From the sequence record MZ189262.1: a stretch of DNA of 64,000 bases, one strand, 5' to 3'. This document shows positions 1 through 64,000 of the stretch, piece after piece; within the stretch, counting starts at the first letter, position 1, and each line of letters begins with the position of its first letter. The stretch is from Escherichia phage W143. The translations under genes were made by a program, and so were the position numbers. The notes under the pieces were generated by a model that was given only the letters and a program-made list of their open reading frames with translations, did no database searches and had not been told where the DNA came from.

Positions 1-1062
1 AGTAACATCTATATTGATGACTTTTTCGCAAAAGGCGGTTCAGAATATATTTTCGCAACTGCACAAAACTGGCCAGAAGGCTTCTCCGGAATTTTGACTC
101 TGTCTGGTGGATTATCATCAAATGCTGAAGTAACAGCAGGAGATTTGATGGAAGCTTGGGACTTCTTTGCTGACCGTGAATCTGTTGACGTTCAGTTGTT
201 TATTGCGGGTTCTTGTGCCGGTGAATCTTTAGAAACAGCATCTACTGTCCAAAAACACGTCGTTTCAATTGGGGATGCTCGTCAAGATTGCTTAGTATTA
301 TGCTCACCACCACGTGAAACTGTAGTTGGAATTCCTGTAACTCGTGCTGTTGATAACTTAGTCAATTGGAGAACTGCAGCAGGTTCATACACCGATAATA
401 ACTTTAATATCAGTTCAACCTACGCAGCAATTGATGGTAACTACAAGTATCAGTATGACAAATATAATGATGTGAATCGTTGGGTTCCATTAGCAGCTGA
501 TATTGCCGGTTTATGTGCAAGAACCGATAACGTTTCTCAGACTTGGATGTCTCCAGCTGGTTATAATCGCGGCCAGATTCTTAACGTTATTAAACTTGCT
601 ATTGAAACTCGCCAAGCTCAGCGCGACCGTTTATACCAAGAAGCTATCAACCCAGTAACTGGTACAGGTGGTGATGGTTACGTATTATATGGTGATAAAA
701 CAGCTACTTCTGTTCCTTCTCCATTTGATCGTATTAACGTTCGTCGTCTGTTTAATATGTTGAAAACGAATATCGGACGTAGTTCAAAATATCGTTTGTT
801 CGAATTAAACAACGCGTTTACTCGTTCATCATTCCGCACAGAAACTGCCCAATACTTACAGGGAATTAAAGCTCTCGGTGGAATTTATGAATATCGTGTA
901 GTTTGCGATACAACAAATAACACTCCGTCAGTAATTGATAGAAATGAGTTTGTTGCAACATTCTACATTCAACCGGCGCGCAGTATAAATTATATTACTT
1001 TGAATTTCGTCGCAACTGCTACTGGTGCAGATTTCGATGAGTTAACTGGTCTTGCAGGTTAA
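1..1062 (+). CDS. 18: tail sheath protein gp18, C-terminal part (5' end lies outside window)
   Basis: Frame open from nt 1 with no stop; immediately upstream of tail tube gene 19 as in T4; followed by GC hairpin. Confidence 0.8.
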   Translation, partial: SNIYIDDFFAKGGSEYIFATAQNWPEGFSGILTLSGGLSSNAEVTAGDLMEAWDFFADRESVDVQLFIAGSCAGESLETASTVQKHVVSIGDARQDCLVLCSPPRETVVGIPVTRAVDNLVNWRTAAGSYTDNNFNISSTYAAIDGNYKYQYDKYNDVNRWVPLAADIAGLCARTDNVSQTWMSPAGYNRGQILNVIKLAIETRQAQRDRLYQEAINPVTGTGGDGYVLYGDKTATSVPSPFDRINVRRLFNMLKTNIGRSSKYRLFELNNAFTRSSFRTETAQYLQGIKALGGIYEYRVVCDTTNNTPSVIDRNEFVATFYIQPARSINYITLNFVATATGADFDELTGLAG

Positions 1063-1069
1063 TTGATAA

Positions 1070-1083
1070 GGGGCTTCGGCCCC
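1070..1083 (+). terminator. GC hairpin after gene 18 (GGGGCTTCGGCCCC)
   Basis: Perfect 5-bp GC stem with UUCG loop; weak U tract. Confidence 0.5.
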
Positions 1084-1100
1084 TGTTCTCGAGGAATCAA

Positions 1101-1718
1101 GTGATTATTTCTAAATTCATTAAAGTAAAAATTGTACCATCAAATTTTAAACATTATCAGTCAAAGGGATATAAATTAACACCTCTTGGAGCGGTTAAAC
1201 ACGGATTTAAGTATTATGAAATTGATGTTAAAGTTGAAGACATTAAAGGTAGTACTGCGTATGTAAAATGTCGTTGCGATAAATGTGGAATTGAATATAA
1301 TCAACGCATTGGAAGAAACACTGATATTTGTTGTGATTGCCGTCATAAAGATAAAATGCATAATAATTCATATGGTTCAGCGAATAAAGGAAAAACCGTA
1401 GAATGTATGCATGGCGTAAATCATCCAAGATGGAACCCAAATAAATCTGAAATGCGTGAATATATTTCATCGGTATATAGAGAAACTCGTAAGCATAAGA
1501 AAATTTGGTCAAAATGGCCAAATGCTGATAAGATAGGAGTGTGTGGTACAGAAGGTGCTTACCAACTTGATCATAAGGTATCTATCAAATACGGTTTTGA
1601 TAATTTAATTCCTGCTAAAATAATTGGCGGTATTAATAATTTAGAAATAATCACTTGGGAATCTAACCGAGAAAAGTCAAAAAGAAATAGCGTAGATCTT
1701 TGGGATTTACTAGAATGA
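1101..1718 (+). CDS. HNH-family homing endonuclease (Cys-rich N-terminus, C-terminal HNH motif)
   Basis: 205 aa; N-terminal Cys cluster CRCDKCG...CCDCRH; C-terminal QLDHKVS...NNLEIITWESNREK resembles the D-H...N...N HNH core; sits between gp18 and gp19. Confidence 0.7.
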   Translation: MIISKFIKVKIVPSNFKHYQSKGYKLTPLGAVKHGFKYYEIDVKVEDIKGSTAYVKCRCDKCGIEYNQRIGRNTDICCDCRHKDKMHNNSYGSANKGKTVECMHGVNHPRWNPNKSEMREYISSVYRETRKHKKIWSKWPNADKIGVCGTEGAYQLDHKVSIKYGFDNLIPAKIIGGINNLEIITWESNREKSKRNSVDLWDLLE

Positions 1719-1724
1719 TTCTAA

Positions 1725-1742
1725 AGGCCTGTTTCGGCAGGC
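1725..1742 (+). terminator. hairpin after HNH gene
   Basis: GGCCTG...CAGGCC stem; no U tract, may be an RNA stability element. Confidence 0.4.
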
Positions 1743-1744
1743 CA

Positions 1745-1752
1745 TATAAATA
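1745..1752 (+). promoter_or_regulatory. late promoter TATAAATA (distal, gene 19)
   Basis: Exact TATAAATA immediately after the hairpin that follows the HNH gene. Confidence 0.6.
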
Positions 1753-1803
1753 CACTATATCCTTAATTCTTTAATTCTATATGCCCTAGGTTAAACATAG
1801 GGA

Positions 1804-1811
1804 TATAAATA
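1804..1811 (+). promoter_or_regulatory. late promoter TATAAATA (gene 19)
   Basis: Exact TATAAATA about 15 nt before the gene 19 start. Confidence 0.75.
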
Positions 1812-1825
1812 CTACAGAGGCTAAT

Positions 1826-2317
1826 ATGTTTGTAGATGATGTAACACGAGCGTTTGAATCTGGTGATTTTGCTCGACCTAACTTATTCCAAGTAGAAATT
1901 TCTTATCTTGGACAAAATTTTACGTTTCAATGTAAAGCCACTGCTTTACCAGCTGGTATTGTAGAAAAAATTCCAGTCGGATTTATGAACCGTAAAATTA
2001 ACGTAGCAGGCGATCGTACATTCGATGACTGGACTATTACAGTAATGAATGATGAGGCGCATGATGCACGTCAGAAGTTTGTTGATTGGCAAAGCATTGC
2101 TGCTGGGCAAGGAAACGAAATTACTGGTGGAAAACCAGCAGAGTATAAAAAGAGTGCTATTGTACGCCAATATGCTCGTGACGCTAAAACTGTAACAAAA
2201 GAAGTCGAAATTAAAGGCCTGTGGCCTACTAACGTGGGTGAACTTCAGTTAGATTGGGATTCAAACAATGAAATCCAAACCTTTGAAGTAACTCTCGCTC
2301 TCGATTATTGGGAATAA
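1826..2317 (+). CDS. 19: tail tube protein gp19
   Basis: 163 aa, N-terminus MFVDDVTRAFESGDF; T4 gp19 length and position; TATAAATA late promoter upstream. Confidence 0.93.
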   Translation: MFVDDVTRAFESGDFARPNLFQVEISYLGQNFTFQCKATALPAGIVEKIPVGFMNRKINVAGDRTFDDWTITVMNDEAHDARQKFVDWQSIAAGQGNEITGGKPAEYKKSAIVRQYARDAKTVTKEVEIKGLWPTNVGELQLDWDSNNEIQTFEVTLALDYWE

Positions 2318-2323
2318 AATGAA

Positions 2324-2339
2324 TGGGGAGAAATCCCCA
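2324..2339 (+). terminator. hairpin after gene 19 (GAAA tetraloop)
   Basis: TGGGGA-GAAA-TCCCCA. Confidence 0.45.
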
Positions 2340-2349
2340 TCCTGCTTAA

Positions 2350-3974
<1,625 letters not shown>

Positions 3975-3975
<1 letters not shown>

Positions 3976-4217
3976 TGGAAGGTTTAATTGAAGCTATTAA
4001 ATCAAACGACCTCGTAGCCGCTCGTAAATTATTTGCTGAAGCCATGGCTGCAAGAACGATTGATTTAATTAAAGAAGAAAAAATCGCTATCGCTCGTAAT
4101 TTCTTAATCGAAGGTGAAGAACCTGAAGACGAGGATGATGACGAAGATGGTGATGATAAAGACGACAAAAAAGACAAAGACTCTGACGAAGATGACGAAG
4201 ACGAGGATGATGAATAA
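3975..4217 (+). CDS. 67: prohead core protein gp67 (acidic C-terminal tail)
   Basis: 80 aa, C-terminal D/E-rich tail; position between 20 and 68. Confidence 0.85.
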
Positions 4218-4642
4218 TGCTTCTGATCCCTGAAACTCATGAATTAGTTCTCGAGAATGTCGAAGCACTTATTCCTGAAGCACAGGGTCGCTTTGACGAA
4301 TTGTCTTCTGCTTTAAATAAAGACGATATAAATACAATTGTCGAGAATATGCTTGATGATGAAACTGATTTAGCAGTTGCATTAGCTTCTATTAATGAAA
4401 ATATGCCGTTAAATGAATTCATTGTTAAGCATGTTTCAGCTCGTGGTGAAATTACACGTACTAAAGACCGCAAAACACGCGAACGTAATGCATTTCAAAC
4501 CACTGGGCTGTCTAAAGCAAAACGTAGACAAATTGCTCGCAAAGCTACCAAAACGAAGATTGCCAATCCAGCAGGTCAATCTCGTGCTCAGCGTAAGCGT
4601 AAAAAAGCTCTTAAACGCCGTAAAGCATTAGGATTAAGCTAA
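4217..4642 (+). CDS. 68: prohead core protein gp68
   Basis: 141 aa, basic C-terminus; synteny between 67 and 21. Confidence 0.8.
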
Positions 4643-5280
4643 TGAATGAACCCCAATTACTAATTGAAACTTGGGGTCAACCTGGCGAAATTATTGATGG
4701 TGTGCCAATGCTCGAATCCCACGATGGAAAAGACTTAGGTTTAAAACCGGGTTTATACATCGAAGGAATATTCATGCAAGCAGAAGTCGTCAATAGAAAT
4801 AAACGTCTTTATCCAAAACGCATATTAGAAAAAGCGGTAAAAGACTATATTAATGAGCAAGTTTTAACTAAACAAGCTCTCGGAGAATTAAATCATCCTC
4901 CACGCGCTAATGTTGACCCGATGCAAGCCGCTATCATTATAGAAGATATGTGGTGGAAAGGAAATGACGTATACGGACGAGCTCGTGTTATTGAAGGTGA
5001 CCACGGTCCTGGAGATAAATTAGCAGCTAATATTCGTGCCGGATGGATTCCAGGAGTTTCTTCTCGTGGATTAGGTTCATTGACTGACACAAATAAAGGT
5101 TATCGTATCGTAAACGAAGGATTCAAATTAACTGTAGGTGTTGATGCAGTATGGGGTCCAAGTGCTCCAGATGCATGGGTAACTCCTAAGGAAATTACCG
5201 AATCACAGACGGCGGAAGCCGATACAAGTGCCGATGACGCCTATATGGCTCTCGCAGAGGCCATGAAAAAAGCGTTATAA
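4642..5280 (+). CDS. 21: prohead core protease gp21
   Basis: 212 aa; position and length of T4 prohead protease. Confidence 0.9.
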   Translation: MNEPQLLIETWGQPGEIIDGVPMLESHDGKDLGLKPGLYIEGIFMQAEVVNRNKRLYPKRILEKAVKDYINEQVLTKQALGELNHPPRANVDPMQAAIIIEDMWWKGNDVYGRARVIEGDHGPGDKLAANIRAGWIPGVSSRGLGSLTDTNKGYRIVNEGFKLTVGVDAVWGPSAPDAWVTPKEITESQTAEADTSADDAYMALAEAMKKAL

Positions 5281-5283
5281 ATA
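5276..5283 (+). promoter_or_regulatory. late promoter TATAAATA (gene 22)
   Basis: Exact match overlapping the gene 21 stop. Confidence 0.7.
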
Positions 5284-5310
5284 TTATTATCTAAACAACA
5301 GGACTACAAA

Positions 5311-6120
5311 ATGCTTAAAGAACAACTGATTGCTGAAGCGCAAAAAATTGATGCTTCCGTTGCTCTTGATAGTATTTTCGAATCAGTTAATATTTCTCCG
5401 GAAGCAAAAGAAACTTTCGGCACTGTATTCGAAGCTACCGTCAAGCAGCACGCCGTTAAATTAGCTGAATCTCATATCGCTAAAATTGCTGAAAAAGCAG
5501 AAGAAGAAGTAGAAAAAAATAAAGAAGAAGCCGAAGAAAAAGCTGAGAAGAAAATCGCTGAGCAAGCTTCTAAATTCATCGACCATCTTGCGAAAGAATG
5601 GCTCGCTGAAAATAAATTAGCAGTTGATAAAGGCATCAAAGCCGAACTGTTTGAATCCATGCTTGGTGGATTAAAAGAGCTCTTTGTTGAACACAACGTT
5701 GTTGTTCCAGAAGAATCAGTTGATGTTGTGGCTGAAATGGAAGAAGAGCTGCAAGAACATAAAGAAGAATCAGCTCGTCTGTTTGAAGAACTCAATATGC
5801 GCGACGCATATATCAATTATGTGCAGCGTGAAGTGGCATTGAGCGAAAGTACTAAAGATCTGACTGAGTCTCAAAAAGAAAAAGTCTCTGCTCTGGTCGA
5901 AGGTATGGATTATTCAGATGAATTCTCAAATAAATTGAGTGCCATCGTAGAAATGGTGAAGAAGTCTAATAAAGATGAAAGCACTATTACTGAGGGTATA
6001 AATACTCCTGATACTGAAGCAGCCGGACTGAATTTCGTCACTGAAGCTGTAGAAGATAAAACTGCACCTGGTGCAGAAGATATTGTAAGTGTATATGCGA
6101 AAGTCGCATCTCGTTTCTAA
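5311..6120 (+). CDS. 22: prohead scaffold protein gp22
   Basis: 269 aa, highly charged E/K-rich helical sequence; TATAAATA upstream. Confidence 0.9.
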   Translation: MLKEQLIAEAQKIDASVALDSIFESVNISPEAKETFGTVFEATVKQHAVKLAESHIAKIAEKAEEEVEKNKEEAEEKAEKKIAEQASKFIDHLAKEWLAENKLAVDKGIKAELFESMLGGLKELFVEHNVVVPEESVDVVAEMEEELQEHKEESARLFEELNMRDAYINYVQREVALSESTKDLTESQKEKVSALVEGMDYSDEFSNKLSAIVEMVKKSNKDESTITEGINTPDTEAAGLNFVTEAVEDKTAPGAEDIVSVYAKVASRF

Positions 6121-6138
6121 TTTTAAAGGTTAACACAA

Positions 6139-7704
6139 ATGACTATCAAAACTAAAGCTGAACTTTTGAACAAATGGAAGCCATTACTGGAAGGTGAAGG
6201 TTTACCGGAAATTGCTAATAGCAAACAAGCGATTATCGCTAAAATCTTTGAAAACCAGGAAAAAGATTTCCAGACAGCTCCAGAGTACAAAGACGAAAAA
6301 ATCGCTCAGGCGTTCGGTTCTTTCTTAACAGAAGCTGAAATCGGTGGTGACCACGGTTACAATGCTACTAACATCGCTGCAGGTCAGACTTCTGGCGCAG
6401 TAACTCAGATTGGCCCAGCTGTTATGGGTATGGTACGTCGTGCTATTCCTAACCTGATTGCTTTCGATATTTGCGGTGTTCAGCCGATGAATAGCCCGAC
6501 CGGTCAGGTATTCGCACTGCGCGCAGTATATGGTAAAGACCCAATCGCTTCCGGCGCTAAAGAAGCATTCCACCCAATGTATGGTCCAGATGCAATGTTC
6601 TCTGGTCAGGGTGCTGCTAAGAAATTCGCTGCTTTGAAAGCAAGTGATACTCTTGAAGTTGGAACTATTTACACCCACTTCTTCCAGGACACTGGTACTG
6701 TGTATCTGCAAGCTACAGAAGCTAAACAAATTGATTCCGCTGCATCTGACGCAGACAAATTAGATGCTGAAATTAAGAAACAAATGGAAGCTGGTGTACT
6801 GGTAGAAATCGCTGAAGGTATGGCTACTTCTATCGCTGAACTTCAGGAAAGTTTCAACGGTTCTACCGATAACCCATGGAATGAAATGGGCTTCCGTATC
6901 GATAAACAAGTTATCGAAGCTAAATCTCGCCAGCTGAAAGCTGCTTACTCTATCGAATTAGCACAAGACCTCCGCGCTGTTCACGGTATGGATGCTGATG
7001 CTGAACTGTCTGGTATTCTGGCTACCGAAATCATGCTGGAAATTAACCGTGAAGTTGTTGATTGGATTAACTACTCAGCTCAGGTTGGTAAATCTGGTAT
7101 GACCCTGACTCCGGGTTCTAAAGCTGGTGTATTTGACTTCCAGGATCCGATTGATATTCGTGGTGCTCGCTGGGCGGGTGAATCCTTTAAAGCTCTGCTG
7201 TTCCAGATTGACAAAGAAGCAGTTGAAATTGCTCGTCAGACCGGTCGTGGTGAAGGTAACTTCATTATCGCTTCCCGTAACGTAGTTAACGTTCTGGCTT
7301 CAGTTGATACTGGCATTTCTTATGCTGCACAGGGTCTGGCTACCGGCTTTAACACTGATACTACCAAGTCAGTATTTGCTGGTGTTCTGGGTGGTAAATA
7401 CCGTGTATATATCGACCAGTATGCTAAACAGGATTATTTCACCGTAGGTTATAAAGGTCCGAACGAAATGGATGCAGGTATTTACTATGCTCCATATGTA
7501 GCTCTGACTCCGCTGCGTGGTTCCGATCCGAAGAACTTCCAACCAGTAATGGGATTCAAAACTCGTTACGGTATCGGTATCAACCCATTTGCAGAATCCG
7601 CTGCTCAGGCTCCGGCTTCTCGCATCCAGAGCGGTATGCCTTCTATTCTGAATAGCCTTGGTAAAAACGCTTACTTCCGCCGTGTATATGTTAAAGGTAT
7701 CTAA
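6139..7704 (+). CDS. 23: major capsid protein gp23
   Basis: 521 aa, N-terminus MTIKTKAELLNKWKPLLEGEG; strong terminator hairpin downstream. Confidence 0.95.
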   Translation: MTIKTKAELLNKWKPLLEGEGLPEIANSKQAIIAKIFENQEKDFQTAPEYKDEKIAQAFGSFLTEAEIGGDHGYNATNIAAGQTSGAVTQIGPAVMGMVRRAIPNLIAFDICGVQPMNSPTGQVFALRAVYGKDPIASGAKEAFHPMYGPDAMFSGQGAAKKFAALKASDTLEVGTIYTHFFQDTGTVYLQATEAKQIDSAASDADKLDAEIKKQMEAGVLVEIAEGMATSIAELQESFNGSTDNPWNEMGFRIDKQVIEAKSRQLKAAYSIELAQDLRAVHGMDADAELSGILATEIMLEINREVVDWINYSAQVGKSGMTLTPGSKAGVFDFQDPIDIRGARWAGESFKALLFQIDKEAVEIARQTGRGEGNFIIASRNVVNVLASVDTGISYAAQGLATGFNTDTTKSVFAGVLGGKYRVYIDQYAKQDYFTVGYKGPNEMDAGIYYAPYVALTPLRGSDPKNFQPVMGFKTRYGIGINPFAESAAQAPASRIQSGMPSILNSLGKNAYFRRVYVKGI

Positions 7705-7720
7705 GATATAACCTTATTAT

Positions 7721-7748
7721 GGGAGACTTCGGTCTCCCATTCTTGTTT
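7721..7748 (+). terminator. intrinsic terminator after gene 23
   Basis: GGGAGAC-TTCG-GTCTCCC followed by ATTCTTGTTT. Confidence 0.7.
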
Positions 7749-7753
7749 CTATA

Positions 7754-8020
7754 CTACGCAATCTTAACTCGACGGTTGATGATGTCACGGAAGTCAATAC
7801 GATTTTCTTGGATTTTCAGCCAGTTACCAGATTTGTCTTTGGTATGGGTAGAATATTCACCGTTCCACCAGAAGTCAGTAGCATAATCCATGGTTTCATA
7901 TTTCTTAACTAGGGCATTCACTGCATTACCGTTAGGATTGGAACCATATTTTTCTACCAGGGCTTTGATGTCTTTATCAAGAGCGGACAGAGTAGTACGA
8001 ATAAAGTTTAACTTGTTCAT
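7754..8020 (-). CDS. hypothetical small protein, opposite strand between genes 23 and 24
   Basis: ORF track frame 7754..8035; ATG at 8020 (MNKLNF) is preceded by GAGGAG about 7 nt upstream; early-type promoter upstream. Confidence 0.55.
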   Translation of the reverse strand: MNKLNFIRTTLSALDKDIKALVEKYGSNPNGNAVNALVKKYETMDYATDFWWNGEYSTHTKDKSGNWLKIQENRIDFRDIINRRVKIA

Positions 8021-8050
8021 TTTTAATCTCCTCATGTTTTTGATAGGTCT

Positions 8051-8080
8051 ATAGTAACATGTGATAACCTTGCTGTAAAC
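8051..8080 (-). promoter_or_regulatory. early (sigma70-type) promoter for the 7754-8020 ORF
   Basis: - strand GTTTACA, 17 nt spacer, TACTAT. Confidence 0.6.
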
Positions 8081-8086
8081 AACTTT

Positions 8087-8094
8087 TATAAATA
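8087..8094 (+). promoter_or_regulatory. late promoter TATAAATA (gene 24)
   Basis: Exact match about 29 nt before the ATG. Confidence 0.75.
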
Positions 8095-8122
8095 AACATA
8101 TACTCTCAACAAGGAAAGCGCA

Positions 8123-9406
8123 ATGGCTAAAATCAACGAACTTCTGCGCGAATCAACCACAACGAATAGCAACTCAATCGGTCGCCCAAATCTCGTTGCT
8201 TTGACTCGCGCTACCACTAAATTAATATATTCTGACATTGTAGCAACGCAAAGAACTAATCAACCTGTTGCTGCTTTTTATGGTATCAAATACCTTAACC
8301 CAGATAATGAATTTACATTTAAAACTGGTGCTACTTACGCTGGCGAAGCTGGATATGTAGACCGAGAACAAATCACAGAATTAACAGAAGAGTCTAAATT
8401 AACTCTCAATAAAGGCGATTTATTCAAATATAATAATATCGTTTATAAAGTATTAGAAGATACACCATTTGCTACCATTGAAGAAAGCGATTTAGAACTA
8501 GCTCTTCAGATTGCAATTGTTCTTTTAAAGGTTCGTCTATTTTCTGATGCAGCGTCAACGAGCAAATTTGAAAGCTCTGATAGCGAAATTGCTGATGCTA
8601 GATTCCAGATTAATAAATGGCAAACCGCAGTTAAATCTCGTAAACTTAAAACAGGTCTCACGGTTGAATTAGCACAAGATTTAGAAGCAAATGGATTCGA
8701 TGCTCCTAATTTCTTGGAAGATTTGCTTGCAACTGAAATGGCGGATGAAATCAATAAAGATATTCTACAGTCTTTGATTACAGTGTCAAAACGCTATAAA
8801 GTTACAGGAATTACTGATACCGGATTCATTGATTTGAGTTATGCATCTGCACCTGAAGCCGGTCGTTCATTATACCGAATGGTATGTGAAATGGTTTCGC
8901 ATATCCAAAAAGAATCAACTTATACAGCAACGTTCTGTGTTGCTTCAGCTCGTGCCGCTGCGATTCTTGCTGCATCAGGTTGGTTAAAACATAAACCAGA
9001 AGATGATAAATATCTTTCACAAAATGCCTATGGGTTCTTAGCTAATGGTTTACCGCTTTATTGTGATACTAACAGCCCATTAGATTATGTAATCGTTGGC
9101 GTGGTAGAAAATATTGGCGAAAAAGAAATTGTCGGATCAATTTTCTATGCTCCGTATACAGAAGGTCTTGACTTAGATGACCCTGAACATGTAGGTGCAT
9201 TTAAAGTTGTAGTTGATCCAGAAAGTTTGCAGCCATCTATCGGTTTATTGGTTAGATATGCTTTATCTGCAAATCCTTACACTGTAGCAAAAGACGAAAA
9301 AGAAGCAAGAATAATTGATGGTGGAGACATGGATAAAATGGCGGGTCGTTCAGATTTGTCTGTTTTATTAGGTGTTAAGCTACCAAAAATTATCGTTGAT
9401 GAATAA
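8123..9406 (+). CDS. 24: capsid vertex protein gp24
   Basis: 427 aa, capsid-fold paralogue of gp23 by position and length; late promoter upstream. Confidence 0.92.
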   Translation: MAKINELLRESTTTNSNSIGRPNLVALTRATTKLIYSDIVATQRTNQPVAAFYGIKYLNPDNEFTFKTGATYAGEAGYVDREQITELTEESKLTLNKGDLFKYNNIVYKVLEDTPFATIEESDLELALQIAIVLLKVRLFSDAASTSKFESSDSEIADARFQINKWQTAVKSRKLKTGLTVELAQDLEANGFDAPNFLEDLLATEMADEINKDILQSLITVSKRYKVTGITDTGFIDLSYASAPEAGRSLYRMVCEMVSHIQKESTYTATFCVASARAAAILAASGWLKHKPEDDKYLSQNAYGFLANGLPLYCDTNSPLDYVIVGVVENIGEKEIVGSIFYAPYTEGLDLDDPEHVGAFKVVVDPESLQPSIGLLVRYALSANPYTVAKDEKEARIIDGGDMDKMAGRSDLSVLLGVKLPKIIVDE

Positions 9407-9412
9407 AACAAA

Positions 9413-9434
9413 GGGACCTTTTGGTCCCTTTTTA
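9413..9434. terminator. bidirectional terminator between convergent 24 and rnlB
   Basis: GGGACC-TTTT-GGTCCC followed by TTTTTATTT. Confidence 0.75.
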
Positions 9435-9435
9435 T

Positions 9436-10440
9436 TTAACTTACCAATTCAATCCAAGCCGGACGAAGTACATCTTGTACCATTTTAACTAATTCCTTTT
9501 TAATCAAAGAAGGATTATCCGCTTGAGTTAAAGTAATACCTTCACGAGAAGTTTCTTCCAAAATATCTTGAACAGTTAGTCCCATCACCTTTCCAAAATC
9601 CTTCGGACTAATTTCGCCAATTTTAGAAATAACGTTATTTACTCGGTTCAGTGTAACGTAGCAAGCTAAAATTCCCAGCAATTTATTATCAGCTTCTGAC
9701 AGCTCAACTTTAGCTTTAATAGGCTTATCAGACTTTTTCTTTTCACTAAATTTAGAGCTCTTGCATTTAATAGCTACACGATTGCCATTAGGCATCCAAG
9801 AAGGATAACAAGGTTTCAATACATATCCTTCAGCAGTAAATACTTCGCCTTTTGCTTCAGCATTCCAGACGCATTTATTTGCATCAACTAATCCAGCATG
9901 GTCTACTGTAAAATTATAATCCTGGACGACAGAATCTAAATCATTTGGCAATTTAATAAGTTCTTCAAATTTACCACGACCCAAAAGTGGAGCCATTTTA
10001 AATTTAAATGTATTACAGAATGATTCCATCATATAATCATCGACATAAGTCACATCACCACTTTCGGTAGTAACAATAATGTCAAATACATAAAAATCTT
10101 TATCGCCATAATCGACATTCTTCTGAATGCCAGGTCCAGCGAATTCGCCGAAGACTTGATAAGATACAACTGCTGAAGTTTCCATAATATCTTGTACTGC
10201 TTTAATGGAATCAGCGTAATTCTTTAGAATAATTTCATACCCAAAGAAATCTTCAGCAGGAAGAATTGGTCCAGTACGTTTAGCACAAGTCGCTTTATCG
10301 CGTTCAATAATCAGTGAGAAATTTGTACCATGAATCTTTTCACGAGCTACCCATTCGCCGCCAGTCAATCCTAAACTATAAAGTTTTTCAATGAATTTAG
10401 AATTATAATGATTTTCAAGACTGCTATACTTTTTAAACAT
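9436..10440 (-). CDS. rnlB: RNA ligase 2 (Rnl2)
   Basis: 334 aa; adenylation motif KIHGTN near N-terminus; T4 position downstream of gene 24. Confidence 0.9.
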
Positions 10441-10449
10441 AATTAATCC

Positions 10450-10728
10450 TCAAAATGTAATTTCTAACCAATCACCATCACGCTGATCACTATTGACTTT
10501 AAAACTAAATCCTTCTTTTCTCAGCCAATCACCAATTTCTTCAGTAATCAATTTATCGCGAGCAGTGCAATAATAACTAAAATATGTTTTACCTTGTTCA
10601 GCTGCTTTATTAGCAAGTTCCGAAAAATCTTTAATAAAACACTCTAGTTTAAACTGTTTACTTTTAAGTGCTTTTTCGCGTAATTGATTAGCAAAAGATT
10701 CATTTTCATAAAGATCATACTGTTCCAT
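10450..10728 (-). CDS. hypothetical protein (24.2 position)
   Basis: 92 aa ORF in synteny with T4 24.2. Confidence 0.55.
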   Translation of the reverse strand: MEQYDLYENESFANQLREKALKSKQFKLECFIKDFSELANKAAEQGKTYFSYYCTARDKLITEEIGDWLRKEGFSFKVNSDQRDGDWLEITF

Positions 10729-10930
10729 TTTTCACCTTCTTATTAATATGTCTTTTTCTATAGACAACTTTTTCTCGAGTCTCAAATTTATTCTTAGCAG
10801 TCATAGCTCGAGCCCATAATACAGCCACTTCTTTCGCCTGTAAGTTCAATTCACGAGCAATTTCAATGAATGACTTTCCAGACTCATGGAGTGTAAACAC
10901 CACAACCTCAGTTCTCATAATCAATCTCAT
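10715..10930 (-). CDS. hypothetical small protein with HTH-like segment (24.3 position)
   Basis: 71 aa; SGKSFIEIARELNLQAKEV resembles a helix-turn-helix. Confidence 0.5.
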   Translation of the reverse strand: MRLIMRTEVVVFTLHESGKSFIEIARELNLQAKEVAVLWARAMTAKNKFETREKVVYRKRHINKKVKNGTV

Positions 10931-10980
10931 GTTATCGAGTTAGTGCCATTATATACATCGTTTTCTGATTGTGTTTTGTG

Positions 10981-11014
10981 TGCTTTCAAAATGAAGAAAG
11001 GGGCCGAAGCCCCT
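10981..11014 (-). terminator. intrinsic terminator after hoc
   Basis: - strand AGGGGCTTCGGCCCCT followed by TTTCTTCATTTT. Confidence 0.65.
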
Positions 11015-11018
11015 TAGA

Positions 11019-12149
11019 TTATGGATAGGTATAGATGATACCAGTTTCTAAAGCAGTTTTATGAATGATGTATCCATTACGCGATTCTTGAACATCAACT
11101 TCTGGATAGTCTTTCATCATCTTCTGAAGAGTGTAACGATGCAAGTAGTACTTACTATCTGGGTCGTCAGTTTTCCAATCTTTACCTTCTTCAGTCATTT
11201 TTTGGATTTCATCCATAACCCACCAACCGCACCAGATATAAGCTGAAGTACGATGTGGAAGAGGATGAACATAAGGTAGTTCACCTTCTGGTTCCGGAGC
11301 AGCTTTATCAGTTACCTGAACTTGACCTGTTGTTTTAACTGTTTTGCTATCATAATCAGCGGCGGTAACAGTTGCAGTAACTTCAATGGTTTGACTTCCA
11401 ATAGATGATGTATCAACGGTGTATACATTAGTTGACCCTTCTACAGGAGAAGAATCTTTCTTCCATGAATACGTAATTTGTGCTTCTTCCGGAGCATCCG
11501 TAACGTTAGCAGTAAATGTAGCCGAAGCATCTTGCTGAACATTAATAGAAGGAGGAGTCAATGTAACCTGCGGGTTCATTGTCTTCTTATTAACTGTCAA
11601 TGATACTTCATTGGAAGTAACTTCCTTTGCATCATAATCTGTCGCTGTTACTTGGGCTACGCATTTAATTCTTTTTACTCCACTTGTAGTTGGAGTATAG
11701 CTAAATGTAGAGTTAGTTTCTCCGCCAACCTGTGAATCATCTACATACCACTGATACGTAGCAGACGCTCCAGCTGGTTGAGAAGCTAAGGCAACAGTAA
11801 ATTGAACCGGGGTTCCAATTACTCCAGCTGAAGGACTATCGGGAGTTACAGCTAAGGTAGTCGTTTGTGTCTTATTTTGAACTGTGATAGTTGTTGTCGC
11901 TTCAGCCGTTTCCGGGCCTCCTTCAGAAAGTGTATTTGTTGCAACTACCTTAATAGTCTTTTGACCAGCAGGTCCTTTTAATACATAATCAAAAGTTGCT
12001 GCTGATCCTTCTTGGGGAGCATTATCTACGCTCCAAGCATAGGTAATAGTTCCACCTCCAGTTTCACCACTGGGTGTAGCAGTAAACTGCTTGGTTTCAT
12101 CAATAACCCCTGTTGGTGTTTTAGGAGTTATATCAACTGTAAAAGCCAT
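11019..12149 (-). CDS. hoc: highly immunogenic outer capsid protein Hoc (Ig-like repeats)
   Basis: 376 aa, T/S/V-rich repeated Ig-like segments, conserved C-terminal capsid-binding region; synteny. Confidence 0.9.
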   Translation of the reverse strand: MAFTVDITPKTPTGVIDETKQFTATPSGETGGGTITYAWSVDNAPQEGSAATFDYVLKGPAGQKTIKVVATNTLSEGGPETAEATTTITVQNKTQTTTLAVTPDSPSAGVIGTPVQFTVALASQPAGASATYQWYVDDSQVGGETNSTFSYTPTTSGVKRIKCVAQVTATDYDAKEVTSNEVSLTVNKKTMNPQVTLTPPSINVQQDASATFTANVTDAPEEAQITYSWKKDSSPVEGSTNVYTVDTSSIGSQTIEVTATVTAADYDSKTVKTTGQVQVTDKAAPEPEGELPYVHPLPHRTSAYIWCGWWVMDEIQKMTEEGKDWKTDDPDSKYYLHRYTLQKMMKDYPEVDVQESRNGYIIHKTALETGIIYTYP

Positions 12150-12158
12150 AAGTTATCC

Positions 12159-12839
12159 TTATTTTAATGTTACGAAAGAAGAATTGCGTGTTTCACGAAT
12201 TAGAACTGATCCGTCGCGATTAATGTAATAAATTAAGCTAAATAAAGTTTGGTGTGCCGACGCATGTTCAAAACTAGTTGGGTGAGATTTCCAATCCGGA
12301 GTTTCAGCAATCCACTGATAAATCCACCAAGGAACAGTACAGAATCCTGGATTTTTTCCAATCAGCTGAAGATTCGGACTAAAGTTTTCCGGAAGAGTAA
12401 ATACAGACGGCTTTTCAGATTCAATAATCTCAGCTACAGCCTGTTCGAATTTTTCTTCAACAAAAGGAGTATCTTCAATCAAAACATCGGTATTTTCAGG
12501 AATTTTATCCGTTTCGACTACTTCAATTTTAATATCAGATTTAACCGGAGAATCAATCAGAAGTGCTGCTTCTGGATTGACTTCTTCATCGTCATATTTT
12601 AATCCCTCTGCAGCATCAGCAGCATTGATTAAGTCTTTAATAGATAACCCATCAGTCTCTGGCATAGGTTCACTAGCGAGCTTCTGGAGGGCTTCTTCAA
12701 TATCAACAACGATATTATCAAAAGATTTATTCTTTTTGACCTTTATACCAAACTGTTCAGCATATTCAGCTAATTTAGCTTTAGCTTCTTTATTATCATC
12801 AAGAGCCTTCAGCTCTGCAATATAATCTTTATCTATCAT
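12159..12839 (-). CDS. inh: inhibitor of prohead protease Inh
   Basis: 226 aa, acidic; T4 position next to hoc. Confidence 0.8.
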   Translation of the reverse strand: MIDKDYIAELKALDDNKEAKAKLAEYAEQFGIKVKKNKSFDNIVVDIEEALQKLASEPMPETDGLSIKDLINAADAAEGLKYDDEEVNPEAALLIDSPVKSDIKIEVVETDKIPENTDVLIEDTPFVEEKFEQAVAEIIESEKPSVFTLPENFSPNLQLIGKNPGFCTVPWWIYQWIAETPDWKSHPTSFEHASAHQTLFSLIYYINRDGSVLIRETRNSSFVTLK

Positions 12840-12852
12840 AATATTTCCTCAG

Positions 12853-12860
12853 TATAAATA
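12853..12860 (+). promoter_or_regulatory. late promoter TATAAATA (uvsW)
   Basis: Exact match about 30 nt before the uvsW start. Confidence 0.7.
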
Positions 12861-12889
12861 TAGATATATTTATTACATGGTATTTAGAC

Positions 12890-14401
12890 ATGACTGACAT
12901 TAAAGTACATTTTTATGATTTTAGTCACGTGAGAATTGATTGTGAAGAAAGTACATTTCATGAACTCCGTGATTTCTTTAGCTTTGAAGCTGATGGGTAT
13001 CGTTTTAATCCGAAGTACAAATATGGCCACTGGGATGGACGAATCCGTCTTTTAGATTATAATCGCCTTCTTCCGTTTGGTTTAGTCGGGCAAATTAAAA
13101 AGTTCTGCGATAACTTTGGCTATAAAGCTTGGATTGACCCGCAAATTAACGAAAAAGAAGAATTATCAAGAAAAGATTTTGATGAATGGCTTTCTAAGTT
13201 AGAAATCTATTCAGGAAATAAAAGAATTGAACCGCACTGGTATCAAAAAGATGCAGTGTTCGAAGGATTAGTTAATCGTCGTAGAATTCTTAATCTTCCA
13301 ACATCCGCAGGTAAATCTTTAATTCAAGCTTTGCTTGCACGTTATTATTTGGAAAATTATGAAGGTAAAATTCTTATCATTGTTCCAACAACTGCTTTAA
13401 CAACTCAGATGGCTGATGACTTTGTTGATTATCGTTTATTCAGTCATGCAATGATAAAGAAAATTGGCGGCGGAGCATCAAAAGATGATAAATATAAAAA
13501 TGATGCACCGGTAATTGTTGGTACATGGCAAACTGTAGTAAAACAACCAAAAGAATGGTTCTCACAGTTTGGAATGATGATGAATGATGAATGCCATCTT
13601 GCTACAGGAAAAAGTATTTCATCTATCATATCAGGTTTAAATAACTGCATGTTTAAATTTGGTCTATCGGGTTCATTACGTGATGGCAAAGCTAATATCA
13701 TGCAGTATGTTGGAATGTTTGGTGAAATATTTAAGCCGGTAACGACTTCTAAATTAATGGAAGATGGACAAGTAACTGAGTTAAAAATTAATAGTATTTT
13801 TCTTCGCTATCCCGATGAGTTCACTACTAAATTAAAGGGAAAAACTTACCAAGAAGAAATAAAAATTATTACTGGGCTCAGTAAAAGAAATAAATGGATC
13901 GCTAAATTAGCTATTAAACTTGCGCAAAAAGATGAAAACGCTTTTGTCATGTTTAAGCATGTATCACATGGTAAAGCTATTTTCGATTTAATTAAAAATG
14001 AATACGATAAAGTTTATTACGTATCAGGGGAAGTTGATACCGAAACACGCAACGTAATGAAAACCCTAGCTGAAAACGGTAAAGGAATAATTATAGTAGC
14101 TAGTTATGGTGTATTTTCTACCGGTATTTCAGTTAAAAATCTGCATCACGTTGTTTTAGCGCACGGTGTTAAATCTAAAATTATTGTATTGCAAACAATA
14201 GGTCGCGTATTACGTAAGCATGGTTCTAAAACAATCGCAACGGTCTGGGACCTCATAGATGACGCGGGCGTAGTTTCTAAATCAAAAACATCTTCTAAAA
14301 AATACTCGCATTTAAACTATCTTTTAAAACATGGACTTGATCGTATTCAGCGTTATGCTGATGAGAAGTTTAATTATGTGATGAAAGAGGTTAAACTTTG
14401 A
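12890..14401 (+). CDS. uvsW: UvsW SF2 DNA helicase
   Basis: 503 aa; Walker A (PTSAGKS) and DEAH-like box (MNDECH); late promoter upstream. Confidence 0.92.
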   Translation: MTDIKVHFYDFSHVRIDCEESTFHELRDFFSFEADGYRFNPKYKYGHWDGRIRLLDYNRLLPFGLVGQIKKFCDNFGYKAWIDPQINEKEELSRKDFDEWLSKLEIYSGNKRIEPHWYQKDAVFEGLVNRRRILNLPTSAGKSLIQALLARYYLENYEGKILIIVPTTALTTQMADDFVDYRLFSHAMIKKIGGGASKDDKYKNDAPVIVGTWQTVVKQPKEWFSQFGMMMNDECHLATGKSISSIISGLNNCMFKFGLSGSLRDGKANIMQYVGMFGEIFKPVTTSKLMEDGQVTELKINSIFLRYPDEFTTKLKGKTYQEEIKIITGLSKRNKWIAKLAIKLAQKDENAFVMFKHVSHGKAIFDLIKNEYDKVYYVSGEVDTETRNVMKTLAENGKGIIIVASYGVFSTGISVKNLHHVVLAHGVKSKIIVLQTIGRVLRKHGSKTIATVWDLIDDAGVVSKSKTSSKKYSHLNYLLKHGLDRIQRYADEKFNYVMKEVKL

Positions 14402-15090
14402 ATTATAAATTAATATACGATAATTTAATTAATAGAGCCCAGAATCGGGCTCGCCTTAATGGATACACTGAAACTCATCATATAATTCCTAGATGTATGG
14501 GCGGTACAGATGATAAGTGTAATTTGGTAGAACTAACAGCTGAAGAGCATTTTATAGCTCATAAACTTTTAGCTAAAATTCATCCAAACCATTACGGTAT
14601 AATTAAAGCCGTTATATGTATGGGAATGAATTCAAATACTCATGAAAGACACGTTAATAAATCTTACGCCTGGGAACGTCGTAAAATGGCAAAACTTCAA
14701 TCAGGTGAAGGTAATCCATTTTACGGAAAACACCATACGGAAGAACATAAACAATATATGTCAAAACTCATGAAAAATCGTCCAATTACGTGGGGAAGTA
14801 AAATTAGTAAAACTAAAAGAATGAACCCAACAAAATGGACTGAAGAAGCTAAAAGATTGCATTCTATCAATCAATCAGGTAAAAATAATGGCATGTATGG
14901 AAGGAAACATTCCGCTAAATCTATTCAGAAAATTAAAGATAACATGCCAGATAATTCAGGAGCTAATAACCCAGCTGCTAAACCTATAGAAGTAAATGGT
15001 GTTAAGTATAAATGCATGAAAGATGCTTCTAAAGCTACTGGATTATCAATGTACAAACTAAGAATACTTAGAAAAACAGTTAATTTATAA
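14398..15090 (+). CDS. HNH homing endonuclease with NUMOD-like repeats
   Basis: 230 aa; N-terminal ETHHIIPRCMGGTDDKCNLVELTAEEHFIAHKLL HNH core; repeated G-N-P-x-Y-G-K-x-H-S/T motifs; TTG start overlapping uvsW stop. Confidence 0.75.
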   Translation: MNYKLIYDNLINRAQNRARLNGYTETHHIIPRCMGGTDDKCNLVELTAEEHFIAHKLLAKIHPNHYGIIKAVICMGMNSNTHERHVNKSYAWERRKMAKLQSGEGNPFYGKHHTEEHKQYMSKLMKNRPITWGSKISKTKRMNPTKWTEEAKRLHSINQSGKNNGMYGRKHSAKSIQKIKDNMPDNSGANNPAAKPIEVNGVKYKCMKDASKATGLSMYKLRILRKTVNL

Positions 15091-15104
15091 GGGCTTCGGC
15101 CCTT
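15089..15104 (+). terminator. hairpin between HNH gene and uvsW.1
   Basis: AAGGGC-TTCG-GCCCTT; no strong U tract. Confidence 0.4.
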
Positions 15105-15115
15105 TGGAGAAAAAG

Positions 15116-15346
15116 ATGTTACTAGAATTTAAACAATTTCTTTATGAAGCTTCTATTGATGAATTTATGGGTAAAATTGCCTCTTGCCAAACATTAGAAG
15201 GTCTAGAAGAACTTGAAGCTTATTATAAGAAAAGAGTTAAAGAAACTGAATTAAAAGATACTGATGACATCTCAGTTAGAGATGCTTTGGCAGGAAAAAG
15301 AGCTGAATTAGAAGATTCAGACGATGAAGTAGAAGAAAGCTTTTAA
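15116..15346 (+). CDS. uvsW.1: UvsW.1-like small acidic protein
   Basis: ATG at 15116 preceded by GGAG; 76 aa as T4 UvsW.1; ORF track frame starts at TTG 15104. Confidence 0.7.
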   Translation: MLLEFKQFLYEASIDEFMGKIASCQTLEGLEELEAYYKKRVKETELKDTDDISVRDALAGKRAELEDSDDEVEESF

Positions 15347-15401
15347 ATTAAAAAAGGCCCAACCAAAAAGGAAGGGCCAAAACTATAGACTAAAGGTCAC
15401 A

Positions 15402-15569
15402 CTATAGCAAAAGTTGTGTTTCATTTAATTGTTCTTCCGAACTTTCTGAAACTGGTAGTTCTTTAATGTAATTATAGCAAGGCCCAGGATGTACAGGACC
15501 TTTGTCTGTTTCAACAACCAATGCAGAATCGATTGGAGTTTTACAGACAACACAAATCTTATCTGACAT
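15402..15569 (-). CDS. small Cys-containing protein (about 55 aa), not in ORF track
   Basis: Hand translation MSDKICVVCKTPIDSALVVETDKGPVHPGPCYNYIKELPVSESSEEQLNETQLLL; GAGGAGA RBS 4 nt upstream of ATG; coordinates +/-2. Confidence 0.5.
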   Translation of the reverse strand: MSDKICVVCKTPIDSALVVETDKGPVHPGPCYNYIKELPVSESSEEQLNETQLLL

Positions 15570-15597
15570 GATTGTCTCCTCTAAATTATATATCTAT

Positions 15598-15822
15598 TTA
15601 TATAACTCTCATATGCATATCAATGCCCATATCTTTAGAATAAAAATATTCATCAAGATATCCGGCAAATTTTCCTTTAATATAAAGGACATCTTCACCG
15701 CATGGATGGTCGGCCAGGATACGAATATCCTGACGCTTGAGATTATACTTTTTCATTAAGAATTGAATTTCCGTTTCGAATTCTTCTTCATAATTAAAAG
15801 CATCATCAATGCTATATTTCAT
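15598..15822 (-). CDS. hypothetical protein downstream of uvsY
   Basis: 74 aa ORF abutting uvsY stop. Confidence 0.6.
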   Translation of the reverse strand: MKYSIDDAFNYEEEFETEIQFLMKKYNLKRQDIRILADHPCGEDVLYIKGKFAGYLDEYFYSKDMGIDMHMRVI

Positions 15823-16235
15823 TATTTTCCAGCCTCAAATGCTCGCATGTCTTGAATATGCTTAATAGCAAATCCGCGTGATTTAATAGCATCAAGAGCT
15901 CCGCTACAGAAATCTAATAAAATTCCCCAGTATTGCAATGAAGTATCGACTTTTAAAACGTCCTTATCAGCTGATAGAACTGTCTTCATTTCTGATTTCT
16001 CATAACGGTCCATACTAAATTCATCACCATCTCCTCGTCCCGAGTAGTAGTCTAATTTAGCTTTAAGAGCAACTTTTTTCTGCGCTTCAATTCTAAGCAT
16101 TTCCTTTTTAATACTTGAATGCTTATTAAGCCATTTACTATATAACATCACATTATTAGCTGCTTCATACTGTAATTTAGTCGAATCTATAAACACATCT
16201 TTCTTCAATTCTTCTTGAAGATCTTCTAATTTCAT
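15822..16235 (-). CDS. uvsY: recombination mediator UvsY
   Basis: 137 aa as T4 UvsY; MotA-type middle promoter upstream. Confidence 0.92.
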   Translation of the reverse strand: MKLEDLQEELKKDVFIDSTKLQYEAANNVMLYSKWLNKHSSIKKEMLRIEAQKKVALKAKLDYYSGRGDGDEFSMDRYEKSEMKTVLSADKDVLKVDTSLQYWGILLDFCSGALDAIKSRGFAIKHIQDMRAFEAGK

Positions 16236-16275
16236 ATTGTTCTCTATTCAATTGTTATTGGATGGACTTAGATTC

Positions 16276-16301
16276 ATTATACCACGTTTATACGTGAAGC
16301 A
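16276..16301 (-). promoter_or_regulatory. MotA-dependent middle promoter for uvsY
   Basis: - strand reads AATGCTTCA (MotA box), 13 nt spacer, TATAAT. Confidence 0.65.
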
Positions 16302-16700
16302 TTATACTCTATTACTGGAAGCCAATTGCAGTTTTATCTGCTCAATATCATCAGGGTTATCGATGACCGAAAAGCGTATTTCTACTATCAGAGTATAATC
16401 ATCATAAACTGGTATTACATTAACTGCTAATTTATCAATACGTGGCTCGTAGTTTCTTACTGCGCTTTCAATGTTACGCTCAACAGTATCAGCAGTAAGA
16501 GGAGTCATATTCTCAAAAAGCTGATCAGATAAATCACATCCAAATTCCGGGTCAAATGGTCTCGACCCTTTTCTGGTTGTAATAATTCCCAAAAGGCTAT
16601 TTTTAATTGACCTTAATCCAAGGGATCTAGAAACATCTTTGTCCCAATCCATTTTCATTTCTGGGTCAATGTCAGAATAAAGCTTATTAATATTTGCCAT
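16302..16700 (-). CDS. 25: baseplate wedge protein gp25
   Basis: 132 aa, N-terminus [15 protein letters not shown]; synteny. Confidence 0.93.
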   Translation of the reverse strand: MANINKLYSDIDPEMKMDWDKDVSRSLGLRSIKNSLLGIITTRKGSRPFDPEFGCDLSDQLFENMTPLTADTVERNIESAVRNYEPRIDKLAVNVIPVYDDYTLIVEIRFSVIDNPDDIEQIKLQLASSNRV

Positions 16701-17326
16701 TACAACAGCTCAAAGAATTCTTTGAGTCCTCTTATTACATGAGCGTGAGTTTTTCCACACTCTGGACATTTAATTGGAACAGCCAAATAAACAGTAGGCT
16801 TTAAAAGCATATCTTTTATAGCTACAATATCTGACTCTGTGATGATAGAATATAAATCTTCCAACTCTTTTTCATTCAAGTCTTCAATTGGAATGCTTTC
16901 ACCGTTAGCATGAATTGTTTCTATACATGATACTATCATGTGGGCTATGTTTTTATCATCAAAAATTTTAGGGTAATGGAACTTAATTTTAATGTCGCCC
17001 AGTGTATACCAGAGGTCTTCTGGTGCATCTATTTGTGTATGTAATAGATTTATATGGGTTGGTATTTCAGTTCCACAGGTGCACTTCCAGGAGTTTTCGT
17101 GATTAACTTCTCCAAGAGAATGCGCCCATAAATGAATCAGCAGTAGTTCTGATTCTTGGCGGTTTAAATCTTTTGCATTTGTGCAGTCTTTGATTAGCTT
17201 TTTAACGATCTCTTCTACTGAACCGTTCTTTTTAGCAGTAATAAGTTCTAGATATTCTTTAAGAGTAAATGCGCGACAGTTGATTATTTTAGAACCAACT
17301 CTCACGTCAAATTTGTATTCATACAT
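16700..17326 (-). CDS. 26: baseplate hub protein gp26
   Basis: 208 aa; divergent from gene 51 with overlapping late promoters. Confidence 0.88.
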
Positions 17327-17347
17327 ATTTAGCTCCTTTATTTATCA

Positions 17348-17359
17348 TATTTATAAATA
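17348..17359. promoter_or_regulatory. divergent overlapping late promoters for genes 26 (-) and 51 (+)
   Basis: Palindromic TATTTATAAATA: TATAAATA on + strand at 17352-17359 and on - strand at 17348-17355. Confidence 0.75.
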
Positions 17360-17376
17360 GAATAAAAGGAGCATCT

Positions 17377-18126
17377 ATGGCAAACATTATTCGTTGTAAA
17401 TTACCAGATGGTGTTCATCGTTTTAAACCATTTACGGTAGAAGATTATCGAGATTTTTTGTTAGTTCGAAACGATATAGAACATCGGTCACCACAAGAAC
17501 AAAAAGAAATAATTGCTGATTTAATTGCTGATTATTTTGGAGACTATCCGAAGACTTGGCAACCATTTATATTTTTGCAGGTATTTGTAGGGTCAATAGG
17601 TAAAACTAAAGTACCGGTCACATTTGTATGTCCAAAATGTAAAAAGGAAAAGACAGTTCCATTTGAAATATATCAAAAAGAATTAAAGGAACCTGTTTTT
17701 GATGTAGCTAATGTTAAAATTAAATTAAAGTTTCCTTCTGAGTTTTATGAAAATAAAGCAAAGATGATTACTGAAAATATTCATTCTGTTCAAGTAGATG
17801 AAACATGGTATGATTGGAAGGAAATTAGTGAATCAAGCCAAATAGAGCTTGTTGATGCAATCGAGATAGAAACATTAGAAAAAATTCTTGATGCAATGAA
17901 TCCTATTAATTTAACACTACACATGTCCTGCTGTGATAAGTATGTAAAAAAATACACTGATATAGTAGATGTGTTTAAGCTATTAGTTAACCCAGATGAG
18001 ATATTTACTTTTTATCAAATTAATCACACACTCGTAAAAAGTAATTATAGTTTAAATTCAATAATGAAAATGATTCCTGCCGAGCGCGGATTCGTATTAA
18101 AACTGATTGAGAAGGATAAACAATAA
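17377..18126 (+). CDS. 51: baseplate hub assembly catalyst gp51
   Basis: 249 aa; position and length as T4. Confidence 0.88.
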
Positions 18127-19301
18127 TGAGTATGTTGCAACGCCCAGGATATCCAAATCTCAGCGTTAAATTATTTGATAGCTACGACGCTTGGAGTAAT
18201 AATAGATTTGTTGAATTAGCTGCTACTATTACCACATTAACTATGCGGGATTCTCTTTATGGCCGAAATGAAGGAATGCTGCAGTTTTATGATTCTAAAA
18301 ACATTCATACAAAAATGGATGGAAATGAAATAATTCAGATTTCTGTAGCTAATGCAAACGATATTAATAATGTTAAAACAAGAATTTATGGATGTAAGCA
18401 TTTTTCCGTGTCAGTAGATTCAAAGGGTGATAACATCATTGCTATTGAATTGGGAACTATTCATTCTATAGAAAATCTTAAATTTGGCAGACCGTTTTTC
18501 CCTGATGCAGGTGAATCTATAAAGGAAATGCTTGGCGTCATTTATCAAGATCGCACGTTATTAACTCCAGCAATAAATGCTATAAATGCTTATGTTCCTG
18601 ATATTCCATGGACTAGCACATTTGAAAACTATTTGTCGTATGTTAGAGAAGTTGCTCTAGCTGTAGGAAGTGACAAATTTGTATTTGTGTGGCAAGACAT
18701 CATGGGAGTTAACATGATGGACTATGATATGATGATAAATCAAGAACCCTATCCAATGATTGTCGGTGAGCCATCTTTAATAGGTCAATTCATCCAAGAA
18801 TTAAAATATCCATTAGCGTATGATTTCGTTTGGTTGACTAAATCGAATCCTCACAAACGTGACCCAATGAAAAACGCTACTATCTATGCGCATTCATTTT
18901 TAGATTCTTCATTGCCAATGATTACTACAGGAAAGGGCGAAAACTCTATTGTAGTGTCAAGGTCAGGTGCTTATTCTGAGATGACTTATAGGAATGGATA
19001 TGAAGAAGCTATTCGTCTTCAAACTATGGCACAATACGATGGCTATGCTAAATGTTCTACTGTCGGTAATTTTAACTTGACACCTGGCGTTAAAATTATT
19101 TTTAATGATAGTAAAAACCAATTTAAAACAGAATTTTACGTTGATGAAGTTATCCACGAATTATCCAATAATAATTCAGTAACTCATCTATATATGTTCA
19201 CTAATGCAACGAAACTGGAAACAATAGACCCAGTTAAGGTTAAAAATGAATTTAAATCTGATACTACCACTGAAGAAAGTAGTTCTTCCAATAAGCAATA
19301 A
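18126..19301 (+). CDS. 27: baseplate hub protein gp27
   Basis: 391 aa; synteny. Confidence 0.92.
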
Positions 19302-19779
19302 AGAAGTTTCTATTCCTAAAATGGGTCTTAAACATTATAACATTTTAAAAGATGTTAAAGGACCCGATGAAAATTTAAAACTTTTGATCGATTCTATTTG
19401 TCCAAATTTATCACCGGCAGAAGTTGATTTCGTTTCTATTCATTTATTGGAATTTAATGGAAAGATTAAATCTCGTAAAGAAATAGATGGTTATACTTAT
19501 GACATTAATGATGTTTATGTATGCCAAAGATTGGAATTTCAATACCAAGGAAATACATTTTATTTTAGACCTCCTGGAAAATTTGAACAATTTTTAACGG
19601 TGAGCGATATGTTATCCAAGTGCTTGCTTAAGGTCAATGATGAAGTTAAAGAAATTAATTTTCTTGAGATGCCAGCATTCGTTTTAAAATGGGCAAATGA
19701 TATTTTTACAACTTTAGCAATTCCTGGCCCTAATGGTCCAATAACCGGAATTGGCAATATTATTGGATTATTTGAATGA
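19246..19779 (+). CDS. 28: baseplate hub distal subunit gp28
   Basis: 177 aa; overlaps 3' end of gene 27; exact start uncertain. Confidence 0.8.
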
Positions 19780-21548
19780 AAAAGCCACAAGAAATGCAAA
19801 CGATGCGTAGAAAAGTTATTTCAGATAATAAACCAACACAGGAAGCGGCTAAATCCGCTTCTAACACTTTATCTGGACTTAACGATATATCTACGAAATT
19901 GGATGATGCTCAAGCTGCTTCTGAATTAATTGCTCAAACTGTCGAAGAAAAATCGAATGAAATAATTGGAGCAATTGACAGTGTAGAAAGCGCAGTGAGT
20001 GATACTACTGCTGGTTCTGAGTTAATTGCTGAAACTGTCGAAATTGGCAATAATATTAATAAAGAAATCGGTGAATCACTCGGGAGCAAATTAGATAAAT
20101 TAACAAGTTTACTAGAGCAAAAAATTCAGACAGCTGGAATTCAACAGACTGGAACTAGTTTAGCCACAGTTGAAAGCGCTATTCCTGTTAAAGTTGTTGA
20201 GGATGATACAGCTGAATCTGTGGGTCCTTTATTACCGGCTCCTGAAGCAGTTAATAATGATCCTGATGCTGATTTTTTCCCTACCCCTCAGCCAGTTGAA
20301 CCCAAACAAGAATCACCAGAAGAAAAACAGAAAAAAGACGCATTTAACTTAAAATTATCTCAAGCTTTAGATAAATTAACGAAGACTGTTGATTTTGGAT
20401 TTAAGAAATCCATTTCAATTACTGATAAAATATCAAGCATGCTATTTAAGTATACCGTCAGTGCTGCTATTGAAGCTGCTAAAATGACTGCAATGATATT
20501 GGCTGTTGTTGTTGGAATAGACCTGTTAATGGTTCATTTCAAATATTGGTCAGATAAATTTTCGCAGGCTTGGGATTTGTTCAGTACAGACTTTACTAAA
20601 TTCTCTAGCGAAACCGGAACATGGGGTCCTTTATTACAGAGCATCTTTAGTTCTATTGATGAAATTAAAAAATTCTGGGAAGAGGGAGATTGGGGCGGTT
20701 TGACGGTAGCTATTGTAGAAGGGCTTGGAAAGGTTCTTTATAATTTAGGAGAACTTATTCAATTAGGTATGGCTAAATTATCTGCGGCAATTCTTCGAGT
20801 CATTCCTGGTATGAAGGATACTGCTGATGAAGTAGAAGGAAGAGCACTAGAAAATTTCCAAAATTCTACTGGAGCATCTCTCAATAAAGAAGACCAGGAA
20901 AAAGTTGCAAATTATCAAGATAAACGAATGAACGGAGACCTTGGTCCGATAGCAAAAGGATTAGATAAAATTGCTAATTGGAAAACTCGTGCATCTAACT
21001 GGATTCGTGGCGTTGATAATAAAGAAGCACTAACTACCGACGAAGAACGTGCAGCGGAAGAAGAAAAATTAAAGCAACTTTCACCTGAAGAAAGAAAAAA
21101 TGCTTTAATGAAGGCTAATGAAGCCCGCGCCGCAATGATTCGCTTTGAAAAATATGCTGATTCAGCTGATATGAGTAAAGACTCAACGGTTAAATCAGTT
21201 GAAGCTGCCTATGAAGACCTTAAAAAACGGATGGATGACCCGGATTTAAATAATTCACCGGCAGTTAAAAAAGAACTTGCTGCTAGATTTTCTAAAATTG
21301 ATGCTACTTATCAAGAGCTCAAGAAAAATCAGCCTAATGCCAAACCTGAAACTTCTGCTAAATCGCCAGAAGCAAAACAAGTCCAGGTAATAGAAAAGAA
21401 CAAAGCACAGCAAGCTCCTGTTCAACAAGCATCTCCTTCGATCAATAATACTAATAATGTTGTTAAGAAAAATACTGTCGTTCATAATATGACACCCGTA
21501 ACGAGCACGACTGCTCCTGGTGTATTTGACGCGACAGGAGTTAATTAA
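19776..21548 (+). CDS. 29: baseplate hub / tail length determinator gp29
   Basis: 590 aa, extended helical sequence; synteny. Confidence 0.9.
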   Translation: MKKPQEMQTMRRKVISDNKPTQEAAKSASNTLSGLNDISTKLDDAQAASELIAQTVEEKSNEIIGAIDSVESAVSDTTAGSELIAETVEIGNNINKEIGESLGSKLDKLTSLLEQKIQTAGIQQTGTSLATVESAIPVKVVEDDTAESVGPLLPAPEAVNNDPDADFFPTPQPVEPKQESPEEKQKKDAFNLKLSQALDKLTKTVDFGFKKSISITDKISSMLFKYTVSAAIEAAKMTAMILAVVVGIDLLMVHFKYWSDKFSQAWDLFSTDFTKFSSETGTWGPLLQSIFSSIDEIKKFWEEGDWGGLTVAIVEGLGKVLYNLGELIQLGMAKLSAAILRVIPGMKDTADEVEGRALENFQNSTGASLNKEDQEKVANYQDKRMNGDLGPIAKGLDKIANWKTRASNWIRGVDNKEALTTDEERAAEEEKLKQLSPEERKNALMKANEARAAMIRFEKYADSADMSKDSTVKSVEAAYEDLKKRMDDPDLNNSPAVKKELAARFSKIDATYQELKKNQPNAKPETSAKSPEAKQVQVIEKNKAQQAPVQQASPSINNTNNVVKKNTVVHNMTPVTSTTAPGVFDATGVN

Positions 21549-21556
21549 GGAATAAT

Positions 21557-22651
21557 ATGGTAATTGTTAAAGAAATAACTGCTGATTTAATTAAAAAGTC
21601 CGGTGAGAAAATTTCAGCCGGACAGAGTACTAAATCAGAAGTAGCAACTAAAACATACACTGCCCAGTTTCCAACTGGGCGTGCTAGTGGTAATGACACT
21701 ACAGGGGACTTCCAGGTAACAGATCTATATAAGAATGGATTATTATTTACTGCATACAATATGTCATCTAGGGATTCTGGAAGTCTTAGATCGATGAGAT
21801 CTAACTACTCTTCTTCATCTTCGAGTATTTTACGTACAGCCAGAAACACTATCAGTAATACAGTATCAAAACTGTCAAATGGATTAATATCAGATAATAA
21901 TTCAGGAACAATAAGTAAAGCACCTGTTGCAAATATTCTTTTACCAAGATCTAAATCAGATGTTGATACATCATCACATAGATTTAATGATGTTCAAGAA
22001 AGTCTTATCAGCAGAGGCGGAGGTACTGCTACTGGTGTGCTAAGTAATATTGCTTCAACTGCAGTATTTGGGGCACTGGAAAGTATAACACAAGGTATAA
22101 TGGCTGATAATAATGAACAGATTTATACGACAGCCAGAAGTATGTATGGTGGTGCTGAGAATAGAACTAAAGTGTTTACATGGGATTTGACTCCACGTTC
22201 CACAGAAGATTTAATGGCTATTATTAATATCTATCAATATTTTAACTATTTTTCTTATGGTGAAACTGGCAAATCTCAATATGCTGCTGAAATAAAGGGG
22301 TATTTAGATGATTGGTATCGTTCTACGTTAATTGAACCTTTATCTCCGGAAGACGCAGCTAAAAATAAAACACTATTTGAGAAAATGACATCGAGTTTAA
22401 CTAACGTTCTAGTAGTTTCAAACCCGACAATTTGGATGGTGAAAAACTTTGGTGCAACATCTAAGTTTGATGGAAAAACGGAAATATTTGGCCCATGCCA
22501 AATACAAAGCATCAGATTTGATAAAACGCCTAATGGTAACTTTAACGGATTAGCTATTGCTCCAAACCTCCCTAGTACATTTACTCTTGAGATTACTATG
22601 AGAGAAATTATCACGTTAAATCGTGCTTCTTTATATGCGGGGACTTTTTAA
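21557..22651 (+). CDS. 48: baseplate tail tube cap gp48
   Basis: 364 aa; synteny. Confidence 0.9.
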   Translation: MVIVKEITADLIKKSGEKISAGQSTKSEVATKTYTAQFPTGRASGNDTTGDFQVTDLYKNGLLFTAYNMSSRDSGSLRSMRSNYSSSSSSILRTARNTISNTVSKLSNGLISDNNSGTISKAPVANILLPRSKSDVDTSSHRFNDVQESLISRGGGTATGVLSNIASTAVFGALESITQGIMADNNEQIYTTARSMYGGAENRTKVFTWDLTPRSTEDLMAIINIYQYFNYFSYGETGKSQYAAEIKGYLDDWYRSTLIEPLSPEDAAKNKTLFEKMTSSLTNVLVVSNPTIWMVKNFGATSKFDGKTEIFGPCQIQSIRFDKTPNGNFNGLAIAPNLPSTFTLEITMREIITLNRASLYAGTF

Positions 22652-23616
22652 TGTATTCTTTAGAGGAATTTAATAATCAAGCAATAAACGCAGATTTCCA
22701 ACGTAATAATATGTTTAGCTGCGTTTTTGCGACAACTCCATCAACTAAAAGCTCTTCGTTGATAAGTTCAATTAGCAACTTTTCTTATAATAACTTGGGT
22801 CTAAATTCAGATTGGTTAGGATTGACTCAAGGCGATATTAATCAGGGAATTACCACGCTAATTACTGCTGGCACACAAAAACTGATAAGAAAATCAGGGG
22901 TTAGTAAATATCTTATTGGTGCCATGAGTCAACGTACAGTTCAAAGTTTATTGGGCTCATTTACAGTTGGTACATATTTAATTGACTTCTTTAACATGGC
23001 ATATAACTCATCTGGATTGATGATATATTCTGTAAAAATGCCAGAGAATAGATTATCCTATGAAACTGACTGGAACTATAATTCTCCTAATATTCGTATA
23101 ACTGGGAGAGAATTAGACCCTTTGGTTATTTCATTTAGAATGGATTCAGAAGCATGTAATTATCGTGCAATGCAAGACTGGGTTAACGCTGTTCAAGACC
23201 CAGTAACTGGATTGCGTGCTTTGCCACAAGATGTCGAGGCAGACATTCAGGTTAATCTTCACGCTCGTAATGGATTACCTCATACTGCGGTGATGTTCAC
23301 TGGATGCATTCCAGTGTCAGTGAGCGCTCCTGAGTTATCATATGATGGAGATAACCAAATAACTACATTTGATGTTACTTTTGCGTATAGAGTCATGCAG
23401 GCTGGGTCGGTTGATAGACAAGCTGCGCTTGAATGGCTTGAATCTGCTGCCATAAACGGTATTCAAAGCGTTCTCGGAAATAGTGGAGGTGTTACTGGAT
23501 TATCTAATTCGCTTTCACGACTTAGTAGATTAGGAGGAACTGCGGGAAGCATTTCAAACATTAATACCATGACAGGAATTGTCAATTCGCAAAGTAAAAT
23601 ATTAGGAGCAATATAA
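22651..23616 (+). CDS. 54: baseplate tail tube initiator gp54
   Basis: 321 aa; synteny; terminator hairpin downstream. Confidence 0.9.
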   Translation: MYSLEEFNNQAINADFQRNNMFSCVFATTPSTKSSSLISSISNFSYNNLGLNSDWLGLTQGDINQGITTLITAGTQKLIRKSGVSKYLIGAMSQRTVQSLLGSFTVGTYLIDFFNMAYNSSGLMIYSVKMPENRLSYETDWNYNSPNIRITGRELDPLVISFRMDSEACNYRAMQDWVNAVQDPVTGLRALPQDVEADIQVNLHARNGLPHTAVMFTGCIPVSVSAPELSYDGDNQITTFDVTFAYRVMQAGSVDRQAALEWLESAAINGIQSVLGNSGGVTGLSNSLSRLSRLGGTAGSISNINTMTGIVNSQSKILGAI

Positions 23617-23618
23617 CA

Positions 23619-23650
23619 ATGGGGACCTTTCGGTCCCCATATTTTTATTT
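23619..23650 (+). terminator. intrinsic terminator after gene 54
   Basis: GGGGACC-TTTC-GGTCCCC followed by ATATTTTTATTT. Confidence 0.75.
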
Positions 23651-23935
23651 ACGGAACGAAATAAAAGCAGCAACTGAAGCAACTAAACTGTCTTCAATAT
23701 AAACTTCAATTTTTACTGGAGCTTCTGACTCAAATTTACCTGTTACTACACCTTGGAAAATACTTTCAGTCTGCTCTGGCTTTGAAAAATTTTCAGAAGG
23801 AAAAATTCCGAACTTTTTATCTGTTCCAAAAATTTTGATAAATTCATCATAAACTGCTTCATTAAAAGCATTATCAGCAGGAATAACGCCTTCAACTACA
23901 AGTTCTTGACCTAAAAAGCGTAAAGAAGATTTCAT
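23645..23935 (-). CDS. hypothetical protein downstream of alt cluster (alt.-3 position)
   Basis: 96 aa; own early promoter and repeated leader upstream. Confidence 0.6.
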   Translation of the reverse strand: MKSSLRFLGQELVVEGVIPADNAFNEAVYDEFIKIFGTDKKFGIFPSENFSKPEQTESIFQGVVTGKFESEAPVKIEVYIEDSLVASVAAFISFRK

Positions 23936-23943
23936 TTTGTGTT

Positions 23944-23996
23944 CCTCATGTTATGTCAGTAAGACTACTATAACACAACACGAGGGACTTGTAAAC
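23944..23996 (-). repeat. 53-bp promoter-leader repeat, copy 1
   Basis: CCTCATGTTATGTCAGTAAGaCTACTATAACACAACACGAGGGACTTGTAAAC; one mismatch to copy at 39060-39112. Confidence 0.8.
23967..23996 (-). promoter_or_regulatory. early promoter for the 96-aa ORF (copy 1 of repeated promoter-leader)
   Basis: - strand GTTTACA, 17 nt spacer, TATAGT; leader carries GAGG RBS. Confidence 0.65.
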
Positions 23997-26053
23997 TACA
24001 TTTTGAACTTTTTAGACATTCCGTTGATGTTAACCAAAGAAGCCAAGATTTGAGAAACTTCGTTTTCCTCTTCTTTTGATTCTTCTACAAGGAATTGATT
24101 AAACCCAGTCATTGGACGAACTTCACCAGTTTCCATTAGATGGTCGCCATCATATACCGATTCTTCTAATTGTTCAGAAGGAGGAACGATTGTGCCTTCG
24201 ATTAGATACTTGTTATAAGCAGTTTCTTTCATCATGTACGTACTCACTTTATTAATCTTCAGCAAAATTCCACGTGGTAAAATAACTTCAGCTTCTGATG
24301 GAAATCCTGATAAATGACCTGGAACGATAACTTTGATTCGCTCAGCTCCTTTAATTACCATACCCACGCTAGTTTCAGCATCTTCATTCGCATAAGCAGA
24401 GTGACTGCCCATATGCATTAAATCTTCTGCATCAACTGAACCTTCTCCTTCACCAGAAAATACTGCGCCGGAATCATCTAGAGCCATATAGTTTTTACCA
24501 TACTCACCGAAGATATTTGGTTTAAGCGATGTGGATACGAAGTTCTTGAAGTAGAACATTTTATTTTCAATATTATGACGTAAAGTTTTAAAGGTAACTT
24601 CTTGCCCACGGTAAAGTGTAGTTCCTGGAGGAAGAACTGATCCTTTGGCAAAGGCAGAATCCATTGTCTCGATGTGTTTAATAGCTCGTTCCATATATTC
24701 TTCACGAGTAGAATCTGGTTTACCCAAAAGGAACGAGTTCATTTCAACATATGAATCTGCACAATAATCTTCAATTACATCGGACTCAGCCTGAGTTAAT
24801 CCTTTTGGGGGTACTTCAGTACTTGCATATTCATACGCTTGAGAAGCAGACTCATTAATCAATTTATAAATGCCATTCATGACAAATTGAATAATAGCTA
24901 CCTTTTCATCTGGCGTGGCTTTAGAACCTTTAACTAAATCATTGACAATTTTCTTAATAACATCAAAGCTATTAGAAATATTAATGTCAGCAAGATCGCT
25001 TAAAATTTTATCGGTTTTATAATCAAAGAATTCTTTATTCTTTAAATATTCTTGAGAACCTTGATATGTTATATCGTTCTGCAATCTGATAGACGGATCA
25101 CGTAAACGTGCATGGGCCAATGCAATATGATTTCGGAAGCTTTCTAGTTCATAATCGTTAGATTTAAAACGAGAAGCACTTCTCATACCACCGATAGCTC
25201 CTTTGCTGAAGTTTGAACCAATCTGAATAACGCCAGAGTTCATTGGTCCTTCTGCTTTATATACCGGAACTTTAGATTCAAACTCTTGATATTTCTTAGC
25301 AGCGAAGCTATCGCCCTGAAGTGAAGCATCGACAGTAGAGTATTGAGCTTGTGCTGCTAATCGACGACTAATTTTAGTTTTCTGAATAACAGCTTGATCC
25401 GTACGCTTATCATTTTCTAAAGCAATAGAAGCAGCAACAGCAACAGCTTTAGGAACAGCATTACCTGTTTTAACGTCTACATAAACATCACCAACCTTTG
25501 ATTCAACTTTTGTGAATAACTCAGTTGAAATAGGAGGTACACCTGGAATGTCTTCTAAATTGGCATTTTTACGGTAAACCATAATATATGCGTACTTTTT
25601 ATCGTAATCCCAGATTTCCTTTAAAAGAACATATCGACCTGCTCCTTTAGTACGTACTAAACGGTCAGCGATAACTTGCATTTGACGAGCTGCACCGTTT
25701 GTTTTACTCTTTAGTACGCGGAATAAGCATGCATCAATTTTATACTGTTTCATTGTCTGAAGAGCGGTATCAAAAACCGCATTAATGACACCAATTGGAT
25801 TTCCACCTAAGTTTTTAAGTTTAACTAATGATAGTTTCTCGTTGACACCTATCATTACGATATGCATCATTTTATCGCCTGGCTTAACGTTTTTGTTTGT
25901 ATCACCGCCAGAGGTGTATGTACAAAATCTAAATCCAGGAAGCACGCTTTCTTCACCGGCTTGAATAGCAAAAATTTGAGGTATTTTATGCTTAGGATTT
26001 AAGTTAACAACCGGCGCCGAAGCGCCGTCAAATAATTCTGTAATAAGTTCCAT
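23996..26053 (-). CDS. Alt-like ADP-ribosyltransferase paralogue (second copy)
   Basis: 685 aa; N-terminus MELITELFD; R-S-E motifs (LYRGQEV, FVSTSLKPNIFG, EAEVILPRG); 3 nt downstream of alt. Confidence 0.85.
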   Translation of the reverse strand: MELITELFDGASAPVVNLNPKHKIPQIFAIQAGEESVLPGFRFCTYTSGGDTNKNVKPGDKMMHIVMIGVNEKLSLVKLKNLGGNPIGVINAVFDTALQTMKQYKIDACLFRVLKSKTNGAARQMQVIADRLVRTKGAGRYVLLKEIWDYDKKYAYIMVYRKNANLEDIPGVPPISTELFTKVESKVGDVYVDVKTGNAVPKAVAVAASIALENDKRTDQAVIQKTKISRRLAAQAQYSTVDASLQGDSFAAKKYQEFESKVPVYKAEGPMNSGVIQIGSNFSKGAIGGMRSASRFKSNDYELESFRNHIALAHARLRDPSIRLQNDITYQGSQEYLKNKEFFDYKTDKILSDLADINISNSFDVIKKIVNDLVKGSKATPDEKVAIIQFVMNGIYKLINESASQAYEYASTEVPPKGLTQAESDVIEDYCADSYVEMNSFLLGKPDSTREEYMERAIKHIETMDSAFAKGSVLPPGTTLYRGQEVTFKTLRHNIENKMFYFKNFVSTSLKPNIFGEYGKNYMALDDSGAVFSGEGEGSVDAEDLMHMGSHSAYANEDAETSVGMVIKGAERIKVIVPGHLSGFPSEAEVILPRGILLKINKVSTYMMKETAYNKYLIEGTIVPPSEQLEESVYDGDHLMETGEVRPMTGFNQFLVEESKEEENEVSQILASLVNINGMSKKFKM

Positions 26054-26056
26054 GAT

Positions 26057-28111
26057 TTATCCTTGAACGAACTTGTAAGGCATGTTTGTAATATCTATGC
26101 AAGACGCAATAATTCCGAGAGATGATTCTGCTTTCTGTTTAACATTTGATGAAACAAATGATGCAAAGTCAACTCTGTCTTCTATTTCAATATCATCTGT
26201 CATTGCAACCAATTCACCAGTTTCCATTAGACGATCACCGTCATAAATTACCGATTCGGTGAGTTCTTCCGTAGTCATAACTTCAGCTTGAATAAGCTTG
26301 TTGTTAGTTTTAACTGTTCCATCATTGTAAGATGCATCGGTTATTTTATTAATTTTGACCATTAGTCCACGTGGCAAAATGACTTCCATTTCATTTGAAG
26401 GCGCTAAACTTCCACCGGGTAAAACAACATTGACTTTATCAGCTCCAGTAATAACCCATCCAATTCCAACTAAATTATCGCTAGAATTAACAAGCCCTTC
26501 ATCATTTTTATCGATAGAAATGCTTAGACGCTTTTCATCTGGTAAAACACCCACAGCTGAATCAGTCATCCAAGTACCAAAAATGTTTGGATATAATGAT
26601 GTTGATACAAAATTTCTAAAATAAAAAACTCGATTTTTTACCAATGCTTCATATATTGAAGGTAACATTCGCTGTGAACGATATAAAGTAATACCTTTTG
26701 GCAATCGATCACCATTTTTAAAGGCTGAATCTAAATTATCGATGGCTTGTTCTATTTCGGGTGCTGTCAAAATACTTGTACGCTCATCTGGATTATATAA
26801 TCCCAAAAGAGCATTATTCATGTCTACATATCCTGAACCCACATATTCACGAATTCCGCGTTTTTGAGCCGGTGTGTATTTAGATGAATCTTTATTTTCG
26901 ACTATAGAATGCAATGACCATCCAACGGTAAGAGCATATCCACGTAATTCTCTTCGAATAATCTTTGTTTTTATTGCATTCCAAGAATTTTGCACTAACT
27001 CATTTGCAGCATCTTGATTTAAATGCGAATGCTTGTTAATATTTCTTTCTAACCAAGCACTTTTATATTTTTCTAAAGTATCATCGACTATAGAAGCAAT
27101 AGTTTCTAAAGTTTTTATTGAAGTAATAGATTCTTTTCGTAATCTTTCTAAAGCTTTATTTTTTATTTCTGCATTAACATCAGATTCTTTATCTTCAGGA
27201 ATTATAGAAGCTTCTCTGAATGCCATTCCAGCTGTAACACTATTAAGAGCATTTTCTAATGCAAATCCTGAAGTAGAAATAACGGTTAATTCGTTAGCAT
27301 CAGAAATTAAAGGCGCGTCGGCGGGTTTATTTAATTCTGCTGCTGAAGCCTCAAATTTTTGAAACATTGGTGTTTCAAATCTAGAAGATTCCAATGACTG
27401 ACTTTGTGCAATTGCTCTACGTGAAATTTTAACTTTAACTATTACAGCCTGGTCAGAACGTTTATCGTTTTCTTGCGCAATAGATGCTGCAATTGCCTCA
27501 TTTTTAGTTACTTGAACCCCAGTATCTTTATTGATATAAACATCGCCGACTTTCGATTCAACTTTAGTAAAGAGCTCGGTACTAATTTCCGGAACTCCTG
27601 GAATGTCTTCTAGTGATACATTTTTGCGATGTATAAGAATATATGCATACTTTTTATCATAATCCCAGAGTTCCTTAAGAAGGACGTATCTGCCGCCTGA
27701 ACGACTACGGATAAGTCTATCAGCAATAACTTGAATTTGACGAGCTTGACCAGCAGTTTTAGACTTAAGAATACGAAGCATGCAGGCATCAATTTTATAC
27801 TGACGCATCGTCTGCATTGCAACAGTAAAAACTGAATTGATATAATTAATTGGGCTTGGACCGAGACCTTTCAATTTAGCAATTGAACCTTTAGCAGTTA
27901 ATGTAAAAGGAACAATATGCATCATTTTATCGCCCATTTTTAAATCGCGATTAGTATCACCTCCAGATGTATAGGTACATAAACGAAAGCCTGGTTGTTC
28001 AATTGCGTCATCAACATGAACTGAAAAAATTTGTGGTATTTTCTTCTTTGGATTTAAGTTTGTAATCGGAAGAGTAGTATCTTCGTCAAATAATTCTGTA
28101 ATAAGTTCCAT
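26057..28111 (-). CDS. alt: Alt ADP-ribosyltransferase (capsid-packaged)
   Basis: ORF track 26057..28114; start likely second Met (MELITELFDEDTTLPITNL); R-S-E motifs (LYRSQRM, FVSTSLYPNIFG, EMEVILPRG); TATAAATA late promoter upstream. Confidence 0.9.
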   Translation of the reverse strand: MELITELFDEDTTLPITNLNPKKKIPQIFSVHVDDAIEQPGFRLCTYTSGGDTNRDLKMGDKMMHIVPFTLTAKGSIAKLKGLGPSPINYINSVFTVAMQTMRQYKIDACMLRILKSKTAGQARQIQVIADRLIRSRSGGRYVLLKELWDYDKKYAYILIHRKNVSLEDIPGVPEISTELFTKVESKVGDVYINKDTGVQVTKNEAIAASIAQENDKRSDQAVIVKVKISRRAIAQSQSLESSRFETPMFQKFEASAAELNKPADAPLISDANELTVISTSGFALENALNSVTAGMAFREASIIPEDKESDVNAEIKNKALERLRKESITSIKTLETIASIVDDTLEKYKSAWLERNINKHSHLNQDAANELVQNSWNAIKTKIIRRELRGYALTVGWSLHSIVENKDSSKYTPAQKRGIREYVGSGYVDMNNALLGLYNPDERTSILTAPEIEQAIDNLDSAFKNGDRLPKGITLYRSQRMLPSIYEALVKNRVFYFRNFVSTSLYPNIFGTWMTDSAVGVLPDEKRLSISIDKNDEGLVNSSDNLVGIGWVITGADKVNVVLPGGSLAPSNEMEVILPRGLMVKINKITDASYNDGTVKTNNKLIQAEVMTTEELTESVIYDGDRLMETGELVAMTDDIEIEDRVDFASFVSSNVKQKAESSLGIIASCIDITNMPYKFVQG

Positions 28112-28134
28112 CATATCCTCTCTAGTGTTTATTC

Positions 28135-28142
28135 TATTTATA
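28135..28142 (-). promoter_or_regulatory. late promoter TATAAATA (alt)
   Basis: - strand TATAAATA about 20 nt before the alt start. Confidence 0.7.
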
Positions 28143-28167
28143 AAATTAAAGGCCCGAAGGCCTTTAA
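28140..28167 (-). terminator. terminator after gene 30 operon, before alt late promoter
   Basis: - strand AAAGGCC-TTCG-GGCCTTT followed by AATTTTAT. Confidence 0.55.
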
Positions 28168-28352
28168 TAATCTATTGGTAAGAGAGTACGGTATATTTCA
28201 AACTTTGGACCTTTTTCATAGGCATCAAATGTTTCTGTGAATTTATTATAAGCATATGCATCTATAAATTCAATCATAATTTGTGATACAGAAGTAGAAA
28301 CATCTCCACCTTCTTTTTGAGCAACGACAATTGTTTCTAAGTAAGCTTTCAT
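28164..28352 (-). CDS. hypothetical small protein downstream of gene 30
   Basis: 62 aa ORF overlapping gene 30 stop; terminator hairpin follows. Confidence 0.5.
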   Translation of the reverse strand: MKAYLETIVVAQKEGGDVSTSVSQIMIEFIDAYAYNKFTETFDAYEKGPKFEIYRTLLPIDY

Positions 28353-29812
28353 AGACCAGTTACCTCATGAAAATCACCAAATACATCCTCGAATGTATTA
28401 GCTTTAGTTTTATCTTCACGTAAACGAATCGCAATCGGAAGAAATAATTTAACGTAATCAGTGCGGCCATCAGATTTTAACCAACCGTTGCATTCGCACT
28501 CTAGAATTTTTCCAATATAATAATTTTGGTTTTCCATAATGCGAGTACGGTCAAGTTCATGTGATTTTACACCGGCTTTATCTTTTAAGCCTGAACCAGC
28601 ATTTACTTTAATTTTTCCACACTCTGATTCAAGAATAAATCCACCTGCTTTAGTAGGGTCTTTACGGTGAGGATAAATTCCTACAATTTTTAAATCAACA
28701 TCAATTACTTCTTTAAATTTATAGAGATTTTTTGAACGAGCATTTTCCCATAATCCATCGATATTTTTGAGAATAATACCTTCAAGACCTTGGTCAATAT
28801 ACTTTTTATAAATTACCTTAGCTTCATCTAGGTTATTTACTAGCTGGTTTTCAATTAAAATTACTTTATCATATCCTGATGTCATTTGTTCTAGTTTAGA
28901 AAAACGTACATCATATTTTAAACGAAACGCCGGAAGACCGTATATTTCTACCAACGGGACATAATCCCAGACCTGAAACTTCATACATTGAGCTTCTTTT
29001 TCAGAAATGGTTCCTTTTAAAGATTTATTGGCGATTCCATTAGAAGTAGTACGAGATTCCGCTACTTCGGCGAATTCTTTAGCTTTACTAATTTCAGGAT
29101 AAGCATCAAAAAGAAAATCTAGGCCTTCTGGTTCCTTTTTAACTTGCTCATGGTATACCAATTCGCCATCAATTAACACGCCTTCTGGATGAATCTGGCG
29201 GGCTTCAGCAGTCATTTTGATTAACTCTTCCTTAAGAAGATCTAATCCTAGATATTCATTACCAGCTCGTGATAAAAGACGAACATCATCTAATTCATCA
29301 CCTCGGACTTCAGCAAAACACCGAGCTCCATCTGCTTTTAACTGTGCAAAAGCTGGAAACTTGATATTCTTACTAATGCCTTTTTCATCATAAGAACTTG
29401 CCAGCATTTGAGGTTGTTCAGGAATTAAACCTGGCCAAACTTTGTTTGCAATAGATACTGAAGCACCGCATTCAAGGTCTCGCATCATAACTCGACGTAA
29501 AACTTCAACATCATCCTTTTTACCATCAGTGATATATCCAGTTAATTCCTCAATTGCTGCATTTCCAGTCAATTTCCGAGTAGCTAACGTAAATTCAATA
29601 AAGTCAAGCATATCGGTAATGGTCAGCATTCCAAAACTCTGGGTAGCAATACCAGGCTTAGGCCATTTCTTGATATAATACTGTAACCCACGAGAATAAG
29701 TCAGACGATATACTCGTTTAAGCAATTCATTACCTTTATTCTTTTCAAGAATTGCTTGCTTCTGCTTAGTTGATCCAATAGATGCTATTTCATTCAGAAT
29801 TTTAAGAATCAT
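28349..29812 (-). CDS. 30: ATP-dependent DNA ligase gp30
   Basis: 487 aa; N-terminus MILKILNEIASIGSTKQKQ; adenylation motif KADGAR. Confidence 0.95.
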   Translation of the reverse strand: MILKILNEIASIGSTKQKQAILEKNKGNELLKRVYRLTYSRGLQYYIKKWPKPGIATQSFGMLTITDMLDFIEFTLATRKLTGNAAIEELTGYITDGKKDDVEVLRRVMMRDLECGASVSIANKVWPGLIPEQPQMLASSYDEKGISKNIKFPAFAQLKADGARCFAEVRGDELDDVRLLSRAGNEYLGLDLLKEELIKMTAEARQIHPEGVLIDGELVYHEQVKKEPEGLDFLFDAYPEISKAKEFAEVAESRTTSNGIANKSLKGTISEKEAQCMKFQVWDYVPLVEIYGLPAFRLKYDVRFSKLEQMTSGYDKVILIENQLVNNLDEAKVIYKKYIDQGLEGIILKNIDGLWENARSKNLYKFKEVIDVDLKIVGIYPHRKDPTKAGGFILESECGKIKVNAGSGLKDKAGVKSHELDRTRIMENQNYYIGKILECECNGWLKSDGRTDYVKLFLPIAIRLREDKTKANTFEDVFGDFHEVTGL

Positions 29813-30078
29813 TGTTCATCCTTCAGAGTTTGATTTACATTTCTATTATAAATCAATTCATCATTAAGCTCAGGCAAAGACTTATGATATGTAGTTCTAA
29901 CTTTATTTCCTTGCATCCAGTGCTTGACGTAAATGAAACCTTGCTCTACACATTTTTTAAAAATTCGTTCATCCTTTTGAGCACGGAACTCTGGATTACA
30001 TCTAAAAAATTGATTTACGTGACCGTAATCACGTGTAGTATTACCTTCATTTTCATAAATAGTATGAACAACAAACAT
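29809..30078 (-). CDS. hypothetical protein (30.1 position)
   Basis: 89 aa; synteny. Confidence 0.6.
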   Translation of the reverse strand: MFVVHTIYENEGNTTRDYGHVNQFFRCNPEFRAQKDERIFKKCVEQGFIYVKHWMQGNKVRTTYHKSLPELNDELIYNRNVNQTLKDEQ

Positions 30079-30917
30079 TAGAATGCTCCTTGAAAAATAT
30101 TATCACCACTAGTAGGTCTATTATACAAATACTCTATGCCACCAGGTTTAATATAGTTCCATGTCTGAAACGGATGTGTCTGATATGGATGATATAGATG
30201 ATTATAAGGATTTAATCCAGGCGTTCTCCAGGTAGTGTTCCAAGGAAAAGAATCGTTTTTAACCATCTTCTCAATTAAATCTTTTATAGCTTTTTCACTA
30301 TCAAAACTTTCTTTATTTTCCTTTAGTGAAAAAAGCTTATTTTCTACATCATTCCATGTATAAACTCGCTGCGCAGTTTTTGGAATATTGTCACGCTCTC
30401 CTCGAGCCATCCAATAAACTGGAACATTTAATATTTCACTCGCATGATCGCAGTGATGGGCGAGATCGTCAATATAACAAATTACGTTATATTTCTCTTT
30501 TGCCTTTTTGAACAGCTCTTCTTTTGAAGAATCATGACCACACATCATTACTTCTGAGAAGGCACCAGGAAAAAGAGCATTCAAATTAAATTGACGATTC
30601 AACAGAGCGTCAATAGAATCACCCAATGCTGTAACAGCTACAAAATTATAATCTTCTTTTAATTTGTTAATTACACACAGGGCATCTTTATATGGAGACA
30701 AGTAACGAATAAAATCTGATCGATTGTATTTTTCAATTAACTTGACACCAAGTTCTTCATCACAATTAAAGAGTTTACCTGGAGAAATAAATTTCTCATC
30801 TTGGATCATTTTTAAAATATGTTCTAACGGAAGATTATATTTCTGAGCAAAATAAGGAAGACCTGATTGCCAGCTTAAACATACTCCATCAATATCAGTT
30901 AAAATAGTAGGCTTCAT
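30078..30917 (-). CDS. HAD-like hydrolase, putative 5'-nucleotidase fold with C-terminal extension (30.2 position)
   Basis: 279 aa; N-terminal LTDIDGV matches HAD motif I (DxDGV); later IDD acidic motif. Confidence 0.6.
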   Translation of the reverse strand: MKPTILTDIDGVCLSWQSGLPYFAQKYNLPLEHILKMIQDEKFISPGKLFNCDEELGVKLIEKYNRSDFIRYLSPYKDALCVINKLKEDYNFVAVTALGDSIDALLNRQFNLNALFPGAFSEVMMCGHDSSKEELFKKAKEKYNVICYIDDLAHHCDHASEILNVPVYWMARGERDNIPKTAQRVYTWNDVENKLFSLKENKESFDSEKAIKDLIEKMVKNDSFPWNTTWRTPGLNPYNHLYHPYQTHPFQTWNYIKPGGIEYLYNRPTSGDNIFQGAF

Positions 30918-31378
30918 AGAGAGTCTCTTAATAGGTTTAACACATCAATAAATTCAGCTTCGGTTAGTATTGTATCATCTTTTGTTAGACCACTAGCCAT
31001 GCTGTGCTTCAAAACTTTTCCTTTCGAGGCTTGTAATGCATCGCGAAAGCCCTTGTTTTGGAACGCTGCTTCAAAATATGCATTTGTGTATAATTCTTTC
31101 CACGCTGGAGAGTATCTTGAAAATGGAACTCCAATCCAGAACAACGTGCCACGGTCCTGAGCTCTAGCGTAAGACCTTCCAGCTTGTTGGGCGGCAAGCC
31201 CGGATAACCCAAATATACGTCTTTGCTGTTCAACATTTTTCACCTTACATCCTTGGAGGAATCCTTCGAGACCTCCAAATTGGATACCATCCATAACAAA
31301 AGGCCATTGGGCGAAATTACTTAATGCACATGATGGCCATCTAAAATTGCTTCTTATCTCTAGCTCAGACATTTTCAA
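30914..31378 (-). CDS. NADAR / YbiA-like (DUF1768) protein (30.3 position)
   Basis: 154 aa; LSNFAQWPF...DGIQFGGLEGFLQGCK and GRSYARAQDRG...FW resemble the YbiA/NADAR signature. Confidence 0.65.
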   Translation of the reverse strand: MKMSELEIRSNFRWPSCALSNFAQWPFVMDGIQFGGLEGFLQGCKVKNVEQQRRIFGLSGLAAQQAGRSYARAQDRGTLFWIGVPFSRYSPAWKELYTNAYFEAAFQNKGFRDALQASKGKVLKHSMASGLTKDDTILTEAEFIDVLNLLRDSL

Positions 31379-31571
31379 TACTTATAATTTCAACATCAGC
31401 CCAATGACCATAGCAAGGAAGACGAAATTCAACTGGCCAGTTAGGGTCCTTTTCTAATATAATAGACTGAACTTGTGGCTCTTCATATTCATCGGTATAC
31501 GGACCTTTATACGTTACTTTATATGTGACCTTAATGTACTGAATTCCAAAAATCTTATTAATTATATTCAT
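31365..31571 (-). CDS. hypothetical protein (30.x cluster)
   Basis: 68 aa; overlapping-stop arrangement. Confidence 0.5.
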   Translation of the reverse strand: MNIINKIFGIQYIKVTYKVTYKGPYTDEYEEPQVQSIILEKDPNWPVEFRLPCYGHWADVEIISIENV

Positions 31572-31765
31572 ACTAATTCCTTTAATCCGTAAATAGGAGA
31601 TAATTCATCACCCATACGAAGGTCTTCATTTCCATCTACCCAGGAAACAATATAAGCCTCTTTTATTTGAATACCACTCCATTTAAATGGAGGTAGAACC
31701 TTAGAAATTAATCCAGGTATACCGACTCCCTTTAATTCAACAGTTTGACCCAAAAAGAATTTCAT
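31568..31765 (-). CDS. hypothetical protein (30.x cluster)
   Basis: 65 aa. Confidence 0.5.
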   Translation of the reverse strand: MKFFLGQTVELKGVGIPGLISKVLPPFKWSGIQIKEAYIVSWVDGNEDLRMGDELSPIYGLKELV

Positions 31766-32052
31766 TAGAACCTCATCTGAAAACCATGCGATTTAACATT
31801 ACCGCCGTCAATATCAGAAATGTTAATTTCACGCGCAATTGAAGGGTCAATGTCAATTTCACGATTGAGTTTAGCGATAGCTAGAGTATCACGCCCATTT
31901 ACAGTACGGAACTCTAAAGGGCAGACTGCATTAACATAGTTTTTAATCGATTCACTAGTAGGCTGCAAATGAGCAGGAAGGTCTTTAGGCGCCTTTGAGA
32001 AAACCACTTCACAGAAATTTTTGCGGGTATCAAAATAAGTAGTCATAAACAT
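31765..32052 (-). CDS. hypothetical protein (30.x cluster)
   Basis: 95 aa; GAGG RBS; hairpin upstream. Confidence 0.55.
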   Translation of the reverse strand: MFMTTYFDTRKNFCEVVFSKAPKDLPAHLQPTSESIKNYVNAVCPLEFRTVNGRDTLAIAKLNREIDIDPSIAREINISDIDGGNVKSHGFQMRF

Positions 32053-32068
32053 AGTATTTTCCTCAGTA

Positions 32069-32084
32069 AGGGGCCGAAGCCCCT
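32069..32084. terminator. GC hairpin inside 30.x cluster (GGGGCCGAAGCCCC)
   Basis: Perfect stem; U tract lies on the + strand side, so function on the - strand is ambiguous. Confidence 0.35.
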
Positions 32085-32092
32085 ATTTTATT

Positions 32093-32458
32093 TTAAATAT
32101 CAAATTCGTTAAGAACTACATCAAAGATCGCTTCAAGATGCTCAGGTTTAGCTCTGTTACTCAGAATATGACGAATCCAAGTTTTAACCAGAAGCTTACG
32201 ATTGACGCCATTCCAGCAAGGATGAGTCCCTAAATCACGTTGACGGAAATCATCATCTAATGCGATTTTAAAAGAAGAACCTTCTTTCGTGATTGAAACC
32301 GTGATGCCATTTTCAAATCGCATATAAACGTAGTTAGGAGTCATATACTGTTCAATTTCGCATACTGATCCATTTTGATGTTTCCAAAGGCAGATAGTAT
32401 CAATAGAACCTGCAATACCGTTAGAAACATATTTACGTTCAAAGTTGATGTAGTTCAT
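32093..32458 (-). CDS. hypothetical protein (30.x cluster)
   Basis: 121 aa. Confidence 0.55.
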   Translation of the reverse strand: MNYINFERKYVSNGIAGSIDTICLWKHQNGSVCEIEQYMTPNYVYMRFENGITVSITKEGSSFKIALDDDFRQRDLGTHPCWNGVNRKLLVKTWIRHILSNRAKPEHLEAIFDVVLNEFDI

Positions 32459-32526
32459 TTTTATTCTCCGAGATGTTTAATTGCGGTACAGGTATATAAT
32501 ATCATATCCTGTACCAAAGTAAACAA

Positions 32527-32859
32527 TTATTTTACTACTTTCCAGTGCTGCATGTCAAGTTTACCAACTTTTTTCATCTTCTCAATTAAGCGTTCGGCAC
32601 GTTGGCGAGCTGTAACATAATACCATTCACCCAATTCATTTTGTTCAATTTTTCCAACGATTACTGTATTCAATTCATAAATCCAACCAGTAAAGAAATT
32701 ATGAACTTGAATTGTAAAGGTGAAATCTGTTCCCATACCTTCTGTTGTTTCTACTTCAATAATATCACCTTCAACTGCCATTAAGAACCACATAGTTTCA
32801 TCATATTTACCATTGAAGCATTTAGTTTTAACTGTGGCGTTCAGATTAATCGTTTTCAT
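32527..32859 (-). CDS. hypothetical protein (30.x cluster)
   Basis: 110 aa; early promoter upstream. Confidence 0.55.
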   Translation of the reverse strand: MKTINLNATVKTKCFNGKYDETMWFLMAVEGDIIEVETTEGMGTDFTFTIQVHNFFTGWIYELNTVIVGKIEQNELGEWYYVTARQRAERLIEKMKKVGKLDMQHWKVVK

Positions 32860-32886
32860 TTTATTCTCCTTTGTTTGTGTAAGATA

Positions 32887-32916
32887 ATACTATCACAAAG
32901 GAACTATACTGTAAAC
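32887..32916 (-). promoter_or_regulatory. early promoter inside the 30.x cluster
   Basis: - strand GTTTACA, 17 nt spacer, TAGTAT; directly after the 30.9 terminator. Confidence 0.6.
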
Positions 32917-32934
32917 AACTTTATGCAATCTTTG

Positions 32935-32965
32935 GAAAATAAAAAAGGACTCCCGAAGGAGTCCT
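32935..32965 (-). terminator. intrinsic terminator after 30.9-position gene
   Basis: - strand AGGACTCC-TTCG-GGAGTCCT followed by TTTTTTATTTT. Confidence 0.75.
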
Positions 32966-32969
32966 CAAC

Positions 32970-33146
32970 TTATGCTTTCTGCTTACCAAAACGAGAAGCA
33001 TCATCTCGAAGAACCGCACGTGCTCGGCGCATGATCTTCTCAACAGTTTGATTGATACGAGAGTTCGACCCACGCTTGTAACCAGCGCGTTTAGAATCAC
33101 CAACTTTCTTTTCAACTGCTTTCTTTGCTTTAGCTTGTTTTGCCAT
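32970..33146 (-). CDS. small basic protein (30.9 position)
   Basis: Likely start MAKQAKAKK (ORF track frame 32970..33188); Lys/Arg-rich; terminator downstream. Confidence 0.5.
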   Translation of the reverse strand: MAKQAKAKKAVEKKVGDSKRAGYKRGSNSRINQTVEKIMRRARAVLRDDASRFGKQKA

Positions 33147-33266
33147 TATAAATTCTCTTTTAAATGAAAATGCAGGACTTATTGGCATTGCCTGCGCAGG
33201 CCCTCAAGGGGAACATAGGTTTTTGAATATTTAACGACCAGGATAACCATAAACCCGTCATCATAC

Positions 33267-33515
33267 TTACTTCAGTGTTACCACAAAGTGACGAACTGCT
33301 TTTCGTGCGGCAGAAGCCAGAGGCTTAGCATACTTAAGTTCATCTTTTTCCTGGAGCTCAGCAGCTAATGCAGTTTGAGCAGGATTCAGATGTTTGAAAT
33401 AACGCAGGATTTCAAGAGCTTCGGCTTCAACATCAATAGATGCGCCATAGTTTTCGTGACCATTATTCCATGCGTTTCGTTGCAGTTCAAGAGCGTGTTG
33501 TAATTGTTTAATCAT
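33267..33515 (-). CDS. rIII: lysis inhibition accessory protein rIII
   Basis: 82 aa, N-terminus MIKQLQHALELQRNAWNNGHENYG; synteny between 30.x and 31. Confidence 0.85.
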   Translation of the reverse strand: MIKQLQHALELQRNAWNNGHENYGASIDVEAEALEILRYFKHLNPAQTALAAELQEKDELKYAKPLASAARKAVRHFVVTLK

Positions 33516-33654
33516 TTAAAAATTCTCGTTAGAGATTAAAACTCGGTAGTCACGTTCTTCTGAATTTCATCTTCTTTCGACAGATCTCTCAGTTGTAGAC
33601 TACCACGTAGAATTGTTCGGTTAACTTATTATTCCGACACCCAATTCATATTAT

Positions 33655-33662
33655 TATTTATA
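33655..33662 (-). promoter_or_regulatory. candidate late promoter (TATAAATA on - strand) at gene 31 stop, upstream of rIII
   Basis: Exact motif but about 140 nt from the rIII start. Confidence 0.3.
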
Positions 33663-33998
33663 TCACTTATAAAGACACGGAATAGCTTTATAGTGACAAG
33701 TAACGAATTTTTGTTTAATTTCTTTTGGCTGCTTAAGACCCAGAGCTACAAAAGGATGCGGAACGTTTCGAATTTGACCAACTGGAAGAGAAGTCAAATC
33801 ACCAACTTCACAGAAACCTTCAGGAACATCAGGACCAACAGAGTGAACTACACACAGTTCAGGAACTTCACCTTGAACACGTTTACCGATAATAAGTCCT
33901 GATTCTGTAACTTCTTCATCACCGGCTTGCGCAGGTTCAGAAACTAAAATAACATATTCACCGACAGCACGAATTGGTAGCTGTTGTACTTCAGACAT
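33663..33998 (-). CDS. 31: co-chaperonin gp31 (GroES-like, for gp23 folding)
   Basis: 111 aa, N-terminus [19 protein letters not shown]. Confidence 0.92.
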
Positions 33999-34054
33999 TG
34001 TTTTTCCTTTTTGTTAACAGACGAATTAATAATAACAAATAATTCTTAAAGCAT

Positions 34055-34363
34055 TTATTTACCAATAAATTGAAGCAAATGCTCAACTTTCATACCATTA
34101 ACGGAAATCAATTTGTCAATAGAAAAACCTCGCCATGCACCGAGCTCAACATCAAATACCGGAATCATATCAGTAGATTCTTTCCGAGTAGATTCAGTCA
34201 ATTTACCGGTTTGCATAGTTGGCATAAAGTCAGCATCACGAGTGCCTTTCATAGTACGAATAGTACCATCAGACTTTTCAAAAACCACGTTTGAAATACC
34301 CATGGACAATTTAGTTTTCAAAATTTCACGAATTGCTACTTTCTGTTCAGTTGTCAATTTCAT
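34055..34363 (-). CDS. hypothetical protein (31.1 position)
   Basis: 102 aa; synteny. Confidence 0.6.
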   Translation of the reverse strand: MKLTTEQKVAIREILKTKLSMGISNVVFEKSDGTIRTMKGTRDADFMPTMQTGKLTESTRKESTDMIPVFDVELGAWRGFSIDKLISVNGMKVEHLLQFIGK

Positions 34364-34600
34364 TTATTTACCTATTACAGTTTTAATATGGGTTGTTCCA
34401 CGTTCTTTAAGAGTGGAAAGCAATTTTTGGCATTTTTCTAAATCAGATTTCCAACTATACGGTCTATCAATACAAACCCATTCTGACTTATAATACTGCT
34501 TCCATTTAGAGAAAAAATATTTCTTATACTCTACAGCAAATGAAATGTTCTCGTTAGAATAAGAACTAATTGCTGTGAGCTGTACCAAACGAAATTTCAT
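34364..34600 (-). CDS. hypothetical protein (31.2 position)
   Basis: 78 aa; synteny. Confidence 0.55.
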   Translation of the reverse strand: MKFRLVQLTAISSYSNENISFAVEYKKYFFSKWKQYYKSEWVCIDRPYSWKSDLEKCQKLLSTLKERGTTHIKTVIGK

Positions 34601-35181
34601 TATTCACCACAGAATTCGTTGATATTTTCCCAATTTAACTTATTTAAGTTTTTCTTAGGAACATTAAACACTTCAATACCCGCATTTCGCAGAATATCAT
34701 CCCAGCCAGGTTTATTTTTATCGTATGTTTCGCAATAAACCAGTTTTTTAATTCCAGATTGAGCTATGGCTTTTGCACAATCCGGACAAGGAGAAAGTGT
34801 TACATACATAGTAGCACCTTCAATTGAAGAACCGTTTCGTGCAGCAAACAAAATTGCATTTAGTTCAGCATGAATTTCATTTTTAGACGACCATTCAGAA
34901 TGAGCGCTGCGGTGTTCTTTCGCCAAGACAAAACGATCAGTTGAACCAAATGATACACATTCAGGCTTATGACCTTGAATGATAGTATGTTTAGGCTTAT
35001 TCAGCAACCAACCTTGCTCAGCAGCATAATCGCAGCAATTCACACCCCCGGCAGGTGAACCATTATATCCGGTAGAAATAATACGTCCATTCTTTTCAAT
35101 TACTGCTCCTACCTTCCAGGAGCAACATTTGGATTCTTGTGATACTAAATATGCAATTTGAAGTACTGTACTCGCTTTCAT
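34600..35181 (-). CDS. cd: dCMP deaminase
   Basis: 193 aa; zinc motifs HAELNAI and SPCPDCAKAI. Confidence 0.93.
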   Translation of the reverse strand: MKASTVLQIAYLVSQESKCCSWKVGAVIEKNGRIISTGYNGSPAGGVNCCDYAAEQGWLLNKPKHTIIQGHKPECVSFGSTDRFVLAKEHRSAHSEWSSKNEIHAELNAILFAARNGSSIEGATMYVTLSPCPDCAKAIAQSGIKKLVYCETYDKNKPGWDDILRNAGIEVFNVPKKNLNKLNWENINEFCGE

Positions 35182-35516
35182 TTCATAATCACCAGATAAG
35201 CAGATTTAGCAGTTTCAACACGATAAATTTCGTGACGAAGTTTAGTTATACTTTTAATAACAGAACTAATTATATTCTGCCCATCTTTAAAGCGGTTTTT
35301 CTTATCAATAAAAATTGCACCAGCCATCTTTTTGTGAAGCTCAACTGGATACTTTGTCACAATAATAGCATCATACACAGAAGGATGAATACTATTCACT
35401 AGAGTATCATTCATTAAAGTTATTCTAATGAACTGTGCTGTTTCAGAATCAAGCGCTCTATGATCGCCAATATCATTTTCAAGACAATTATCAATTATAT
35501 CAGTTAAATTCATCAT
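35178..35516 (-). CDS. hypothetical protein (cd.1 position)
   Basis: 112 aa. Confidence 0.55.
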   Translation of the reverse strand: MMNLTDIIDNCLENDIGDHRALDSETAQFIRITLMNDTLVNSIHPSVYDAIIVTKYPVELHKKMAGAIFIDKKNRFKDGQNIISSVIKSITKLRHEIYRVETAKSAYLVIMK

Positions 35517-35749
35517 AGTACGCCATACACCCTTTGTGCTTCAACTAATCCATCAAAATCCAATTTGAGATGTGTTATTTGGTCACCATCACCTGGATTC
35601 ACAATTACTAATACTGAACGAGGAGTTTCGGTAATAACACGAACCGATGTTTCAGGAAATCGTTCAGAAACTTTATTTACCAATTCCTGAGCAAATAGTT
35701 TAACTTTTTCTTGGAATTCTTTAACAGTAATTGGTTTTTCACTTAGCAT
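35513..35749 (-). CDS. hypothetical protein (cd.2 position)
   Basis: 78 aa; early promoter upstream. Confidence 0.55.
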   Translation of the reverse strand: MLSEKPITVKEFQEKVKLFAQELVNKVSERFPETSVRVITETPRSVLVIVNPGDGDQITHLKLDFDGLVEAQRVYGVL

Positions 35750-35779
35750 TTCAATTTCCTCATTTGTTTTGGTAGAGCT

Positions 35780-35809
35780 ATAATATCACAACTCTACCGT
35801 AAAGTAAAC
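35780..35809 (-). promoter_or_regulatory. early promoter upstream of cd.2-position ORF
   Basis: - strand GTTTACT, 17 nt spacer, TATTAT. Confidence 0.6.
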
Positions 35810-35811
35810 TG

Positions 35812-36087
35812 TTAAATTGCTTTGAATTCTGCTGTCTGCGATTCAAAACGAATATCGCCTTTGATAACTAACTCAGCATCAAGACCAAATACGACAATGA
35901 TATGCGCGGAACCTGGATACAGCGTAATTGCAATAGAATCCACCTGGTCTGGAAGCAAAGCGTTCAATACATGAGTCACTTGAGCGTGGATTCGAAGTTC
36001 AGCTGCATTATCAAGCTTTTCAAACATGTTATTAGCGATAATTTGGCTAAACACTACTTCTACGATTTTAGAGTAAGTCGGAAACAT
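35812..36087 (-). CDS. hypothetical protein (cd.3 position)
   Basis: 91 aa. Confidence 0.55.
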   Translation of the reverse strand: MFPTYSKIVEVVFSQIIANNMFEKLDNAAELRIHAQVTHVLNALLPDQVDSIAITLYPGSAHIIVVFGLDAELVIKGDIRFESQTAEFKAI

Positions 36088-36089
36088 AT

Positions 36090-36290
36090 TTACCTCACAT
36101 AATTTTCTTCAAGCCAATCAATAACATCCAAAGCGTTATCAAAAATTGAACCATCTACTTTGTCTTCTGTTTCATAATCAAGAACATCTAAGCCTACTCT
36201 TCCATCAACAATAGGCCATAGACAAAATAGGTATTTCTTTTCTTTTTCAATTTTATCACAAAGACGATAAATCTTTTCTAGATTATTCAT
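36090..36290 (-). CDS. hypothetical protein (cd.4 position)
   Basis: 66 aa. Confidence 0.5.
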   Translation of the reverse strand: MNNLEKIYRLCDKIEKEKKYLFCLWPIVDGRVGLDVLDYETEDKVDGSIFDNALDVIDWLEENYVR

Positions 36291-36479
36291 AAGTTTTCCA
36301 CGGTAAAGGTAGTTTAGTTTTCTTTACTGTTAGTTCAATATCAGGATTCTTTTCTCTTAATTTAAGGCATTCCTCCCAAGCTCTGATTTCACTAGTGAAA
36401 ACACAAAATTGCCCATTACTAGTACCAACTAAACCGCTATTTACAATAACAATAGACCAAGTTTCATGATGCCAAGCCA

Positions 36480-36480
<1 letters not shown>
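36283..36480 (-). CDS. hypothetical protein (cd.5 position)
   Basis: 65 aa. Confidence 0.5.
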
Positions 36481-37680
<1,200 letters not shown>

Positions 37681-37684
<4 letters not shown>

Positions 37685-37917
37685 TTATTTTTCTCAACCA
37701 ATGATTGAATATAATCATGCAGGTCTTTAGATGCTTTACCCCACTTATTTTGGTATTCATTTTTAAGATTAGCACGTGATTGAGCTAATAAAACATCATT
37801 AGTTGGAGGTAAAGATTCTAATCGTTGAATCTGGCGTCCATAAATCATTGCAGCCATCTCAGATTCATAAATCAATCCTTTGAGATGTTCAAATTGATGC
37901 CATGAAATCATTTGCAT
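37681..37917 (-). CDS. hypothetical protein (pseT-upstream cluster)
   Basis: 78 aa. Confidence 0.55.
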
Positions 37918-38207
37918 TTATCCTCTTTTAGCTCTTGACGATAATAACATATCATAGTTTTCTGATCATGTACATATCGTTTTACATCATTAAGCCAAAT
38001 ACGAAATTCCTGGGAATCTTCAAATGGCATACCGACCCAAGCTTTACCATCAATAACTTTAACTTGCCAAGATAGTTTAGCTTCATCATATGACTTTATT
38101 TGTACTGGCCAATTAGGATGAACTGTTTCTTTCTTTACTTCTAGAGGCTTTGTCGAACAACCAACTAGAAGACCAATAGATAATATTACTGCTGATAGTT
38201 TAATCAT
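37908..38207 (-). CDS. putative o-spanin (outer-membrane lipoprotein)
   Basis: 99 aa; lipoprotein signal MIKLSAVILSIGLLVGCS with lipobox LVGC; overlaps upstream i-spanin-like gene by 4 nt. Confidence 0.6.
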   Translation of the reverse strand: MIKLSAVILSIGLLVGCSTKPLEVKKETVHPNWPVQIKSYDEAKLSWQVKVIDGKAWVGMPFEDSQEFRIWLNDVKRYVHDQKTMICYYRQELKEDKCK

Positions 38208-38557
38208 TTAGAAAGGTCCTGGATGTCTTCTGCGAACTTGTTGAAGGAGTTGTTGATTTGTTTTTCAACCAATCCTGGCTTATGAGCCACCACGTCCGCC
38301 TTCTTTGCATCTTTGCGCAGTTTTTCATTTTCACGCTCAATAGCAGCAATTGCCTCACGATTTTTATTATTCATCGCATCAATATAATTATATTGAATTT
38401 TTAAATCATTCAATGCTAAAGCGTTTTCATTGGCCGTTTTTGTAATTTCAGTAACCGATGTTTCTAATCTTTCTACCTTATTTTTTAAAATAATAGATGT
38501 TCCACCAAATGCTATTACAAGTAATAGCAATCCAGCTGTAAAATTACTTACATGCAT
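38204..38557 (-). CDS. putative i-spanin (N-terminal TM helix plus periplasmic coiled coil)
   Basis: 117 aa; hydrophobic segment FTAGLLLLVIAFGGTSIIL followed by heptad-like charged region. Confidence 0.6.
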   Translation of the reverse strand: MHVSNFTAGLLLLVIAFGGTSIILKNKVERLETSVTEITKTANENALALNDLKIQYNYIDAMNNKNREAIAAIERENEKLRKDAKKADVVAHKPGLVEKQINNSFNKFAEDIQDLSK

Positions 38558-39051
38558 AAAGTTTTAATAACCTCTACAATATCGTCTTGAGAAAGACCGT
38601 TAATTAAAATGTGATGTTCAGCCGGAGATTTAGAAATTTTAAAGCATGCCTCAACATCTTCTGCCATATCTGACGCGTTACGATTTGGATTACTAATTCC
38701 AAGACGATGTTTTCCCGTCAAAGGATTAACGATGATGTAGCATTTACAATTATTGATATGAACATTAGGTTGAGTCTGATTAATGAACACATCACAATCA
38801 TATTTCGCAAGCTGATTTTCTAAAAAGACTTTCATCTCCTCAACCGCATCAGGAAGCATATCACGGGCTTGCTCAAGACGACGATTTCGATATTCTTTAA
38901 TGGTCGTTTTCCGCTTGACTTGCTTAGCTAAATCTTTCTTAAGATCGGTGATATATCCAACTCGACGATTTCCTTTGAATACAGAAATCCCATCTGTAGT
39001 ATCACCGTATGCTTCAACGACCATCTCAGTAGTAATAAGCTGCAAATCCAT
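38548..39051 (-). CDS. alc: Alc, inhibitor of host transcription on dC-DNA
   Basis: About 167 aa from second Met; T4 position between spanins/pseT and rnlA; early promoter with repeated leader upstream. Confidence 0.7.
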   Translation of the reverse strand: MDLQLITTEMVVEAYGDTTDGISVFKGNRRVGYITDLKKDLAKQVKRKTTIKEYRNRRLEQARDMLPDAVEEMKVFLENQLAKYDCDVFINQTQPNVHINNCKCYIIVNPLTGKHRLGISNPNRNASDMAEDVEACFKISKSPAEHHILINGLSQDDIVEVIKTLCM

Positions 39052-39059
39052 CATAAAGT

Positions 39060-39112
39060 CCTCATGTTATGTCAGTAAGTCTACTATAACACAACACGAG
39101 GGACTTGTAAAC
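39060..39112 (-). repeat. 53-bp promoter-leader repeat, copy 2
   Basis: Same sequence with a single substitution; drives alc. Confidence 0.8.
39083..39112 (-). promoter_or_regulatory. early promoter for alc (copy 2 of repeated promoter-leader)
   Basis: - strand GTTTACA, 17 nt spacer, TATAGT; near-identical to 23967-23996. Confidence 0.65.
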
Positions 39113-39115
39113 AGC

Positions 39116-40703
<1,588 letters not shown>

Positions 40704-40726
40704 AATAAAATGGGCCTTGCGGCCCA
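40704..40726 (-). terminator. terminator between nrdB and denA
   Basis: - strand TGGGCC-GCAA-GGCCCA followed by TTTTATT, just before the denA ATG. Confidence 0.6.
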
Positions 40727-40730
40727 CTCC

Positions 40731-41909
40731 TTAAAAGTATTTTTTAAAACTCATCATAACTTTATCATCAACATCATTATCAATCTGTGCTACAAGGTAA
40801 GATGACAGTTCTACTTCTTGCGGCGCGGATTGAACATTATCAGAATTAAGGTATTCACGAATCCAAGGATATGGATGTTTAACCGGAGCATCGGTAATTG
40901 GGCATGGAAGACCACACTGTTTCATACGAGATACAGTTAAGTAATCAATAAAGCTCCACATGCTATTTGTATTTAATCCAGGAACATCGCCATCTTTAAA
41001 TAAATGAACTGCCCAGTCTTTTTCTTGACGGTTAACTTCCATGAAAATATCAACTGCTTCTTGTTCACACTCTTGAGCAATTTTAACCCATTCATCACCG
41101 TCAGTGCCAAGTTGAAGTTGACGAATAATATATTGAGTGCCTTTAAGATGAAGTTGCTCATCACGCGCAATGAACTTCATAATCTTGGCATTACCTTCCA
41201 TGATTTCCATGTTCTTATGGAAGTTAAAGGTACATGCAAAAGATACATAAAAACGAATAGCTTCTAAGGCATTAATAACGTGCAAACAGAGGTAAAGAGA
41301 TTTCATTAGTGCTCGTTTAGCTTCGGCTTCTTGTTTAATAGCTCGATTTAAACGAAAAACAGCATCAGGAGATTCTTTAGCTAGTTCTACGAATTCTTTA
41401 GCATTTTCCCATTCACGGGTTTTAGTCAGAACATCATCATAATAGCGACCGATAGATTCAGCACGTTTCATGATAGCTTCATCTAGTACAATCTCATCAA
41501 ATACCTTCGATGGATCAGTATAAAGATTTCGCATGATATGAGTATATGAACGACTGTGAATAGTTTCACTAAAAGTCCATGTAGCAACCCATGTATCAAG
41601 ACTTGGGTCTGAAATTAATGACATAAGTACAGCAGATGGCGCACGACCCTGAATGCTATCTAGAAGTGATTGATACTTCAGATTATTAGTAAAAATATCT
41701 TGCTGATATTGAGGAAGCTTGTTAAATTGTGCAGCATCCATCATTAAGTTTACTTCTTCAGGACGCCAGAAAAATGACAACTGCTTTTCGGTTAAATCTT
41801 CAAAAACTTTATGACGTTGAATATCATAACGCGCAATACCAAGACCTGAACCGAAGAACATAGGTTCTTTTAAAACATCAACTGGATTTGTATTAAAAAC
41901 TGTGCTCAT
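40731..41909 (-). CDS. nrdB: ribonucleotide reductase small subunit, uninterrupted
   Basis: 392 aa continuous frame; diiron-type RNR small subunit by position; no intron-sized gap. Confidence 0.9.
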   Translation of the reverse strand: MSTVFNTNPVDVLKEPMFFGSGLGIARYDIQRHKVFEDLTEKQLSFFWRPEEVNLMMDAAQFNKLPQYQQDIFTNNLKYQSLLDSIQGRAPSAVLMSLISDPSLDTWVATWTFSETIHSRSYTHIMRNLYTDPSKVFDEIVLDEAIMKRAESIGRYYDDVLTKTREWENAKEFVELAKESPDAVFRLNRAIKQEAEAKRALMKSLYLCLHVINALEAIRFYVSFACTFNFHKNMEIMEGNAKIMKFIARDEQLHLKGTQYIIRQLQLGTDGDEWVKIAQECEQEAVDIFMEVNRQEKDWAVHLFKDGDVPGLNTNSMWSFIDYLTVSRMKQCGLPCPITDAPVKHPYPWIREYLNSDNVQSAPQEVELSSYLVAQIDNDVDDKVMMSFKKYF

Positions 41910-41960
41910 AAATTTTCCGCTTAGTTAATAGATAGTGACTCGTCCGTGAGTCAAATTATA

Positions 41961-44225
41961 TCATAATTTACAGGATGAACAATCTTCAGCTTTTGGAGTT
42001 TCTATTTCGTAATCATCAGTACCGGAACCATCGCGAGTATTATGATAATAGAAGTTTTTAATGCCATAATACCATCCGTATAGCATGTCATCAATCATTA
42101 CAGACATTGGAACCTTTCCTTTTGGAAAAATCTGCGGGTCATAATATGTATTCGCTGAAGCTGATTGACATACCCATTTCAGCATAATAGCTACCTGCGT
42201 AAGATAAGGTTTATTGCCTTTCTTAGCTAATTTCCACGTATAATCATAGAGGTCTATGTTATGCTCAATATTGGGCACGACTTGATTAAAGGAACCCTCT
42301 TTTGATTCTTTAACAGAGACTGGTCCACGTGGAGGCTCGATACCGTTTGTACTGTTAGAAACTTGGGAAGATGACTCACATGGCATAAGTGCTGATAATG
42401 TGCTATTACGGATGCCAAAGAGCTTAAGGTCTTCCCGCAGCGACGACCAGTCACAAACGTATTTTGGAGCTGCGATTTGGTCAATCTTTTTATTGTACCA
42501 GTCGATAGGTAATTCGCCTCGAGACCAACGAGTGTCTGAATAATACTCGCAAGGTCCTTTTTCTTTGGCGAGTTTAATGGATGCTTTAATGAGTCCATAC
42601 TGTAATCTCTCAAATAGTTCATGTGTTAAATCGTTAGCATCTTCATAAGAAGCAAAGTTACTTGCCAGCCAAGCTGCATAGTTAGTAACACCTACGCCAA
42701 GGTTTCGACGCTTTTTAGCTTTTTCTGCTTCAGGAACTGGATATCCTTGGTAATCCAAAAGATTATCAAGAGCACGAACTTGAACTTCTGCTAATTCATT
42801 AATTTTATCTTGGTCTTGCCAATCGAAGTTATCCAACACAAATGCAGATAACGTGCACAATCCAATTTCAGCATCAGGGCTATTCACATCATTTGTTGGA
42901 ATAGCAATTTCACAACACAAGTTACTCTGACGAATAGGTGCCTTTTCACGAATAAACGGAGTATAGTTATTCGTATTATCAATGAACTGTACATAAATCC
43001 TTGCTGTTCCTGAGCGTTCAGTCATGAGTAATTCAAACAGTTCACGGGCTTTAATACGCTTTTTACGAATATTAGGGTCTTTTTCTGCGGCTTCATATAA
43101 TTCACGGAAACGGTCTTGGTCTTTAAAATAAGAATAATAAAGCTCACCACCCATTTCATGTGGACTGAACAAAGTAATGTAGTCGTTCTTTCCAAAACGT
43201 TCCATCATCAAATCATTCAGCTGGACGCCATAATCCATATGACGGATACGGTTTTCTTCTACGCCTTTGTTATTTTTCAAAACGAGAAGATTTTCAACTT
43301 CCAAATGCCAAATAGGATAATAAGCAGTAGCAGCGCCGCCACGAATTCCACCCTGTGAACATGATTTAACAGCAGTCTGAAAATGTTTCCAAAAAGGAAT
43401 AACACCAGTATGACGCACTTCACCTGTGCCAATCTTAGAACCTTCGGCACGAATCATACCAACGTTAATACCAATTCCAGCTCGTTTCGAAATATACTCA
43501 ACAATTGAAGCAGAAGCCTTATTGATAGACTTCAGCGAATCACCTGCTTCAATAACGACGCATGAACTAAACTGTCGAGTTGGAGTACGACATCCAGCCA
43601 TAATAGGAGTTGGCAGTGAAATCTGTCGAGTAGATACTGCTTCATAAAAACGAATAACATGTTTTAATCTGTCAACAGGTTCATCTTGATGCAATGCCAT
43701 TCCAATAGTCATAAATGCAAACTGCGGAGTTTCATAAATTTGACCAGTGGTTTTATCTTTAACGAGATATTTTTCTTTTAATTGCATCGCCCCGGAATAA
43801 GTAAATTCCATATCCCGCTCGTGCTTAATTTTTGATTCTAAAAATGTAATTTCTTCTGCAGAATATTTTGACAACAATTCAGGGTCGTATTTACCTTCAT
43901 TTACACAGTAAGAAATATGGTCAATAAATGAACGTGGTTCATACTGACCGTAAACATGCTTACGAAGAGCAAACATTAAACAGCGTGCAGCTACGTATTG
44001 ATAATCAGGCTCTTCAACTGAAATAGAATTCGCAGCAGCCTTAATTACAATAGTTTGAATGTCATCAGTGGTCATTCCATCACGGAGATATGATTTAATA
44101 TTTTCATATAATTCATAAGGATCTACAGATGTTCCTTCAGCTGCCCAAGATAAAACTTTAATAATTTTTTGCGGGTCAAAGCTCTGAGAAACACCACTAC
44201 TTTTGATAACATTAATTAATTGCAT
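41961..44225 (-). CDS. nrdA: ribonucleotide reductase large subunit
   Basis: 754 aa; C-terminal CxxC tail (DCSSCKL); synteny. Confidence 0.93.
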   Translation of the reverse strand: MQLINVIKSSGVSQSFDPQKIIKVLSWAAEGTSVDPYELYENIKSYLRDGMTTDDIQTIVIKAAANSISVEEPDYQYVAARCLMFALRKHVYGQYEPRSFIDHISYCVNEGKYDPELLSKYSAEEITFLESKIKHERDMEFTYSGAMQLKEKYLVKDKTTGQIYETPQFAFMTIGMALHQDEPVDRLKHVIRFYEAVSTRQISLPTPIMAGCRTPTRQFSSCVVIEAGDSLKSINKASASIVEYISKRAGIGINVGMIRAEGSKIGTGEVRHTGVIPFWKHFQTAVKSCSQGGIRGGAATAYYPIWHLEVENLLVLKNNKGVEENRIRHMDYGVQLNDLMMERFGKNDYITLFSPHEMGGELYYSYFKDQDRFRELYEAAEKDPNIRKKRIKARELFELLMTERSGTARIYVQFIDNTNNYTPFIREKAPIRQSNLCCEIAIPTNDVNSPDAEIGLCTLSAFVLDNFDWQDQDKINELAEVQVRALDNLLDYQGYPVPEAEKAKKRRNLGVGVTNYAAWLASNFASYEDANDLTHELFERLQYGLIKASIKLAKEKGPCEYYSDTRWSRGELPIDWYNKKIDQIAAPKYVCDWSSLREDLKLFGIRNSTLSALMPCESSSQVSNSTNGIEPPRGPVSVKESKEGSFNQVVPNIEHNIDLYDYTWKLAKKGNKPYLTQVAIMLKWVCQSASANTYYDPQIFPKGKVPMSVMIDDMLYGWYYGIKNFYYHNTRDGSGTDDYEIETPKAEDCSSCKL

Positions 44226-44542
44226 AAGTCCTCAACTTGAAAATCGTCTTTAAACAATCGGTTAACTATATGAGCTATTATATCACCATGACACGGCTTT
44301 GGTTTACATGTGCATCCTAGCCTCATTCCACGTAAAGGCTCTAAATGTGCTTTAGTTATTTCTCCGGATTTAATTCGACGTATAAAATCTTTTTTGAATA
44401 ATTCAATGGCAGCCTCCCGGCTGCCAGCATCTTTACCGACGTAATTTCCCCAAAATGTACCACGGTGAATATTAACATCAAAGTCGGATTTATATTTATT
44501 CACTACCTGGCATAGACGGCCCGCGCGGTGATAATTCGTCAT
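44216..44542 (-). CDS. hypothetical protein with C-x-C...C-H motif, between td and nrdA
   Basis: 108 aa; [13 protein letters not shown] motif. Confidence 0.55.
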
Positions 44543-44759
44543 ATTGTTTTTCCGTTAAAACAGTAATATCATAGTAACAATCTGAAGAAGTTTTAACTGT
44601 AGAAATTTTATTATCAAAATACTCACGAGTCATTTTATGAGTATAATATTTTTTGCCATAAATGATAATAGGCTGATTTGGTCCTGGAACTTCTAACTCA
44701 CTTGGATTAGGAAGTGTAAAAAGAACTACACCTGAAGTATCTTTAAATCGTAAAATCAT
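44496..44759 (-). CDS. hypothetical protein between td and nrdA
   Basis: 87 aa. Confidence 0.5.
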
Positions 44760-44782
44760 ATATCCTCACAATTAATAATTAA

Positions 44783-45643
44783 TTACACCGCCATTTTTCC
44801 TTTAATAGGAGGGTGTGATTCGTAACCTTTAAGAACGAAATCTTTAGGCCTGAGTTTAAGAATGTATTCCAATTGTTCCTTAGTAGAAAGATAGCGGAAT
44901 TTATAAGGCAATCCGCCTATTACCAGTTCACAAAGCTCTTTAGGTTCACGACGCAAAATTTCTTTACATTGTTCTACGTGATTCATATAGATATGAGTAT
45001 TACCACCAGAAAATATCAAATCTCCTGGAATAAGATTACACATCTTAGCTACAATATGAACCAACGCAGCATATGATGCAATGTTGAATGGCAAGCCCAA
45101 GAACACGTCAACACTTCTTTGATACCACTGCAAATCCAAATAGCCATTACGCACATTAAACTGATAAAACATATGACAAGGTGGTAATGCCATATATTTA
45201 AGTTCAGCTGGATTCCACGCCGACACAATTTGTCGCCTATCATTTGGTAGTTTTTTAATACAATCAACAACTTCTATAATTTGGTCTACACCGCCAAAAT
45301 CACGCCATTGTTTTCCATAAATTGGACCAAGTTCACCGCTATGATATCCTAAATCTTTTGCTTGATTTTCGTAATTTTCATCCCAGACTGTTTTGCCTTG
45401 AATTAATGAATCATGCTGAATTAATCGTAAATCATTTACGTTAGTACTTCCTGACAAAAACCATATTAGCTCAGCAATACAAGCTTTCCAGGCGAGCTTC
45501 TTAGTCGTTACTGCAGGAAAACCTTTAGTTAAATCCCAGCGTAATTTAGTACCGAACAAAGCAATTGTTCCTGTGCCTGTTCGGTCATCGGTTTCATAGC
45601 CATTTTCAAAAATGTCTTTAATTAAATCTTGGTATTGTTTCAT
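44783..45643 (-). CDS. td: thymidylate synthase, uninterrupted (no group I intron)
   Basis: 286 aa in one frame; active-site region ALPPCHMFYQF. Confidence 0.93.
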   Translation of the reverse strand: MKQYQDLIKDIFENGYETDDRTGTGTIALFGTKLRWDLTKGFPAVTTKKLAWKACIAELIWFLSGSTNVNDLRLIQHDSLIQGKTVWDENYENQAKDLGYHSGELGPIYGKQWRDFGGVDQIIEVVDCIKKLPNDRRQIVSAWNPAELKYMALPPCHMFYQFNVRNGYLDLQWYQRSVDVFLGLPFNIASYAALVHIVAKMCNLIPGDLIFSGGNTHIYMNHVEQCKEILRREPKELCELVIGGLPYKFRYLSTKEQLEYILKLRPKDFVLKGYESHPPIKGKMAV

Positions 45644-45687
45644 TTAGTACCTTATATAAATTATAATACATTTTATGAAGCTAATAA

Positions 45688-46047
45688 TCAATACGGTTTA
45701 GCATCAAATTTTCTTTCGATTTCAGGAGTGAAATATAATTCTTTACCACGTTTGGAAAAACGACCAATAATATGATAATTATTCTCATCAAACGTGATAT
45801 TGCCAATATCCATAGCTTTCAACCAAATATCGATATTTCTATCCAGCTTTATATCAAAATTCCAATACGGAGAACTATTACCAAAAATACTACAAGCGGA
45901 TTCAGTGAAACAACTGCTATAAATTTTGTCTTTAGGAACTACTAATTGATAGACGCCTTTAATAAACTGAGGACCCTGCCATTTTGGTTGTTTCGCGTCT
46001 TTTTCTAATAGAATAGGGTAATAATTAAAGTTCATATTTTCCGCCAC
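45688..46047 (-). CDS. hypothetical protein between frd and td
   Basis: 119 aa ORF occupying the frd-td junction. Confidence 0.6.
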   Translation of the reverse strand: MAENMNFNYYPILLEKDAKQPKWQGPQFIKGVYQLVVPKDKIYSSCFTESACSIFGNSSPYWNFDIKLDRNIDIWLKAMDIGNITFDENNYHIIGRFSKRGKELYFTPEIERKFDAKPY

Positions 46048-46055
46048 GCGTTATT

Positions 46056-46882
<827 letters not shown>

Positions 46883-46892
46883 ATTATTTTCC

Positions 46893-47135
46893 TTAAACAG
46901 ACTTTTTCACAATTTTCCAATCAGCTTTAAACTGTTCAACATCAGAATGGTAAATCCAAAACCCTGCGCTTTCTCCATCCTCATAAAGAGGGCATCCATC
47001 GCATTCATCTTCCCATCCCATATCACGCAAAAGAAGTTCAGCTTTTTCAACAAGTTCAGAATCTTTACCGATGATATTAAAATACCATTTACCTCTAACT
47101 TCTGAATCTTTGATGCTCTGGCGTTGTAATCTCAT
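46893..47135 (-). CDS. hypothetical protein (frd-upstream cluster)
   Basis: 80 aa; GAGGAG RBS; early promoter upstream. Confidence 0.55.
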   Translation of the reverse strand: MRLQRQSIKDSEVRGKWYFNIIGKDSELVEKAELLLRDMGWEDECDGCPLYEDGESAGFWIYHSDVEQFKADWKIVKKSV

Positions 47136-47160
47136 TTTATTCTCCTCAGTTGATAGGGTA

Positions 47161-47190
47161 ATAGTATCACACTACTACCCTTCTGTAAAC
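47161..47190 (-). promoter_or_regulatory. early promoter upstream of ORF 46893-47135
   Basis: - strand GTTTACA, 17 nt spacer, TACTAT. Confidence 0.6.
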
Positions 47191-47555
47191 TACTTTTTGA
47201 AAGTTTTTCGTAAAAGTTCAATGATTTCGTCTACATTGTTTTCGTCAACAATACAGTGAATTTTTGTTACGCCAGAAACCTTGTCTTCAACTTCATCTTT
47301 TTCAGAAGTCGGTTCTTTATATTCACGGAAACAATGAAATTCGTCTTCACAGACGTTAAAGTAAAAATGCTTTCCATTTGCGCATTCAATGTGTTTTATT
47401 ACTCTAAATCCATCAGCAAAGAAAGCTTCTTTAACTTCAAACCATCCGCCATTATCTCGAATAGCTTTAACTATTGATGAATTAGAACGCGGGCGATAAT
47501 TAATAAATGTATCAATAAGTCTTGGAACAAGTTCATATTTTCTACCAATATACAT
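47190..47555 (-). CDS. hypothetical protein (frd-upstream cluster)
   Basis: 121 aa. Confidence 0.55.
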   Translation of the reverse strand: MYIGRKYELVPRLIDTFINYRPRSNSSIVKAIRDNGGWFEVKEAFFADGFRVIKHIECANGKHFYFNVCEDEFHCFREYKEPTSEKDEVEDKVSGVTKIHCIVDENNVDEIIELLRKTFKK

Positions 47556-47576
47556 TGTGTTTTCCTCATTTTAATA

Positions 47577-47592
47577 GGGGCTTGATAGCCCC
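47577..47592 (-). terminator. GC hairpin (GGGGCTATCAAGCCCC) between small ORFs
   Basis: Stable stem, no U tract. Confidence 0.35.
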
Positions 47593-47599
47593 TTAATAA

Positions 47600-47827
47600 T
47601 TACTGCTCAATAAATCCTGTGTAAAATTCTACATCTTCAGCATCCATACCGTCACAATATTCATTAACCATAAATTGTTTAAGACGATTTAAAGGACCTT
47701 CAATAACAACTGAAACATTGCAATTGGGGTCATTTAGTGCGCTTGTAATACGGAGTTCAGGATAACGATTACGAATAATTTCTTCAATATATTCAAAATC
47801 AACAACATCAATATCAATTTTAGCCAT
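47600..47827 (-). CDS. hypothetical small acidic protein downstream of gene 32
   Basis: Likely start MAKIDID with AAAGAGGAA RBS (ORF track frame to 47848); early promoter upstream. Confidence 0.55.
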
Positions 47828-47870
47828 GTTATTTTCCTCTTTAATCATCAGCAGTATTGCCGATAGTTGT

Positions 47871-47900
47871 ATAGTACCATAAAGCTTTATGCTTGTAAAC
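47871..47900 (-). promoter_or_regulatory. early promoter downstream of the gene 32 terminator
   Basis: - strand GTTTACA, 17 nt spacer, TACTAT. Confidence 0.6.
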
Positions 47901-47919
47901 AGTTTTGTGAAAAAATTTT

Positions 47920-47949
47920 GAAATAAAAAAGGGGACCTCTAGGGTCCCC
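47920..47949 (-). terminator. intrinsic terminator after gene 32
   Basis: - strand GGGGACCCTAGAGGTCCCC followed by TTTTTTATTTC. Confidence 0.8.
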
Positions 47950-47971
47950 AATTAATTAGTAATATAATCTG

Positions 47972-48880
47972 TTAAAGGTCATTCAAAAGGTCATCCAGGT
48001 CCGTGTCATCAGCACTAGATGAACTGCCAGAGCTTGAGCTCATAAAATCATCTTCAGTTTTTGTTTTGAAGTCATCAACATTGAATGCATCCAAATCATC
48101 AGCAACTTTATCAGCTTTCTTAGCAGCAGTTGCTGCGGCACCACCCATAGCAGCAGTTCCCATAACTTGACTGAACTTAGTGCTCAGTTCTTCAAACGAT
48201 TTGAATTTATCTTTAGAAGTCATTTCAGAAAGGTCAACCATTTGTTCGAACAGTTCTTTCTGGAAAGATTCATCATCAATGTTTGGAATCGCAGATTGAT
48301 TCAGGAATTTAGATTCGTCGTAGTTACTAAAACCAGAAACTTGTTTAACTTTCAGTACAAAGTTAGCACCTTCCCATGGACAAGTTACATCAACCGGAGT
48401 TTCGCCCATTTCAACATCAACTGCAATCATTGCATTGATTTTATCCCAGATTTTTTTACCGAAACGGTATTTAAATACTTTACCTTCATTTTCTGGAGCA
48501 GCTGGGTCTTTTACTACAAGAATGTTCGCCCAGTAAGAAGTTTTACGTTTAACAAGACCGTACTCTTTATTGTCAGTGTTGTACAAATCATTTTTACTGA
48601 TGTACTGACATACTGGACAAGAATCGTAATCACCGTAGGTAGATGAGCATGTTTCAATATACCATTTACCATTTTTCTTGAAACCGTGATTTACAAGAAG
48701 TGCGAATGGTGCTTGTTCATCATTTTTAGACGGAAGAAAACGAATTACTGCTTGACCGTTACCCGCATTATCGAGTTTCAGTTTCCACTCGCCTTTATCT
48801 TCAGAAGAAAAACCACCTTTATTTCCAGCCAGTTTAGCCATTTGTGCAGCGAGTTCAGCAGTAGATTTACGTTTAAACAT
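47972..48880 (-). CDS. 32: single-stranded DNA-binding protein gp32
   Basis: 302 aa; N-terminus [17 protein letters not shown]; acidic Ser-rich C-terminus; operator-like leader and strong terminator. Confidence 0.95.
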
Positions 48881-48937
48881 TTTTATTTCCTTTTTAATTT
48901 AATTAACAGTTGGTGCTATGACACTTTACCTCATAGC
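48881..48937 (-). promoter_or_regulatory. gene 32 translational operator (pseudoknot plus AU-rich leader)
   Basis: - strand leader GCTATGAGGTAAAGTGTCATAGC (stem-loop) followed by AUUAAAUUAAAAAGGAAAUAAAA before the ATG. Confidence 0.6.
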
Positions 48938-49563
48938 TGGCATAATTCGCAATACTCTGGGTCTTCGAGAGGTATCCAACCTGAATTGAAATACTTTACC
49001 ATCGATTTAGCAGTTGCATCAGTTATATTTATATTACCTTTAACTCTTCGCCATCCAGGAGTTTTACCGTACAGATTAGAGGATAATAATAACACATAAT
49101 TCTCGTAAGCAATATGAGATAATTTCCAAGACTCTATATTAGCTCGTGATGTTTTCCAAGGTCTAAAATCGTCACGGTTCATATAATTAGCCAATCTCAT
49201 ATGCTCTCTAACTTCCGGGTCTTTGGCTGGATGAGTTTCACCACTCACACCAAATCCGCCGCCAGCATATACCAGATTAAAATAGTCTGGATTATCTCTG
49301 GCATTTACTTCAAGTTGGTATTTTCGCTCTGCTTCAATAACATCCAAATCATCATCAATTTGAATTATTTTAACGCTCGGTTTTTGAAGCATTACCGCAT
49401 TTAAAAATCTTTTTTGTTTACACGAACTCCAGTATTCCTTTCCGGAAGAGTCATATATTATTCCATTCTCAAATGAGCAATTTAATTTACTGCCGATATA
49501 GTAGTACGGCGGAGTCTTATTTTTGACACGGTCTTCAAATGTAAACCAATATACTATATTCAT
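48931..49563 (-). CDS. GIY-YIG homing endonuclease (segG position)
   Basis: 210 aa; N-terminal IVYWFTF...(10 aa)...YYIGSK matches the GIY-x10-YIG pattern; between genes 32 and 59. Confidence 0.7.
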   Translation of the reverse strand: MNIVYWFTFEDRVKNKTPPYYYIGSKLNCSFENGIIYDSSGKEYWSSCKQKRFLNAVMLQKPSVKIIQIDDDLDVIEAERKYQLEVNARDNPDYFNLVYAGGGFGVSGETHPAKDPEVREHMRLANYMNRDDFRPWKTSRANIESWKLSHIAYENYVLLLSSNLYGKTPGWRRVKGNINITDATAKSMVKYFNSGWIPLEDPEYCELCQL

Positions 49564-49564
49564 A

Positions 49565-50218
49565 TTAATACTTACAGGATTTCACAGTTTCAATGAAAAC
49601 ACTTTTAGCTTTCTGTGAATCAATATTTAAAATTTTTCTATAAGCTTTTAACTTTATAGAATAATTATTCCAGACTAAATTATCAGTCTGTTCATCATGT
49701 TTATCGATTATATTTAAAAACGAATCAAGCAAGATAAACGTCTCAAACGAAATTATATTCGATTGAAGTAGTTTAAAAATATAACTTGATTGAACTTTTG
49801 GATTATATTCAAAGATTTCTTTAAAAGCAGAAACTTCAACTTTTTTACTAAAATAATAAATGTTGCGAATATCTTCTTCAAACTTAAATTTAATTTGCTT
49901 TAAGCGTCCGATATATTCACGATAAAACACAAGTGCATCAGCGTCAGAGATGTCACCAATCCAAGCATCTTGGTTAGCAACCAGATTGCTTATAAAGATT
50001 AAAGCAAGTTCCTTTAATTTATATTTTTCTGATAACTTCTGGAAAAAATACTTATCCCTTCGCTTTTGATAAGCGGCATCAGACACCCGCATGCACCAAT
50101 TATACTTAATTACATCATACTTTCCATTCATATGTTGTTTTATCATTAAGTATAATTTATAAACTGATTTACCATCAATGTATCTTTCACCACCAGCAGG
50201 CATGCGGAGTTTAATCAT
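49565..50218 (-). CDS. 59: gp59 helicase-loading protein
   Basis: 217 aa; synteny. Confidence 0.9.
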   Translation of the reverse strand: MIKLRMPAGGERYIDGKSVYKLYLMIKQHMNGKYDVIKYNWCMRVSDAAYQKRRDKYFFQKLSEKYKLKELALIFISNLVANQDAWIGDISDADALVFYREYIGRLKQIKFKFEEDIRNIYYFSKKVEVSAFKEIFEYNPKVQSSYIFKLLQSNIISFETFILLDSFLNIIDKHDEQTDNLVWNNYSIKLKAYRKILNIDSQKAKSVFIETVKSCKY

Positions 50219-50562
50219 AGTAGAAAATCTAATGTATTAGTTTTTTCACAACGAACAACAGAAGGACGTAAAAGATTTTCGTCAATAGCTTCTGACTGAA
50301 TTTTTTCAATTATACCCGAAGGAATAAATTTAGCAAATTGAGTTTCAGGAATAGAATTTTCTTCCAAGAATGCTGTTGTAGCTTCAAGATAACTCATTCC
50401 AAATTCTTCTACCATTTTTTCAATAATAAATCCATTTTCTTGGCGGTCAAGAAGCTTTGCAATTTCATCCTTTTCTTTCTTAATTGAAAGTTCTTTTTCT
50501 GAAAGACCGGTCTCATCGACCGGACGAATATCATTTAGAGAAAACTGTGTCATAAAGTTCAA
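50215..50562 (-). CDS. 33: gp33 late transcription co-activator
   Basis: About 112-115 aa; synteny between 59 and dsbA. Confidence 0.85.
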   Translation of the reverse strand: MNFMTQFSLNDIRPVDETGLSEKELSIKKEKDEIAKLLDRQENGFIIEKMVEEFGMSYLEATTAFLEENSIPETQFAKFIPSGIIEKIQSEAIDENLLRPSVVRCEKTNTLDFLL

Positions 50563-50800
50563 CTACCTCTTCAGTTTCAGCTTCAAACACATCACGGTTA
50601 TCTTTATGATACAAAGCTAATAGACGATTAAACATCTTACTATCAACGCCAAGTTCATCTTTGGCACGAATTCGAATATCTTTAATCAATTCATTATAAC
50701 CAGAAATTTTCAGTTTATGGTCAGATGCTTCTTTAATAAATTTAGCTAAATCTTCGCCGTGGATAGCTTCATCAAATTCAACCATTTCTTTTTTAGCCAT
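50531..50800 (-). CDS. dsbA: dsDNA-binding protein DsbA
   Basis: 89 aa; position between 33 and rnh. Confidence 0.8.
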   Translation of the reverse strand: MAKKEMVEFDEAIHGEDLAKFIKEASDHKLKISGYNELIKDIRIRAKDELGVDSKMFNRLLALYHKDNRDVFEAETEEVVELYDTVFSK

Positions 50801-50808
50801 TATTCACC

Positions 50809-51726
50809 TCAAAATTCGTTAATGCTATTAGTTAATTTAGAAAGACCCGCTTTTACAAAATATGAATAAATTTTGCCACGCGGTGGTAATTTATATGAAT
50901 TATAGTAATTCACAATGTTTGAAGCAATATTATCAGGAATATAATCAAAATCAATTAGAACTAAATTTTCTTTATAACGATTATATTCAGATTCAGTGAG
51001 AAGCACCTTAGCTTGCTCACGGTCATTAGCAATAGCTTCAACAACAGATGTTTTCATTGAAGGAGTTCGTTCACCTTCAACTCTAGTAAACCAAAAGTCA
51101 GATCGTACTTTAACTGAAGCAACGTTATCCTTTTTATCGCCTTTAAGGATTTTAGTCATACAGTCAATTTCAGCAGAACCGCTTTTAATTTTAACCCATT
51201 TCTTGTGCATCGGTGACCATTGCTTAACGTTTGGGTATTTATGAAGTTGAGTAAAGTCACCATCCGATGAAATGATTAAAATTTTATGTCCTTCTAAAGA
51301 GAACTTTTTAACAAGAACAGCAATGTGATCATCTGCTTCATACTTATCAATATCCATAACAATGTATGGCATATAAGCTTTCAATTCATCTATAACTTTA
51401 TGACTGGATTCAAAATAACCTTCCCAGTCCCAAGTAGATTCTTCTCGTGCTTTTCCACGGTTTTTCTTATAGTAATAAGCGAAATCACGACGCCAGTATC
51501 CAGATTTCGCGTTATCGATACACAGTATAATTTTAGTGTATCCAAGAGTTTTTGCTTTTTTAACATTGAACTTAATTGAGTTCAATATCAAATGACGAAC
51601 CATTGATAAATTAATTTTTTCTTTATCTGGAAAGTTTACTAAAGCAGTTGAAAGCGCAATTTGACTAAAGTCAATTAAGCAAATTCCTTCTTTGTAATCT
51701 TCATCCAGCATCATTTCTAAATCCAT
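50809..51726 (-). CDS. rnh: RNase H (5'-3' exonuclease, FEN-family)
   Basis: Start probably MDLEMMLDED (ORF track frame to 51741); about 305 aa. Confidence 0.9.
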   Translation of the reverse strand: MDLEMMLDEDYKEGICLIDFSQIALSTALVNFPDKEKINLSMVRHLILNSIKFNVKKAKTLGYTKIILCIDNAKSGYWRRDFAYYYKKNRGKAREESTWDWEGYFESSHKVIDELKAYMPYIVMDIDKYEADDHIAVLVKKFSLEGHKILIISSDGDFTQLHKYPNVKQWSPMHKKWVKIKSGSAEIDCMTKILKGDKKDNVASVKVRSDFWFTRVEGERTPSMKTSVVEAIANDREQAKVLLTESEYNRYKENLVLIDFDYIPDNIASNIVNYYNSYKLPPRGKIYSYFVKAGLSKLTNSINEF

Positions 51727-51788
51727 ATGAACCTCGTTCAATTAGTGAGATTTCTATTATATACTATCCAAATCTTAAAGTAAACAAG

Positions 51789-51796
51789 TATAAATA
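51789..51796 (+). promoter_or_regulatory. late promoter TATAAATA (gene 34)
   Basis: Exact match about 35 nt before the ATG. Confidence 0.75.
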
Positions 51797-51830
51797 CTTA
51801 TTATTGAAAACACAATAGGAGCCCGGGAGA

Positions 51831-54800
51831 ATGGCCGAGATTAAAAGAAAGTTCAGAGCAGAAGATGGTCTGGACGCAGGTGGCGATAAAATAATCAACG
51901 TAGCTTTAGCTGATCGTACCGTAGGAACTGACGGTGTTAACGTTGATTACTTAATTCAAGAAAACACAGTTCAACAATACGATCCAACTCGTGGATATTT
52001 AAAAGATTTTGTAATCATTTATGATAACCGCTTTTGGGCTGCTATAAATGATATTCCAAAACCAGCAGGAGCTTTTAATAGCGTACGCTGGAGAGCATTA
52101 CGTACTGATGCTAATTGGACAACTGTTTCATCAGGACCTTATCAATTAAAGTCAGGCGAATCAATTTCAGTTGATACTGCATCTGGTAATGACATTACAT
52201 TTACTTTACCATCTTCCCCAATTGATGGAGATACTATCGTTCTCCAAGACATTGGAGGAAAACCTGGAGTTAACCAAGTTTTAATTACAGCTCCGGTGCA
52301 AAGCATTGTAAATTTTAGAGGTCAGCAAGTACGATCAGTACTAATGACTCATCCAAAATCGCAGATAGTTTTAATTTTTAGTAATCGTCTGTGGCAAATG
52401 TATGTTGCTGATTATAGCAGAGAAGCTGCAATTGCAACACCAGCGAATACTTATCAAGCGCAATCCAACGATTTTATCGTACGTAGATTTACTTCTGCTG
52501 CACCAATTAATGTTAAACTTCCAAGATTTGCTAATCATGGCGATATTATTAATTTCGTCGATTTAGATAAACTAAATCCGCTTTATCATACAATTGTTAC
52601 TACATACGATGAAACGACTTCAATACAAGAAGTTGGAACTCATTCCATTGAAGGCCGTACAACGATTGACGGTTTCTTGATGTTTGATGATAATGAGAAA
52701 TTGTGGAGATTGTTTGACGGGGATAGTAAAGCGCGTTTACACATTATAACGACTAATTCTAATATTCGTCCAAATGAAGAAGTTATGGTATTTGGTGCGA
52801 ATAACGGAACAGCTCAGACAATTGAACTTCAGCTTCCGACTGATATTTCTGTTGGTGATACTGTTAAAATTTCCATGAATTACATGAGAAAAGGACAAAC
52901 AGTTAAAATCAAAGCTGCTGATGAAGATAAAATTGCTTCTTCAGTTCAATTGCTGCAATTCCCAAAACGCTCAGAATATCCGCCTGAAACTAAATGGGTA
53001 ACTGTCCAAGAATTAGTTTTTAATGGCGAAACTAATTATGTTCCAGTTTTAGAGCTTGCTTATATAGAAGATTCTGATGGAAAATACTGGGTTGTACAGC
53101 AAAACGTTCCAACTGTAGAAAGAGTAGATTCTTTAAATGATTCTACTAGAGCAAGATTAGGCGTAATTGCTTTAGCTACACAAGCTCAAGCTAATGTCGA
53201 TTTAGAAAATTCTCCACAAAAAGAATTGGCAATTACTCCAGAAACATTAGCTAACCGTACTGCTACAGAAACTCGCAGAGGTATCGCAAGAATAGCAACT
53301 ACTGCTCAAGTGAATCAGAACACCACATTCTCTTTTGCAGATGACCTTATCATTACTCCTAAAAAGCTGAATGAAAGAACTGCTACAGAAACTCGTAGAG
53401 GTGTTGCTGAAATTGCTACGCAGCAAGAAACTAATACAGGAACCGATGATACTACAATCATTACTCCTAAAAAGCTTCAAGCTCGTCAAGGTTCTGAATC
53501 ATTATCTGGTATTGTAACTTTTGTATCTACTGCAGGTGCTACTCCAGCTTCTAGCCGTGAATTAAATGGTACGAATGTTTATAATAAAAACACTAATAAT
53601 TTAGTTGTTTCACCTAAAGCTTTGGATCAGTATAAAGCTACTCCAACGCAGCAAGGTGCAGTAATTTTAGCAGTTGAAAGTGAAGTAATTGCTGGACAAA
53701 GTCAGCAAGGATGGGCAAATGCTGTTGTAACGCCAGAAACGTTACATAAAAAGACATCAACTGATGGAAGAATTGGTTTAATTGAAATTGCTACGCAAAG
53801 TGAAGTTAATACAGGAACTGATTATACTCGTGCAGTCACTCCTAAAACTTTAAATGGTCGTAAAGCAACTGAAAGTTTAAGTGGTATAGCTGAAATTGCT
53901 ACGCAAGTTGAATTCGACGCAGGCGTCGACGATACTCGTATCTCTACACCATTAAAAATTAAAACTAGATTTAATAGTACTGATCGTACTTCTGTTGTTG
54001 CTCTATCTGGATTAGTTGAATCAGGAACTCTCTGGGACCATTATACCCTTAATATTCTTGAAGCAAATGAGACACAACGTGGTACACTTCGTGTGGCTAC
54101 GCAAGTTGAAGCTGCTGCAGGAACATTAGATAATGTTTTAATAACTCCTAAAAAGCTTTTAGGTACTAAATCTACTGAAGCACAGGAAGGCGTTATTAAG
54201 GTTGCAACTCAGTCTGAAACTGTAGCTGGAACGTCAGCAAATACTGCTGTATCTCCAAAAAATTTAAAATGGATTGTGCAGAGTGAACCTACTTGGGCAG
54301 CTACTACTCTGGTAAGAGGTTTTGTTAAAACTTCATCCGGTTCTATTACATTCGTTGGTAATGATACAGTCGGTTCTACACAGAACTTAGAGCTATATGA
54401 GAAAAATAGCTATGCAGTATCACCATATGAATTAAACCGTGTATTAGCAAATTATTTGCCGTTAAAAGCAAAAGCTGCTGATACAAATTTATTGGATGGT
54501 CTAGATTCATCCCAGTTCATTCGTAGGGATATTGCACAGACGGTTAATGGTTCACTAACCTTAACCCAGCAAACGAATCTGAGTGCCCCTCTTGTATCAT
54601 CTAGTACTGCTACGTTCGGTGGATCAGTTTCGGCAAATAGTACATTAACTATTTCTAATACTGGAACGGCAACTCGTCTGATTTTTGAGAAAGGACCTCA
54701 AACTGGAACTAACCCAGCACAGACGATGACTATCAGAGTATGGGGAAATCAGTTTGGCGGCGGCTCGGATACGACTCGTTCTACCGTGTTTGAAGTTGGC

Positions 54801-55700
54801 GATGAAACATCTCATCACTTTTATTCTCAACGCAATAAAGATGGTAGTATAGCGTTTATCATTAATGGTACTGTAATGCCAATAAATGTTAATGCTTCCG
54901 GTTTGATGAATGTGAATGGCACTGCAACATTCGGTCGTTCAGTTACAGCCAATGGTGAATTCATTAGCAAATCATCGAATGCTTTTAGAGCTATTAGTGG
55001 TAATTACGGATTCTTTATTCGTAATGATGGTGCTAATGTCTATTTTATGCTAACTAATTCAAGTGACCAAACTGGTGGTTTTAATGGATTACGTCCTTTA
55101 GCTATTAACAATGCATCCGGTCAAGTAACGATTGGTGAAGGCTTAATCGTTGCCAAAGGTGTTACTATAAACTCAGGTGGCTTAACTGTTAACTCGAGAA
55201 TTCGTTCTCAGGGCATTAAAACATCTGACTTATATACCCGTGCGCCAACATCTGATACTGTAGGATTCTGGTCAATTGACATTAATGATTCAGCTACTTA
55301 TAACCAGTTCCCAGGTTATTTTAAAATGGTTGAAAAAACTAATGAGGTGACTGGACTTCCATACTTAGAACGTGGAGAAGAGGTTAAATCTCCTGGTACA
55401 TTGACTCAATTTGGTAATACACTTGATTCTCTTTACCAAGATTGGATTACTTATCCAACAACTCCAGAAGCGCGTACCACTCGCTGGACACGTACATGGC
55501 AGAAAACCAAAAACTCCTGGTCAAGTTTTGTTCAGGTATTTGACGGAGGTAACCCTCCTCAACCATCTGATATCGGTGCTTTACCATCTGATAATGCTAC
55601 AATGGGGAATCTTACTATTCGTGATTTCTTACGAATTGGTAATGTTCGCATTATTCCTGACCCAGTGAATAAAACGGTTAAATTTGAATGGGTTGAATAA
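51831..55700 (+). CDS. 34: long tail fibre proximal subunit gp34
   Basis: 1289 aa; internal tandem repeats; late promoter upstream. Confidence 0.95.
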   Translation: MAEIKRKFRAEDGLDAGGDKIINVALADRTVGTDGVNVDYLIQENTVQQYDPTRGYLKDFVIIYDNRFWAAINDIPKPAGAFNSVRWRALRTDANWTTVSSGPYQLKSGESISVDTASGNDITFTLPSSPIDGDTIVLQDIGGKPGVNQVLITAPVQSIVNFRGQQVRSVLMTHPKSQIVLIFSNRLWQMYVADYSREAAIATPANTYQAQSNDFIVRRFTSAAPINVKLPRFANHGDIINFVDLDKLNPLYHTIVTTYDETTSIQEVGTHSIEGRTTIDGFLMFDDNEKLWRLFDGDSKARLHIITTNSNIRPNEEVMVFGANNGTAQTIELQLPTDISVGDTVKISMNYMRKGQTVKIKAADEDKIASSVQLLQFPKRSEYPPETKWVTVQELVFNGETNYVPVLELAYIEDSDGKYWVVQQNVPTVERVDSLNDSTRARLGVIALATQAQANVDLENSPQKELAITPETLANRTATETRRGIARIATTAQVNQNTTFSFADDLIITPKKLNERTATETRRGVAEIATQQETNTGTDDTTIITPKKLQARQGSESLSGIVTFVSTAGATPASSRELNGTNVYNKNTNNLVVSPKALDQYKATPTQQGAVILAVESEVIAGQSQQGWANAVVTPETLHKKTSTDGRIGLIEIATQSEVNTGTDYTRAVTPKTLNGRKATESLSGIAEIATQVEFDAGVDDTRISTPLKIKTRFNSTDRTSVVALSGLVESGTLWDHYTLNILEANETQRGTLRVATQVEAAAGTLDNVLITPKKLLGTKSTEAQEGVIKVATQSETVAGTSANTAVSPKNLKWIVQSEPTWAATTLVRGFVKTSSGSITFVGNDTVGSTQNLELYEKNSYAVSPYELNRVLANYLPLKAKAADTNLLDGLDSSQFIRRDIAQTVNGSLTLTQQTNLSAPLVSSSTATFGGSVSANSTLTISNTGTATRLIFEKGPQTGTNPAQTMTIRVWGNQFGGGSDTTRSTVFEVGDETSHHFYSQRNKDGSIAFIINGTVMPINVNASGLMNVNGTATFGRSVTANGEFISKSSNAFRAISGNYGFFIRNDGANVYFMLTNSSDQTGGFNGLRPLAINNASGQVTIGEGLIVAKGVTINSGGLTVNSRIRSQGIKTSDLYTRAPTSDTVGFWSIDINDSATYNQFPGYFKMVEKTNEVTGLPYLERGEEVKSPGTLTQFGNTLDSLYQDWITYPTTPEARTTRWTRTWQKTKNSWSSFVQVFDGGNPPQPSDIGALPSDNATMGNLTIRDFLRIGNVRIIPDPVNKTVKFEWVE
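53220..54250 (+). repeat. tandem coding repeats within gene 34 (about 40-codon fibre repeats)
   Basis: Recurring protein motif T-x-E-T-R-R-G-(I/V)-A-x-I-A-T and TPKKL; e.g. GAAACTCGCAGAGGTATCGC near 53271 and GAAACTCGTAGAGGTGTTGC near 53391; bounds approximate. Confidence 0.6.
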
Positions 55701-55708
55701 GAGGTATT

Positions 55709-56824
55709 ATGGAAAAATTTATGGCAGAGTTTGGACAAGGATATGTCCAAACGCCATTTTTATCGGAAAGTAATTCAGTAAGATATAAAATAAGTATAGC
55801 GGGTTCTTGCCCACTTTCTACAGCAGGACCGTACGTTAAATTTCAGGATAATCCCGTCGGAAATCAAGCATTTAATGCAGGTCTTCATTTAAGAGTTTTT
55901 GACCCTTCTACAGGAGCATTAGTTGATAGTAAGTCATATGCTTTTTCGACTTCAAATGATACTACATCAGCTGCTTTTGTTAGTTTCATGAATTCTTTGA
56001 CGAATAATAGACTTGTTGCTATATTAACTAACGGAAAAGTTAATTTTCCTCCTGAAGTAGTATCTTGGATAAGAGCCGCAGGAACGTCTGCTTTTCCATC
56101 TGATTCTATATTGTCAAGATTCGACGTATCATATGCTGCTTTTTACACTTCTTCTAAAAGAGCTATTGCATTAGAGCATGTTAAATTAAGTAATAGAAAA
56201 AGCACAGATGATTATCAAACTATTTTAGATGTTGTATTTGACAGTTTAGAAGATGTTGGAGCTACAGGATTTCCTAAAAGAACGTATGAAAGCGTTGATC
56301 AATTTATGTCGGCAGTTGGCGGAACTAATAACGAAATTGCGCGATTACCAACTTCAGCTGCTATAAGTAAACTCTCTGATTATAATTTAATTCCTGGCGA
56401 TGTTCTTTATCTTAAAGCTCAGTTATATGCCGATGCTGATTTACTTGCGCTTGGAACCACAAATATATCTATCCGTTTTTATAACGCATCTAATGGATAT
56501 ATTTCCTCGACACAAGCTGAGTTTACCGGGCAAGCTGGGTCTTGGGAATTAAAAGAAGATTATGTAGTTGTTCCAGAAAACGCTGTCGGATTTACGATAT
56601 ATGCACAAAGAACATCACAAGCTGGTCAAGGTGGCATGAGAAATTTAAGCTTTTCTGAAGTGTCAAGAAATGGGGGTATTTCGAAACCTGCTGAATTTGG
56701 CGTCAATGGCATTCGTGTTAATTATATCTGTGAATCTGCTTCACCTCCGGATATAATGGTACTTCCTACACAAGCATCGTCTAAAACTGGTAAAGTGTTT
56801 GGGCAAGAATTTAGAGAAGTATAA
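55709..56824 (+). CDS. 35: long tail fibre hinge gp35
   Basis: 371 aa; synteny; terminator downstream. Confidence 0.9.
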   Translation: MEKFMAEFGQGYVQTPFLSESNSVRYKISIAGSCPLSTAGPYVKFQDNPVGNQAFNAGLHLRVFDPSTGALVDSKSYAFSTSNDTTSAAFVSFMNSLTNNRLVAILTNGKVNFPPEVVSWIRAAGTSAFPSDSILSRFDVSYAAFYTSSKRAIALEHVKLSNRKSTDDYQTILDVVFDSLEDVGATGFPKRTYESVDQFMSAVGGTNNEIARLPTSAAISKLSDYNLIPGDVLYLKAQLYADADLLALGTTNISIRFYNASNGYISSTQAEFTGQAGSWELKEDYVVVPENAVGFTIYAQRTSQAGQGGMRNLSFSEVSRNGGISKPAEFGVNGIRVNYICESASPPDIMVLPTQASSKTGKVFGQEFREV

Positions 56825-56829
56825 ATTGA

Positions 56830-56857
56830 GGGAGCCTTCGGGTTCCCTTTTTTTTCT
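56830..56857 (+). terminator. intrinsic terminator after gene 35
   Basis: GGGAGCC-TTCG-GGTTCCC followed by TTTTTTTT. Confidence 0.8.
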
Positions 56858-56858
56858 T

Positions 56859-56866
56859 TATAAATA
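56859..56866 (+). promoter_or_regulatory. late promoter TATAAATA (gene 36)
   Basis: Exact match just after the gene 35 terminator. Confidence 0.75.
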
Positions 56867-56889
56867 CTATTAAAATAAAGGGGCATACA

Positions 56890-57552
56890 ATGGCTGATTT
56901 AAAAGTAGGTTCAACAACTGGAGGCTCTGTCATTTGGCATCAAGGAAATTTTCCATTGAATCCAGCCGGTGACGATGTACTCTATAAATCATTTAAAATA
57001 TATTCAGAATATAATAAACCACAAGCTGCAGATAACGATTTCGTTTCTAAAGCTAATGGTGGTACTTATGCCGCGACTGTTCGATTTAATGGAGGAGTAC
57101 ATGTTCCTACTATAGGTAGTAGTCAACAGTGCGGTGTTTATCCAGGTAACGGTGATGCAGCTACTTTTGCTATGGCAAATATTGACATCGTTTCGTGGAA
57201 TGGTATTGGTTTTAAATCATCACAAGGTTCAGCAGACCGAACTGTTGTAATTAATGCACGTAATGGTGATATTAGTACAAAAGGCGTTGTGACAGCAGTA
57301 GGTCAAATAAGAAGTAATGCAGTTTCTCCTGTATCAGCAAATGACCTTACTAGAAAAGACTATGTTGATGGAGCAATAAATACTGTTACGGCAAATGCGA
57401 ACTCTAGAGTGTTACGATCTGGTGACACTATGATTGGTAACTTAACTGCGCCAAACTTTTTCTCGCAGAATCCTGCATCCCAACCTTCACATGTTCCACG
57501 ATTTGACCAAATCGTAATTAAGGATTCTGTTCAAGATTTCGGCTATTATTAA
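56890..57552 (+). CDS. 36: long tail fibre distal connector gp36
   Basis: 220 aa; late promoter upstream. Confidence 0.9.
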
Positions 57553-57560
57553 GAGGACTT

Positions 57561-60500
57561 ATGGCTACTTTAAAACAAATACAATTTAAAAGAAGCAAAA
57601 CCGCAGGTGCACGTCCTGCTGCTTCAGTATTAGCCGAAGGTGAATTGGCTATAAACTTAAAAGATAGAACAATTTTTACTAAAGATGATTTAGGAAATAT
57701 CATTGATCTGGGTTTTGCTAAAGGTGGGCAGGTTGATGGAAATATCACTCAAATTGGAGATTATACACAGACCGGAAAATTTAATTTAATTGGCCCACAA
57801 ATTGTAGAAAGCGGTGGATATATTGAGTTTAACTATCGTACTACTGGAAGTGGGTCTTGGACTGGTCAACACACCGCAAAAGCTCCAATTTTTGTAGATT
57901 TAAGCTCATCTACTTCCACATCTGAATATAATCCTATAATTAAACAACGCTTTAAAGATGGAACTTTTTCATTAGGTACTTTAGTTTCTGAAGGTTCGTT
58001 GAAGATTCATTATATCAATGAATCTGGTGATTCGAAATATTGGACGTTTCGACGTGACGGTGGATTTACTGTTGACGGTGGAAGTTTAGCCGTATCAGGA
58101 GGTAGTATAACTACATCTGGAAACATCGCCGCGTTCGGAAATATCACTTCACCACAAATTAATACTAAAAATATTATTTTAGATACAAAAGCATTCGGAC
58201 AATATGATTCACAATCATTAGTTCAATATGTTTATCCTGGAACAGGTGAAGAAAATGGTATAAACTATCTTCGTAAAGTTCGAGCTAAATCAGGCGGAAC
58301 TATTTACCATGAAATTGCTTCTGCGCAGACTGGTAAGAATGATGAAATTTCTTGGTGGACCGGAAATACACTTACTACTAAATTAATGGGTCTTCGTAAT
58401 GATGGCGCAATGGTATTACGTCGTTCACTTGCTATTGGCACAATTACCACTGATGAAAATACCAACAACTATGGTTCTCCTACTCCAATGGGAGAAAGAT
58501 ATATTGCTTTGGGTGATGCTGCAACCGGTTTAAAATATATTAAGCAAGGTGTTTATGATTTAGTAGGTAATTGGAATTCTGTTGCTTCTATTACTCCTGA
58601 TAGTTTCCGTAGTACTCGTAAAGCATTATTTGGACGTTCAGAAGACCAAGGCGCTACATGGAACATGCCTGGAAACAACGCCGCGCTTTTATCGGTTCAA
58701 ACACAAGCTGATGGAAACACTGCTGGCGACGGTCAAACCCACATTGGATATAATTCTGGTGGTAAAATGAACCACTATTTTCGTGGTACAGGCCAGATGA
58801 ATATCAATACCCAGCAAGGTACGGAAATTAACCCGGGTATTTTGAAATTGGTAACTGGCTCTAATAATGTACAGTTTTATGCCGATGGAACTATTTCTTC
58901 TATCCAACCTGTTAAATTAGACAACGAATTATTTTTAAATAGTTCTAATAATACTGCAGGACTTAAATTTGGCGCCCCTAGCAAAGTTGATGGCTCGAGA
59001 ATTATCCAATGGAATGCCGGGACCCGTGCAGGACAAAATAAAAATTATCTGGTTATGAAAGCTTGGGGTAATGCATTCGACTCCACTGCCGGTAATCGCG
59101 AAACTGTATTTGAATTATACGATAGTCAGGGCTATCATTTTTATTCTCAACGTTTAGCTCCAACGGGTTCTGAAACTGTCGGTGCTCTTCAATTTAGAAT
59201 TTCCGGCGCTTTACGTGTGGGTGGTGATATTATATCAGCTGGTTCTATTGTTAGTGAATCAAGTTTAGTTGCAAATAATGGATTGTCTGTAAATGGTCAA
59301 GCTAAATTCGGTGGAACAGCAAATGCATTGAGAATTTGGAATGCTGAATATGGTGCCATTTTCCGTCGTTCAGAAAATAACTTTTATATTATTCCAACCA
59401 ATCAAAATGAAGGCGAAAGTGGAGACATTCACAGCTCTTTGAGACCTGTGAGAATAGGATTAAACGATGGTATGGTTGGATTAGGAAGAGATTCTTTTAT
59501 AGTAGATCAAAATAATGCTTTAACTACTATAAACAGTAACTCTCGCATTAATGCCAACTTTAGAATGCAATTAGGACAAAATGCTTATATAGATATTGAG
59601 GCTTCTGACGGCGTTCGTCCAGCAGGTTGTGGTTCATTTGCATCTCAGAATTACGAAGACGTCAGAGCTCCAATTTATATGAATATAAAGCGTACTTCTA
59701 CTTCTGAATATATTCCCATTGTTAAACAACGGTATGTAAATGGTGATAGTACTTATTCTATTGGCACCTTAATTTCTCAAGGAGACTTCCGCGTCCATTA
59801 TCACCAGGGTACTAGTACTACCGGTACTGATTTAAGTTGGGAATTCCGTCGCACAGGCGATTTCCGCGCGGCTGGTAAAATTATTGCAGGTTCAGCTCAA
59901 TTAGGTACTGATGGTAATATTACTGGTGGTTCTGGTAATTTTGCTAACTTAAACAGTACAATTGAATCACTTAAAACTGATATTGTTTCAAGTTATCCAA
60001 TTGGTGCTCCGATTCCTTGGCCTACTGATACACCTCCTGAAGGTTATGCCATAATGGAAGGTCAGACTTTTGATAAGTCTGCATATCCAAAGTTAGCTGT
60101 TGCATATCCTAGTGGTGTTATTCCAGATATGCGTGGACAAACTATCAAGGGTAAACCAAGTGGACGTGCTGTGTTAAGTGCTGAAGCCGATGGTATTAAG
60201 TCTCATAGCCATAGTGCATCTGCTTCAAGTACTGACTTAGGCACTAAAACCACATCAAGCTTTGACTATGGTACGAAGGGCACTAATAGTGCTGGTCATC
60301 ACGCACACTCTGGTAGTGGTTCTACCAGCACAAATGGTGAGCACGTTCACGCCATCGAGGCATGGAACGGGACTGGTGCAGGTGGTAATAAGATGTCATC
60401 ATATGCCGTCGCGTATAGGGCGGGTGGGAGTAACACTAATTCAGCAGGGAGCCACAGCCACACTTTCTCTTTTGGGACTAGCGGTGCTGGCGACCATTCC

Positions 60501-60638
60501 CACTCTGTAGGCATTGGTGCTCACAGCCACACGGTAGCGATTGGTTCGCATGGTCATACTATCACTGTAAATAGTACAGGTAATACAGAAAACACGGTTA
60601 AAAACATTGCTTTTAACTATATCGTTCGTTTAGCATAA
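57561..60638 (+). CDS. 37: long tail fibre distal subunit gp37 (T4-type tip with His-x-His repeats)
   Basis: 1025 aa; C-terminal [38 protein letters not shown] repeats. Confidence 0.95.
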
Positions 60639-60642
60639 GGAG

Positions 60643-60658
60643 AGGGGCTTCGGCCCCT
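60643..60658 (+). terminator. hairpin after gene 37 (AGGGGCTTCGGCCCCT)
   Basis: Perfect stem with UUCG loop; 8 nt before the gene 38 ATG. Confidence 0.45.
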
Positions 60659-60665
60659 TCTAAAT

Positions 60666-61217
60666 ATGAAAATCTATCATTATTATTTTGACACAAAAGA
60701 ATTTTACAAAGAAGAAAATTACAAACCGATTAAAGGTCTTGGTCTTCCTGCTCATTCAACAATTAAAAAACCTTTAGAACCTAAAGAAGGATACGCGGTT
60801 GTATTTGATGAACGTATTCAGGATTGGATTTATGAAGAAGACCATCGCGGCAAACGAGCATGGACTTTTAATAAAGAAGAAATTTTTATAAATGACATTG
60901 GAAGCCCAGTTGGTATAACTTTTGATGAACCCGGCGAATTTGACATATGGACTGATGATGGTTGGAAAGAAGATGAAACATATAAACGGGTTTTAATTCG
61001 TAATAGAAAAATTGAAGAATTATATAAAGAATTCCAAGTATTGAGTAATATGATCGAAGCTTCAGCTGCAAATAAAAAGGAAAAATTCTATCATCAAAAC
61101 CTTAAACGGTTCTTTGCTCTTTTAGAAAAGCATGAGCATTTAGGTGGTGAATTCCCTGCATGGCCTGAAAAAGAACGGAAGCCTTGGTATAAGCGTTTAT
61201 TCAAGCATTACGTATAA
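60666..61217 (+). CDS. 38: gp38, T4-type tail fibre assembly chaperone
   Basis: 183 aa (T4-type size); directly after gene 37. Confidence 0.85.
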   Translation: MKIYHYYFDTKEFYKEENYKPIKGLGLPAHSTIKKPLEPKEGYAVVFDERIQDWIYEEDHRGKRAWTFNKEEIFINDIGSPVGITFDEPGEFDIWTDDGWKEDETYKRVLIRNRKIEELYKEFQVLSNMIEASAANKKEKFYHQNLKRFFALLEKHEHLGGEFPAWPEKERKPWYKRLFKHYV

Positions 61218-61220
61218 ATA
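61213..61220 (+). promoter_or_regulatory. late promoter TATAAATA (holin t)
   Basis: Exact match overlapping the gene 38 stop, about 19 nt before t. Confidence 0.7.
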
Positions 61221-61238
61221 TCTTAAAAAGGAGGGTCT

Positions 61239-61895
61239 ATGGCAGCACCTAGAATATCATTTTCGCCCTCTGATATTCTGTTGGGTGTTCTAGATCGCTT
61301 GTTCAAAGATAACGCTACCGGGAAAGTTCTTGCTTCCCGGGTAGCTGTCGTAATTCTTTTGTTTATAATGGCGATTGTTTGGTATAGGGGAGATAGTTTC
61401 TTTGAGTACTATAAGCAATCAAAGTATGAAACATACAGTGAAATTATTGAAAAGGAAAGAACTGCACGCTTTGAATCTGTCGCCCTGGAACAACTCCAGA
61501 TAGTTCATATATCATCTGAGGCAGACTTTAGTGCGGTGTATTCTTTCCGCCCTAAAAACTTAAACTATTTTGTTGATATTATAGCATATGAAGGAAAATT
61601 ACCTTCAACAATAAGCGAAAAATCACTTGGAGGATATCCTGTTGATAAAACTATGGATGAATATACAGTTCATTTAAATGGACGTCACTATTATTCCAAT
61701 TCAAAATTTGCTTTTTTACCAACTAAAAAGCCTACTCCTGAAATAAATTACATGTACAGTTGTCCATATTTCAATTTGGATAATATCTATGCTGGAACAA
61801 TAACCATGTACTGGTATAGAAATGATCATATAAGTAATGACCGCCTTGAATCAATATGTTCTCAGGCGGCCAGAATATTAGGAAGGGCTAAATAA
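61239..61895 (+). CDS. t: holin T
   Basis: 218 aa; single N-terminal TM (VAVVILLFIMAIVWY) with large periplasmic domain; late promoter upstream. Confidence 0.93.
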   Translation: MAAPRISFSPSDILLGVLDRLFKDNATGKVLASRVAVVILLFIMAIVWYRGDSFFEYYKQSKYETYSEIIEKERTARFESVALEQLQIVHISSEADFSAVYSFRPKNLNYFVDIIAYEGKLPSTISEKSLGGYPVDKTMDEYTVHLNGRHYYSNSKFAFLPTKKPTPEINYMYSCPYFNLDNIYAGTITMYWYRNDHISNDRLESICSQAARILGRAK

Positions 61896-62168
61896 TTATT
61901 TGTTTGTATACATCTCTAGATATCGATATACGCCCTCAAAACCCTCGTTGAATTCGTCGATGAGGGTTTTCTTATCTTCTTGAGTTAATTCAGAAACAAT
62001 TTTACGGAATGAATTCTGATTTAACTTTCTACCTTCATGCGTTACTCCAATCTCATTCAGAAATGCAATAAAATTAGCACGATTCTCAACAATATCTTCT
62101 CTGGAAAATTTAATCAAAATAGACGCAACAGTAATAATTTCACGAACTGTATCAATGTTTTTATTCAT
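61896..62168 (-). CDS. asiA: anti-sigma70 factor AsiA
   Basis: 90 aa; N-terminus MNKNIDTVREIITVASILIKFSRED; early promoter upstream. Confidence 0.9.
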   Translation of the reverse strand: MNKNIDTVREIITVASILIKFSREDIVENRANFIAFLNEIGVTHEGRKLNQNSFRKIVSELTQEDKKTLIDEFNEGFEGVYRYLEMYTNK

Positions 62169-62180
62169 TAACTACACCAC

Positions 62181-62333
62181 TCAATTAGTTGACTTTATTA
62201 TAATATCATCAGACACTTGATTTGTAAACTGGTCTGTGTTATTTTCTTCAAAAATTTTTTCTACGAATTCCTTGAACAACTCACGTTCCTGGGCTACATT
62301 ATGCTCGATTACCTTTTCAAGATTATGACTCAT
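62181..62333 (-). CDS. small ORF (about 50 aa) between arn and asiA, not in ORF track
   Basis: Hand translation MSHNLEKVIEHNVAQERELFKEFVEKIFEENNTDQFTNQVSDDIIIKSTN; ATG overlaps arn stop (ATGA); coordinates +/-2. Confidence 0.4.
   Translation of the reverse strand: MSHNLEKVIEHNVAQERELFKEFVEKIFEENNTDQFTNQVSDDIIIKSTN
62200..62229 (-). promoter_or_regulatory. early promoter for asiA
   Basis: - strand GTTTACA, 17 nt spacer, TATTAT; about 30 nt before asiA. Confidence 0.65.
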
Positions 62334-62608
62334 TCGAAATAATCTTCAATTTCGTAATCATGGACATAAATCATTATAGTTTTTAATACATCATCAATAC
62401 TTTTTCCTGGAGCTGGAATTACGTAAAAATATCCCGCCTTTGAGTTATCTTTATAAGTTCCAACCAAGAAATCATTATTCTCAAGATGTAGTTCTTCAAC
62501 TAATTCATCGACAATTGAGTGGTATAAATTTGGTAGAAACTTATATAGCTTTTCTAGAATGTCAATTTTGATTGTATATTGAACCACAGATTGAGAATCA
62601 ATAATCAT
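62330..62608 (-). CDS. arn: Arn, anti-restriction (McrBC inhibitor)
   Basis: 92 aa, acidic; T4 position upstream of asiA. Confidence 0.7.
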   Translation of the reverse strand: MIIDSQSVVQYTIKIDILEKLYKFLPNLYHSIVDELVEELHLENNDFLVGTYKDNSKAGYFYVIPAPGKSIDDVLKTIMIYVHDYEIEDYFE

Positions 62609-62691
62609 AGACCTTCCCCTTATGTTTCTGTTTGCGATTAGATTCTTTAAACGCTTTCTTCTTATCTTTATGGACAGAAGCTTTATTAAAA

Positions 62692-62910
62692 TTATGTTTT
62701 GCGACTAAATTGTTCATAGTGCTGAATTACCTCTCTTAAGCATTTGCATGTGAATGAAAACTTTTTAGCTACACCACATTCAAATATATGTTCTCTTAAA
62801 TCACATGTGTCAGTATATCCCATCTCAACAATAAAATGCCGTATTAGATTTTTATCTTTATCATTGAGAGAGTTAAAATAATCGGATTTTGAATTAATTT
62901 CCCTGGCCAA
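62692..62910 (-). CDS. hypothetical Cys-containing small protein
   Basis: 72 aa; Cys at CDLREHIFEC and FTCKC. Confidence 0.5.
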   Translation of the reverse strand: MAREINSKSDYFNSLNDKDKNLIRHFIVEMGYTDTCDLREHIFECGVAKKFSFTCKCLREVIQHYEQFSRKT

Positions 62911-63190
62911 ATTGAATCACCTTCAGTTGACGTTTTAGTTCTTTTATCATCTCTTCGTTCATCGCAATATAAAGATCGCGTAAAGCAGGCTTTAACATTC
63001 CATTTATTGGGGAACTAAATGGACATACATAATCTTTTCCTACGAGCTTTTTAGTGAATTCCATATTACAGAACTGAAATGCCGGTTCATTGGCATAAAT
63101 TCCCCAATTAGTTGACATCATTTTATTGGCATATTCCAACGCCTGGATTTGATTAGTAATTCCGTCAATTTGAAACTTTTTAATATTCAT
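62894..63190 (-). CDS. hypothetical protein
   Basis: 98 aa. Confidence 0.5.
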   Translation of the reverse strand: MNIKKFQIDGITNQIQALEYANKMMSTNWGIYANEPAFQFCNMEFTKKLVGKDYVCPFSSPINGMLKPALRDLYIAMNEEMIKELKRQLKVIQFGQGN

Positions 63191-63651
63191 TAGTAAAGGT
63201 CCTCAGAGTAAAGTTCTTTTTCACTACCACCACGTTCAATACGTACTTGTCCAGCGTAAGTTGCAATAATCATTGCTTCTTCACGTGTCCAATAATTACT
63301 ATATTGGTCAATAAACCCTTGGTCATCATCACAAACTTGCTGAGTAACTAATTGAGGTTTAACTACATCTAAAACTGCTGCCATATCTTTAGAATAATGA
63401 CGAGCACCCGGAATAACAAGAATTCGTCCATCTTTTAATTTAAAACGGTTGGCTGCGCAAACAATCCGTCGTTGATACTTTTGGTTTTCATCCCAGTATG
63501 CGGTCTGCCAACAGATTTCAGGAACTTCATCTAAAACATTTTGTTCTGTGTATTCACCACTGTAAGAAGCTAATTTAGCAGCCAAACTTTCTGGAGTCTC
63601 ACGTGACAAAGCTTTATCTAACAGAGCTAAACGTTCTTTAAAAGTTTTCAT
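63190..63651 (-). CDS. hypothetical protein
   Basis: 153 aa. Confidence 0.55.
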
Positions 63652-63977
63652 TTAAACCATCCTTTAATACGTTGCCACAAAGTTTTCTGTTGAGCTTTGT
63701 TAACACCAATTGAGCGAATAACTGATTGAGATTCCTGAAATTCTTTATAATCAGCAAGGTAAATTTCGTAAGCTGAATCCGTAAAGGAACTTATCGCTGC
63801 CATGAAATTATTGCGAATACCTACTGGAGCATCTTTACTTTCACGAATAATCATGTATTTGCCAGTCTTAATCTTTACGATAGTTCCAAGATAAGCTCCA
63901 TGATACCAGATGTCCCACCCCTCTTGAGTGGGTTCTGCACAACGACGAAGTTCATTGATAATTTCTAACTTGTTCAT
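63648..63977 (-). CDS. hypothetical protein
   Basis: 109 aa; near window edge. Confidence 0.5.
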
Positions 63978-64000
63978 TATTTATTCCTCACAGTTCAGAT

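Follow-up and report, generated by a model that had tools for sequence, protein, structure and literature searches.

In this study we describe what is very probably an HNH homing endonuclease gene (HEG) of the free-standing Mob type, residing within the 3' end of uvsW, a helicase gene of Escherichia phage W143 (MZ189262.1) and expressed and homing in the way proposed below. The window, i.e. the whole 64,000-nt stretch of DNA that was analysed, comes from a T4-like (Tequatrovirus) genome. On its plus strand uvsW (12890..14401, 503 aa, from the ORF list; Pfam UvsW_N at 3.9e-43, ResIII and Helicase_C) is followed by a 230-aa open reading frame at 14398..15090, identified from the ORF list, Pfam, PHROG 655 and an AF2 model, and then by uvsW.1 (15116..15346, 76 aa; Pfam UvsW-1 at 1.5e-30, PHROG 1143). 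The initial annotation had noted that the 230-aa ORF begins with a TTG overlapping the uvsW stop codon, and indeed the TGA at 14399-14401 and the start share the letters TTGA. It had also seen the ORF as separating uvsW from uvsW.1, which are adjacent in T4; Pfam confirms both neighbours, and a spacer of 25 nt separates them in the HEG-less phages T4, RB14 and T2. The absence of segE was read correctly as well, the gap between inh and uvsW being only 12840..12889, where T4 has segE. The end that had been given for the feature, 15115, is the last base ahead of the uvsW.1 ATG at 15116; the ORF itself ends at 15090. The HEG has uvsW as its host gene and presumably also as its target gene. The gene is not novel to this phage: it is an ordinary selfish homing endonuclease gene, annotated in T6 and about 50 relatives, and our literature search found no publication characterising the uvsW-site endonuclease.

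By its motifs and profile matches the protein is made up of an N-terminal HNH nuclease (approximately residues 20-60), two NUMOD3 modules (~94-122 and ~155-180) and an I-TevI-like C-terminal DNA-binding domain (~157-228). The N-terminal HNH core proposed at the outset, HHIIPRCMGG...NLVELTAEEHFIAH, was found in the endonuclease; HH27-28, N42, H51 and H55 are present in its HNH motif, and H28, N42, H51 and H55 are invariant in an alignment of 40 homologues. Two GNPxYG(K/R)xH motifs had been claimed too, and two NUMOD3 modules are borne out, although the second motif actually reads NNGMYGRKH, so that the pattern was slightly loose. The profile search that had been suggested gave a divided answer: Pfam NUMOD3 reached 51 bits against a cut-off of 20.4 in two stretches, but this sequence alone did not reach the gathering score of Pfam HNH (PF01844; 16.7 bits against 21.4, E 0.008, part of the model covered). 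Within the family, 30 of 40 members match PF01844 at E <= 0.01, and the 40-member family profile matches both the HNH domain of McrA (E 9.5e-4) and the I-TevI DNA-binding domain (E 3.8e-8). Taken as a single sequence, the protein is under the cut-off for Pfam I-TevI_DNA-bd (14.7 against 27); its C-terminal ~70 residues match the I-TevI DNA-binding domain 1i3j in phmmer (E 0.006), and Foldseek relates the C-terminal part to that domain with a probability of 0.99. PHROG 655, 'homing endonuclease', is matched at 4e-61. The AF2 model (mean pLDDT 84.8) contains a beta-beta-alpha element at residues 25-61, with weak fold matches in the structure search. For this protein we infer both a cleavage activity and a target site. 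Some GenBank records label the gene as a group I intron-encoded endonuclease, a label that our searches did not bear out: no Rfam family matched in 14100-15450, and TIGR01453 scored 29.9 against a cut-off of 56.05.

The element had been described as wedged between uvsW and uvsW.1. It does lie between the two genes, but its insertion point falls within uvsW, close to the 3' end, and the element closes with that gene's resident tail. Compared with the empty site of T4-type phages, the junctions delimit an insert of 689 nt (14387..15075, plus strand) that enters five codons inside the uvsW 3' end, with T4 as the reference. Junction alignments with T4 and other genera show a replacement uvsW tail, GAG GTT AAA CTT TGA (EVKL*), at 14387..14401; as KEVKL* this element-supplied tail also holds the Shine-Dalgarno sequence (SD; AAGAGG, from 14385) and the TTG start. 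The resident tail, AAA ACA GTT AAT TTA TAA (KTVNL*), is found at 15073..15090 and exactly matches the uvsW 3' end of HEG-less phages. The HEG has no stop of its own and continues in frame into this tail, which now provides its last five codons and its stop. The layout of substitute and resident tail is common to four Tevenvirinae genera, with tails that are genus-specific; empty sites are exact in the genera compared, and a synthetic empty site aligns to HEG-less phages in one piece. In Gaprivervirus, direct repeats of 19-22 nt flank the insert. Downstream of the HEG, the native uvsW/uvsW.1 spacer (15091..15115, plus strand) with the hairpin GGGCTTCGGCCC and the GGAG SD of uvsW.1 is the same as in HEG-less phages. 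The idea that the HEG created the split between uvsW and uvsW.1 ('genes in pieces') was rejected, since the split is also present in HEG-less T4-like phages; the two are separate ORFs in all T4-like phages and their split is ancient (PMC1524935). The fused 587-aa uvsW of NC_000866 is a sequence error at a GC hairpin.

Comparative evidence supports the TTG as the start of the endonuclease, because the stop/start overlap recurs at an equal position in four genera (as TTGA in three and as ATGA in Jiaodavirus, with N-Y next in all) and because codons 2-34, upstream of the first in-frame ATG, are under purifying selection, their pN/pS of 0.08-0.5 being the same as in the rest of the ORF. Translation from Met34 would leave a nuclease-less NUMOD3 and helix-turn-helix DNA-binding protein, and the gene has in fact been annotated so in SP18 and pEC-M719-6WT.2, two GenBank records with a 199-aa ORF from an internal ATG. 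The UniRef entry for UFV-AREG1 is shorter still (146 aa), and as a start codon TTG is both rare and weak. Against a start at Met34 stand, however, the constraint on codons 2-34, the invariance of Y3, Y23, H28 and P31 in the 40 homologues, the shared position of the overlap with its ATG in Jiaodavirus, and a GAGG or AGGTGG SD 6-8 nt upstream of the start in the three TTG lineages, so that we regard it as highly improbable. Given the conserved TTG start, several GenBank records shorten or miss the gene. Stop/start overlaps are a known expression route of mob and seg genes in T4, e.g. UAAUGA at mobE (PMC2988022).

Nothing resembling a sigma-70 promoter or a terminator stood out between uvsW and the HEG. 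Upstream of uvsW a consensus T4 late promoter, TATAAATA, can be read from the sequence at 12853..12860 (plus strand), and this is likely the source of a uvsW-HEG-uvsW.1 transcript. The HEG would accordingly be transcribed together with uvsW from 12853, and termination-reinitiation coupling at the UUGA would give low-level translation. RNA folding predicts an 11-bp stem at 14365..14399 (plus strand), in which 14365-14375 pairs with 14389-14399; it takes in part of the SD as well as the first two UUG bases, and the fold of 14350-14460 has a z of -2.9. In an as yet unproven model, ribosomes completing uvsW would open this predicted stem. The local fold amounts to -9.4 kcal/mol in the HEG+ alleles of Tequatrovirus and is weak or absent in other genera; hence the stem is lineage-specific, and a hairpin that sequesters the ribosome-binding site as a conserved regulator was rejected. 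A slippery A_AAT_TTA heptamer, which raises the idea of a UvsW-HEG fusion by -1 frameshifting, occurs only in the Jiaodavirus allele.

Of at least 500 Tequatrovirus records, 48 have the HEG at this site, T6, PST and HY03 among them, and it was also found in 13 Jiaodavirus records and in Gaprivervirus and Dhakavirus phages; the orthologues at the uvsW site of these three other genera are 58-69% identical. Annotations as homing endonuclease already exist in T6, PST, ACG-C40, HY03 and others. Apart from two near-identical copies, IMG/VR scans returned only distant paralogues, and no HEG paralogue was found within the 64,000-nt window. The HEG forms part of a cassette of 805 nt (14271..15075), in which the recoded last ~38 uvsW codons precede the endonuclease ORF, and this cassette is found on otherwise unrelated flanking backgrounds.

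Comparison of HEG+ and HEG- phages defines the recoded part as a diverged tract of ~115 nt at the uvsW 3' end (14271..14386, plus strand). Identity to HEG-less alleles is 68% in its distal part (14271-14313) and 85% in its proximal part (14314-14386), with almost only synonymous changes in the latter. Between 7 HEG+ and 6 HEG- phages all 18 fixed differences fall at 14282-14380, with none elsewhere over ~3.4 kb. Tract identity is 68-85% for HEG+/HEG- pairs versus ~99% inside each group. The uvsW core shows 97.0% identity for HEG+/HEG+, HEG-/HEG- and HEG+/HEG- pairs alike, and uvsW.1 ~98.8% for all three classes; carriers are thus not separated from non-carriers on the flanks outside the tract. 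Since the flanks are mixed while the tract travels with the gene, homing with co-conversion is indicated, and the tract presumably represents a co-converted or cleavage-immune segment. As a rule, the cut of a free-standing endonuclease lies at a distance from where its gene is inserted, and the stretch in between is co-converted (reviewed in PMC2988022). In Jiaodavirus the linked differences are likewise upstream-only, and the pattern in the two genera fits this rule of distant cutting. The HEG+ and HEG- alleles of Gaprivervirus show no diverged upstream tract, so self-protection does not depend on the tract in every case. Strict linkage of the whole 115-nt tract to the HEG had to be rejected in part: its distal part also occurs in the HEG-less phages LH2 and OES_C-1 to -3. 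A sampled donor genus for the tract was not supported either, the Tequatrovirus HEG+ tract being 63-75% identical to the alleles of Jiaodavirus, Gaprivervirus and Dhakavirus, which are no closer to it than T4.

It might be possible, if doubtful, that the tail sharing is a functional design and not a scar, and that the upstream-only tract together with the LH2 and OES_C alleles marks a cleavage site 75-115 nt inside uvsW. If tail sharing were a design, synthesis of the endonuclease would be strictly coupled to translation of uvsW, the initiation region of uvsW.1 would be kept intact, and direct repeats would remain that permit precise loss. In that case the mosaic alleles seen in LH2 and OES_C would have been 'immunised' without acquiring the gene.

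Much of the history of the HEG may nevertheless be vertical, as its divergence between genera follows the order of the hosts, an observation that runs against homing: HEG identity is 85% for Gaprivervirus-Dhakavirus and 58-69% for other pairs, and UvsW identity is 84% and 72-78%, respectively. This order would also be expected of a resident, largely immobile or domesticated endonuclease that was acquired by a shared ancestor of these Tevenvirinae genera, was inherited vertically with many losses, and now serves the phage and not its own spread, possibly by excluding markers of competitors or by binding DNA as a regulator. The purifying selection along the whole ORF (omega 0.06-0.26) would be expected of such a useful gene as well, and the Gaprivervirus repeats offer a path to precise loss. 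However, on their flanks the carriers form no clade within genera, the boundaries of the cassette are sharp on varied backgrounds, and segE and the HNH gene assort independently, all four combinations being found. Furthermore, the HEG is far less diverged than neighbouring uvsW, with dS values for the same phage pairs of 0.007 versus 0.27 and 0.17 versus 0.88. Hence we consider an immobile endonuclease improbable and prefer a mobile one. During mixed infection, the mobile enzyme would bind via NUMOD3 and its I-TevI-like domain and would cut or nick the HEG-less uvsW 3' end of a co-infecting phage, probably within the last ~115 nt. Recombinational repair would then copy the cassette in, always co-converting the stretch from cut to insertion, and either the recoded tract or the disrupted junction, or the two together, would protect the carrier. 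The enzyme might be a strand-specific nickase like I-HmuI instead of a double-strand cutter, with replication turning the nick into a break that starts homing; the fold matches are weak, the computed evidence is equally compatible with both modes of cleavage, and we regard a nickase as possible but not probable.

Judged from sequence, the endonuclease falls into the Mob-type free-standing class, combining an HNH domain and a DNA-binding region with similarity to Mob proteins and a presence/absence polymorphism. Its closest characterised relative is T4 MobE, with 42% identity between residues 1-168 and the mobE region of RB59. Like MobE it has an N-terminal HNH domain of the same subfamily, is free-standing and co-oriented with its neighbours without an obvious promoter of its own, and overlaps the stop of the upstream gene with its start. 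MobE, however, sits between nrdA and nrdB with nrdB as its target, whereas the endonuclease described here occupies a different locus and presumably targets uvsW, is longer in its C-terminal part, which holds two NUMOD3 modules and the I-TevI-like domain, starts with TTG and not ATG, and ends in a duplicated host-gene tail. SegE targets the same host gene and is patchy among T-even phages (PMC2988022, Table 1). It is a GIY-YIG endonuclease encoded between inh and uvsW, at the 5' end, whereas the present enzyme belongs to the HNH family and lies at the 3' end. Another parallel is the cassette of T4 MobA and the gene 60 bypass element, reportedly described by Bonocora et al. (2011, PNAS). There, too, the cassette in which an HNH mob gene moves includes neighbouring sequence, and this changes the host gene at the target; in our case, in contrast, the companion is the recoded uvsW 3' end, a translational bypass element is lacking, and no new split arises in the host gene. 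The layout of HNH plus NUMOD resembles I-HmuI (PDB 1u3e), and the C-terminal ~70 residues align with the DNA-binding domain of I-TevI (PDB 1i3j/1t2t), the nuclease domain of which is GIY-YIG and not HNH. Unlike these two intron-encoded enzymes, the uvsW-site endonuclease has no intron.

Our findings leave the current understanding of homing endonucleases unchanged, and the only unusual features of this HEG are its conserved TTG start and the end it borrows from uvsW. With it, uvsW gains a second selfish endonuclease at its 3' end beside SegE at its 5' end, and the HEG explains a local divergence hot spot in the uvsW of Tequatrovirus. The in-frame sharing of host tails in four genera neatly illustrates how a coding region can take up a free-standing endonuclease with both neighbours left undamaged. 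GenBank annotations that lack or shorten the gene can be corrected.

The observation and interpretation of the initial annotation are right: judged by its sequence, the 230-aa product of the open reading frame between uvsW and uvsW.1 (14398-15090, plus strand) is an ordinary Mob-type homing endonuclease, and it has already been annotated. Our analysis adds modest new details, a conserved TTG start and in-frame sharing of the uvsW tail, both in four genera. Two matches to Pfam NUMOD3 are found in the protein (51 bits, cut-off 20.4), whereas the HNH part of the expected profile result stays under the cut-off for this single sequence (16.7 vs 21.4), as does Pfam I-TevI_DNA-bd (14.7 vs 27). At the family level the HNH core holds: in an alignment of 40 homologues, drawn from a collection of 5.8 billion proteins, the putative HNH catalytic and structural residues H28, N42, H51 and H55 never vary, Pfam HNH is matched by 30 members at E <= 0.01, and the family profile matches the McrA HNH domain (E 9.5e-4) and the DNA-binding domain of I-TevI (1i3j, E 3.8e-8). 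PHROG 655 ('homing endonuclease') is matched at 4e-61. In the AlphaFold2 model (mean pLDDT 84.8) residues 25-61 form a strand-strand-helix unit with pLDDT >92. Fold searches using the whole elongated model as query gave no significant match; the specific ones, none significant, were to the I-TevI DNA-binding domain, HNH domains and I-HmuI. Among characterised proteins, MobE is the nearest in sequence: the mobE region of RB59 matches residues 1-168 at 42% identity. An intron-endonuclease identity was rejected, since TIGR01453 scores far under its cut-off and no group I intron was found around the gene. Within the gene, the two NUMOD3 modules are direct repeats of each other (14697-14728 and 14871-14902; 174 nt apart, 72% DNA identity), and the 174-nt spacing is also present in Gaprivervirus and Dhakavirus.

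The genes in the window are ordered hoc(-), inh(-), uvsW(+), endonuclease(+), uvsW.1(+), uvsY.-2(-), uvsY.-1(-), uvsY(-), 25(-), 26(-) and 51(+), and the order of those flanking the endonuclease gene is that of T4. As initially reported, segE is missing from the gap between inh and uvsW, which is 50 nt long. The position 15115, given as the end of the feature, is not the end of the reading frame but the base that directly precedes the uvsW.1 ATG. At 12853-12860 there is a consensus late promoter, TATAAATA.

The first codon is a TTG sharing TTGA with the uvsW stop codon, and an AAGAGG Shine-Dalgarno (SD) sequence lies 6 nt upstream, within the last uvsW codons. This overlapping start, as first proposed, recurs in all four genera: it is TTGA in three, each with a GAGG or AGGTGG SD, and ATGA with a poor SD in Jiaodavirus, followed by N-Y in all cases. 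The first in-frame ATG is Met34, inside the HNH motif. A start only downstream, leaving no HNH core, is argued against by codons 2-34, where the synonymous excess over non-synonymous change equals that of codons 35-end (pN/pS 0.08 vs 0.06, window against T6; 0.08 vs 0.17, Gaprivervirus against Dhakavirus), and by Y3, Y23, H28 and P31, invariant in the 40 homologues. Therefore the gene starts in SP18 (1572-2267) and pEC-M719-6WT.2 (2971-3666), where a 199-aa product without the HNH motif is annotated from the internal ATG because the TTG overlapping the uvsW stop was not called, appear to be mis-annotated. A predicted 11-bp stem (14365-14375 with 14389-14399; z = -2.9) overlaps the SD in part and takes in the first two bases of the UUG; it is not conserved in the genera compared outside Tequatrovirus, and it is possible that it represents a lineage-specific reinforcement of translational coupling. 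At the uvsW end of Jiaodavirus phage Roth16 (GTA AAT TTA TGA, 2494-2504) there is an in-frame slippery-type heptamer, A_AAT_TTA, from which a -1 shift would lead into the endonuclease frame; the other genera do not share this heptamer, which probably arose by chance. At 14435-14452, 35 nt into the reading frame, there is a perfect hairpin rich in GC, GAGCCCAGAATCGGGCTC, which was scored as terminator-like on the minus strand.

The gene occupies the identical site in at least 48 phage records (96-99.7% nucleotide identity), including T6, Yersinia phage PST, ACG-C40, HY03 and UFV-AREG1, and more than 440 further Tequatrovirus records are without it, both counts being lower bounds from two sets of ~500 records each. 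Comparison with other T4-like phages, as had been suggested, revealed orthologues at the uvsW site in Jiaodavirus (Roth16, PSE-D1; 69% amino-acid identity, 13 records), Gaprivervirus (SP18, pEC-M719-6WT.2; 58%) and Dhakavirus (UP19, ESCO10; 59%). Labels are mostly 'homing endonuclease', at times 'hypothetical' or 'group I intron endonuclease', and 'mobD' in PST; other records label the gene GIY-YIG. In the literature we found no paper characterising the uvsW-site HNH enzyme: a review of T4 mobile elements names segE alone for uvsW (PMC2988022), and the only remark in the UFV-AREG1 genome paper is that there are two UvsW CDSs.

Compared with T4, T2, RB14 and KIT06, the insert comprises 689 nt (14387-15075). 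At its left junction the uvsW tail ATG AAA ACA GTT AAT TTA TAA (MKTVNL*) is replaced by a substitute, ATG AAA GAG GTT AAA CTT TGA (MKEVKL*), and at its right junction the endonuclease frame continues into AAA ACA GTT AAT TTA TAA, which is the resident uvsW tail. The GGGCTTCGGCCC hairpin follows unaltered, and then uvsW.1. This layout recurs in the other three genera, each with its own tail. In Gaprivervirus both copies, the left closing uvsW and the right ending the endonuclease, read IKQVEI* (19 nt identical, 21/22 nt); in Dhakavirus they read MKEVQI* and MKQVDL*, the latter equal to the tail at the JS98 empty site (18/24 nt); in Jiaodavirus the repeat is short (KTVNL* and NL*). In empty sites of these three genera the uvsW stop overlaps the uvsW.1 ATG. 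Because the empty-site tail contains the uvsW.1 SD, its duplication equips both the endonuclease gene and uvsW.1 with a ribosome-binding region. In the T4 RefSeq record NC_000866 (5180-5200) uvsW is still fused (587 aa) because the sequence is wrong at the GGGCTTCGGCCC hairpin; the newer record MT984581 has a 503-aa uvsW.

When 7 carriers were compared with 6 non-carriers among Tequatroviruses over ~3.4 kb, all 18 fixed differences lay directly upstream of the insert (14282-14380) and none downstream. Mean pairwise identity among carriers, among non-carriers and between the two is 97.0% each in the uvsW core, 99.3, 95.7 and 67.6% in the distal diverged tract (14271-14313), 98.8, 99.0 and 85.3% in the proximal tract (14314-14386), where nearly all changes are synonymous third-position ones, and 98.7, 98.9 and 98.8% in uvsW.1 plus spacer. 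Judged by their flanks, then, the carriers do not form a clade; a discrete ~805-nt cassette (14271-15075) is present on varied backgrounds. Jiaodavirus, with only 2 carrier and 2 non-carrier genomes, shows this upstream-only pattern too: the 160 nt upstream hold 30 of the 33 fixed differences, and the 500 nt downstream hold none. Within the same phage pairs the endonuclease gene is far less diverged than uvsW (dS 0.007 vs 0.27, window against HY03; 0.17 vs 0.88, UP19 against ESCO10), and it is under purifying selection (omega 0.06-0.26).

Four phages without the gene, LH2 and OES_C-1 to -3, have a mosaic uvsW 3' end (1801-2119 in LH2 and OES_C-1), with a carrier-type distal tract (VVSKSKTSS), a non-carrier proximal tract and an empty site, so that strict linkage is limited to ~73 nt (14314-14386). 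They may be recipients 'immunised' by conversion around a cut site without gain of the gene; alternatively, they may simply be recombinants. In Gaprivervirus no upstream difference was found between the two alleles; hence a recoded tract is not universally required. No source of the Tequatrovirus tract was found among the sampled genera. Between-genus endonuclease identities track host order, indicating that long-term vertical descent with losses contributes.

From the established anatomy, conservation, selection and cassette-like distribution of the gene, a mechanism can be proposed. The gene would share with uvsW a transcript that starts at the late promoter, and would be translated at a low level by coupling through UUGA. 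In mixed infection the enzyme would cleave or nick the endonuclease-less uvsW in its last ~115 nt, and recombinational repair would copy the cassette with obligatory co-conversion of the sequence from the cut to the insertion point, a pattern known for other free-standing T4 endonucleases (PMC2988022).

The presence or absence of segE and that of the uvsW-site gene combine in each of the four possible ways (window -/+, T6 +/+, T4 +/-, T2 -/-). The first ~170 nt of uvsW are only ~80-90% identical in some phage pairs, and the first 130 nt show 73% identity between the segE-less window and segE-carrying T4; this divergence (12840-13100) is probably a SegE-linked polymorphism. Inside uvsW.1, IME339 has a 60-nt in-frame tandem duplication (~2100-2160) that lengthens UvsW.1, and BYEP02 a 77-nt one (~2030-2110) that splits the reading frame. 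Some carriers, SYGD1 (5199-5291) and HY03 (~5170-5294), carry a segment of ~100 additional nt between uvsY.-2 and uvsY.-1, which includes a small ORF and which the window lacks.

Follow-up and report, generated by a model that had tools for sequence, protein, structure and literature searches.

The tandem genes alt and alt2, found in the 64,000-nt stretch of Escherichia phage W143 DNA analysed here (the window; record MZ189262.1), form a pair that is already known and that most members of the genus Tequatrovirus carry. As judged by alignment, alt2 is the intact form of the T4 genes alt.-1 and alt.-2, and the pair looks unusual because the reference phage T4 lost most of alt2. [quoted passage not shown] The novelty of the pair implied by the preliminary description was not upheld, since a full-length alt.-1/alt.-2 gene is normal in this phage group; the second copy is that gene and is already annotated, under the labels "Alt-like (x2)", "alt.-2", and "Alt2".

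The ORF listing and a motif scan confirmed that two 685-codon frames on the minus strand, separated by 3 nt, follow a single late promoter (Table 1). The junction between alt and alt2 reads TAA-atc-ATG in the ORF listing and the sequence, and the Shine-Dalgarno sequence of alt2, AAGGA, falls within the 3' end of alt. The alt ORF begins MMELITELFD with an extra ATG; since the T4 annotation uses the second Met, the T4-equivalent start of alt is position 28111. The order of the locus, gene 30/alt.1 - alt - alt2 - alt.-3/gene 54, is the same as in T4.

Table 1 Features of the alt-alt2 locus and their positions in the window
Feature	Position	Strand	Description
alt, T4-type Alt ADP-ribosyltransferase (AltA)	26057..28114	-	685-codon ORF, upstream gene of the pair
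alt2, second Alt-type ADP-ribosyltransferase (AltB)	23996..26053	-	685 aa, downstream gene
Alt2 N-terminal alpha/beta domain	25349..26053	-	aa 1-235, includes the MELITE propeptide-like start
Alt2 hypervariable helical middle, candidate substrate-recognition module	24794..25348	-	aa 236-420
Alt2 catalytic ART domain	24179..24793	-	aa 421-625; R482, S507-T508-S509, E587-x-E589
Alt2 C-terminal tail with invariant YDGDxLMETGE motif	23999..24178	-	aa 626-685, predicted disordered
T4-type late promoter TATAAATA	28135..28142	-	precedes the alt/alt2 pair
GC-rich hairpin AAAGGCC-TTCG-GGCCTTT	28148..28165	-	overlaps the stop codon of alt.1; immediately upstream of the promoter
Bidirectional intrinsic terminator, alt.-3/gene 54 intergenic	23619..23640	both strands	9-bp stem, 6 GC pairs
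alt.-3 (DUF5498), downstream neighbour	23645..23935	-	PF17602 E = 1e-64; 100% identical to T4 Alt.-3
alt2 stretch absent from T4	24016..25705	.	blastn of T4 region against the window: two HSPs, 9-nt overlap in T4

The late promoter upstream of alt is the sole minus-strand copy of its motif between 17.4 kb and 33.6 kb, and the motif occurs 17 times in the whole window against 8.9 expected. The GC-rich hairpin beside it, which was read directly from the sequence and carried no flag in the consensus terminator scan, may serve as a terminator of transcription arriving from upstream. No terminator-like site between alt and alt2 appeared in the terminator scan, and the first terminator past alt2 is the bidirectional hairpin that follows alt.-3. 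At the level of sequence signals, alt and alt2 are transcribed in one direction from one late promoter. The neighbour alt.-3 has its own sigma-70/early-like promoter (TTTACA-17-TATAGT, 23995..23967) and, by promoter logic, would stand outside the late alt operon.

Comparison with T4 identifies the upstream gene as orthologous to T4 alt: it has the same locus and late promoter, and AltA and T4 Alt (NP_049811) are 95.9% identical over 684 aa. The T4 product alt.-1 (NP_049810) aligns with Alt2 residues 1-56 at 95% identity and alt.-2 (NP_049809) with residues 62-116 at 98%, whereas the two share just 58-62% identity with AltA. They thus represent the same gene at the same position, which is destroyed in T4 and intact here. 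The statement in the preliminary description that this place in T4 is occupied only by short alt.-1/alt.-2 ORFs is borne out by the T4 annotation, and the T4 GenBank note describes them as an ancient duplication of the beginning of alt. What remains of alt2 in T4 amounts to 358 of 2,058 nt: the gene carries a 1-nt frameshift and has lost 1,699 nt between the 9-nt near-repeats CTAAAGAGT (25706-25714) and CTAAAAAGT (24007-24015).

Of about 500 Tequatrovirus records, roughly 400 have the second gene intact; T2, RB27, and AR1 are among them. Both genes are covered in 380 of the 504 matching records. The stretch lacking in T4, used as a 1,690-nt query, was found in 401-408 phage records (401 when at least 80% of the query had to be present). 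Similarly, tblastn retrieved AltB orthologues at 80% amino acid identity or more in 402 records, 396 of them at 95% or more, followed by a gap down to <60%. The T4-type deletion junction occurs in 90 records, among them RB55, RB59, ACG-C40, HY03, and SG1. Orthologues of Alt2 include bas36_0031, bas37_0032, and bas42_0031 of the BASEL phages, whose annotation is the source of the name "ADP-ribosyltransferase Alt2", RB27_193 ("alt.-2"), AR1_201, and T2 EcT2_00208; these are 685-aa proteins with shared synteny that show no difference of substance from Alt2. The nine orthologues checked have 97-99% amino acid identity, as judged from 9-21 non-synonymous differences per 685 codons (dN 0.006-0.013). 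A frameshift or stop in the second copy was considered, and the frame proved to be intact here and uninterrupted over 685 codons in nine of nine independently sequenced genomes. With dN/dS of 0.038 overall and <0.09 in each region, the middle having 0.083, alt2 is, on these codon comparisons, under strong purifying selection. Both alt and alt2 are full-length genes that selection has maintained.

Both proteins match Pfam PF03496 (ADPrib_exo_Tox) well above its gathering cutoff of 23.4, AltA with 119 bits (E = 2e-34) and AltB with 72.7 bits (E = 3e-20; residues 414-620), and both match phrog_802 end to end (Alt, E = 1.5e-263; Alt2, E = 2.8e-255). The assignment of PF26846 (Tevenvirinae_ADPRT) to the N-domain comes from the precomputed annotation of 97-98% identical homologues and of hybrid proteins. 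[quoted passage not shown] In the AF2 model of Alt2, the middle region is all-helical and the ART domain mostly has pLDDT of 74-92, with some 10-residue blocks at 58-69, while values fall below 50 across residues 629-685. Foldseek matched this predicted structure to Vis toxin, C3bot, CDTa, VIP2, and iota-like toxins (E = 6e-8 to 1e-5), with a TM(target) of about 0.6 for the ART region. Together, alignment and model show a predicted C3/VIP2-type ART domain in both Alt and Alt2, with a site typical of arginine-specific mono-ADP-ribosyltransferases. The C3-like and binary-toxin ARTs (C3bot, Vis, VIP2, iota/CDTa) share with modelled Alt2 the catalytic-domain fold and the R-STS-ExE residues. T4 ModA and ModB also have the R, S, and ExE residues; unlike Alt2, however, they are proteins of about 200 aa, 18-19% identical, that have neither the N-terminal domain nor the helical middle, and they are early proteins that are not packaged (PMC5512222).

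Alt and Alt2 share 41% identity overall (BLASTP, E = 8e-158), which is distributed unevenly along the chain. The conserved N-terminus described for both copies is supported by 68% identity over residues 1-235, and the common MELITELFD start is identical also in nucleotides (28 of 28). The identity drops to 13% in the middle (236-420) and is 35% in the ART domain (421-625) and 44% in the C-tail, and the ARTT-loop sequences are unlike. The pair members differ almost entirely in the helical region directly before the catalytic core, which is also the variable cassette that distinguishes T4-type from T2-type Alt alleles and thus speaks for separate specificities. The strong divergence that had been proposed for the middle and the extreme C-termini holds for the middle and for the last ~40 residues, but YDGDxLMETGE (aa 634-644) within the C-terminal region is invariant. 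Alt2 has the length of T4 Alt and the same succession of domains, from the N-domain through the helical middle and the R-S-ExE ART to the C-tail, as well as its MELITELFD start, YDGDxLMETGE motif, and C3/VIP2-like fold. It departs from T4 Alt in the ARTT-loop and in sequence, with identities of 41% overall, 13% for the middle, and 35% for the ART domain.

T4 Alt is injected with the DNA and ADP-ribosylates the alpha subunit of host RNA polymerase (Arg265) and other host proteins. It is a 40-copy head protein that undergoes gp21 processing at its N- and C-termini (PMC9026906). Alt2 carries (L/I)-x-E motifs of the gp21 type at ITE(6) and LME(641)/TGE(644), cleavage being known for T4 Alt alone (PMC9026906). 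Across 19 homologues, neither E6, within ITE, nor the C-terminal LME/TGE motif varies, the invariant columns of the C-tail being Y634, D635, G636, D637, E641, G643, and E644. By analogy with T4 Alt, Alt2 may be cleaved at LME. Searching the literature for virion proteomics and for proteins that phages inject, we found no paper reporting Alt2 experiments on packaging, cleavage, injection, enzymatic activity, targets, or phenotype. A transposon screen of Bas37 highlighted bas37_0033, the upstream Alt, and did not mention Alt2 (bas37_0032).

From its sequence, Alt2 is probably a second late-made, arginine-specific ART that is delivered by the capsid and has its own substrate module. Alt2 would be produced late and incorporated into the prohead core like Alt. 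The gp21 protease would trim it at (L/I)-x-E sites close to both ends, and it would be kept in the head and carried into the host with the DNA, where it would ADP-ribosylate arginines of host proteins. The variable middle and the differing ARTT-loop region would set its targets apart from those of Alt. On some hosts Alt2 may thereby broaden takeover or counter-defence, and on others it may be dispensable; the existence in nature of phages with the T4-type deletion indicates that it is dispensable, and we propose that the T4 lineage could lose alt2 for this reason. The earlier suggestion that both copies are capsid-targeted and that the divergent middle confers a different substrate agrees with all findings here, and we infer the same. 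This idea is already in print (PMC13600099), and papers from 2006, 2014, and 2026 noted alt duplications and proposed expanded targets.

It is unlikely that Alt2 only backs up Alt or raises its dosage, modifying RNA polymerase alpha and the other Alt targets with no qualitatively new effect. Common catalytic motifs, a common overall architecture, and the loss of alt2 from the T4 lineage at no known cost would fit such a copy, but the middle and ART regions are only 13% and 35% identical, the ARTT-loops differ, and Alt2 is kept at 95-99% amino acid identity in about 400 genomes with a dN/dS of 0.04, whereas a redundant duplicate would be expected to decay or be homogenised. An identical target set is doubtful because the middle and ART regions diverge, and divergence from Alt under strong constraint is the pattern expected of a distinct, specific function. 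A late promoter alone would suit an Alt2 that stays unpackaged and acts in the producing cell late in infection, for instance by modifying proteins of the host or the phage as virions assemble or the cell lyses, and no proteomic report of Alt2 in virions was found in the literature. We regard this as quite improbable, given that the first nine residues are those of the Alt propeptide region (28/28 nt), that the N-domain is 68% conserved, and that the C-terminal motif at the gp21 processing position of Alt is invariant (PMC9026906); propeptide-like ends and the N-domain would serve no evident purpose in an enzyme that stays outside the head.

The T4 lineage, in which T4 and about 90 relatives keep just a wreck of alt2, might suggest a decaying duplicate, a pseudogene in the making, and the hybrid Alt/Alt2 proteins in some metagenome assemblies might suggest an assembly artefact. 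Both are extremely unlikely. The 685-codon frame is intact here and in nine of nine phages, with a dN/dS of 0.04 and about 400 records, and an assembly duplication is implausible because the longest exact repeat common to alt and alt2 is 28 nt. These observations effectively refute decay or artefact.

Beyond the likely role of Alt2 as a packaged and injected ART, we tentatively raise the possibility that the Alt family comprises polymorphic capsid-delivered effectors, with a constant N-module of ~235 aa, gp21-cleaved ends, and a swappable middle-plus-ART cassette, and that Alt2 hits a target not visible in T4. The N-domains of T4-type and T2-type Alt alleles are 97-100% identical, whereas their middles are 11-36% identical. 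In addition, the Alt2 N-domain shares 68% identity with the neighbouring Alt versus 44% with the N-domain of the closest effector relative of Alt2, from phage JS10, while the reverse holds for the middle and ART, which are closer to the JS10 relative than to Alt. Weak fold-level matches to the N-domain also occur in large non-ART phage proteins. The N-domain and the cleaved ends would then constitute a head-incorporation/ejection module, and the helical middle and ART an exchangeable targeting cassette, of which at least five or six types (T4-type Alt, T2-type Alt, Alt2, and others) would be in circulation. Most Tequatroviruses would deliver two different ARTs simultaneously, and the target of Alt2 would be a host component, possibly of an immune system. 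If true, such a target would have been invisible to 50 years of T4 genetics because T4 has no alt2.

As a sequence feature, the pair changes nothing. The model phage T4 is the exception, since T4 and about 90 close relatives carry the alt2 deletion, and because T4 lost alt2, a conserved, constrained, and probably injected ART has escaped experimental study. [quoted passage not shown]

The window keeps a T4-like gene order across 23.6-29.8 kb, in which the two long minus-strand ORFs encode the T4 Alt orthologue (Alt, upstream) and a second Alt-type ADP-ribosyltransferase (Alt2, downstream). The spacer between them reads TAA-atc-ATG (stop, 3 nt, start), and the AAGGA Shine-Dalgarno of alt2 lies inside the 3' end of alt. 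The alt ORF opens with an extra in-frame ATG (MMELITELFD), the T4 annotation using the second Met. Ahead of alt, a GC hairpin overlapping the alt.1 stop codon is followed by the late-promoter box, and no terminator was found between alt and alt2 by consensus scan, the next one lying beyond alt.-3. With this ORF pair, a single nearby late promoter, and no intervening terminator, the preliminary description of two co-oriented 685-codon frames, 3 nt apart behind a late promoter, is confirmed as written. On either side of the pair, alt.1 matches PF24647 'Phage_blade' (E = 7.5e-29), and alt.-3 encodes a DUF5498 protein 100% identical to T4 Alt.-3, C-terminal extension mutants of which escape the CmdTAC defence system (PMC11618068).

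Features of the alt/alt2 locus (window coordinates) and parts of the Alt2 model (residues)
Feature	Position	Strand	Remark
Genes 48 and 54	within 23.6-29.8 kb	+	
alt.-3, two long ORFs, alt.1, DNA ligase gene 30	within 23.6-29.8 kb	-	
Bidirectional hairpin terminator	23619-23640		beyond alt.-3
alt.-3	23645-23935	-	
alt.-3 promoter	23967-23995	-	sigma-70/early-like, TTTACA-17-TATAGT; directly past alt2 stop codon
alt2 ORF	23996..26053	-	685 codons
Direct repeat	24007-24015		CTAAAAAGT
Query for stretch missing in T4	24016-25705		1,690 nt
Direct repeat	25706-25714		CTAAAGAGT
Alt2 aa 1-240	25334-26053		Foldseek query
First 28 nt of alt2	26026-26053		ATGGAACTTATTACAGAATTATTTGACG
alt ORF	26057..28114	-	685 codons
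First 28 nt of alt	28084-28111		ATGGAACTTATTACAGAATTATTTGACG
T4 late-promoter box	28135-28142	-	TATAAATA; sole minus-strand copy for many kilobases
alt.1	28164-28352	-	5' of late promoter
Alt2 alpha/beta N-domain	aa 12-225		AlphaFold2 model
Alt2 all-helical middle	aa 250-470		AlphaFold2 model
Alt2 ART core	aa 475-625		AlphaFold2 model
Alt2 disordered tail	after ART core		AlphaFold2 model

Both proteins match PF03496 (ADP-ribosyltransferase exoenzyme; Alt E = 2e-34, Alt2 E = 3e-20) in Pfam and, end to end, PHROG 802 'Alt-like RNA polymerase ADP-ribosyltransferase', while NCBIfam and PADLOC gave no match for either. The catalytic Arg, Ser-Thr-Ser, and Glu-x-Glu are invariant among Alt, Alt2, T4 Alt, ModA, and ModB, so that the full R-S-E set claimed earlier for both copies stands on alignment; the same residues are invariant over 19 Alt homologues. 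Over their whole length, Alt and Alt2 are 41% identical, with 68% in the N-terminal 235 residues, 13% in aa 236-420, 35% in the catalytic domain, and 44% in the C-tail. The sequence ahead of the ExE turn reads HLSGFPSEAE versus GSLAPSNEME in the Alt/Alt2 alignment. At the DNA level, the first 28 nt of the two genes, encoding MELITELFD, are identical (28/28), and the genes are highly diverged outside this start. Such identity suggests that the propeptide or the translation-initiation region is constrained, or that gene conversion has acted locally. The AlphaFold2 model of Alt2 (pLDDT 75.5) has four parts, and Foldseek groups its ART core with Vis toxin, C3 exoenzyme, CDTa, VIP2, and iota-like toxins. 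A PDB sequence search with Alt2 returned nothing at E <= 0.01, and thus there is no solved Alt-family structure to lean on.

T4 Alt is 95.9% identical to the upstream protein and 41% identical to the downstream one. The preliminary description had only short alt.-1/alt.-2 ORFs annotated at this position in T4, and this was borne out: alt.-1 (62 aa) is 95% identical to Alt2 residues 1-56 and alt.-2 (68 aa) 98% identical to residues 62-116, compared with just 58-62% for both against Alt. T4 DNA aligns to the window on either side of a gap. A 1-nt deletion at about codon 55 of alt2 splits alt.-1 from alt.-2, and T4 lacks a further 1,699 nt between 9-nt near-identical direct repeats, with the junction at L001:11105-11113 (L001 being T4), leaving 358 of the 2,058 nt of alt2. 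In its GenBank record, T4 alt.-1/alt.-2 is explained as an old duplication of the beginning of alt, with a stop codon. By the matches, the frameshift, the deletion, and this record, the window holds the intact alt2 and T4 its wreck.

Selection on alt2 was estimated from nine genomes (the window, pSs-1, Bas36, Bas37, Bas42, T2, RB27, AR1, and HEMP5), all of which carry it as an unbroken frame of 685 codons. Mean pairwise dS was 0.20 and dN 0.008 (dN/dS 0.038), with regional dN/dS values of 0.016 in the N-domain, 0.083 in the middle, 0.029 in the ART, and 0.027 in the tail. By this estimate, all parts of alt2, even the one least like Alt, are under strong purifying selection, which, with the intact frames, excludes a decaying duplicate or pseudogene. 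An assembly artefact was likewise rejected, given nine intact genomes and no exact alt/alt2 repeat exceeding 28 nt. Nor is the T4 deletion a laboratory accident: its full-length junction is found in 90 records, including the natural isolates RB55, RB59, ACG-C40, HY03, and SG1, and it is an allele that circulates in the T4 sub-lineage.

The intact pair is widespread. The 4.8-kb locus matched 504 phage records by megablast, 380 of them with both genes covered, and many bear the annotation 'Alt-like RNA polymerase ADP-ribosyltransferase (x2)'. The query from the part that T4 lacks matched 408 records (T2, RB27, RB3, AR1, and HY01 among them), with at least 80% of the query covered in 401. By tblastn, 402 records carry an Alt2 orthologue of at least 80% amino acid identity, mostly 95-99%, separated by a gap from the next matches at <60%. 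The gene already bears the names 'alt.-2' in RB27, 'alt' in AR1, and 'ADP-ribosyltransferase Alt2' in the BASEL phages Bas36, Bas37, and Bas42. In print, alt duplications were remarked in 2006 for 44RR, RB49, and T4 alt.-1/alt.-2 (PMC1524935) and in 2014 for JS98, Bp7, Ac42, and ZZ1 (PMC4177764), and a 2026 paper reported the Tequatrovirus pair as 'two paralogous Alt-like proteins... 43.29% identity' and proposed an expanded target range (PMC13600099). From this prevalence, these names, and these reports, the second copy is the usual full-length form of alt.-1/alt.-2 in phages of this group (~400 records), and its implied novelty falls away. The preliminary description was right on the identity of the genes and on the state of T4, but the arrangement is the common one in the genus and has already been annotated.

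The upstream gene occurs in Tequatrovirus as two alleles that are 72% identical, a T4-type of 682-684 aa (the window, pSs-1, Bas36, and AR1) and a T2-type of 697 aa (T2, RB27, Bas37, and Bas42). When the window alt was compared with the DNA sequences L004, L005, L007, and L008, T4-type and T2-type Alt were 97-100% identical in the N-domain, 11-36% in the middle, 51-74% in the ART, and 89-100% in the tail. Other middle/ART types are present in metagenomic homologues (P0009, P0013-15, P0016/18, and P0017). Outside the N-domain, Alt2 is nearest to the Alt of Dhakavirus JS10 (middle 46%, ART 55%, tail 63%), whereas its N-domain is 68% identical to the neighbouring Alt and 44% to JS10 Alt. This pattern suggests that Alt2 may be an old effector lineage with within-genome homogenisation or shuffling of its N-domain. 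Hybrid proteins that pass from an Alt-type N-terminus into Alt2 sequence near residue 108, 195, or 215 were seen in L011:4001-6055 (a Logan SRR24155011 contig), P0004, and P0007 (L012). In L011, the hybrid is the sole alt gene between alt.1 and alt.-3, which is what unequal crossing-over between tandem paralogues would be expected to leave, although hybrid genes of this kind may instead be assembly chimeras.

When 1.84 billion representative proteins were searched with a profile of the N-domain, just 73 families matched, and in all but the two weakest matches the matched stretch starts within the first ~35 residues. The recognisable C-terminal domain is always a PF03496 ART, families P0182, P0183, P0180, and P0187 being without a Pfam domain, and no fusion to a non-ART effector was found at the sequence level among the 73 families drawn from these representatives. 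In Foldseek, the Alt2 N-domain matched (E = 1e-7 to 1e-4, TM about 0.5) the N-terminal portions of large phage proteins that are not ARTs, comprising uncharacterised proteins of Erwinia phiEa2809, Dickeya RC-2014, Vibrio VP-1, and Agrobacterium Atu_ph07 and including proteins named zeta-toxin-domain and deaminase-domain. Because the profile search returned no non-ART fusions, a possible kinship with the zeta toxin and deaminase proteins, based on the predicted fold, stays a lead only.

T4 Alt is made late, is incorporated into the prohead core at ~40 copies, is trimmed by the gp21 protease at a short N-terminal propeptide and at its C-terminus, and enters with the DNA to ADP-ribosylate host proteins, among them RNA polymerase alpha (PMC9026906, PMC5512222). 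T4 Alt has recently been implicated in escape from Mokosh type I; the same HIDEN-SEQ preprint mentions a Bas37 'Alt' with 'notable sequence differences' and leaves bas37_0032 (Alt2) undiscussed (bioRxiv 10.1101/2025.11.20.689424). That 'Alt' is not Alt2, as bas37_0033 is the upstream T2-type Alt. For virion proteomics or function of the second Alt, we found only genomic remarks in the literature (PMC1524935, PMC4177764, PMC13600099) and no experiments on Alt2. Alt2 shares with T4 Alt the MELITELFD start, in which Glu6 is invariant and part of an I-x-E context, the conserved N-domain, and the invariant tail motif YDGDxLMETGE (L-x-E), which by analogy plausibly serve the Alt-type packaging and injection route. 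Alt2 would then be packaged into the head, cleaved, and injected in active form. Its 13% identical middle and differing pre-ExE sequence, together with the variability of the same region elsewhere in the family, suggest that its substrate range may differ from that of Alt. On the best reading, Alt2 would be a second head-packaged, injected, arginine-specific ART.

Follow-up and report, generated by a model that had tools for sequence, protein, structure and literature searches.

Among the closest described relatives of the proteins discussed here are NADAR enzymes that act on ADP-ribosylated DNA. DarG1, a NADAR antitoxin of the BC4488 subfamily, is linked to the toxin DarT1 and is known from G. 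lovleyi (8bat) and E. coli C7 (PMC11543638). Phage T4 carries AdfN (anti-DarT factor NADAR), the product of its gene 30.3 (Johannesman et al., Nat Commun 2025, PMC11825919). T4 and T2 phages without adfN are sensitised to DarTG1, RB69 is rescued by ectopic adfN expression, the substitutions E36A and K43A each weaken the protein, and the purified enzyme takes ADP-ribose off DarT1-modified DNA (PMC11825919). Furthermore, T4 gp30.3 has guanine-ADPr hydrolase activity in vitro (PMC11125620). In a published T4 Tn-seq comparison, apparently of one replicate pair, 30.3 insertions were lost on a DarTG1 host (log2FC -7.25); the gene was dispensable without DarTG1 (27 of 28 TA sites hit) and in minimal medium. 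Its authors describe AdfN as, so far as they know, the first case of a lytic phage using its own copy of a bacterial antitoxin in counter-defence (PMC11825919).

Expressed in E. coli without infection, T4 AdfN gives no protection from DarT1 toxicity (PMC11825919, PMC11125620), and its rescue of non-T-even phages is only weak (PMC11825919). A mechanism based on one enzyme is thus incomplete and needs a T-even factor, postulated as a "potentiating factor" (PMC11825919). NADAR proteins such as PnNADAR (E43) and T4 AdfN (E36 and K43) bind the distal ribose through a conserved glutamate/lysine pair (PMC11543638, PMC11825919). Phage NADARs have a histidine in place of Glu125 (PMC11543638), a replacement also treated as their defining feature in PMC11125620. 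E. coli YbiA (2b3w), the founding member of the NADAR/DUF1768 family, is implicated in the cleavage of N-glycosides among riboflavin intermediates, and its operon is under LexA control (PMC11125620).

Identity and gene order of the locus

The window, a stretch of 64,000 nucleotides from Escherichia phage W143 (MZ189262.1), is a T4-like (Tequatrovirus) genome. Its DNA shares 98% identity with Tequatrovirus genomes, and it reproduces the T4 gene order alt, 30, 30.1, 30.2, 30.3, 30.4 ... 31, rIII, cd. A reading made from the sequence alone had singled out two minus-strand ORFs of 154 and 279 amino acids as a NADAR/YbiA-like and a HAD-type protein. Both are in place, with the motifs LSNFAQWPF, GLEGFLQGCK and GRSYARAQDRG in the shorter ORF and LTDIDGV in the longer, and they are genes 30.3 and 30.2. 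The shorter ORF is a real gene, but in the T4 annotation it starts at the ATG at 31372 and not at the TTG at 31378, two codons earlier, from which 154 residues had been counted. With the ATG taken as the start, gene 30.3 (adfN; 30914..31372, minus strand) encodes 152 amino acids and follows the published E36/K43 numbering. We put the probability at about 0.87 that 30.3 is AdfN and that 30.2 encodes a separate HAD phosphatase, the two being coupled neighbours and gp30.2 not being required against DarTG1.

All of these genes read from high to low coordinates, in the order 30.4 > 30.3 > 30.2 > 30.1 > 30, so that 30.3 and 30.2 lie upstream of the DNA ligase gene in transcriptional terms and not, as had been proposed, downstream of it. 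Genes 30.1 (DUF3045, PF11243; 29809-30078) and 30 (ATP-dependent DNA ligase, PF01068; 28349-29812), both on the minus strand, follow 30.2 as they do in T4. The proximity to ligase, once read as a clue to function, is ordinary T4 gene order. Stop and start codons overlap along the run from 30.4 to 30 (ATGA, TAATG). The 30.3 stop and 30.2 start share an ATGA, and an overlap of 8 nt joins the stop of gene 30.4 (68 aa, phrog_2042; 31365..31571, minus strand) to the adfN start. Scanning 28-34 kb for promoters and terminators gave counts (23 and 4) that did not differ from those in shuffled sequence (21.1 and 3.6), and no terminator-like site from 30.4 to ligase; a separate transcription unit is therefore not evidenced. 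Genes 30.3 and 30.2 are probably co-transcribed, translationally coupled neighbours in the dense T4 early/middle region.

The adfN gene also contains a nested ORF in the +1 frame, 30.3' (75 codons; 31009..31236, minus strand), present both in the ORF list and in the T4 annotation. It is open over 53-75 codons in relatives at least 83% identical and is not open in divergent T4-like phages. In T4, 30.3' is annotated as an internal translation product.

The NADAR protein encoded by gene 30.3

The window's gp30.3 matches the Pfam family Phage_30_3 (PF08010) with an E-value of 1.7e-69 and 232 bits (cut-off, 36). It is identical to T4 gp30.3 at 149 of 152 positions (98%) and colinear with it to the last residue. 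The only difference detected between the two proteins is a set of three conservative replacements, with I80, F104 and M125 where T4 has L, I and I, respectively. These replacements leave E36, K43 and H123 untouched, although M125 is two residues from H123. Length, placement between 30.4 and 30.2, the catalytic residues, the C-terminal helix and the nested 30.3' are all as in T4 AdfN. The C-terminal helix is complete (residues 138-151 in the model) and free of the RB69-type frameshift, which truncates the protein by 15 residues.

For both gp30.3 and gp30.2, single-sequence searches against PDB sequences returned noise only and NCBIfam searches returned no match, and the assignments relied on family profiles and structure prediction. 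The window's gp30.3 has no match to Pfam NADAR (PF08719) at E-values up to 1; among its relatives, 23 of 62 do, the best at 1.5e-7. The gp30.3 family profile matches E. coli YbiA over the SNFA...E..Q..K motif and aligns E36 and K43 to the E...K of YbiA. A fold search retrieved, above noise, NADAR structures only, and the YbiA fold is present as a core helical bundle with two small flanking sheets. E36 and H123 are invariant in an alignment of 62 gp30.3 homologues, and K43 is conserved in at least 90% of them. Fold, family matches and catalytic residues bear out the NADAR call that had been made from the motifs.

The protein differs from its cellular relatives in several respects. Identity to YbiA is 17-20%, and YbiA retains the last-strand glutamate at the position that H123 occupies in gp30.3. 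DarG1 has a catalytic aspartate there (D171 in the E. coli C7 NADAR). In contrast to DarG1, gp30.3 is an orphan, with 30.4 and 30.2 as neighbours and no adjoining DarT1 gene; the ADP-ribosyltransferases encoded near 30.3 are of the Alt type (PF03496), not DarT. Furthermore, the gp30.3 type, as represented by T4, is not an antitoxin in uninfected cells.

By orthology, we infer that the gp30.3 of this phage is an AdfN-type DNA de-ADP-ribosylating enzyme that counters DarTG1. The mechanism demonstrated with the T4 protein (98% identical) would operate here as follows. The DarT1 toxin of the host would put ADP-ribose on guanines of replicating phage DNA. AdfN, an orphan relative of the DarG1 antitoxin with the NADAR fold, would cut the N-glycosidic bond between guanine N2 and the ribose, releasing ADP-ribose and restoring the base, so that replication could go on. 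E36 and K43 would hold the distal ribose, while H123 would substitute for the last-strand glutamate or aspartate of other NADARs. The sequence-only reading had arrived at an anti-DarT role as well, one already established for the T4 protein by genetics, biochemistry and Tn-seq (PMC11825919, PMC11125620) and published for T4 and T2 in 2024-2025. The window carries a 98%-identical allele of published AdfN, which lengthens the list of carriers by one without adding to the biology. The check suggested at that point, rescue of E. coli from DarT toxicity, divides by context: T4 AdfN gives no rescue in uninfected cells but is the anti-DarTG1 factor during infection. As a refuting test, it would have misled.

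The HAD-type protein encoded by gene 30.2

Gene 30.2 encodes a protein 96% identical to T4 gp30.2 that matches phrog_420 at an E-value of 5.3e-93 and is conserved across approximately 1400 T4-like phage genomes. Residues 1-220 (30258..30917, minus strand) are predicted to fold as an NT5C-like phosphatase core of the HAD superfamily, topped by a helical cap. The four HAD motifs are present: motif I as D8-x-D10-G, motif II as T96, motif III as K132 and motif IV as D150-D151. Across 58 gp30.2 homologues, D8, D10, G11 and K132 are invariant, with conservation of 90% or more at T96, D150 and D151. The window's protein has no Pfam match at E-values up to 1 and does not reach the gathering score of NT5C (PF06941), but 12 of its 58 relatives match NT5C (best E-value, 1.2e-4) and 15 match Hydrolase. 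The family profile also matches mouse cdN (2jao; E-value, 0.027) in an alignment that spans motif I and the cap.

The AF2 model of gp30.2 (core pLDDT >90) is a Rossmannoid core with a cap domain. Its best Foldseek matches (2jao, 3bwv and 2i7d, at E-values of about 1e-7) comprise cdN/mdN and a deoxyribonucleotidase-like protein from a staphylococcus. Foldseek returned 106 PDB matches at E-values of 0.001 or below; the best 50 of the 106 are all HAD-superfamily proteins and include cdN/mdN at ranks 1, 6, 10, 15, 27, 35 and 46 (target-normalised TM, 0.63-0.68). Motifs, profile match, predicted structure and the Pfam matches of relatives support the view that gp30.2 is a genuine HAD-fold protein, probably 5'(3')-deoxyribonucleotidase-like, in line with the nucleotidase-like call made for this ORF.

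With cdN and mdN (NT5C, PF06941; 2jao, 2i7d and 1q92), gp30.2 shares the HAD core with a four-helix cap, the extended motif I D-x-D-G-V-x-x-x-[FW]-x-S-G-L and conserved motifs II-IV. Identity to these enzymes is 16-18%, however, and gp30.2 adds a C-terminal tail of approximately 55 residues that is predicted to be disordered. This Pro/aromatic-rich tail (residues 226-279 plus the stop codon; 30078..30242, minus strand) was delimited by AF2 pLDDT and alignment, with pLDDT below 50 at residues 226-236 and 239-278. It varies in length, and a terminal GIEY(L/W)xNxPT-like motif is common to several T4-like genera. T4 PseT (polynucleotide kinase/3'-phosphatase) is likewise a HAD-type DxD phosphatase from the same phage group, but gp30.2 lacks a kinase domain and its top structural matches are mononucleotidases. 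In the profile alignment, the aromatic residues W16, F43 and Y64 of gp30.2 are paired with mouse cdN residues F20, F46 and Y67, which would line the base pocket in cdN; a literature search on cdN F18, F44 and Y65 as base-pocket residues gave no paper.

From its fold and motifs, gp30.2 would be a 5'(3')-deoxyribonucleotidase-type HAD phosphatase that depends on Mg2+ and is separate from AdfN. D8 would carry the aspartyl-phosphate intermediate and D10 would serve as the acid/base; the most likely targets are nucleoside monophosphates or similar small phosphoesters. Our literature searches on gp30.2 found no publication. In the published T4 Tn-seq data, insertions hit 72 of the 72 TA sites in 30.2, which marks the gene as non-essential, and they were neutral in M9 versus LB (-0.10). 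The T4 screen tables (DarTG1; LB versus M9) thus hold no gp30.2 phenotype.

Alternative roles and the link between the two genes

Other substrates can be considered for each protein. The authors of PMC11125620 argue for context-specific NADAR substrates, two Alt paralogues lie 2-7 kb from 30.3, and AdfN(T4) is fully effective only in T-even infection. These points would fit a gp30.3 whose main substrate is phage-made, for example the ADP-ribosylated or NAD-derived adducts of Alt-type ADP-ribosyltransferases, with anti-DarTG1 activity as a side benefit. However, every NADAR tested is specific for guanine-ADPr (PMC11825919, PMC11125620), the annotated role of Alt is to modify protein (RNA polymerase), and gp30.3 is distant from alt in other T4-like genera. 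The phenotype of 30.3 on DarTG1 is also dramatic and specific, and the gene is dispensable otherwise, which makes a phage-made main substrate very improbable. A YbiA-type metabolic N-glycosidase acting on riboflavin-pathway intermediates has in its favour that E. coli YbiA is the closest solved structure detectable by sequence. We give this role next to no credence because the last-strand glutamate that defines YbiA is replaced by histidine, the published 30.3 phenotypes are specific to DarTG1, and none appears in minimal medium. For gp30.2, a polynucleotide end-healing phosphatase that readies nicks for ligase, like the HAD domain of T4 PseT, would agree with a weak PHROG match to 'polynucleotide kinase' (phrog_415; E-value, 0.002; residues 74-177). 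It would also suit the position of 30.2 two genes upstream of ligase and a bacterial contig where a NADAR::NT5C fusion occurs with RtcB and other phosphatases. This activity is nonetheless unlikely: the best structure and profile matches are mononucleotide 5'(3')-deoxyribonucleotidases rather than PNK phosphatases, the aromatic residues align with those of cdN, T4 already encodes PseT, and T4 gene order predicts function weakly.

The sequence-only reading had also suggested that gp30.3 and gp30.2 could form one module. In such a two-enzyme arrangement, gp30.2 would potentiate AdfN or process a product or intermediate of de-ADP-ribosylation, for example a phosphoribosyl remnant or ADP-ribose-derived phosphoesters. 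The ATGA overlap speaks for a module, as does the dependence of AdfN(T4) on a T-even factor. The same-strand 30.3>30.2 order recurs in 22 of 80 gp30.3-anchored and 37 of 78 gp30.2-anchored loci, reaching T4-like phages only about 45% identical, and the two genes have near-identical host-genus distributions (approximately 1450-1500 phage records with homologues of each). Nevertheless, 58 of the 80 gp30.3 loci have no gp30.2 inside 6 kb, seven T4-like genomes carry both genes 53-69 kb apart, and the gp30.3 genes of non-Straboviridae phages have no HAD neighbour. Nor did any family recur among the genes directly flanking gp30.3 in a set of 45 non-redundant cases. Adjacency is thus not conserved over the gp30.3 family. 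A Rosetta-stone survey of 48 long gp30.3-family proteins found two natural gp30.3-type NADAR::NT5C fusions, P0323 (NT5C E-value, 1.6e-16) and P0293, each on a single contig, and one HAD-like fusion. With 42% identity between them, the two NT5C fusions probably go back to one event in a single bacterial clade; motif I is lost from P0293, and the gp30.2 family profile fails to detect the fused NT5C domains. Finally, in the T4 Tn-seq on DarTG1, a method to which redundant functions are invisible, 30.2 was neutral (log2FC -0.12, p 0.61) while 30.3 was lost, and the only 2 significant genes of the whole screen were 30.3 and 30.4. We therefore regard the module as quite improbable, although the tight 30.3>30.2 coupling and the rare fusions leave room for some functional link.

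Returning to AdfN as the counter-DarTG1 enzyme and gp30.2 as a separate phosphatase, we also considered which protein might supply the T-even factor. As an AdfN helper, gp30.2 was largely rejected on the T4 Tn-seq, the synteny counts and the lack of a recurrent neighbour family; with the fusion data included, it is unlikely to be the factor. It could contribute redundantly, for instance by removing a phosphorylated by-product that de-ADP-ribosylation leaves behind. A weak pointer leads to gp30.4: on the DarTG1 host, 30.4 was the sole significant gene besides 30.3 (log2FC -1.79, adjusted P 0.014). There is a small chance that the helper is phage-encoded and one of these translationally coupled neighbours, gp30.4 or gp30.2. 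If so, the potentiating factor of PMC11825919 would be identified. Gene 30.4 was found only beside adfN, in close relatives (14 of 80 loci), and is confined to the clade where AdfN(T4) works.

Gene order at the 30.3–30.2 locus

The minus strand carries the genes of the 28.3–35.2 kb region of the window (ORF list and Pfam). Those listed for this region are two Alt-type ADP-ribosyltransferases, DNA ligase (487 aa), a DUF3045 protein (89 aa), a 279-aa ORF (30078–30917) and a 154-aa ORF, beyond which the same strand encodes small ORFs followed by GroES-like gp31, rIII and dCMP deaminase. The 1.8 kb surrounding the 279-aa and 154-aa ORFs is 97–98% identical to many Tequatrovirus genomes, and the gene order (alt, alt.1, 30, 30.1, 30.2, 30.3 with its nested 30.3′, 30.4 and onward) is identical to that annotated in T4. 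Thus, the two ORFs are genes 30.2 and 30.3. The annotated T4 start of 30.3 is an ATG at 31372 (152 aa), two codons downstream of the TTG (31378) used in the sequence-only reading. All peptide strings quoted in that reading are present in the sequence; it had placed the pair downstream of DNA ligase, but by direction of transcription the pair lies upstream. Stop and start codons overlap at each junction from 30.4 through 30, and a promoter/terminator consensus scan gave no signal exceeding shuffled expectation.

Two full-length Alt-type ADP-ribosyltransferase paralogues (685 aa, both PF03496) lie in tandem on the minus strand at 23996–26053 and 26057–28114 and are 41% identical to each other. 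T4, by contrast, has a single alt and short remnants of an old duplication (alt.-1 and alt.-2). Elsewhere, the G+C content rises to 0.439 at 6001–8000, the remainder of the window being at about 0.35; no tRNA genes were found across the whole window.

The NADAR protein AdfN and gene 30.4

The product of gene 30.3 (adfN, 30914–31372, minus strand) matches Pfam Phage_30_3 (PF08010, E 1.7e-69) and is identical to T4 gp30.3 at 149 of 152 positions. Across 62 aligned homologues, residues E36 and H123 never vary and K43 almost never does; 23 of these sequences additionally hit Pfam NADAR (PF08719), the strongest at E 1.5e-7. A profile built from the alignment matches E. coli YbiA (2b3w, E 0.0055) across the SNFA...E..Q..K motif. 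The family is large, with 1680 representatives after clustering at 50% identity (E ≤ 0.001). The protein shows every testable defining feature of the NADAR superfamily and of its phage gp30.3/AdfN clade and belongs to both; its place in the superfamily agrees with the NADAR call for the 154-aa ORF. It works like DarG1, the NADAR antitoxin of the DarTG1 defence system, but is not a DarG1 because it has no adjacent DarT and carries His where DarG1 has Asp. Phage NADARs with His replacing the Glu of the last strand were noted by De Souza and Aravind and then by Schuller et al. (PMC11543638).

The anti-DarTG1 role of gene 30.3 is already published. Johannesman et al. identified this gene, which they renamed adfN, as the locus that makes T2 and T4 resistant to DarTG1, and its deletion sensitised both phages (PMC11825919). 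RB69, whose own allele is frameshifted, was rescued by ectopic adfN; purified AdfN removed ADP-ribose from DarT1-modified DNA, and E36A and K43A weakened the protein (PMC11825919). T4 gp30.3 hydrolyses guanine-ADP-ribose, not thymidine-ADP-ribose, in vitro (PMC11125620). Confirmation comes from a T4 transposon screen, in which 30.3 insertions are lost on a DarTG1 host (bioRxiv 10.1101/2025.11.20.689424). The window allele keeps all residues named in published work and a full-length C-terminal helix, and on sequence grounds the role can be transferred to it with high confidence. The NADAR half of the proposed anti-DarT function was sound. The refutation proposed with it, failure to rescue E. 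coli from DarT toxicity, is unsuitable, since T4 gp30.3 does not rescue DarT1 toxicity (PMC11125620) despite its genuine anti-DarTG1 role. Because AdfN has no antitoxin action in uninfected cells and only a weak effect for T5 and Bas25, its discoverers postulated a T-even helper (PMC11825919).

Gene 30.4 (31365–31571, minus strand) is a candidate for this helper because it is confined to the clade with fully active AdfN(T4), where it lies always directly upstream (14 of 80 loci). In the published T4 Tn-seq screen it was the sole gene besides adfN significantly depleted on the DarTG1 host (log2FC −1.79, adjusted P 0.014). The simplest reading of this depletion is a polar effect, as 30.4 shares 8 nt with the start of adfN.

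The nested ORF 30.3′ (31009–31236, minus strand, +1 frame, 75 codons; ORF list and T4 annotation) is retained within adfN. The putative frame is open for 53–75 codons where gp30.3 identity is at least 83% and is not open in divergent T4-like phages. Several deposited Tequatrovirus-like entries (P0004–P0007, P0013 and P0017 among the gp30.3-family relatives) encode truncated gp30.3 of 89–126 aa, recalling the frameshift that inactivates AdfN in RB69. Natural loss-of-function alleles of AdfN may be common.

The predicted HAD phosphatase gp30.2

The window gp30.2 was assigned to phrog_420 and had no match in Pfam or NCBIfam; among its relatives, 12 of 58 match NT5C and 15 of 58 Hydrolase. In the 58-homologue alignment, D8, D10, G11 and K132 are invariant and T96, D150 and D151 at least 90% conserved, corresponding to HAD motifs I–IV. 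The AF2 model has a core with pLDDT > 90 to about residue 205, falling thereafter, and its best PDB matches, at E about 1e-7, are the 5′(3′)-deoxyribonucleotidases cdN and mdN and a staphylococcal deoxyribonucleotidase-like protein. Other HAD enzymes rank below them. The motifs and structural matches bear out the HAD nucleotidase-like call for the 279-aa ORF: gp30.2 belongs to the HAD superfamily. Its resemblance is to the NT5C enzymes, but we term it NT5C-like rather than a member because the window protein falls below the Pfam NT5C threshold.

The family profile also aligns with mouse cdN (E 0.027) over the extended motif I and cap, placing the conserved aromatics W16, F43 and Y64 opposite mouse F20, F46 and Y67. 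We take these mouse residues to line the base pocket, which a literature search did not confirm. Separate searches yielded no literature on gp30.2. The predicted activity is most likely that of a Mg2+-dependent mononucleotide phosphatase. The Pro/aromatic-rich tail (residues 226–279; 30078–30242, minus strand) is predicted to be disordered (AF2 and alignment). The tail closes with a short GIEY(L/W)xNxPT-like motif shared by several T4-like genera, although its remainder is variable. This terminal motif may be a docking peptide.

Adjacency of genes 30.3 and 30.2

The sequence-only reading suggested that gp30.3 and gp30.2 could form an anti-defence or DNA-repair module. Their coding sequences do overlap, their host-genus distributions match, and the same-strand order 30.3>30.2 recurs at 22 of 80 gp30.3-anchored and 37 of 78 gp30.2-anchored loci, including phages at about 45% identity. 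Yet gp30.2 is absent within 6 kb at the other 58 gp30.3 loci, and seven T4-like genomes carry the genes 53–69 kb apart. Neither a Dolichocephalovirinae phage nor an Ackermannviridae phage has a HAD neighbour beside gp30.3, and the genes directly flanking 45 non-redundant copies of gp30.3 have no family in common. Protein fusions point towards a link, as 2 of 48 multi-domain gp30.3-family proteins contain an NT5C domain (P0323, E 1.6e-16, and P0293) and another (P0224) a HAD-like domain; the P0323 contig also bears an ADP-ribosylglycohydrolase, a second NADAR, RtcB and two further phosphatase-like genes. The two NT5C fusions, however, are 42% identical to each other, occur on one contig each, include one without motif I and are not detected by the gp30.2 family profile.

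The genetic data argue against a module. T4 30.2 is dispensable, with insertions at 72 of 72 TA sites, and its insertions are neutral in M9 versus LB. On the DarTG1 host they are also neutral (log2FC −0.12, p 0.61, against −7.25 for 30.3), and the header of the Tn-seq sheet counts two significant genes in all, these being 30.3 and 30.4. We conclude that the two genes are neighbours through inheritance of the T4 gene order and that the anti-DarTG1 function does not require gp30.2; the genes may still be linked redundantly or under particular conditions.

NADAR domains of the gp30.3 type (P0205–P0350) occur as tandem copies or fused to LRR, ASCH, SLOG/YpsA, GDSL lipase or NT5C domains. One contig (L163:1–7851, Logan ERR9710099) encodes ADP_ribosyl_GH, NADAR, a partial gp30.3, a metallopeptidase, RtcB, a gp30.3::NT5C fusion, a PTP-NADK-like gene and LMWPc, and has the appearance of an island for nucleic-acid de-ADP-ribosylation and repair.

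Follow-up and report, generated by a model that had tools for sequence, protein, structure and literature searches.

A small PHROG 1928 gene at the frd-td junction of T-even phages, probably an old resident lost from T4

The genomes of T4-like phages show general collinearity, and they are well known for the small variable ORFs that separate some of their core genes. In phage T4 (NC_000866), the genes encoding dihydrofolate reductase (frd) and thymidylate synthase (td) are directly adjacent, with a 4-nt overlap of stop and start codons (ATGA) and nothing between them, as the preliminary description of this locus had correctly stated. The gene 32-nrdA cluster of T4 also contains several small ORFs (frd.1/DUF5417, frd.2, frd.3, nrdA.1/DUF4326 and nrdA.2/DUF5496), which are short, lie in a prereplicative region, keep a conserved order and have no known function. 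In other T-even phages, an additional gene of this general kind is already deposited as a hypothetical protein at the frd-td junction in hundreds of GenBank records, including those of T2 (AYD82824, 'RB32ORF229c') and T6, and equivalent hypothetical proteins are present in RB14, RB32 and RB51. The junction gene shares these traits with the small ORFs of the T4 cluster, but it shows no homology to them (hhalign probability at most 3.3%) and is missing from T4. No paper naming or describing it was found, and no source assigns a function to its family, PHROG 1928; the T2 trigger proteins with which the bNACHT11 preprint is concerned are the products of other genes.

The stretch analysed here (the window, 64,000 nt) is a segment of a Tequatrovirus (T-even) genome, with 94-97% identity over 20 kb to several deposited phages. 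Its minus strand presents the order gene 32 (47972-48880), frd.3, frd.2, frd.1, an 81-aa ORF, frd, the junction ORF, td, nrdA.2, nrdA.1 and nrdA. The upstream neighbour of the junction ORF, frd (46056-46637, minus strand), encodes a 193-aa dihydrofolate reductase (Pfam DHFR_1, E 1.4e-19; PHROG 316), and the downstream neighbour, td (44783-45643, minus strand), is intronless and encodes a 286-aa thymidylate synthase that matches Thymidylat_synt over its full length (E 3.8e-95). The exact intergenic interval between them, 45644-46055, contains the minus-strand ORF of 119 aa that had been reported at this junction, and the ORF list places it at 45688-46047, with a GTG start and a product beginning MAENMNFNYY. 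The ATG at 46035-46033 is probably the better start, giving a protein of 115 aa (45688..46035, minus strand; stop TGA at 45690-45688), since a GGCGG Shine-Dalgarno-like block is located 5 nt before it (46041-46045), no Shine-Dalgarno-like sequence was detected upstream of the GTG at 46047, and MNFNYY is the N-terminus in all orthologues and in the GenBank annotations of the ORF. The in-frame extension to the GTG (46036..46047, minus strand; MAEN...), which gives the 119-aa version, is probably not translated. The 115-aa protein has a pI of 8.5, is mildly basic and contains 20 aromatic residues (17%). It is 100% identical to the T2 protein, whose gene occupies the same position and strand, and it matches the PHROG 1928 profile essentially end to end (E 9.5e-36; residues 8-115 on profile positions 2-125 of 126), identifying both as the same gene.

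Frame-specific codon usage, synonymous-only divergence, low dN/dS and the existence of tblastn relatives together establish the junction ORF as a real protein-coding gene under very strong purifying selection. The codon-usage score is best in the annotated frame (-3.82, against -4.30 or worse in the other five), and GC3 (0.26) and base composition resemble those of neighbouring genes. The window and T2 alleles differ at nine synonymous and no non-synonymous sites, and the ratio of mean dN to mean dS over 15 Tequatrovirus pairs is 0.031 for the junction ORF, compared with 0.091 for frd and 0.081 for the td 5' exon. Purifying selection is tighter on this gene than on the flanking enzymes, and dN/dS is still about 0.1 in the comparison with a 63%-identical metagenomic orthologue. 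That the ORF arose by chance and yields no protein might be suggested by the lack of any functional annotation and by the early T2 record AY310907, which left it unannotated, but this view is refuted by the selection data, besides conflicting with the cross-genus conservation and the confident fold prediction, and we regard it as extremely improbable. The preliminary description had allowed for the ORF lacking a coding signal, which the codon usage, the dN/dS of 0.031 and the synonymous-only changes relative to T2 supply, and for its presence at this junction in T4, where the junction is bare.

The homology and structure searches that had been proposed for this ORF yielded the PHROG 1928 match on the one hand and, on the other, no relative in Pfam, NCBIfam or the PDB and no significant fold neighbour. 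Searches of Pfam, NCBIfam, PADLOC and PDB sequences, for which the queries were the protein alone and profiles of 23 and 30 members, returned nothing significant, and no PDB sequence match fell below E 0.04. Among the 580 phage records in which tblastn detected relatives, 362 showed at least 90% identity and the other 218 less than 60%; the phages of this second group have Klebsiella, Salmonella, Citrobacter, Erwinia, Pectobacterium and further bacteria as hosts. When 1.84 billion representatives were scanned exhaustively with HMMER, 22 matches were returned, comprising 20 proteins of 95-116 aa and two repeat artefacts, and a profile search of 5.8 billion proteins returned only unnamed proteins of 113-148 aa, some of them from named T4-like phages; no fusion of a family member to dihydrofolate reductase or thymidylate synthase was present among the matches of either scan. 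PHROG 1928 is confined to T4-like (Straboviridae) phages, and its members have pI values of 6.8-9.4. Within the window, neither hmmsearch nor hhalign identified further paralogues. A weak structural match in BFVD pointed to Aeromonas phage phiAS5, in which a 49-kb stretch contained no match to frd, td or the family.

The genomic position of the family, an empirical feature of these loci that does not enter into the definition of the PHROG, is constant. Of the distinct phage or contig loci read, 22 carry a member; in each of them it is the gene immediately following frd, and td comes next in every one of these except L024, whose contig ends first. Record taxonomy confirmed five genera (Tequatrovirus, Jiaodavirus, Mosugukvirus, Gelderlandvirus and Kagamiyamavirus), and homologues with 26-46% identity occupy the frd-td slot in the latter four, in Erwinia, Kosakonia and Edwardsiella phages and in metagenomic T4-like contigs. 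Outside Tequatrovirus, two tandem paralogues were observed in every locus read except that of KPV15 (Jiaodavirus). These paralogues pair by hhalign at probabilities of 98.3% and 96.6%, the second ORFs match PHROG 1928 at E 1e-16 to 1e-39, and overlapping stop/start codons usually link the tandem members to frd and td. Such pairs include gp191/gp192 of PM2, AFU63915/AFU63914 of STML-198, ORF255/ORF254 of EcS1 and those of Edwardsiella phage PEi20, all of which belong to the same family and slot as the window gene and have in common with it the residues W19, G27, G91, K95 and G97, invariant across both paralogue types (L9, Q16, Y29, F93 and F102 are nearly invariant). The window differs from these phages in presenting a single copy, with a short spacer between frd and the gene and 44 bp between the gene and td, whereas they carry two copies joined by overlapping codons. 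In addition, one copy of each pair (L004 2808-3155, L005 2809-3156, L006 2814-3185, L023 4332-4673, L027 2501-2941 and L029 2501-2935) contains a conserved insertion of approximately 20 residues (WALV..PTI..YK..P..Y) right after the invariant Trp, suggesting that the two paralogues may have diverged in whatever they bind.

The comparison of frd-td junctions among relatives, also proposed in the preliminary description, outlined three alleles within Tequatrovirus. For this survey, 60 rows were drawn systematically from the 514 records that match the T4 junction, and 56 of these 60 could be classified. The allele with this ORF (716-bp-class span) accounted for 40 of the 56 records (~70%), while the bare T4-type junction was the minority allele, present in five (~9%; two T4 records, vB_EcoM_112, HY03 and G28). 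The remaining 11 records (~20%) carried an insert of ~206 bp, which was read in Yersinia phage fPS-65 alone and assigned by matched-span length in the others (pSs-1, ELT1 and further records). In fPS-65 (L007 754-960, minus strand), the insert encodes an unrelated, basic 68-aa ORF, linked on both sides, to frd and to td, through overlapping stop/start codons; its family, PHROG 9550, has no known function. The possibility that it is a truncated copy of the 115-aa ORF was rejected on the basis of its assignment to PHROG 9550 and an hhalign probability of 0.1%, and the short third ORFs of L027 and L029, considered as relatives of the 68-aa ORF, were rejected on comparison. In the metagenomic contig L023 the order is frd, paralogue A, paralogue B, a 69-aa ORF and td, with paralogue A 63% identical to the window protein and the 69-aa product 81% identical to that of fPS-65. 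Since this contig holds all three elements in the frd-td slot, both Tequatrovirus insert alleles look like subsets of one larger array.

The boundaries of the alleles are marked by short direct repeats. In the window, two minus-strand copies of the 9-bp sequence TAAATGAAA flank the gene, the left copy (46054..46062) spanning the frd stop codon (TGA, 46058-46056) and the right copy (45638..45646) the td start codon (ATG, 45643-45641). The distance between them, 416 bp, is also the difference in length between this junction and that of T4 (spans of 717 and 301 bp), and alignment with T4 shows that a single copy remains there. A deletion between the two copies would leave the exact T4 junction sequence, and in the fPS-65 allele a deletion between copies of AATGA (5 bp) would leave the same sequence; the presence of ATGA-type overlaps at gene boundaries in this region means that deletion between short repeats restores the precise frd/td overlap. 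RB69, which belongs to another genus (Mosigvirus; L030 6370-6400), has no family member and presents a bare junction, TATAAATGAAACAATACC, identical to that of T4. Such identity is expected, because a precise loss joins the conserved C-terminus of Frd (VYK, stop) to the conserved N-terminus of Td (MKQYQ). The RB69 junction fits recurrent precise loss at ATGA-type boundaries, and shared ancestry or exchange of the junction are also possible.

The flanking repeats give no direction by themselves, and an insertion would fit them as well. The preliminary description had taken the ORF for an accessory gene inserted into the thymidylate-synthesis operon. Its accessory character stands, in that T4 lacks the gene and that it is dispensable and variably present, but the insertion does not: the junction gene is best read as a long-standing occupant of this slot that has disappeared at least from T4-type phages and RB69. 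This reading is based on the homologues occupying the same slot across genera, on a mean dS within Tequatrovirus that equals that of frd for the same phage pairs (0.185 for the junction ORF and 0.169 for frd), on the nesting of T4 frd among those of ORF-bearing phages (dS 0.10 between T4 and L009, compared with 0.17 between the window and L009) and on a composition matching that of the neighbouring genes. A recently inserted mobile or 'moron' cassette, such as the remnant of a free-standing homing endonuclease, is largely refuted by these same observations and appears very improbable. In its favour, T4 lacks the gene, the 9-bp flanking repeat can be read as a target duplication, and relatives do have homing endonuclease genes close to this site (I-TevI, within the intron of td, and in EcS1 an endonuclease gene adjacent to td). 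Free-standing homing endonucleases are known to sit between conserved T-even genes, with Seg proteins of the GIY-YIG and Mob proteins of the HNH type. Nevertheless, no GIY-YIG, HNH or other nuclease domain was detected (no Pfam match at E <=0.1 for the 115-aa protein, and no nuclease family at E <=1 in the 23 members), the locus presents no terminal inverted repeats or transposase, and the slot is the same in at least five genera. Old residence is also consistent with the identities across genera, which correlate with rho values of 0.29 between the family and Frd and 0.44 between the family and Td, about as well as those of Frd and Td do (0.35). The window and L023 are 63% identical in the family protein and 49% in Frd, a difference that leaves room for some past horizontal exchange of the cassette.

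To assess the fold of the protein, a first AlphaFold model based on four sequences was poor (pLDDT 61) and was replaced by a model based on 23 family members (pLDDT 92, pTM 0.84). The predicted elements are a strand at residues 6-12, a long loop, a strand at 27-34, short strands at 38-40, 48-50 and 62-64, a helix at 68-76, a short strand at 80-82 and a hairpin of strands 86-96 and 99-104. The model thereby describes a putative compact domain of beta-barrel plus helix, whose predicted order (b1-b2-b3-helix-b4-b5) is compatible with the OB pattern, in which the helix lies between strands 3 and 4. Structural searches with the 115-aa model returned no significant solved neighbour, and the lists below significance were dominated by OB folds (SSB, RPA, Teb1, S1 and RuvA domain I). 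The strand and helix order of the model agrees with that of the OB-fold domains of SSB, RPA, S1 and Teb1, which bind ssDNA or RNA, but the superposition falls below significance, so that an OB-like fold should be taken as a weak lead and not as a classification. In the model, residues W19, G27, G91, K95, G97, Q16, Y29 and F93 map to the beta1-beta2 loop and the beta4-beta5 hairpin, which would border the ligand-binding face if the OB fold were real.

With regard to function, the best explanation overall joins an old-resident PHROG 1928 gene to a role as a binding subunit, and we hold this joint proposal tentatively, as falling somewhat short of probable. Its identity and evolutionary part, taken as one claim, is highly probable; its functional part, by which the product is a dispensable, non-catalytic accessory binding subunit of the thymidylate/dNTP-synthesis machinery, is possible but not probable. 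As proposed, the gene would be co-transcribed prereplicatively with both its neighbours, with the overlapping stop/start codons of other genera providing a signal of co-expression. The binding target of its product would be Frd, Td or some other partner, for instance gp32 or nucleic acid, and the product would be helpful but dispensable on laboratory hosts. The 115-aa protein contains no catalytic motif. Phages T4, RB69 and those of the fPS-65 type lack the gene yet keep near-identical Frd and Td, and since they manage without it the product is not an obligatory subunit of either enzyme. The argument from synteny is weakened by collinearity: the constant frd-td position may simply have been inherited along with the gene order, without any functional tie, and frd.1-frd.3 and nrdA.1/nrdA.2 are equally syntenic and equally unexplained. 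A stronger version, in which PHROG 1928 is a structurally novel third component of the phage dihydrofolate reductase-thymidylate synthase module, acting as a scaffold or regulator that would link the two enzymes with one another or with the machinery of replication, is unlikely; were it true, the loss of the gene in the best-studied phages, T4 and RB69, would explain how the family escaped notice.

Two further roles were weighed against that of an accessory binding subunit. The protein might act in counter-defence or host takeover, for example by inhibiting an enzyme or immune protein of the host or by serving as a small-molecule sponge, merely riding in the prereplicative frd-td unit with no role in thymidylate synthesis. 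Small, variable and dispensable genes without a known domain are typical phage accessory traits, and this one is small, non-enzymatic, without a recognisable domain or significant solved fold neighbour, dispensable in T4 and RB69 and variable in presence among close relatives, in a slot with interchangeable cargo (the 115-aa ORF, the 68-aa ORF or nothing). A dN/dS of 0.03, below that of the flanking enzymes, is on the contrary not what an arms-race target would be expected to show, although this objection is tempered by the fact that a sponge may itself be conserved if its signal is. The retention of one position across at least five genera with different hosts, and of two tandem paralogues, also speaks against this role, as do the lack of a PADLOC match and of sequence or fold matches in the PDB searches, in a set presumably including the solved Tad1, Tad2, Acb2 and Gad1; on balance, we consider it possible but not probable, and nearly as likely as the accessory-subunit role. 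Less likely is a regulator that would bind ssDNA or RNA through an OB-like fold, working for example at the replication fork or on the frd/td mRNA, whose translation or stability it would tune. The predicted strand-helix order follows the OB pattern, the low-scoring structural matches are mostly OB nucleic-acid binders, the family is mildly basic within its pI range, and the conserved W19, Y29, F93 and K95 would lie in loops bordering the binding face if the fold is of this type. Against this stand structural scores that are all below significance, a net charge of only about +2, the absence of any RNA- or DNA-binding Pfam signal in the 23 members and of a conserved RNA element nearby, and such a regulator seems unlikely.

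As a finding, the gene is minor, being already annotated and ordinary, and as a lead it is modest. T4 is the exception at the frd-td junction, and expectations based on T4 are hence misleading there. The tight selection on the family, the fixed frd-td slot that it occupies in five or more genera, its paralogues and a confidently predicted fold without a match make it a reasonable target for functional work. If it acts in nucleotide synthesis or in counter-defence, it would be a component that work on T4 and RB69, neither of which has the gene, could not have brought to light.

The 44-bp spacer between the stop codon of the junction ORF and the td start codon (45644..45687, minus strand) contains a promoter-like element and an AAGG Shine-Dalgarno-like block for td. 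A promoter scan predicted a sigma-70-like promoter, TTGATT-17-TATTAT, before td (45691 to 45663), and the record of phage Lutter annotates the equivalent spacer interval as 'promoter'. If this promoter is real, td of the T2 type would have its own promoter where T4 has no spacer. A MotA-box-like AGCTTCA was also noted by eye in the spacer, 12 nt ahead of TAATTT. An Rfam scan of positions 44000-48000 returned a single match, a chance one below threshold, and revealed no conserved RNA element near the junction.

Several other features were observed around the junction. The 81-aa ORF between frd.1 and frd (46637-46882, minus strand) has one base in common with the frd start codon; it corresponds to T2 'RB32ORF231c' (PHROG 3183, no Pfam match), and T4 has only a 71-bp gap at this position. 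Phage HY03 keeps the 81-aa ORF and lacks the 115-aa ORF, indicating that the two indels flanking frd are independent. The td gene, continuous in the window, is split in T4 by a 1-kb group I intron with I-TevI; mutual exclusion of the 115-aa ORF and this intron was considered and rejected, as both are present in L009 and in phage Lutter. Downstream, nrdA.2 (DUF5496) and nrdA.1 (DUF4326) have 47 nt in common, read in different frames (44496-44542, minus strand), as is also annotated in T4. Finally, the td 5' exon presents two deeply diverged allele classes among close relatives, with dS up to 1.0, which could reflect co-conversion around the homing site.
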